A DNA stretch of 30,695 bases, taken from contig KZ538245.1 in assembly GCA_000934665.2 (NCBI GenBank), positions 62,001 to 92,695 of the forward strand, in the 5' to 3' direction. Below are positions 1 to 30,695 of the stretch, piece after piece. How positions within the stretch are numbered: the stretch's first letter is position 1; each line of letters opens with the position of its first letter. This DNA comes from Catajapyx aquilonaris. Lineage: Eukaryota. The notes beneath the pieces were generated by a model. That model was given only the letters and a program-made list of their open reading frames with translations, ran no database searches and was not told the DNA's origin. A program made the translations under genes and the position numbers.

Positions 1-163
1 CATGCTTATTGTATAATTAATTTTCTTTATCAATTAATGAAACTACCCCCGCAATTAAGGCCAGTAAATAAGGCAATGTAGGCGCAGCAAGCGTAACAAA
101 AAGTGATATGGACACTAATGTCAAAACCGCTTGCCGCACCGAGGCTACTCTTCCCCACCAGAA

Positions 164-3100
164 CTACCGGACTGTCCCAAAATAGTACGGACAAGGCCAG
201 TGAAGAAGTGGGGGTGTCATCCTGAACAAAAAAGATCAAAGTACGTCAACCGCACAAGGAATCCATTCGTTAATCAAGAAAACCCGCAATTAAAAAAAAA
301 CCAACATTAATTACCGGATCAATATGTACAGTAATTAGGAAAATATGTACAGTAATTAGGTACATATCTTTAAAAAAAAATTATGGGCCTACATAAAAAT
401 AAGAGTAAATTTTGGAACGTTTTTTTCTTTAGTTGGAATGGTTATGTAGATTTTGACTAGAGGGGGGCGACCCAGCCCCGCCTGTTTCTATGCTTCCATA
501 TTGCGGCCCAGGGGTCGTCCGCCCCTGGTTCCGCCCACGGGCAGGGGTTGCGGGCATTAAGAAAGGGTGAAAATCCGGGCCGGCCGGCGGAGGGGAACGG
601 AGGAGAAGGCCTCACCTCCTTCCATGGCTGAAATCCACGCCATCAAACAGGGTGCGCAGATCAGGAGGACACGTCACGGGGCACGAAAACTTGGCATGAA
701 ATCTTTTATTAAATGGATCGTGCCAAAATAAATTGTATATTATTTTATTTATGATAAAACCTGTTATCTTATTTAAGTGAGTGGATTTCGCAGTGTCATG
801 CAAGGTCTGGCAACATTGGGGGGAGGGTGACGTCACGTTCGGCGCGGGCTGATTGAAAATCATGTTGTTGTTTTTTGATCATGTGTTTTTTAAAATGAGG
901 CTCAGACGCGTTCGGGACGCGATTGAGGAGCGTCTTTCCATTACGGCCAGCGCACATACTACATAAGATGCGCAAACTTCTGTCGGCGCCTTTGATGTCC
1001 GCGTCTCTCTGTTTGGGCCCGTTGCCCAGGATGGCGGCCATTTTGAAGTGTGGGGAACGCCAACGAGTACAGGCAAAAATATGGTCCGCCATCTTTGATT
1101 CGCGCGTGTTCTTGCCGTGTAGTTGCCATGGCCGCCAAAACCATCAAAGATGGCGGACCATATTTTTGCCAGCACCATATATTTATACCTCGTTGGCGTT
1201 CCCCACACTTCAAAATGGCCGCCAGCCTTGGCAACGCCACAAACAGAGAGACGCGGAAATCGAATGTTTGCGCCGATTATATGCTCCCTGACCATGGTTT
1301 TAATCGACATTTCGCCCCTAATCTTGATCATGTTTAGTCTGCTGTCCGTTTCGTCCATCAGTCGCGATCACGTCTGAAACGCGTCTGTCATTTTTAAAGT
1401 GTGAAAGGCTTCACTTTAAAATTGCTAAAAACAAAGCGAATAAACAAACATAATATTAATTATGCACTTTAATGGATGGAATATGCTGTACCATGAAACA
1501 TGTCTGTAGAATAGTAGCTTTGTTCCGGAATTAAATGAAATAATTATAGCAAATAATGAGTAATAATGCCTAATAATAACTAATAGCAATATTGTACATA
1601 ATTATGTGATTATTATATACAATATTGTAGGCTACACACAATATTAATTATTGCGATATAACATTGTGATACATAGGCTTATTATTATTTTCATCATTGT
1701 ATTATTTTATTAGTATTCGTTTATCATCATCATCATCATCATCCTTATTAAGACAATAATAAACATGTCTGTAGAAGCTTTGGTCCGGAAACAAATAAAA
1801 TTGCAACAAAAAATTAACACGAAAAACATTTTTACTGCAACGTACATTATTATACTTATACCACTGTAATTGAGAGTTTGACATAATAAGAAGGTATTGC
1901 GTGTAATTATTGTTTTTATCGTTTTTATTTTTCGGGTACTGACACATACATCGACCTGCAATGTCAATTACACTCATTTTCTCGACATTGTTATTCTCAG
2001 AGCCAACCTTTTTTTAAAGGAGTGATTATGCATTTTTGAGTTCTTTTTTTGGCACACCTTAAAAATTACTTGGTTCAAATATCATGGCCGAAATGTATTT
2101 ATGCAAAAGGATGACTCTGTATAATTACACGCTGAAAACAAAAGGCTATAATAATATATGCAAAGAGCGCGCACTTTTCTAACGAGTATAGTTGAGAGAC
2201 CCAGCAGGCTATAAAGTGACAATAGCCATATAGACTGACAGGTTAATTGGTATATTGGCAATTACCTGTACCACCCTCTGACGGGCGTGACTAAACGAGA
2301 TTTCTCTAGCAGTTTCTCCAGTGTCTCGAAGACCTTCCTGGGTGGGCCCAGAGTCTCTTGCGTTGCTTCTCCGGCCGCCACCACCTTCAAGGCTTCCTCA
2401 ATCCTCTTCCGGTATGCGTCCACCAGAATACCTATCTCTTTTGTGTGGACAGGAACTGGCATGTTGTTCACTTCATCCTGTGGTCGAATAAGAATAAGGA
2501 AAGAAAAGAGAGTAGATAATAGAAAATGGCAAAACTTGAACTGTCCATATAGTATAATACGTGGCTCATAGATGGCGCATCGTCCCTCTCTGCACACTAC
2601 TGCCACACAGGACCGTGCGAGGGGTTGTCGTACTACTCTATACATTCACCTATGATTTTTTTAAAGAGAGCAACCGAGTGCGCACCCATAATTGCGCAGC
2701 TCCGACAACAACGTTGCCAAAGTTACTCCACAGGAGCCAATTCACACCCGTACATAAGAGGCGCAGACTTCTGTCGGCGGCTTTGATGTTCTCGCCTCTC
2801 TGTTTGGGGCCGTTGCCAAGGCTGGCGGCCATTTTGAAGTGTGGGTAACGCCAACGAGGTATAAATACGGTACAGGCAAAAACAGGGTCCGCCATCTTTG
2901 ATGGTTTTGGCGGTCATGGCAACTACACGGCAAGAATACGCGCGAATCAAAGATGGCGGACCATATTTTTGCCTGTGCCCTATTTATACCTCGTTGGCGT
3001 TGCACACACTTCAAAATGGCCGCCAGCCTTGGCAACGCCCCAAACAGAGAGACGCGAAAATGTTTGCGCCTCTTATGTAGTGTATGCTCCCTGCCCGTAG

Positions 3101-3659
3101 CCCCTTATGACAGGTTCGTACTGTACACTTTATTAGACTTTATTAGACTTATTAGACTTTATTAGACTCAATTAGCCTAATTAACGACGGACTGACCAGC
3201 ATATCTGCCACGTGCTGCTCCGACCTTAGAAGGTCCATGACAGCCCCTTGCAAGAAGAGCCCGTTTCTGATCCTGGCCGCAGCCCTGTTCAGGTATCCTT
3301 CAGTGTTGGCGATCAAACCCTTCAGACTCCTCTTGGTCAACTGGTGGTCATCTCCAGTATTTCCGATGACGATCGAGGACAGCTGAACGGACAAAAAAGA
3401 CCAGTCACGTCATAGTATAATATACAGTTGCAATTGAAATGAAATTGGTTAGCTATTTTTGACACTATATATAAAATAGTTGCTGCCATTTTCGGCCTAT
3501 GATATCTGTATAATCATCAGCACTCTAGCAATGTGAAAATTGGGAGTGTTGATAATATTGCACATACTGGCCTAAACTTTTCTTTTGACAGTTATGGATA
3601 TGATTAGTACTGACCTGCGCTAGTCCGACGCAGAGTAAAAGATGGCGACAACCTCCCAT
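164..3659 (-). CDS. Gene A: putative secreted protein of unknown family, 5 coding exons (3659-3615, 3382-3197, 2477-2266, 702-616, 221-164), ~195 aa
   Basis: All four introns are GT-AG and phase-compatible (0,0,2,2), giving MGGCRHLLLCVGLAQ|LSSIVIGNTGDDHQLTKRSLKG...VADML|DEVNNMPVP...RGWY(R)|FHAKFSCPVTCPP...SHGR(R)|MTPPLLHWPCPYYFGTVR*. The N-terminus is signal-peptide-like. The acceptor at 703 is a weaker AAG. An acceptor at 3699-3701 implies a further upstream exon. Confidence 0.65.
319..361. repeat. Short direct tandem duplication (aatatgtacagtaattagg x2)
   Basis: Two copies ~22 bp apart, read directly. Confidence 0.8.
889..1398. mobile_element. Old degenerate inverted-repeat element hosting MITE-1 copy 1
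   Basis: Imperfect IRs: ttaaaatgaggctcagacgcgttcgggacgcgat (~890-923) and atcacgtctgaaacgcgtctgtcatttttaa (~1367-1397). Confidence 0.4.
948..1290. mobile_element. MITE-1 (foldback non-autonomous DNA transposon), copy 1
   Basis: Long palindromic arms ending ...atgctccctg; left terminus degenerate; homologous to six other copies in the window. Confidence 0.9.
2659..2750. mobile_element. MITE-2 fragment
   Basis: gcaaccgagtgcgcaccc...ccgacaacaacgttgccaaagtt, matching the copies at 10725 and 11090. Confidence 0.65.
2751..3093. mobile_element. MITE-1 copy 2 (left end truncated)
   Basis: Palindromic arms; right end ctccctg followed by cccgtag; left flank reads cccgta. Confidence 0.9.
3127..3168. 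repeat. ~10-bp tandem repeat (actttattag x4)
   Basis: Read directly. Confidence 0.85.
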
Positions 3660-4087
3660 GGGTGCTGGTGTGACAAGACTGCTGCTGTGTCCCCAGGTCT
3701 GCCGGCGACGAAATGTGGCCAAAAACGAATCAAAAAATGACGATATGGCGAAGAAGGGGGGGGGAAAAAAACATGGCGGATCGGCCTCCAGGATTGGCCC
3801 GAGTAACTCAGGAAGCGACGACACATTTCTTTTTGGAAGACGACCTTCCCCATCTTCTTATCAACAACCCTCTTTTCACTTTATAAGCGATAGAGGCCCA
3901 GAGCTCTGCACCAACAAGAGAAGATGATGATGATGGCGCGTGTCTCTGGGACTTCCTCGCAATTATTCAATCTTTTGCCCCCCACGCCACCCTCAAAGTC
4001 TCCTAAAATCAGAACAAAAGAAGGCCATTTTTATGATAAGAGTTAGCCAAGAAGTGGGAAGTTGTCTCGGGTATACTTTATCCAGGG

Positions 4088-4409
4088 CAGGGAGCATAAG
4101 AGGCTCAAACTTCGGTCAGCGACTTTGATTTCCCCGTCTCTCTGTTTGGGGCCGTTGCCAAGGCTGGCGGCCATTTTGAAGTGGGGGCAACGCCAACGAG
4201 GTATAAATAGGGTACAGGCAAAAATAGGGTCCGCCATCTTTGATGAACTACACGGCACGAATCAAAGATGGCGGACACTATTTTTTGCCTGTACCCTATT
4301 TATACCTCGTTGGCGTTGCCCCCACTTCAAAATGGCCGCCAGCCTTGGCAACGGCCCCAAACAGAGAGACGAATGTTGGCGCCTCTTATGTAGTACAATA
4401 TGCTCCCTG
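4088..4409. mobile_element. MITE-1 copy 3 with 7-bp TSD tccaggg
   Basis: cagggagcat...atgctccctg termini; tccaggg at 4081-4087 and 4410-4416; central deletion. Confidence 0.92.
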
Positions 4410-4930
4410 TCCAGGGGGGTAAGTTTGTTTTGGGTGGAAGTTATCCTGATGGAGTAAATATTATCAATATTATCAATCGGGTATAAGTTACGCTGGCGTA
4501 AGTTATACAACATTTGTACCACCGCGCTGACCACATGCTGTCAATCGACAGTGCAAATTGCTGGTATTGGTACTGTACAACCGGTACAACTCGCAAGAAC
4601 AGGATGCTTTGCATCATGTGAGCAATGCCATTATGTAAAGTTTTAAATTGAACAAATTATTCTTGGTGTCCAAGCAACAATTGCGACAATTGAGGTTTCT
4701 TTATAAGCAAGAACAAGGTGGATTTTTTTTTACACATCTTCAAGTGCCAGATTATAGACAACAAGATGGATCCCAAAAACGAGAAGCAGGATGCGGAATT
4801 TCCGTTCGTTATTGTGAAATACGAGCATGAAAGTATACAGACCGCATAGTGGAGAGCATGTTCAAAAAAAATAAGTGTAATAACGTATGTATACATTACT
4901 ATACATTGTGTAAACTCGATCTAATTGCAG

Positions 4931-6363
4931 TACAAATGGAGTTGCCACTCTCAGATGAAGATAATGACGAAGATGACGAAGTAGAAGACGACTCAGACGA
5001 AGACGAAGACGATGAAGAAGTGGAGTTGAAAATTAAACAAGGCACTTATTCCGATCTGGCGTAAGTTCATTTGCATCTTCATCATATAATATTTTTACAC
5101 AGCAACTGAAATTATTGCCAAATAAAAATGGAACACTGTACAATTATTATATAATTTGCGCAACTCCAGCTCGAGATTGCATGCTCTCGACCTGAAACTA
5201 CAGAAAGAGCAGCAAGTGACCACCAAACCGGTTAAGAGGCAAGTGTATTTTTCTGGCTGCCGTAATAATTATGCAGTGAATCATTGTCTACAATGGACTA
5301 CATCAATTTCGTAAGTATTTTAAATAATGTTCTGAACAATATGAGACATATAAATACACTGAAAATCCCTCGATCGGAGGGGAAAACATTCGTCGCTAGA
5401 AATCATAGTCACAATTATGAATATAACAGCTTATTTTAATAAAATATTAATTAATTTAACAAAAATTATGTTTTGCTTATTTCAAGCTGATTTTTAGGAG
5501 GAATAAGTTTGCCTCTTTATCCTGCTCAATGTGAACCCATAGTGCAACCCCATTATACTAATTTTGTATCCACAGGTTATATTCCAGGAGTGGTAAAGCA
5601 AAAAGGGGCAAACGCACTTCTACTAGTACCACCACATCACATCACATGGCACCCACAGTTTCAAGCATGAATAAGCAAACCCAGAAGGTGTTGGACAGTA
5701 AGTATCATCAGAATTACGCAGGATCATTTTTTTAAATCGACGCAAATTTTTCAGTTAAAGTTGTCAAAGTGCACCGAACTCAATATTATTCAGTGTCAGC
5801 TTTGACGTTTAAATAATGTTAATAAGTTTAATGGCGTCGATTTTTCTTGGGAGGAATCTATAATATTAAAATCCTTGCGGGAGTTGGGCGAGCCCTCTGA
5901 TTGGTCTGGCGCATATTGTTACCACCACCTCCCCATTGGCCCGCGTTCTACTCATGCGCAATGGGGTGTAAACAACTCCTGTTGGGTTGCCGGGGAAACT
6001 GTCCATTACCCGGCGATATGGTGCGCCGTATAGGTACCCCCAGGCCGTAGGCCTAGAAAAGAGCGAGCGTTTTCCTAGTCTTATATAAAAATATTGAATA
6101 CCTGTCAAGTAGATTTCATGATTATTATTATTATACTAATGAGCAATGTGGTCGCTTTCAGACGTTGCAAAGAAGGATTCCAGCAGGGTCTCCACCAGGG
6201 CATCTACAGCCAAATCAACAGGTAAGCTTACCTCGAACTATTATTTGTAAGTAGTCACGTGCTGTGATTGACAATTATTATTATTATTATTATTACAGCA
6301 ACGAATTCGTCGTATAAACGACAACCATCAAAAAAGGAAAAGGAGGAGAAAAAGTGGATTTGA
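4931..6363 (+). CDS. Gene B: partial multi-exon low-complexity protein (Asp/Glu tract, then Ser/Thr/Lys-rich tail); exons ~4931-5060, ~5170-5238, 5576-5697, 6161-6221, 6299-6363
   Basis: Strong gtaagt/gtaagc donors at 5061, 5311, 5698 and 6222 with polypyrimidine-cag acceptors. The last three exons join in phase (LYSRSGKAKRGK...VLD|NVAKKDSS...KST|ATNSSYKRQPSKKEKEEKKWI*). The 5' end and the small exon 5277-5310 could not be placed unambiguously. Confidence 0.45.
5857..6078 (+). mobile_element. Non-autonomous Helitron-like element (~222 bp) in an intron of gene B
   Basis: A|TCTATAATATT 5' end, CTAG|T 3' end, subterminal hairpin aggccgtaggcct (6042-6054), no TSD. Confidence 0.7.
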
Positions 6364-6993
6364 ATCATTGCCAAGAGGACATGTCCTGGCTGTTATTTAC
6401 TCTACCATAATTTTATACACAGTACTTAGGATGATACATTTTTATTGGTACTGCTTTTTAAAATAAATTGTGGTAATTTAAATAACGTTGTTTGCGACGT
6501 AGTTACGTTCATGACATAATATGAGGCGAAATAGATGCAATCTATGTGGTGAATAGTGCGCAATATCAGCTTAGATTTGGGTTGGGGGGGGGGGGGCTAT
6601 AGTTTGGAAGGTGGTTCCTGCTAATGCTCCATATCTGCACTTGTGCAATTTCCCTAGTCGAGGAAAGAGGAAACTGTGAATCTTCAGCTCTTATCAGAAT
6701 ACTTTGCTGGAGGACACACTCTTCTTCATTTTTTTTTTTTTTCCTTCGTCTTCTTCTCGTCCTTTTGGGAACCTCATGGTATCAACACCAAATGACGTCT
6801 TACGCCATGTCGTTATGTCGTCACGGCGTTTGCACTTGTAGCCTGAGGGGATGCAGGGCTCCTCCTAGAACCTGCTCTATTCATAGATTCCTTTCTATGA
6901 ACCCCCGGAACAACGTCCCTTTCTATAAAACACAATCTCCGGGTTATGCAACTTAATCACTTTGTGAATACAAAAAGTTCCAGAACCTTAGAC

Positions 6994-7109
6994 ACGTTGT
7001 AAACGCCGGCCATTTTTGTTCCCATAAGTGTAGCGTTGGAAATAAATGCAGCTCAGTACAGCAATCATCGATAATTCCAACCGTGCACTCTGCGCGAACT
7101 CGGTTGCGC
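6994..7109. mobile_element. MITE-2 fragment interrupted by MITE-1 copy 4
   Basis: ggccatttttgttccc...gtagcgttggaaata...ttccaaccgtgcactctgcgc, shared with other MITE-2 copies. Confidence 0.65.
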
Positions 7110-7592
7110 CAGCGAGCATATACTACATGAGAGGCGCAAACTTCGGTCGGCGCCTTTGATGTCCGCGTCTCTCTGTTTGGGGCCGCTGCCAAGGCTGGCG
7201 GACATTTTGAAAGGGGGGCAACACCTACGAGGTATAAATATAGGGTACAGGCACCCGTAAACGTCCGCCATCTTTGATGGTTTTGGCGGCCGTGGCACTA
7301 CACGGAAGAACACGCGCGAATTTGAATATTTTTGCCGTATGAGCTCCTTATTGCACTTTTCTACGTATTAATTCCGTTACGGCAAAAATATTCAGATTCG
7401 GGCGTGTTATTGCCGTGTAGTGCCATGGCAGCCAAATCCATCAAAGATGGCGGACTTTACGGGTGCCTGTACCCTATTTATACCTCGTTGGCATTGCTCC
7501 CGTTTCAAAATGGCCGCCAGCCTTGGCAACGGCCCCAAACAGAGAGACGCGCGAATCGCATGTTTGCGCCTGTAGTATAATTATGCTCCCTG
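7110..7592. mobile_element. MITE-1 copy 4, long fully symmetric variant with 7-bp TSD gttgcgc
   Basis: gttgcgc at 7103-7109 and 7593-7599; arms extend to gaatatttttgccgta / tacggcaaaaatattc around a ~40-bp loop. Confidence 0.92.
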
Positions 7593-7810
7593 GTTGCGCT
7601 ATAATGATTTCGTATAGTAAACAATGAGGTACAGTAACCATGGAACTATATGTGTAGGCATTGCAGGACAAGGTTCAGAACTGGTATATGGAATTTTGAG
7701 GTAAGATTACAGAGAGGGAATGCATCCATCACGATAATTAAAGCACCTAATTTTGCATCAAGAAATGCACTTATAGAGCACCTAGCCTAACCACCTAGCA
7801 CCTCATCAGG

Positions 7811-9986
7811 ATGAGCGCAGCACACACAGTCTGCATAACGACCCCTCGAGAGTACACCAGCTTGAAGCAAGAGCAGATAGCCGAAATGATGGACGAGGTG
7901 AACAAGAGCTTTGAGATCCGGCTGTGGAGGGTCGACGTCTGTCCAATCCGCAAGAGAGAATCTCTGAGGTACAACGTGTATGAGCAATGGGTGAACGAGC
8001 TGAGGAAACAGGTCGAGGCACTGCTCAAAAGCCTCTTCAGGATGAGGAGGTACGCCGAGGAGAAGATCAGTCGTTTGCAGAACGAGCTTCAAGTGGCCAA
8101 CAACGCCAGGTGCAAGTGCGACAATCAGAAACCCAAGATCCCAGCAACTACCCAGAAGCGTAAGGTCTATCACCACCAGGCCAATGGCACATGTAAGGTA
8201 AGGAGCCTCGTTACTGCGGATGAATTTGTTACGAGCACCAGCACACTCGCGCAGCATGCACAAAGATAGCAGGTAAGTATACTGTGCACTTACTTCCAAC
8301 GCTACACTTGGGAGGAAACAAAATGGGCTACGTTTGCGACGCTGCCAATCTCTCCAATGAGCCTCAGGCTCCTGGGAGTAATTCCTGCAACGTTGTAGTA
8401 GCAGCTGCGCAAGTGTGGGAGCGCACTCGGTTCTAATTACTATACATTTCCAGTGTGCCATGGACGAAAAATGCTGGAAGGAGATGCTCCGTGCTCACTG
8501 CGAAATTGAGTGTCCCGAAATGATGAAGAACCCTACATGGTAAACGACCCCATGAACCGTCACATATACCCACAGTAGCATATATAATCGCATCATTTCC
8601 AACTGTTCCAGCTTTCACGACTGCATGATATGTGTGCTGAAGAAGCTGGCGGCAGAGCAGGAGATAAGAGCCAAGTTGTCTGCAGAGGTCAGTCTGCTCA
8701 AAACCGCAAAGATTCATCTGCAACAGGAATTAGTGGCTAAGAACAGGTCAGAGATTGTGCCAGGTGGGGTGAGATTGTGCCAGAGCATTTTTTTTTTGGA
8801 GGGGACTACAGTTGCGTTCCTGCCTCTGCACCGATCTGTTTAGCCACAGTGACGTCAGACGATCCCGTATAATTAATATGATCTTTGATCGATTATTATA
8901 GCTCGAAAACCTGTACGTATTTCTTCAAACAAAATAATTATCTTTTTAAAAAAAACACGCTTTATGAGGTAGCGAACCCGATTCTGAGAGCCTGTCACTC
9001 CGCCGTCTGGCGTGGAGGTTGCGAACTCTCCCACTCACGTGACTACAACCGCTAGATGGCGTGGAAGTTGCGAACTCTCCCACTCACGTGACTACTACCG
9101 CTAGATGGCGTGGAAGTTGCGAACTCTCCCATTCACGTGACTACTACCGCTAGATGGCGTGGAAGTTGCGAAGTCACCCCCTAACGCGAATACCTACCGC
9201 TAGATGGTGCGGGAATGGCGAACTCGCTGCACGCGTACTCACACACATCCGTGACTGTGAAGCTAATATAAAGCGTGTAATAATAAAAACATCAAAATTC
9301 ATTTAAAAAATAATGACGAGGTTTTTACAAGAGATTGGAATACGTATAGGCTACCCATTAATGAATGGCATTTTTTCTGTCGGCAGCGAGATCGGAAAGT
9401 TGCAGATGAATCTGATTCAGATGAAGGACCGCTTCAAGGAGAGTTGCAACTGCGTGACAACTGTGAAGGAGACGCTTCAAGGGCACATCAGAAGGATACA
9501 GCGAGAGGATAGGCCCATCCAGAGAAGCCTGGACAAACTGGAGAAGATGAAGAGGCAGGTGCTCACGTGCTGCGGCAAGGCGAACCTGGATGACACGAAC
9601 ATGGTCATCATGCCTGCGACCAATGCAGCAAACAGACGGTGCAGGTCGGACATCAGCGTGTCGGTCATCCTCGAGGCGCACGGAAACAGGAAGAAGCTGG
9701 AGAGTGAGTACCAGTCCATCATGGATCGACTCAGCCGGTACGTCAGAAGGCCGGAACATTGCCCGTGCCCCGAAAAGACAAAGGTACGACTTTAGAGAGA
9801 GAGAGAAAAAAACCGTACCAACTTGACCCGTCACATTGTGTCCATCCTCTCTCACAGTCCGACGAGAGGGTGGCAGGTTTCATGATGGCAGCCGCTTGCA
9901 ACCCTGAAGCGTGCACCAAACACCGACGAAGGAAGAACAACGGAGCCAATGTCCCTGCTGGAGTAACATACTATCGCCCATTATAG
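7811..9986 (+). CDS. Gene C: Cys-containing coiled-coil protein, exons 7811-8197, 8454-8539, 8612-8746, 9387-9783, 9858-9986 (~377 aa; possible upstream exon 7658-7700)
   Basis: GT-AG introns with consistent phases (0,2,2,0), high GC3, heptad-like segments (WVNELRKQVEALLKSL, LSAEVSLLKTAKIHLQQEL, IQRSLDKLEKMKRQV), AATAAA at 10014-10019. Family not recognised. Confidence 0.75.
8270..8433. mobile_element. Degenerate MITE-2 fragment in an intron of gene C
   Basis: ttccaacgctacact...aaacaaaatgg...gcgcactcggtt, reverse orientation to the 10725 copy. Confidence 0.55.
8948..9283 (-). mobile_element. Putative non-autonomous Helentron/DINE-like element with internal 49-50-bp tandem array
   Basis: Perfect 11-bp subterminal IR acacgctttat (8955-8965) / ataaagcgtgt (9268-9278), A/T-run flanks, ~4.5 internal repeat units at 9010-9225. 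Confidence 0.5.
9049..9209 (+). promoter_or_regulatory. Array of four CTCF-consensus-like motifs with three CACGTG E-boxes
   Basis: ccgctagatggcg at 9049, 9098, 9147 and ccgctagatggtg at 9197; cacgtg at 9036, 9085, 9134. Motif match only; binding not shown. Confidence 0.4.
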
Positions 9987-10724
9987 TAGGCCTATACATC
10001 ATGGGAGTATATGAATAAAATTACCATGGGGTTAACATTTATTTGGGGGAGAATAATGCGCAATAAAAGCTATCAGTATACTATAACTTTTTTGCGTGCT
10101 TTTTTTGTGTCGACCTGAAACTTCATCCGATAGTTTCACCCTCTGACAGGTAGTGTCACAAGGACAAAGACGAAGCATCGAAACTTTTGGCATGTCCAAC
10201 AAGCGACTGGCAATTCGGTAGAGTGTGACACAACTTTTCACATCAGTAAATTTTTTCTCTTGTTAATTTAATATGAAATACGTGAGAAGCTATATAGTTT
10301 CTGGACTAAACTTTTTTTTGGCGTACAATAAACTTCTCTATGTATATAAAAAAAATCTAGGGTGCATGACCACAAAAACCTGCTGACAATACTCCGATAA
10401 ATCCTGCTCAGTATTACATATATTCTCAGGAGAATCCGAAGACGACGATGCAAAAAAAAAAAAATCCCCCAGCCCCCGCCCGCCCTCCAATTTAGTTTCG
10501 CAATTTCGACTCGGTCAGCCCTTTTTCGCGAATTCATTCAGTCCCTGCTTTACCTAGAAGTGAGTGGGTGCATCAACCCACATTTGAAACCTTTTATTGC
10601 GAATTTTGAGAAACTGTAAGGTGATCCTGCTGCGATCTGATAACATTTCAGCAGTACCAGTATAGCCTATAGAAAAGGGTGTTACGTAAAACTGCCCACT
10701 CTCAGAGTAGTATATGATATATAT

Positions 10725-11000
10725 TTTTTTACAAACGCAATCGAATGCGCACCCACATTCGCCAGTTCCGACAATAACGTTGCCAAAGTTACTTTCTAGG
10801 AGCTCCCCCCAAAAAATTATTCACACTCGTATGAGTCGTATCCTCTAAACAACGTCGCAAACGTCAGCCATTTTGTTCCCCCCCCCCTCCAAGAGTAGCG
10901 TTGGAAATAACAGTACACCCAGTATATACAAAGTATTGATATTTCCAACCGTGCACTCTGCGCTAATTCTGGTTGCGCACTCGGTTGCGTTCGTCAAAAC
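10725..11000. mobile_element. MITE-2, full-length copy
   Basis: ~26-bp TIRs: tttttacaaacgcaatcgaatgcgca / tgcgcactcggttgcgttcgtcaaaa. Confidence 0.75.
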
Positions 11001-11023
11001 TGACAGAGGCACAGACGCGGCTT

Positions 11024-11073
11024 ATGTCGGCATAATGTCGGCACAATGTCGGCACAATGTCGGCATAATGTCG
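11024..11073. repeat. 11-bp tandem repeat (atgtcggcaYa, ~4.5 units)
   Basis: Read directly; lies between two MITE-2 copies. Confidence 0.85.
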
Positions 11074-11089
11074 CCTCTATCGCTGATTT

Positions 11090-11344
11090 TTTTTTGTAAA
11101 CGAGCGCAACCGAGTGCGCACCTACACTCGCGCAAGTCCTTTGTTGCCAGTTACTTCCTCTCCCCCAAAAAATTATTCATACTCGTATCCTCTGAATAAC
11201 GTCATAAACGTCGGCCATTTTGTTCCTCCTGCCAAGCATAGCGTTGGAAATAAGTTCAGCTCAGTACACACCCACTATACATTGATAATTCCAGCAGTGC
11301 AAGCTGCGTGACTTCTGGTGCGCACTCGTTTGCGTTCGTAAAAA
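11090..11344. mobile_element. MITE-2, second full-length copy in direct tandem
   Basis: acgagcgcaaccgagtgcgca ... tgcgcactcgtttgcgttcgtaaaaa; internal homology to 10725-11000. Confidence 0.75.
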
Positions 11345-11827
11345 CAGACAAGCAGAAATGTTGCTCTCGAGTACTACATAGTATAATATATAGGTTTTAA
11401 TCATTTTCTAACAGCTTGTACTCGTTGCAAGGCAGCAGGATGTGCGAAAATTTCTCCCCTCCCCCGTCCACCTTCCCCACACACACCCCCTCGTCTCTTG
11501 AAACGATCGAATTCCGATTGGCAAAAAGGCTCTTTCGGGTCGGTGTTCTCTCTTCGTCGTGTATAAGTGAGGCTGTGCGCAGATCGTACCATTGGCCCCT
11601 CCACGCCTGCGTCAAGGACCTCTATCTATTCAGCTTTTTGGAGGGGGGACGAGGGGGCGGGGGATGCTGCTGCTGCACCTACACTTACGCCGAGACTTCT
11701 AGAGCACACCAACCTGTAGGCTTCTTTTTTCCACCCACCAACCCACCCACAGTCTATATATCCATAGCAGTTTATAGGCTCTGCTGTTTTTTCCACCTTG
11801 TCTTTCTTTATTTCGTGGTCCTGAACG

Positions 11828-14800
11828 ATGGCTCTTTTCCTGTGTGCCTCTGCTTTCTGCGTGCTCTTCTTGCAGGTGAGCATCATGGTGTGTGAATTAT
11901 TGATCAGGGATTGTTTTTTTTTAAAGTGTCTGGGCAGGTCATGTTGGAGGTCATGCTGAGCAATGTGGTGTCGATAATACATAATTACAAAAAAAGTACA
12001 ATAATCGACTACACATTTGTCAGGATGTAATCTCGAAATTAAAGATTAATTGTCCACTTGCAATATTTGCAGCGTCTTATATATCCGCGTGGCTCTCATT
12101 AAAAGAGACGAATATATTCTTTTAATGACAGCCATGGATTATAAGCAAATGTGCGAGTGCACATTTTTTATCGAGATTAAGTTAAACGCATTTTAAAAGA
12201 GTCATAGCTAAACGTACTTTACTGGTCAGTCACTGACCTCTAATTTTCCAGAAAAAAGTGGGGGAGAAAAATCCCAAACGGAGATAATAACAATAATCAA
12301 CTTCAAACGTATTCAATTTTTTATCGAGATTAAGTTAAACGCATTTTAAAAACAGTAACTTTACTGACCACGTCTATGACCTCCCAATTTTCCATAGAAA
12401 AATTGGGGAGAAAAAATTCCCCAAAAAAGAATAATACAATAATCAGCTTCAAAAACGTATTCGATTTTTTTCGAGATTAAGTTAAACGCGTTTAAAACAG
12501 CCACTTTACTGGCCAGTCACTTTACGTCTATGGCCTTTCAATTTTCCATAGAAAAATATTGGAAAGAAAAAATTCCAAAAAAAAGAGAGAATAATACATA
12601 ATCGGCTTCGAAAACGTATTAAAATTTTTTTCGAGATTAAGTTAAACGCGTTTAAACCAGCCACTTTACGTATATGACCTCTCAATTTTTCGAAAAAAAT
12701 TGGGGAGAATAATTCCCCCAAAAAAGAATCAACTTCAAGCGTTTTCATTTCGGTTTTTCTGTATTACCTTTAAGCCTTGGTTGAATCACTCTTAGTAAAA
12801 TATTGTTGGCAACAATTAATAATTACAAAATTAATTAGGCTAATTAAATCTTCGAGTGTGCAACCGGAATTATAGCGAGGTTTTCTGTTGAATTTCACAC
12901 TGGATTAGCCTATTGAAGTATAATTCACTCGTTTTAAGTGAATTTTTAAAATGCCAGATGCCTTATTAAGTGGTTTATTAAAATTAATATAAGAATTGAT
13001 TTATTGTTTCAGTTGATAGAAATATTTAAAAAAACACGTACTCATTCAAGTTCAGGATGACAGAATAGTTATTCAACATTTAGCGAGTTCAGCTGCCTTA
13101 GAAATTTGTTAATACGTATGAATATTAATTAATTAATTAATTAGCTTGTTTACCTCTGGGAACCCGTTAGGGCTTAATGGTAAGTTATTTATAAACATCA
13201 TAATCAATATTGTACGTATATGTTCATACGTCTATTATTATTGCGTGAAAAAATGTCACCAAATAATTTTTCAATGTAAAATTTTCACTACAATATTTTG
13301 TGACGAGTTGAGCAAATGTGAAAGAAAACTGTAGTGTTTTTGAAACCCGAACATGTCTGCTGGATCCTGTTGAAATGCTAACGGCACTAATCCATTATTG
13401 ATTAAATTCTTGAGGTTATTTCCAGAGCTCTCCGAGGCGTAATTACGTATGCAGAGAGCTGTCGTAATTAATCATTAAATCCGGCTGCCTGAAACTTTTC
13501 ACCCGGCCGTTGGTTTTCCAGGCAAAAAAAAAAAAGAGAGAAGCTTTATTCGCGTGGAATATGCAGCGCATAAATTATAATCCTCTCAACTGGTATGACA
13601 GCCTGCAAGACTCGTGTGAGCTTAGCGCACAGAGAGCGGTAATAAAACTTGAAAATGAAGGCTCAATAATGCAGGGTGCAACAGTGCGAAAATGTGCAGC
13701 ATGACATTAAAACTGCTACAATCGGATCAGTGTAAAAATGTCAAATAAAAATATTTATTATAAATTGCGTATGTATAATACAGTATCATTAATATTACCG
13801 TATTCATCCACCATTAATATTATAATAATATTACAATTATACACAGCTTATATTATATAATAATATTGTATGAAATACAGGGTGGTCCAACTTCAAGTGT
13901 CGTTTTATAACGGCTATTAATAGAAGCGCTTTACAATTGACGTCGCTGCTACGTCATCGCAAAATCACTGCTATTAATCGCCGTTATAAAACGACACTTG
14001 AAGTTGGTCCACCCTGTATTTATCATATATACTTGCAGACCTGCGATTCCTCTCCGCATCACAAGCGTCGTGAAATCCAACCTACAGGTGAGTCTTTTTT
14101 TTTAAATATTAATTTTTCAATATTTATCTTTAAAATTTTAATTTCGACCTAGACCAAACAACTATTATTAACTATGATTATGATAATATTGTTGATTTCC
14201 AGCCGAAATCTGCTCCCTATCCGTAGACAGAGGCACATGCCGAGGTAGTATCCACGCCTATTTCTATAACAAGGTGAGTTCAGCGCGCACTATCCTAAAT
14301 TTATGTTTGAACCTTTTGAACTCTTGTGACCTCTTCTTTTATGTTCCAGTCCAAAAATATGTGCGAAGTGTTTAAATACAGCGGTTGCGGAGGAAACAGC
14401 AACAGGTTCCGCTCCTTGAGCGATTGTTCTTCCAAATGCGTTTCATATCAGCCAACAGTGGCAACAAGTACAAATTCATCTGACGGCCCAAACAATCACG
14501 ACGAAGACTTTATCACAGGTCAGTTTTCCCCACTTTTAATAATATTTTATCAATATAAATGACATTATATTTATTTGCACAGTAAACATAACCGACACGT
14601 GTGAACTTCAGCCAGTAAAAGGAAACTGCCATCAATTGATAACCCTATTTTATTACGACGAGGTGAGCTCATCTTTTATACAGGGTGGTCCAAGTACAAG
14701 TGTCGTTTTATAACGGCGATTAATAGCAGTGATTTTGCGATGACGTAGCAGCGACGCGTAAAATGTCCCACTTCGGCAATTTTACACGTCGCTGCTACGT

Positions 14801-15225
14801 CATCGTTAAGCGCTTCTATTAATCGCCGTTATAAAACGACACTTGAACTTGGACCACCCTATATGATTTTTTTTTACGAGCGCAACCCAGTGCGCACTAC
14901 AGTTCGCGCAGAATGTACGGTTGGAATTAATAATAATTTGCAGGAAAGCGGTACCTGCGACCAGTTCGTGTACACTGGATGCGGAGGCAACGACAACCGA
15001 TTCGACAATCTTCGAGAGTGCGAGGCAGCGTGTCCTCCCGAACACGTGGCACACCCGTACCGGAGTACCGGCAAGACCCTGTACCGTCGAAAGAAGAGCC
15101 GGAAGCGGAAGCTGCTCTCCAGCATCATGAGGAAATCCATGAGAGGATCAGCTCCTGTCATCGGAGACGTCATTTCGCGACATGCTCTATCCATGTTGTA
15201 CATTGTATCTTTAGTCCTCGAATAA
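11828..15225 (+). CDS. Gene D: secreted double Kunitz/BPTI-domain serine protease inhibitor (TFPI-like architecture), exons 11828-11875, 14039-14087, 14203-14273, 14350-14518, 14583-14662, 14944-15225; 232 aa
   Basis: Signal peptide [20 protein letters not shown]; two complete 6-Cys Kunitz domains ([102 protein letters not shown]); all junctions GT-AG and in phase (0,1,0,1,0). Confidence 0.93.
12084..12139. repeat. Small imperfect palindrome (possible micro-MITE)
   Basis: tggctctcattaaaaga / tcttttaatgacagcca inverted pair with TA-rich flanks. Confidence 0.5.
12160..12745. repeat. ~150-160-bp tandem repeat, ~4 units, in intron 1 of gene D
   Basis: tcgagattaagttaaacgc recurs at ~12171, 12324, 12471, 12631. 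Confidence 0.88.
13878..14016. mobile_element. MITE-3 (Tc1/mariner-type, TA TSD), copy a
   Basis: TA|cagggtggtccaacttcaagtgtcgttttataacggc ... gccgttataaaacgacacttgaagttggtccaccctg|TA. Confidence 0.88.
14681..14861. mobile_element. MITE-3 copy b, inverted relative to copy a
   Basis: Same TIR with TA flanks; the internal segment is the reverse complement of copy a's. Confidence 0.88.
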
Positions 15226-16891
15226 ATAATAAAAAAATGGATACCAAAAAAAAGTACACGTGCGGAACTGAAGAAAATAAATGTATGGAATTTGCATCGA
15301 ATTATTTGTTTTATGTAAAAAATATATATAATAATTCAAAGGTAGCTGATTTTATCGTATAGATTTTCTAATCGTGGAAAGGATAATAACTTCATTGCCT
15401 ATTGGAAAAAAAAAAACCATGATGAAAATAGCCTTCAAATTGCTACCTTTCCCTCAATCAATACGGGCAATTATTTTGGGAGGTTCATTGCTCCATGACT
15501 CATGGGAGGGGGGGGGGGGGCTTTCAATTATTCACACCAAACACACACTTTAAAAGTTTAAAGGAAATAATTCAAACATGGCAAATAAACGTGACATTGA
15601 AATTTCAATAGCTGTGCTTCTGATGAAAACTTGGTTGCTGGTATGAACAATCGTTGCATATTCTGAATATGCAATTATTCATCAAAAATTTTAAATTATT
15701 ATCATTTAATTAGCTCTACATTACATGTGATATTTATACGCCATGTTTGCTTGATGGTGACGGTTTTCCTGCACATTTTTTTCCAGACATGTTGGCGGCA
15801 TATAAGGTATCTTTTATGCAGTTAAAAGTGCAGTGATCTGGCGATATCTCTGTCTCGGTTGATGCAAGCTTGACCTTTAATATAATTATTAAATGTACAT
15901 ATAACATCTTACGACTCTATACTCTTTGCATAAATCAAATTGCAAAAGTTTTACTGCAACCCAACTGTAAAAATATGTTCGAAAAATAGCTTACACGTCG
16001 TATTACTGTGGTAAAAATATACGTACCGGTATAGCTTCTAGTTCAGTTACATATTACACAAGTACGTGCAGTACTTTCATGCGCATGCAGTTATATAATC
16101 ATGCATAGTGCACTCACTTCATGATCAGGGGGAAAAAATTGTAATCGCAACCTTGTATTTCATCACTTATATGCCGAGCACCAGCAAAGGTCAAACTTCA
16201 TTTCGGGGTTTAAAAAAATTACAACATATTTTTTAAACTAAATTTGTATAGGTACCGGTATGCCCAACCGTACATAGTCCTTCCTATAAAATTGAGACTC
16301 TGCTCACCTAAGATAAAAATGTCTGCTGTACATTAATATTACGATTAGTCTAGATAAGCATTGTGATAGAACAAGTGCTATAAAAGGAGGCCGCCTATTT
16401 TAGGTGTCATAAATGGCGATTGTCTCCTTCAATATATAAATGTGGACAAGGTCAGCCGGATATTATCAGCAAATGACCTCTCGACCTCTGTACGCACTCT
16501 CTCGAGCCTGAGAAAGATATATCGGGATATTCGCACATAGTGTGACACTCTCAGGCAAGGAATGCAAGTCACGCATCCAATTGCAGGAGGGCTGACCTTT
16601 GACCCCCATACTTTTAACAAGTGCACACGTGGATATATCAAGTTTTAAGTCCCAGGATTCCTGAATGTTGGAGACCACGGTAGAGGGTGAGTCAAAATAT
16701 GAAGGTCATCCAGGCCTAATGTTGATTTTAAAAATATATATCTAGGAGAAATATTTAAACTCGTTTGCATTTTTCGCCAGTTTCAGACAGGCTGGGTCAT
16801 CCTACTTCAGAGATCAAGTAGTTGACCTGTTAGTGGACATTATAGGAGTGACCGCACCAATGAGTGACATCAGTCGGTGGGTCCTGCAGCC

Positions 16892-19800
16892 ATGAGAAAT
16901 AGCAACCACACCTTTTGGCTGTCTGCTGGTGTGATCGTCATCATGTTGTGCGCAGGTAGCGTGGGTCAAAGGACGCTGACCAATCGCGAGTGTCCTGTGG
17001 ATCAGAAAAAGACGAAGCCTACAGGTGAACAGTCTCATCAGACCAAGCTTAACATACTCTACACGGATGTGGTCATGCGACAAATAAAAAGGAAGATCAT
17101 ACCGTGCCAAGGACCAGGTGGTCCTCATGGTACCACACTGTCCATCACCATTCCGCCAAACTGCATCACAGGTGAGGCATTCACAAGTTACAACAACCAG
17201 ACAGTACAGAGAGCTTACCAACAATCATTGATATTTCCAACCGTGGATGCTGCGCTAACAGTGGTGCGCACTCGTGAAAAAACACCTTTCCTTATATAGG
17301 CTACCAATTGTCTTGAGTTTGTGTCTCTGTCCGGGGTGAGTCATCATTACTGATCACTCGGCAACGTGGTAAACGTCTGCCAGTTTGATCCCGAAGCGTA
17401 GCGTTGGAAATACATTCAGCGCAATATACACCCACTATACAGAGAGCTTACCAGCAATCATTGATATTTCCAACCCTGCATGCTGCGCGAACTGCTGTGC
17501 GCATTTGTACAAAAAAAATTATCTACATTGCTATAGACGATTTTTTTTACGAACGCGCACCCACACTCGCGCAAGTCCAGTGTTCCGACAACAACGTTGC
17601 CACAGTTAGGCTACTCCTCATTATGATACCAGGGAGCATATACTACATAAGAGGCGCAAACATTCGATTTCCGCGTCTCTCTGTTTGTGGCCGTTGCCAA
17701 GGCTGGCGGCCATTTTGAAGTGGGGGCAACGCCAACGAGGTATAAATAGGGTACAGGCAAAAATAGGGTCCGCCATCTTTGATTCGCGCGTGTTCTTGCC
17801 GTGTAGTTGCCATGGCCGCCAAAGCCATCAAAGATGGCGGACCCTATTTTTGCCTGTACCCTATTTATACCACGTTGGCGTTGCCTACACTTCAAAATGG
17901 CCGCCAGCCTTGGCAACGGCCCCAAACAGAGACACGCGGAAATCAATGGCGCTGACCGAAGTTAGCGCATCTTACGTAGTATGTGCTCCCTGCCGTTAGT
18001 CTCTATAAGGTTTGCTCCAGAGCCTTGGCAACGTCGCAAAAGTCGGCGTAGTGTTGGAAACAATATGCGCGAACTGTGTTGCGCACTCGGTTGAGATCAT
18101 CAAAGAAATTTATCTTATATTCATCTACCTTCATAATCGGATTGCACTGAAACTGCAAAATAACTTGGCCCAAATAAGTGGCATATTTTAACACCCTTTT
18201 TAGAAATAGCTTCTAGACTTTGCAGAATCTTCATAAAGACATGCCATCAACACGACAACATTCCTTCGCGTAACCATATGCTGTAAACATCCTCGCAGGT
18301 TTAATGTTTCCGGAGCTGCGGGTTTTACAGCTTGTTTTCTCTCGAGCTCAGCAGTAAATAACAAAATATGTCGTACGTGCGTCTGCCTTGAATGAAGGCA
18401 CGTCTCATAATACGTCTTTATAAATATACAAAAAAGATGAATAACCTTTGGAGCGCAAAAAAGGAGAGAGAGATGAGGCCATCTTGCAGACACAAATTGC
18501 GCAAATTCCGTATGTGTCAAAAACACCTAACTTAACACAGGGTGTGATGCACCCAGTCCAAAAATGGAGACGATGGATGTGGAATATTGCTCAAAGGAAC
18601 AAGCACTGTGGGAAAACGTGGCTTCTACTTTTAAAATAATTATTAAAATAATACAAGGAATATGGATGAATCAGGTTTTGCCCTAAACTGTCATGGCGGC
18701 ACATTTTTTTTTCGTTGCAGATATTTTATTAGTCGCTTCTCTTTCTGTAGATGAATATTTACGAGTGCTTACCAGCAATCATTGATATTTCCAACCCTGC
18801 ATGCTGCGCGAACTGCTGTGCGCATTTGTAAAAAAGAAAATATCTATACATTAGCCTACTATAGACGATTTTTTTTACGAACGCAACCGAGTGCGCACCC
18901 ACACTCGCGCAAGTCCAGTGTTCCGACAACAGCGTTGCCACAGTTAGGCAACCAATCGCGAACGTCGGCCATTTTGTTCCCTTCCAATCGTACACTCTAA
19001 GAAATGTCCGGGTTAAATATATTTATCCCGGAAAAAAGATCACTTTTGTCATCCCGGACATTTCTTAGAGTGATACAGAGTGTATACACTCAAAGAAATG
19101 TCCGGGTTAAATAACCATGACAAAAGTGATATTTTTTCCGGGATAAACCCGGACATTTCTTAGAGTGTAGCGTTGGAAATAATAAGTGCATCGCTTATTT
19201 TACCAGTACATCAACTATACAGGGTGTTAATCCTAAGCGTGTCACCAGAAAAGGTGGTGGTAGAAGGTGCAGGTGTGAGCATTTTTGCATAAGGAACTAG
19301 GGGTCGGAAACGCACCCTCACCGAGTTACGCCCCTTTCAAGTTTGAGGCAGGCAGTGTGCACGCGGCGGAGTGACTCGGTGAGGGTGCGTTTCCGACCCC
19401 TAGTTCCTTATGCAAAAATGCTCACACCTGTGCCCTCTACCACCACCTTTTCTGGTGACACGCTTAGGATTAACACACCCTGTAGAAAATATTTGCTAAT
19501 GCGAATAATAGTGTAACTGTGGTGATGCACACTCGGTTTTTCTCGTGTTAAAAATATTCATCTTACAGTTACTATAGAGTACATATGCCCTCCCCTTCTT
19601 GGATTTTGAACTTTTGCAGAGTGCTTATACCCTCAAAAATATAAAAATCCGAGTGCGGGTCACTGACGGGTCAGTTATCGTCCCGAATTTTTCTGCAGGC
19701 CTACTGCTCGAGAGATGAAAACTAGTAGAGAGAGTCAATCGCCTAGTAATATCAGTCAATCACCTTTTTTATCATCTATTTTTTTAAAAAAAGTCGGGTT

Positions 19801-20369
19801 TAAAATTAAGTTGTGTGGGTTCAAAGTTAACTGTTGTGTGACATCATGTTTCAGATTTCCCAGATGACAAGGAGGTGGTGATGAGGTACAGGATCCACCA
19901 GAAGAATGTCCAGGCGATCAAGAAGGCCCGTTTGCTCATACTTGTCCATCAGAATGTGAGTCGTCGTGAGCTGCGTAAATTGAGTCCGTACGTCAGAGCA
20001 CGAGGGATGACGATCCATGGCAGGCCAATGAGGAAGGGCAAACTGGTGGCCTTCGACGTGACCCCTGTCCTCCAGTCCATTTTCAGCGGTCAACTGGACG
20101 TGGACTACAACATGACATTTGACCTGTGGGTCACAGGACAAGATGAAAAGCAGATGTCACCCTGGAGAGTGTTCAGCATAGAGGAGGGTCATAACGGGCC
20201 TCTTCTGGACATCAAGTACAAGAAGCCCAAGTGTCACAGGACGGGATGGTTCGCGACACTCACCCTCGAAGTGGCACCAAAGTTGAGTCACCACGTGCCA
20301 GCTATGAGAAGAGTCTGGACTACTCTTAGATCGAGCAAGTTCAGATTGTTCTCCAGGCGCAGGAACTGA
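16892..20369 (+). CDS. Gene E: secreted TGF-beta prodomain-like protein without a cystine-knot domain, exons 16892-17171 and 19855-20369 (264 aa in the simplest model; 3' end uncertain)
   Basis: Signal peptide (FWLSAGVIVIMLCAGSVG); phase-1 intron at the same position as intron 1 of gene F; colinear prodomain motifs LNILY, AIKKARLLI, VAFDVTPVL, FDLWVTGQD, PLLDIKY. No CxGxC/CxC exon found before gene F. Confidence 0.75.
17180..17610. mobile_element. Cluster of MITE-2 fragments in intron 1 of gene E
   Basis: attgatatttccaacc, tgcgcactcg and ttttacgaacgc motifs; ~17445-17610 is nearly identical to ~18765-18948. Confidence 0.7.
17630..17992. mobile_element. MITE-1 copy 5
   Basis: cagggagcatatactacataagaggcgcaaac ... 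atgtgctccctg; no TSD visible. Confidence 0.92.
18993..19167. mobile_element. Two adjacent ~80-bp CACT-ended mini-MITEs (18993-19072, 19087-19167), mutually inverted, TA flanks
   Basis: TIR cactctaagaaatgtccggg / cccggacatttcttagagtg. Confidence 0.8.
19220..19482. mobile_element. MITE-4 (Tc1/mariner-type, TA TSD), near-perfect ~105-bp TIRs
   Basis: TA|cagggtgttaatcctaagcgtgtcaccagaaaagg ... ccttttctggtgacacgcttaggattaacacaccctg|TA. Confidence 0.9.
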
Positions 20370-20656
20370 GGTCAAAAGTGTGTCAAACTCATCAGGGAAC
20401 ATCAGGGGTCACTTTATGTAGAAAGGTCGTTTGGTCTACACAGCTTTGTTACTGAGATAATAGGCTTCAAATGGTCTATGCTGTTGATAGGTGCAAGCCA
20501 TAATTGATGACGTTTATCGCGTTCCACCAAAGACAACGACACCAGTGTGAACCCAGCTGTTCAAATGACCAACGTGCCGGATCCATCAACCAGGCGAATG
20601 AGAAAAAGTCTACTCGAATCACGCTAGAGGCTTGTGAGTAGCATACTTGGCTAGGT

Positions 20657-21005
20657 CAGGGAGCATATACTACATAAGAGGCGCAAACATTCGATTTCCA
20701 CGTCTCTCTGTTTGGCTGGCGGCCATTTTGAAGTGTGGGGAATGCCAACGAGGTATAAATAGAGTACAGGCAAAAATAGGGTCCGCCATCTTTGATTCGC
20801 GCGTGTTCTTGCCGTGTAGTTGCCATGGCTGCCAAAACCATCAAAGATGGAGGACCCTATTTTTGCCTGTACCCTATGAATACCTCGTTGGAGTTGCCCC
20901 CACTTCAAAATGGCCGCCAGCCTTGGCAACGGCTCCAAACAGAGAGACGCGAACATCAAAGGCGCCGACAGAAGTTTGCGCCTCTTATGTAGTATATGCT
21001 CCCTG
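20657..21005. mobile_element. MITE-1 copy 6
   Basis: Intact termini; flanks gctaggt / gttaagt (5 of 7 match, decayed TSD). Confidence 0.92.
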
Positions 21006-23736
21006 GTTAAGTAATTATGTGGTCCATACAGCCAATGGCAGGATGCAAATCATGCCAGCAACCAATCAGGATCATACAGGCCAAAAACATTTATTTCTGA
21101 TGAATATTGAAGTGAATTTTACATACTGATGTATAATATATACGACGTTCCAGATCAGTTTGTGAAGTTATATTTTTTCAAGATAATTATACCCGAATGT
21201 TTTGAGCTATGAATCCCCCAATGAATATTTATTAGAAATAGCCGGACATTGATGCCTGTGTATATAGGCTTCTTGAAGAGACTAGCAGAAGAAAATGGGA
21301 CGAATTAAAAAATTGCTGGTTTCTGATGAATAGTGTAAAAAAATGTAAATTTACTGTACTGTGCGTAACACTTGTTTTAAATAAAATGGAGGAGCAATTT
21401 TTGTACTGTAACATTGTACCACTTTTATCATAATTTATTATTTGAACTTTTTTGAATTCCTATGAATGTTTCTTCTGTTTTATTGTGTTCATACATGTCT
21501 TACACTTTTTACTTCGGTTTAGTATGGCCCTCAAAAGCGGAAAATATTGTCAGGCGAAAATTTCATGCGAACAACAAAATTTCACGCGGAAAAAATCATG
21601 GTGTAAAATTTTATGCTAAAAATCGCGAAAATCAAATCATGGTCTCATATGTGGCGATGTTGAAATTTTTAGGGATTCATTAAACAATTTTGAGGCCGAA
21701 ATGTTCTTACAATACTTTTGGAATGTGTCGTGAGTGTTTTTGTGTATTTTTGGAAGAAAAAATAATGTTTGGAGCTATTTTCACTATAGCTTGATACTAC
21801 ATATCAATAATTAATAATTATTATTCTCTCTCCGGAAACTTTTGGCAAGTATTATCATTTGTGTGAACACATTTACTGCTAAGCTAAACCCGCAAAAATA
21901 ATACCCAACAATATATTATTGCAGCAGTACCGGTAATATTATTTAGTCATGTATAATACCATAATGTACTACTCCGTTTATTTTTGAACAATGTATAATT
22001 ATTCTGTACAAGGCTCCAGGCCCTTCTTGTAATCTCTGTCCTCCAATAATAATTAACGAATTAATATCCTTTGGGAAGAAATGAAAATATTGCTTTATAG
22101 GCTGTGTGGCCTGTGCGCTGTACATTTTAAGTCATCATAATATTATAATCTATAGTTTTATAAGGTATGTTAGTTTCTTCCAGATGTGATTAAATGGTAC
22201 AAAAAAATGTGTTACCCGAAGTACAAAATAATGCCTTCCTTAGTAAAGTCTCCTACACGACTTTTCAAGTTTCTTTTACTGTCTTATGCATATGCCTTAC
22301 ATTTTGCAATATTTTTTATGAGGTGAAGTTTTATTCTGCTCGTTGTTGATATGCTAATAAATTTTATGCTGTAAGATATGGAAACGTGACATTATACAAC
22401 AAGTGATCAGCTGGTAACAATTGAACTGGTTTTTTTTGTACCTATTGTGTCTGCAAAGTTGGTTTTTAACAATTATGTTATCAGTACACAAAGGGAACAG
22501 TTGATTGGCAATAAATTTTTTACTTGCATTTTTTTACAGGATATGTTTATATAATATTAAACTTCATTTTCAGAGGGAATCGACAATAAATCAATCTTAT
22601 TAATAACTTAATGAAGAGTGGACCATCCTGTGATGATATTTCCGTGAGTGACTAATAATCAACAAAATTTCCACGTGTGTCACACAATATATTATATCGT
22701 CCAAACTGTTATCTAGCTCGACCGTGCTCTCGACCTTCAAGCCAATGCATCTCGCCTTACTCTGATAGCATTGCAGACCTCTGATTAGAAGGCTGCGTTG
22801 AAAGTATATATAAAAATGCATCTTTGTAACAGAGTCATGTTATGTCTGAGCACTTGTCTGACCTTCAAGAAGATTCAAAGCATGTCGTACTTTGTCGGAA
22901 ACAGGATTTCACGCGCACTTGGTATAAAAGTCACATTATGCGATGACAATGACCGCAAATATTTTCTGCTTATTCAATCATTTATGTATAGCCTATATAG
23001 TGCACAGAGTCAAAAGTCAACAAGAGACAGAAAAGATTGTTTACTCTAGAAGAAGGCTTTAAAATGAGCAACATTTTGGATTGTTGCTTCAATTACAATA
23101 TTGTAAACCATCAGAATTAATAAGCATTTCTTCCTTCCTAGCATTTGAGCTAAGTAGGCCTAATGTATGACCTAATTTAATTGACAAGTAGGATAAAAAA
23201 CAAAGCGACACATAGAATTGCAATAAGCTATAATAATAAATCATTAATAATAATTACATGTAGAACCGTAAGTTGTTGTTTTCCTATATAACTTGGTATA
23301 TGCTGCTAATGAAGCGCAAATTTTTTTTGCTTCAAAATCTCTCCGAATTTAGATCTCATTTCATCAGCAGCTTTTTGGCGAGGGAAAAAAATTCGCACAG
23401 GCCTCCAAACTGTCCAAATTTGGTAGGGGTCAGCGACTAATTTTTCAAACAAATAATTTTAAATCTACGCATCGAGACGTTTTTGGAGCCGTCGACGTAT
23501 CCAAATAAAGTCATGCGCATATGGTGTTGTTGTTGCTCCCCTTTTTTATATATATATAGCTCATCATATATGCAAACATATGCGTAAAATGTGCAAATAC
23601 GCACATTACGATGTCTCGAGACGAATTTTTATTGCTGGAAAACACATCGTCTGAAAAGATTTTGTTACACACGGTCAATGATCACTCGTGGTACATTTCA
23701 GCAGGAAAAAAAAACACCTACAAAGAATACTAAACA

Positions 23737-23762
23737 AGTAAGTAAGTAAGTAAATGAATGAA

Positions 23763-23817
<55 letters not shown>

Positions 23818-23819
23818 AT
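23737..23819. repeat. Tetranucleotide microsatellite (AGTA)n-(TAAA)n
   Basis: Read directly. Confidence 0.95.
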
Positions 23820-24288
23820 GGAGTGTGCAATGAGCCAGACTGTTGACAGAACTCTTGTACGTCCTCTTTCTAATATTCTTCATTTTTAGGTAGATCAGAA
23901 GTTATGATTTAAATATTATATCGTCAGTCTGTAATATAATGATAAATATGGTGTTGCTATTCTGTAAGGGAATTTATGCGAATATTCAAGAACGCGTTTT
24001 ATGCAAAAAATGGACGGAATTTCTGGCAAAGATTTCGTTTCTTCTTCTGTAAAGTTGGGCTTGGGTGACTAATAAGGGAATGAATGCAGGGAAAGGAAAA
24101 CCACCCCCTTTGGCTGAGGCTGCAGCAAAAGTCATTTAGCCTGTGGACATGAGGTGGTGTATGATACACGTGGTGTGGTCAAGGTGGGCCAATCAGGGAG
24201 CAGCAAAAGAAAAAGGCGTTGGCGCGAAGAAACACGAGCGTCTGGTTTCCCAGCACATGAAGCCATGTTGCTATATTCAGTGGTCGCC

Positions 24289-27200
24289 ATGGCTCCAACT
24301 CAAGTGTGTGTGCTGCCTTTTCGCTTCCTGATGATCTGCCCTCTGACCTCTCTTCTGGTGCTTTTGGTCATCACCAGTGTTGCTGCCACCAGCATAGCTC
24401 CAAGGACTGAAGAGAAGCAGGCAATAAGCGTCAGGCAACACATCCTTTCTGCACAAATTGACCACGAACCGGAAGAGGAGGAAGAGGAGGTCAACAACGG
24501 CACCAGGATGGTCACCCCTGCATACCTGGAGCTTCTCTACCAGTTTGTGACCACCGAGTTGGAAGGTCACGACCTGGGAAGAAACACCAGAGGCGTGTTG
24601 GCCAAAGCGTTTCTTCCAGTCGCAGTTACAGGTACTGGGTGTCTCCAACGTTATTTCTTTTACTACGCGACGTGGCAGTTCAAACTGGCCGTGACAAAGC
24701 CACAATAACGTTCGTTGGCCACAAAACGGTTGCATAACCTAAAATAAGCGCCTAGCTTCGCAATTAACTACAATTATCATGCTAATGGACGGACCTTGCC
24801 TAGCAGGGACGCCCATTCGCACGCCGCCACCAGGGAGCATATACTACATAAGAGGCGCAAACTTCTGTCGGCGCCTTTGATGTCCGCGTCTCTCTGTTTG
24901 GGGCAGTTGCCAAGGCTAGTGGCCAGTTTGAAGTGTGGGCAACGCCAACGAGGTATAAATAGGGTACAGGCAAAAATGGTGTCCGCCATCTTTGATGGTT
25001 TTGGCGGCCGTGGCAACTGCACGGCAAGAACACGCGGGAATCAAAGATGGCGTTCGTTGCCTGTACCCTATTTATACATCGTTGGCATTGCCCACACTTC
25101 AAAATGGCCGCCAGCCTTGGCAACGCATCGCCCCAAACAGAGAGACGCGGAAATCGAATGTTTGCGCCTCTTATGTTTAGTATATGCTCCCTCCACTTCG
25201 TCCTGTAGTAAAGATCAGCCGTTATTATTAATTGTATTGTTTTGCAGAGGACGGACCCAACAGAATCAGCCTGATCTTCAATTACTCGGACCAGCTACAG
25301 GATGTGACGTCGGCCGAGTTGATCTTCAGTTTGAGACGCAATGTTGATTGCAACGTGTCCGAAATCAACGTGCATCTGGAACGAGGAGACATGCCGGTGG
25401 TGCTGTACGACGGTGTGTTTCCAGCTGATAACGACGAGGAAATTGGCGACGATCGACATGTGCCATTTGACGTGAGTTCTGCTGTGCATCGGTATGACAG
25501 CTTGGAAGACAGCTTCGTGTTTAACCTGGAGGTCAAAGGTCATGACGACCTGTCAGTGTCGGATATCCTAGACTTGGACACCACAAGTCAGCAGCCTCTT
25601 CTCGTGGGATACTATGTCGGTGAGTTATACAAAGCCGGATGTTGCGCATTAAATTTCGCTTATATAAGAGTTGTTATCTCTGTGGGAAAAATTCCGAACA
25701 CAATGTCTCTTTTCCTATATATATGGCAGCAACGAAGATGCCTTTGGGCACAGCAGTGTCTCACTGGCGACGTCAACGACGCTCGGCACCACTTCAGGAA
25801 CTGGAACCTGAAGAGGACGATCCAACCAGCACAGTCATCACACCTTTATCTGAAGTTGAGGAGGAATCACTGTGGTCACCTGGACCAAAAGACTACTGCG
25901 AGCTGCGGAAATGGGTGGTACCAACCGAGGCCCTCAGGTTCCCCTGGATGCTTCTTCCGGACAGACTGACACCCAACTACTGCATGGGGACATGCCCATC
26001 ACCACTGCACCATTCCTACTACAATTCAAGCACCAACACACTCATCCGAGACAGAATCAGGTGAGTGAAGACACAGCAGCAAGAGAAACGAACCGGTTCC
26101 GGACCCGCCTCACTATTGACTGGATTGCCAACCCATACAGTATACAGTACCGTAACTTACTAGCAGGATACGTGGATACCCGGCCTGCTTTTCTGCCTTT
26201 TCGCCTCATGCGGCCAAAGATGACCTCGGAGGTCAAGTCGAATGTGCTAAAAACCTTCCCCGTTAAAAACTACCCCTAATGATCCCCCTGGGGCATATGT
26301 CGAGGCCTCCATATTGATTTGCATCGGGAACATACAGAAAATAATGCGCTAAAAACCTTCCCCGTTAAAAACTACCCCTAATGATCCCCCTGGGGCATAT
26401 GTCGAGGCCTCCATATTGATTTGCATCGGGAACATACAAGTCCAATGAGCTAAAAATCTTTCCCGTTAAAAACTACCCCTAATGATCACCATGGGGCATA
26501 TGTCGAGGCTTCCGTATTGATTTGCATCGGGAACATACAGACATACAAGTCCAATAATGTGCTAAAAAACCTTCCTCGTTAAAAACTACCCTTAATGATC
26601 ACCCTGGGGCATATGTGGAGGCCTCCGTATTGATTTGCATCGGGAACATACAAGTCCAATGAGCTAAAAACCTTCCGCGTTAAAAACTACCCCTAATGAT
26701 CTAGATCACCCTGGGGCATATGTGGAGGCCTCCGTATTGATTTGCATCGGGAACATACAGACATAACAAGTTCAATAATGTGCTAAAAACCTTCCCCGTT
26801 AAAAACTACCCCTAATGATCACCCTGGGGCATATGTCGAGGCTTCCGTATTGATTTGCATCGGGAACATACAGACATACAAGTCCAATAATGTGCTAAAA
26901 AACCTTCCTCGTTAAAAACTACCCCTAATGATCACCCTGGGGCATATGTGGAGGCCTCCGTATTGATTTGCATCGGGAACATACAGACATAACAAGTTCA
27001 ATAATGTGCTAAAAACCTTCCCCGTTAAAAACTACCCCTAATGATCACCCTGGGGCATATGTCGAGGCTTCCGTATTGATTTGCATCGGGAACATACAGA
27101 CATAACAAGTTCAATAATGTGCTAAAAACCTTCCTCGTTAAAAACTACCCCTAATGATCACCCGGGGGCATATGTGGAGGCCTCCGTATTGATTTGCATC

Positions 27201-27453
27201 GGGGACGTACAGACATACGTATTGAAATATGTATAAGAAATAATATTGATACAGTGTGCTGATTGGTGTTTTATTTTCCAGGACAATCCACAGCGGCCTA
27301 CTATCATCATCGTCCAGTCAAAGCGTGATCCCAGAGAGTCACTGCGTCCCGATCGAGTTTGCTCCGACCACTTTGCTTATGGAGGAGAAGGAAGGGTACT
27401 TCCGACTGGACATTGTCCACGACCTGATCGTGTCTCGATGCGGCTGCAGATGA
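24289..27453 (+). CDS. Gene F: divergent TGF-beta superfamily ligand precursor, exons 24289-24631, 25248-25619, 25730-26060, 27282-27453; 405 aa
   Basis: Kozak gccATGG; hydrophobic signal segment; prodomain motifs PAYLELLY, VPFDVSSAV, PLLVGY; furin site RRQRR; mature domain C...W..P....NYCMGTCP...HCVP...IVSRCGCR*; junction phases 1,1,2 consistent. Subfamily not assignable by eye. The ATG at 24331 is an alternative start. Confidence 0.93.
24831..25192. mobile_element. MITE-1 copy 7 in intron 1 of gene F
   Basis: Intact left terminus; right end lacks the last base; left flank ccgccac, right flank ccac. Confidence 0.92.
26160..27238 (-). mobile_element. Putative non-autonomous Helitron containing a satellite array, in intron 3 of gene F
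   Basis: Minus-strand 3' end CTAG|T at 26160-26163 next to the IR agcagg...cctgct; minus-strand 5' TC at 27238-27237 (flanking base is T rather than the canonical A). Confidence 0.5.
26240..27218. repeat. ~101-119-bp tandem repeat, 9 units
   Basis: gctaaaaaccttccccgttaaaaactacccctaatgatc recurs at ~26247, 26348, 26449, 26561, 26663, 26782, 26894, 27008, 27121. Confidence 0.95.
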
Positions 27454-27608
27454 TAGTGTTTATAAGTGTGGTCTTATTTTGGTCGGCATAACTTTGATCT
27501 GTTGATAGTAAATTAATTGGAATGACCATAAAATGTACAGAACGATCAGTTATTTGTATGAATTTGAGCCTTTAAATTTTGGAATAATTTCACTCACGGG
27601 GGGGGGGG

Positions 27609-27614
27609 NNNNNN
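27609..27614. other. Assembly gap (6 N) inside a poly-G run
   Basis: Ns in the sequence. Confidence 0.99.
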
Positions 27615-28788
27615 GGGGGGGGGGAATGCAAATATTTGCAAATTTTTAAAATATTACATTTCGGCCTACAACGACCAATTTCTTTGACATATCATGTTTT
27701 ATCCAATGGCATTATTATTGAAGATATTATTTTCATTGGGTAATTAGTGTATGTCAAAATTGATCAGTATTTTGATCGTTCTACAAATTAAACCAAATAA
27801 GCTTTAATTACGTCGTACAACAATTTCCTGCAGAATTTGTTGTAACTCGGCTGATGTGTTCATATTGCAAATTACAGCCTGTATTATTAATTGATCTAGA
27901 ATGTTTTAGCTCAGGGTTTGATGCATGTCCATACTAAAAGATTATTATTATTTTTTCCACAAGTTTTTTTCATAGCTTTTAACACCCAGCATGAAAGTAC
28001 ACAATTAGTTTTGTTTTTTTAAAATGTATGGCTAAATACATTTTTGATTTATTGTTTCTAACAGTGAAAAACTAGAGCAGCATTTTGATAGAGACAAGAT
28101 TCATTATAATGCAACATTATCATTATCAAAATAATTAAATTGGTTGAATAAACTGTATTTAATATTTTCATTAACTTGCCAAGTAACAGATATAGGTCTT
28201 CAACTTTAACTTATATTGGTGCAACTGGCCATAATGAAGGATTAATTTGCCATCACTTCACCCCCTCAATTTCCAATAGTAAAATTATTATTATTAAAAA
28301 TGGGGGGTATGAGCTCCTGGCATCCCTAATTTTATTGCTTGTACAGTAGGTATTAGTGCATGGTTGTAAAGCATATTTTGTGATCTGCGCACACTCCATT
28401 TTTATAAGAGTAACAGTGGTACTAACTAACTGATGCATTTACCGGCATTTATAATATTAAAATGTACGCAAAACGAGCTGGCCTGCCACTTGAAAAGTAA
28501 CGGTGGCAAATTACAGTTCAGTTTTGGCCCAGATGGAAAAGAAAAAAAAATATCGCAAACCAGACGCCATACAATTACTTCAGTAAAGTGGCAGGCCCTG
28601 ACTATTATTATGCTACCTCACAACTGTTTTTTTTAAAGAAGTATTTACCCTGCTGTAAGCTGTAAAAATAATAATAAAACCATAAAACCTTCAGCACTGT
28701 TCTATATTATAATTATAAATCCAGCCAACGTGAAGCAACACACCACAACATCCACAAAAATCCCTGCAGTTTCCGTCTCTTTTCCATT

Positions 28789-29260
28789 TTAAAATGGTTT
28801 CAGTACGTTAGAGAAAAAAAATGAATTTCTGCGTAGTATCTCCAAAGTGCTCCTCAATGTTGTTACCAGTTTTGTCTTTTCTTTCATTTTCTTCTGTGTA
28901 TGTTCTAACCTGTACCTCAGGAAATCATTTTCCTTCTCGAGCATTTTGGTTTTGTGCAATATATTTTCATACCTCTGCAAAGTTGCAATACCTTCAACCC
29001 TTACAACATTTCCTTCAGAATCGATATCCACAATTCCATGACCTATAGTACTGCAGTGCTGCCTGCTTTGCCCATTGCTTCTGTACCTATTTCCACTTCG
29101 TCATAATCATCCAATGGACAACTTCTTTTTGCCTTCTCCTTTCTTGCCTAGACGCCCGAGCCGCTGCATTTTTCTGTCGTCTTGGGTTCGTGAGTGACTT
29201 ATTCAAATCCAACTTCAGGGAAGGCACTGAACCCACTGATGCATTCCTCTTTATAATACC
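28789..29260 (-). pseudogene. Frameshifted coding relic, possibly the THAP-end/coiled-coil region of a DNA transposon protein
   Basis: Three consecutive frames read ...VGSVPSLKL...RRQKNAAARASRQERRRQKE / PLDDYDEVEIG... / GHGIVDID...KTKMLEKENDFLRYRLEHTQKKMKEK...; SVPSL resembles the AVP box that ends THAP domains, but no THAP Cys/His residues are present. Confidence 0.3.
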
Positions 29261-29446
29261 TTTGATGCAAGTATAAATACACATATTTAGTCTATACAGC
29301 TTTACTTTACAGCTTTACTGTCTCAATTCCATTCGCATTTCCATTCGCCATTTATTTAGGATAAAAGCCTAAACATAGTCTCGTCGTAAATATCATTATT
29401 ATTATTACTCACGACACGTCGTGCTCACGATGCTCAATCTCCAGAC

Positions 29447-30383
29447 AGGTGTAGCCAACCGCCAACGGAACAGTGTGGCCAACATATGACAGGTGTAGCC
29501 CTTAGACCATATACAGGGTGTTTATTGTAACTCTGCAAAGACTTTCAGGGGTAATGGAGGGGACCAAGACAAGTATTTTTGACATAGGAACCCGTGTCCG
29601 GAAACGCCATCTAGAGGGGGTTCATAGACAAGGAACGGGTGCGCTCAGATGCGTCACGCGGGAGGCGCTAGGCGAGCGGACTGTTTTGTTGATAGATGGC
29701 GCGCAGTTGTTGCCAGGTTATGGCGTACTGCGTCGTTGTAAGTAAACAACTACGCGTTACGCCATAACCTGGCAACAACAGATCCGCTGTTTATTATCCG
29801 CGCATCTCCTAGGATGCGTACTTTAGTTGCTAGATGACTCTGCTGTTGCCACGTTATGTCACATCGCATCGTTGGTTACTATCCGAGCGCCATCTATCAA
29901 CAAAACAGTCCGCTCGCCTAGCGCCCCCTCCTGACGCGTCTGAGCGCACCCGTTCCTCGTCTATGAACCCCCTCTAGATGGCGTTTCCGGACACGGGTTC
30001 CTATGTCAAAAATACTTGTATTGGTCCCCTCTACTACCCCTGAAAGTCTTTGCAGAGTTACAATAAACACCCTGTATAAGGTGTAGCCAACGGGACAGTG
30101 TAGCCAACGGAACAGTGTAGCCAACAGAGAAGTGTAGCCAACGGAACAGTGTGCCAAACAGAGCAGTGTAGCCAACGGAACAGTGTAGCCAACGGAACAA
30201 TGTACCCAACATGACAGTGTAGCGAGCAGTGTAGCCAACGGAACAGTGTGGCCAACATGACAGTGTAGCCAACGGAACAGTGTACCCAACAGAGCAGTGT
30301 AGGTAACAGAGCATTGTAGCCAACAGAGCAGTGTAGCCAACGGAACAGTGTGGCCAACATGACGGTGTACCCAACAGAGCAGT
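29447..30383. repeat. 17-bp minisatellite (gtgtagccaacggaaca and variants), split by MITE-5
   Basis: Units at 29447-29500 and ~18 units at 30080-30383. Confidence 0.92.
29514..30074. mobile_element. MITE-5 (Tc1/mariner-type, TA TSD), ~190-bp TIRs plus an internal hairpin
   Basis: TA|cagggtgtttattgtaactctgcaaagac ... gtctttgcagagttacaataaacaccctg|TA; inner IR gttgttgccaggttatggcgta / tacgccataacctggcaacaac (~29706-29779). Confidence 0.92.
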
Positions 30384-30695
30384 CTGTTCCGTAGGCTCCA
30401 CTGCGAGTGGGTGGTCTGTCAGGTTACGCAACTTCAATCGAATATTACTTGAATCGCTATAAAAATTACATTAGTGACAACAACAACAACAACTAACGGA
30501 CGCAGGTTATCCAACAACACCGGTGTCACTAATAATAATCTAATAATTTTGTCTGGTCCGGTCCTTCTGTTGGCGACACTGCAACCAGCTGATAGAAGCC
30601 AGAGACTACAAAGTAGTCAGACTCGCCACGCAATGTTATTTGGCGTTCGCGTGAAAATCCGGCCGCCCGCATGAACTTGGGCTTGCGCCCGTTAG

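What the first reader, a model, noticed from the sequence alone, without database searches (positions are those of the whole stretch)
16892..27453. Tandem TGF-beta pair: a prodomain-only paralog upstream of a full-length ligand
Seen: genes E and F are co-oriented, both start with a signal peptide, share a phase-1 intron at the same point (PPNCIT|D vs PVAVT|E; both exons end ACAG|GT) and align motif by motif (KLNILYTDV/YLELLYQFV; VQAIKKARLLILVHQNV/LQDVTSAELIFSLRRNV; VAFDVT/VPFDVS; FDLWVTGQD/FNLEVKGHD; GPLLDIKY/QPLLVGYY). Where F splices to the furin-site and cystine-knot exons, E has no strong donor and runs to SRRRN-stop. E is highly diverged yet still an open frame, which argues against a decaying duplicate. 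Established: free prodomains of TGF-beta1, myostatin and GDF11 bind and inhibit their ligands in trans, and prodomains direct folding and heterodimer choice. Inference: E may be a dedicated, genome-encoded prodomain antagonist, chaperone or matrix tether for F.
Basis: partly seen in the sequence, partly recalled or inferred. Interest (0 to 1): 0.82.

Follow-up and report, generated by a model that had tools for sequence, protein, structure and literature searches.

The report
Prodomain-only TGF-beta paralog beside a ligand
Next to a normal but very divergent TGF-beta family ligand gene lies a transcribed gene for a secreted protein that weakly resembles only the ligand's prodomain and has no growth-factor part, so it may be a natural free prodomain, though its function is untested.

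Summary
F (24265-27453, 4 coding exons, 413 aa) is a genuine TGF-beta family precursor. It has a hydrophobic N-terminus, an RRQRR site and a six-cysteine knot that matches Pfam TGF_beta. Two of its introns are confirmed by spliced contigs of run X1. E (16892-20369, 2 coding exons, 264 aa) is co-oriented and has a hydrophobic N-terminus. A spliced 5'UTR contig covers its start codon, and another contig runs colinear across its stop codon. No cystine-knot exon is detectable anywhere else on the + strand.

E resembles F's prodomain only weakly, but above chance:
- 21% identity in an alignment that two aligners reproduce, and 5 of 3000 shuffles reach its score.
- It is the best of the control ORFs in the window.
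- Both have a phase-1 intron acceptor about 11-12 residues before the first conserved block.
- Protein-language-model features of both exons give the same two top clusters (CBM96, with TGFb_propeptide clusters lower in both lists).

Pfam, PDB and database searches are blank for E. They are equally blank for F's own prodomain, so they cannot decide. AlphaFold models were too poor to use.

My odds: E is a real coding gene ~0.8; it is prodomain-derived ~0.75; it acts as a trans-acting prodomain on F or another ligand ~0.3. Main rivals are a transcribed relic and an unrelated secreted protein.

The parts
16548..16686 (+). E 5'UTR exon (5' end is a lower bound)
   Evidence: Run X1 contig record 1 covers 16548-16685/6 and is joined to 16780/1-16907, skipping 94 nt with GT..AG ends.
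16781..17171 (+). E first coding exon: ATG at 16892, hydrophobic N-terminus, ends ACAG|GT in phase 1
   Evidence: Sequence. In-frame stop at 16865-16867 upstream of the ATG. The donor at 17172 scores 8/9, the best phase-1 donor in the ORF. The hydrophobic maximum lies at residues 10-24. The X1 contig covers 16781-16907. The donor itself is predicted only.
16860..16895 (+). 11-codon upstream ORF whose TGA overlaps E's ATG (ATGA)
   Evidence: Read directly from the sequence. It lies inside the exon covered by the X1 contig.
19855..20228 (+). E last exon, part 1: region aligned to F's prodomain arm (A.L, FDVT, F.L.V.G.D and PLL blocks)
   Evidence: Alignments; shuffle statistics. The codon-usage model trained on F gives +0.199 bits/codon, above all 41 non-coding controls. 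Protein-atlas neighbours are CBM96 and TGFb_propeptide.
20229..20369 (+). E last exon, part 2: 46-47-residue basic tail (net charge +10) with no counterpart in F, then stop TGA at 20367-20369
   Evidence: The codon model is negative here (-0.24 bits/codon). X1 contig record 2 (20240-20684) is colinear across the stop with 1 other letter.
24265..24631 (+). F coding exon 1: hydrophobic N-terminus and the N-terminal part of the prodomain
   Evidence: The donor at 24632 scores 6/9 and is predicted only; two other phase-1 donors also score 6/9, at 24566 and 24650.
25248..25619 (+). F coding exon 2: prodomain arm
   Evidence: The donor is confirmed by the X1 joint 25618>25729, GT..AG. Protein-atlas top hits are CBM96 at 0.94, with TGFb_propeptide clusters lower in the list.
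25730..26060 (+). F coding exon 3: end of the prodomain, RRQRR site (25768-25782), first half of the cystine knot including CxGxC
   Evidence: Pfam TGF_beta positions 2-49, E 1.4e-4. CxGxC motif at 25981. X1 joints on both sides. PDB matches to activin/BMP2 chimera, GDF11, GDF8 and BMP7.
27282..27453 (+). F coding exon 4: second half of the cystine knot, ends CGCR-stop
   Evidence: Pfam TGF_beta positions 50-104, E 1.1e-5. X1 joint 26057>27279, GT..AG. Best PDB match BMP2, E 4e-4.

Best explanation
E is a real, transcribed gene. It encodes a secreted protein of about 264 aa that is a very diverged relative of the prodomain of its downstream neighbour F. The similarity lies mainly in the arm part, encoded by the exon after the shared phase-1 intron. 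E most likely arose from an old tandem duplication that kept the promoter and prodomain exons and did not keep the furin-site and cystine-knot exons.

Shown here: the gene structure, a spliced 5' exon, a contig colinear across the stop, collinear similarity above chance, and the absence of any second cystine-knot exon in the window.

Inferred: the protein is made and secreted. It works as a free TGF-beta prodomain, binding the growth-factor domain of F (or pro-F, or another ligand) non-covalently in the secretory pathway or outside the cell. In that way it would modulate folding, latency or availability of the ligand. F lacks the interchain cysteine, so its dimer would be non-covalent and might depend more on prodomain-type partners. 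E's basic tail and its extra cysteines could attach it to matrix or to a partner. Those two points are speculation.
For: Gene anatomy:
- The gene model has canonical splice sites and an in-frame stop upstream of the ATG.
- Run X1 holds 0.90 of the sampled words of 19855-20630.
- Its contigs show a GT..AG-spliced 5' exon reaching the ATG, and a contig at 20240-20684 colinear across the stop.
- The same run confirms F introns 2 and 3.

Coding signal:
- E's frame is the best of three under a codon model trained on F (+0.068 against -0.39 and -0.22 bits/codon).
- The arm region scores +0.199, above all 41 non-coding controls (maximum 0.042).
- GC3 is 0.64 in E and 0.61 in F.
- The chance of 264 open codons at this composition is 2.7e-6.

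Relationship to F:
- Two aligners give the same collinear alignment with 23 invariant columns.
- 5 of 3000 shuffles reach the score, reversed controls give z ~0, and E is the best of 30 control ORFs (z 4.8 against 1.07 for the next).
- Both acceptors are phase 1 and lie 11-12 residues before the aligned Y.
- The genes are in tandem on the same strand.
- By protein-language-model features, E exon 2 and F exon 2 have the same two top clusters (CBM96: 0.89 for E, 0.94 for F). E's third hit is a chordate TGFb_propeptide cluster (0.88, 141 shared features).

No growth-factor part:
- tblastn with F finds only F's four exons.
- CxGxC and CxC-stop occur together only in F.
- Pfam TGF_beta is absent from all 102 other window ORFs of 70 aa or more that were scanned.

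Background: myostatin propeptide binds and inhibits the mature ligand (abstracts of PMC4520684 and PMC6472743, seen in the search listings).
Against: - Pairwise BLASTP of E against F is not significant (best E 0.096), and exon 1 shows no similarity at all.
- Pfam TGFb_propeptide matches neither of the 2 E pieces at E <= 10. It also misses both F prodomain pieces, so this test lacks power.
- phmmer of E exon 2 against 1.84 billion representatives gave 1 hit, a repeat artefact. There is therefore no evidence of conservation in any other organism, and no dN/dS.
- The atlas scores for E are below 0.9 and its recognition value (2203) is under the 2300 mark, so by the tool's own rules they are leads only.
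- Both AlphaFold models are of low confidence (pLDDT 54 and 50), so the fold is unverified.
- E's last 46 codons show no coding-type codon usage, and an open run of that length has a chance of 0.10.
- The coding intron of E and intron 1 of F rest on prediction only, and F has three equally scored phase-1 donors.
- Nothing here measures binding or any effect on signalling.
Confidence: 0.45

Rival explanations
1. E is a transcribed relic of a partial or truncated duplicate of a TGF-beta family gene. It is still spliced and still open, but it has no function of its own. The tail after the PLL block would be read-through into former non-coding sequence.
For: - The last 46 codons lack coding-type codon usage (-0.24 bits/codon), and their openness has a chance of 0.10.
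- No homologue turned up in any database searched.
- There is no growth-factor part.
- A short upstream ORF overlaps the start codon.
Against: - At 21% identity to F the duplication is old. An unconstrained frame of 264 codons would stay open with a chance of about 3e-6.
- The hydrophobic N-terminus, an 8/9 donor, the acceptor and F-like codon usage and GC3 in the arm region are all retained.
- If the donor had been lost recently, cystine-knot exons should still be recognisable downstream. None is.
- This argument fails if the loss was a recent deletion in a gene that was intact until then.
Confidence: 0.25
2. E is a lineage-specific secreted protein unrelated to TGF-beta prodomains. On this reading the similarity to F, the intron phase and the adjacency are coincidence.
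For: - BLASTP E-values are 0.1 or worse.
- There is no Pfam hit and no PDB hit to any prodomain.
- Fold searches with the model give only unrelated low-Z rows.
- Atlas scores are under 0.9.
Against: - The semi-global score is reached by only 5 of 3000 shuffles, and E is the best of 30 control ORFs.
- Phase and position of the acceptor relative to the first aligned block are the same.
- The two top atlas clusters, out of 7.7 million, are the same as for F's genuine prodomain exon.
- F's own prodomain fails the same Pfam and PDB tests, so those blanks do not discriminate.
Confidence: 0.18
3. E is not prodomain-only. Its growth-factor exons would be reached by alternative splicing or read-through into F's exons 3-4, or they lie outside the window or were lost in assembly.
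For: - The exon-exon structure of E's coding part is not confirmed by RNA here.
- A strong donor-like site sits inside the last exon at 19956 (8/9).
- E and F are co-oriented and 3.9 kb apart.
- Contigs can miss rare isoforms (tool note).
Against: - An X1 contig runs colinear from 20240 across the stop to 20684.
- The 19956 donor is phase 0, while F's acceptors need phase 1, 1 and 2, so joining would be out of frame.
- None of the 12 listed joints links E to F.
- There is no assembly gap between E and F; the only N run is at 27609-27614.
Confidence: 0.07

Closest known systems
Cleaved prodomains of TGF-beta family precursors (latency-associated peptide of TGF-beta1; myostatin and GDF11 propeptides)
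   Same: Secreted, and related by sequence order to a prodomain arm. The conserved blocks A.L, FDV[TS], F.L.V and PLL appear in the order I recall for family prodomains; that order is recalled and was not tested against a family profile here. The expected mode of action is non-covalent binding of the growth-factor domain. Myostatin propeptide binding and inhibition is stated in the abstracts of PMC4520684 and PMC6472743 (search listings).
   Different: Those prodomains are made as part of the same polypeptide as their ligand and released by furin cleavage. E is encoded by its own gene, has no furin site followed by a growth factor, and carries a basic 46-47-residue tail with no counterpart in F.
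Stand-alone TGFb_propeptide-domain proteins of choanoflagellates (Richter et al. 2018, PMC6040629; one passage read)
   Same: The propeptide-type domain is encoded in a protein that has no TGF_beta growth-factor domain.
   Different: Those organisms have no TGF_beta domain at all, so no ligand can be regulated. E sits directly beside a full ligand gene in an animal-type genome, and unlike those proteins it does not reach the Pfam profile.
Bacterial CBM96 / DNRLRE-domain proteins (PF24517)
   Same: They are the nearest neighbours of both E exon 2 (0.89) and F exon 2 (0.94) by protein-language-model features. Some of these clusters also carry PF00688 on 13-26% of members.
   Different: They are bacterial carbohydrate-binding modules. 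The link comes from an embedding search only, with no alignment or E-value. Pfam itself gave no CBM96 hit for E or F.
Family members that evolved into antagonists (inhibin alpha: title and abstract of PMC2832003, listing; Lefty: recalled)
   Same: A duplicate of a ligand gene turned into a modulator of the pathway.
   Different: Those keep the cystine-knot domain and act through it. E would act through the prodomain alone.
Ligands without the interchain cysteine (GDF9, BMP15, GDF3, Lefty; recalled), as a comparison for F
   Same: F has six knot cysteines. In the alignment to BMP2, H stands where BMP2 has the first C of its CC pair.
   Different: F is not assignable to any of these subfamilies. 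Its best PDB E-values are only 4e-4 (BMP2) and 3.5e-3 (activin/BMP2 chimera).

Membership tests
TGF-beta superfamily ligand precursor (applies to F) | C-terminal cystine-knot growth-factor domain (Pfam PF00019) | tested here: met
   Exon 3 matches profile positions 2-49 (E 1.4e-4, 23.0 bits). Exon 4 matches positions 50-104 (E 1.1e-5, 26.6 bits). Each half alone is just under the 27-bit cut-off, and together they cover the whole profile. CxGxC and CxC-stop are present. PDB hits are BMP2, GDF5, GDF8/11 and activin.
TGF-beta superfamily ligand precursor (applies to F) | Signal peptide, prodomain and a basic RXXR cleavage site before the growth factor | tested here: met
   The hydrophobic maximum is at residues 22-36. 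RRQRR lies at residues 260-264, upstream of the first knot cysteine. No signal-peptide predictor was available.
TGF-beta superfamily ligand precursor (applies to F) | Seventh cysteine for the interchain disulfide | tested here: not met
   The growth-factor part has six cysteines (positions 303, 331, 335, 378, 410, 412). H aligns with the first C of BMP2's CC. Some accepted family members also lack this cysteine (recalled).
TGF-beta superfamily ligand precursor (applies to E) | Cystine-knot growth-factor domain in the same gene | tested here: not met
   E's frame stops at 20367-20369. An X1 contig is colinear across the stop. There is no tblastn, motif or Pfam sign of a second knot in the window.
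TGFb_propeptide domain (PF00688) (applies to E) | Match to the family profile | tested here: inconclusive
   0 of 2 E pieces match at E <= 10. The positive control also fails: 0 of 2 F prodomain pieces match. Profiles against PDB sequences are blank for E, for F and for the E+F alignment.
TGFb_propeptide domain (PF00688) (applies to E) | Collinear similarity to a genuine prodomain (that of F) | tested here: met
   21% identity with 23 invariant columns. 5 of 3000 shuffles reach the score, and E is the best of 30 control ORFs. Local BLASTP is not significant.
TGFb_propeptide domain (PF00688) (applies to E) | Prodomain arm fold (beta-sandwich with two helices) | tested here: inconclusive
   AlphaFold2 gave pLDDT 54 (single sequence) and 50 (with F as the only other row). 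Foldseek and VIA-align rows were unrelated, with best Z 4.4. The order of predicted strands and helices fits the aligned blocks, but that is weak.
TGFb_propeptide domain (PF00688) (applies to E) | Gene structure shared with family members (phase-1 intron just before the first arm strand) | tested here: met
   E and F both need a phase-1 join at acceptors 19853-4 and 25246-7, which lie 11-12 residues before the aligned Y. The donors are predicted only. That this intron is conserved across the wider family is recalled, not tested.
Trans-acting prodomain inhibitor or chaperone (function) | Binds a growth-factor domain and changes its signalling | not testable with these tools
   This needs protein binding and Smad reporter assays.

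The most novel reading that the evidence does not exclude
E is a selectively maintained, genome-encoded free prodomain. On this reading it is a secreted partner that binds F, a neighbouring ligand with no interchain disulfide, or pro-F in trans. It would set F's folding, dimer choice, latency or matrix storage. That would make the E-F pair a two-gene version of the pro-complex that every other known family member encodes in one polypeptide.
Probability: 0.27. Interest if true: 0.8.

Novelty: new variant of a known kind. Interest (0 to 1): 0.52.

Why it matters
Every characterised TGF-beta family prodomain is made together with its own ligand. Regulation by free prodomain is known only after cleavage or from engineered proteins. 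A separate gene for a prodomain beside a ligand gene would be a new way to tune a TGF-beta signal: the dose of inhibitor or chaperone would be set independently of the ligand. It would also be a natural model for propeptide-based inhibitors.

It also exposes a blind spot. Genome-wide surveys define the family by the growth-factor domain. [quoted passage not shown] Prodomain-only paralogs would therefore be missed by such surveys.

The two phrase searches found nothing: 'prodomain-only' with 'TGF' matched no paper, and no listed paper held 'lacks the mature domain'. I did not find such a gene described in three other keyword searches either, judging from their listings. These searches cover open-access text only.

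Tried and rejected
Relatives:
- The search for homologous proteins, in the 'longer' length class, found none with F exon 2, with F exon 3 or with the E+F alignment.
- Two metagenome scans, with E exon 2 and with the F exon 3 core, found none.
- phmmer of E exon 2 against 1.84 billion representatives gave only P0001, an 860-aa protein of four repeats. Its score is the sum of four weak stretches. Pairwise BLASTP gives E 0.67, and its Pfam hits have 0 stretches passing on their own. I rejected it as an artefact.
- No whole genome is held for this window, so paralogues could not be sought.
- Earlier findings of the scan: nothing by place, by sequence or by words.

Structure:
- Both AlphaFold2 jobs gave low-confidence models.
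- Foldseek against PDB (no match at E <= 0.001) and VIA-align wide (best Z 4.4) listed no TGF-beta family pro-form. With such models this says nothing about the fold.

This is no evidence either way.

Sequencing runs:
- No RNA holder was listed. The single holder, X1, is of unrecorded kind. I treat it as RNA-derived only because 7 of its 12 listed joints are GT..AG introns of three genes.
- The body of E's first coding exon (16908-17171) has next to no cover in X1.
- No joint was listed for E's coding intron (17172-19854) or for F intron 1. These two introns therefore stay predictions, and the blanks are not evidence against them.

Other:
- Rfam over the window gave no family.
- Literature searches for intron-position conservation gave nothing usable.


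Full report
WHAT IS THERE

The window is eukaryotic DNA with spliced genes. Gene F has four coding exons: 24265-24631, 25248-25619, 25730-26060 and 27282-27453. They give 413 codons with intron phases 1, 1 and 2. Pfam TGF_beta matches exon 3 at profile positions 2-49 (E 1.4e-4) and exon 4 at positions 50-104 (E 1.1e-5). An RRQRR site lies at residues 260-264, before the first knot cysteine. The only CxGxC plus CxC-stop pair on the + strand is in F. The best PDB sequence matches are BMP2 (E 4e-4), GDF5, an activin/BMP2 chimera and GDF8/11, all weak. F is therefore a genuine but very divergent family member. Its growth-factor part has six cysteines, and H stands where BMP2 has the first C of its CC pair, so the usual interchain disulfide is missing.

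Gene E lies 3.9 kb upstream on the same strand: 16892-17171 plus 19855-20369, 264 codons, stop TGA at 20367-20369.

RNA-TYPE EVIDENCE

One public run (X1, kind not recorded) holds 0.90 of the sampled words of 19855-20630. When laid on 14000-28500, 7 of its 12 listed joints are GT..AG introns. Four belong to an upstream Kunitz-domain gene, one to E and two to F, so its contigs behave as transcript contigs.

For E:
- One contig joins 16548-16686 to 16781-16907 across a 94-nt GT..AG intron. E therefore has a 5'UTR exon, and its ATG exon is transcribed and spliced.
- Another contig (20240-20684, one other letter) is colinear across the stop codon.

For F, introns 2 and 3 are confirmed exactly as predicted (25619|25730 and 26060|27282). 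E's coding intron and F's intron 1 were not bridged and remain predictions.

For both of those introns the acceptor side is tightly constrained. The open frames of the downstream exons start at 19842 and 25232, only 12-15 nt before the CAG acceptors, and both require a phase-1 join. E's donor at 17172 (8/9) is the best phase-1 donor in its ORF. F has three equal candidates (6/9) at 24566, 24632 and 24650.

IS E CODING?

An in-frame stop precedes the ATG. The strongest hydrophobic stretch of the protein is at residues 10-24. Under a codon model trained on F, E's frame scores +0.068 bits/codon against -0.39 and -0.22 for the other frames. The part aligned to F's arm scores +0.199, above the best frame of all 41 non-coding control windows (maximum 0.042). 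GC3 is 0.64 in E and 0.61 in F. The chance of 264 open codons at this composition is 2.7e-6. The last 46 codons do not look coding by this measure (-0.24), and their openness alone has a chance of 0.10.

IS E RELATED TO F'S PRODOMAIN?

Local BLASTP says no on its own: best E 0.096 for exon 2, 1.1 for exon 1 and 0.14 for the full proteins. It has the A.L, N-V, FDV[TS], F.L.V.G.D and PLL blocks in the same order, 23 invariant columns and 21% identity, and it places the two introns in the same column.

The semi-global score of 30 is reached by 5 of 3000 shuffles (z 4.7). Reversed-sequence controls give z ~0. When F exon 2 is compared with all 30 window ORFs of 120 aa or more, E's exon is the best non-self match (z 4.8, next best 1.07). 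Exon 1 contributes nothing (z -1.2 to -1.5).

In the protein atlas, E exon 2 and F exon 2 have the same two top clusters. Both are CBM96 clusters, at 0.89 for E and 0.94 for F. E's third hit is a chordate 'TGF-beta propeptide' cluster (0.88, 141 shared features), and clusters carrying PF00688 appear lower in both lists. By the tool's own rules, scores under 0.9 are leads only. The value here is the agreement with the positive control.

That these blocks are the hallmark blocks of family prodomains in general (for example the FDVT block followed by a helix) is my recollection. It was not tested against a family profile.

TESTS WITHOUT POWER

- Pfam TGFb_propeptide matched none of the four prodomain pieces, two of E and two of F, even at E <= 10.
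- PDB sequence searches with E, with F and with an E+F profile found no pro-form.
- All three word-index searches and both metagenome scans were blank.
- The exhaustive phmmer search with E exon 2 gave one hit, which is a repeat artefact.
- F's undoubted prodomain fails in the same way, so these blanks do not argue against E. They do mean that conservation of E is undocumented.
- Both AlphaFold2 models were poor (pLDDT 54 and 50) and the fold searches on them are meaningless.

DOES E REALLY LACK A GROWTH FACTOR?

- tblastn with F finds only F's own four exons; the remaining hits have E >= 3.4 and none lies between E and F.
- No other + strand frame has the knot motifs together.
- None of the 102 other window ORFs of 70 aa or more matches TGF_beta.
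- Within E's last exon, the donor-like sites at 19956 (8/9, phase 0) and 20126 (6/9, phase 2) are not at the homologous point and do not fit the phases of F's acceptors.
- The X1 contig reads straight through the stop.
- The only assembly gap (27609-27614) lies downstream of F.

MECHANISM

What is shown is a transcribed, apparently coding, signal-bearing gene with weak but above-chance prodomain-type similarity to its ligand neighbour and no growth-factor part. The step to function is inference. Prodomains bind their growth factors non-covalently and can inhibit them; for myostatin this is stated in the abstracts of PMC4520684 and PMC6472743 (listings). A free prodomain encoded beside a ligand could therefore act as inhibitor, chaperone or storage partner.

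The N-terminal part of a prodomain, which for myostatin carries the inhibitory core (abstract of PMC4520684), is exactly the part of E with no detectable similarity to F. That tempers the antagonist reading.

The age of the split (21% identity), together with an intact 264-codon frame, argues for constraint. The argument fails if E was a full ligand gene until a recent deletion.

The basic tail (net charge +10 over 47 residues) may be functional or may be read-through.

COMPARISON AND NOVELTY

Stand-alone TGFb_propeptide proteins are reported from choanoflagellates, which have no ligand domain (PMC6040629, one passage read). Antagonists derived from ligands, such as inhibin alpha (PMC2832003, listing), keep the knot.

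The phrase 'prodomain-only' together with 'TGF' matched no paper, and no listed paper held 'lacks the mature domain'. Three other keyword searches, judged from their listings, turned up no animal gene that encodes only a prodomain next to its ligand. Family surveys select on the growth-factor domain (PMC10763453, passage read). Only open-access text was searched, and supplements were not consulted.

I rate it a new variant of a known kind, of moderate interest. The anatomy is fairly well supported, the homology is probable but weak, and the function is open.

VERDICT

Odds:
- E is a real coding gene: ~0.8.
- E is prodomain-derived: ~0.75.
- E's main isoform is prodomain-only: ~0.85.
- E is a functional trans-acting prodomain for F or another ligand: ~0.3.

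Noticed in passing
window 27340-27345 (F exon 4): F has H where BMP2 has the first C of its CC pair, and only six cysteines in the growth-factor part. The usual interchain disulfide is therefore absent, and F would form non-covalent dimers at best.
   Followed up: partly
window 16860-16895: An 11-codon upstream ORF lies in E's 5' leader. Its TGA overlaps E's start codon (ATGA), which is a possible translational control element.
   Followed up: no
window 17663-17992, 20676-21007, 24829-25125: Three copies (about 91-96% alike) of a foldback or MITE-like element with internal inverted arms. They sit in E's intron, just 3' of E, and in F's intron 1. An X1 contig skips 24720-25195 (476 nt) and has 10 other letters there, which may be an allele or a copy without the insertion.
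   Followed up: partly
window 26249-27260: A tandem array of a ~113-bp unit (8 copies of a 137-nt reference, 69-100% alike) fills most of F's intron 3.
   Followed up: no
window 14084-15225: An upstream + strand gene has at least two Kunitz/BPTI domains (Pfam E 5.6e-11 and 3.1e-10) and four short GT..AG introns (64-281 nt) confirmed by X1 contigs. No joint links it to E.
   Followed up: partly
window 19953-19961: A strong donor-like site (AAT|GTGAGT, 8/9, phase 0) lies inside E's last exon, just after the A.L block. It could give a minor isoform.
   Followed up: no
window 20976-22044: X1 contigs match 20976-21586 and 21651-22044 exactly, downstream of E's stop. This could be a long 3'UTR of E (poly(A) hexamers at 21304, 21380, 21679) or a separate transcript.
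   Followed up: no
window 27590-27625: An assembly gap of six N (27609-27614) flanked by poly-G runs lies about 150 nt after F's stop codon.
   Followed up: no
window 28792-29100 (- strand): An ORF with a weak KxDL-motif match (E 5e-4, below the cut-off). It is followed at 29900-30470 by a repetitive ORF-rich stretch.
   Followed up: no
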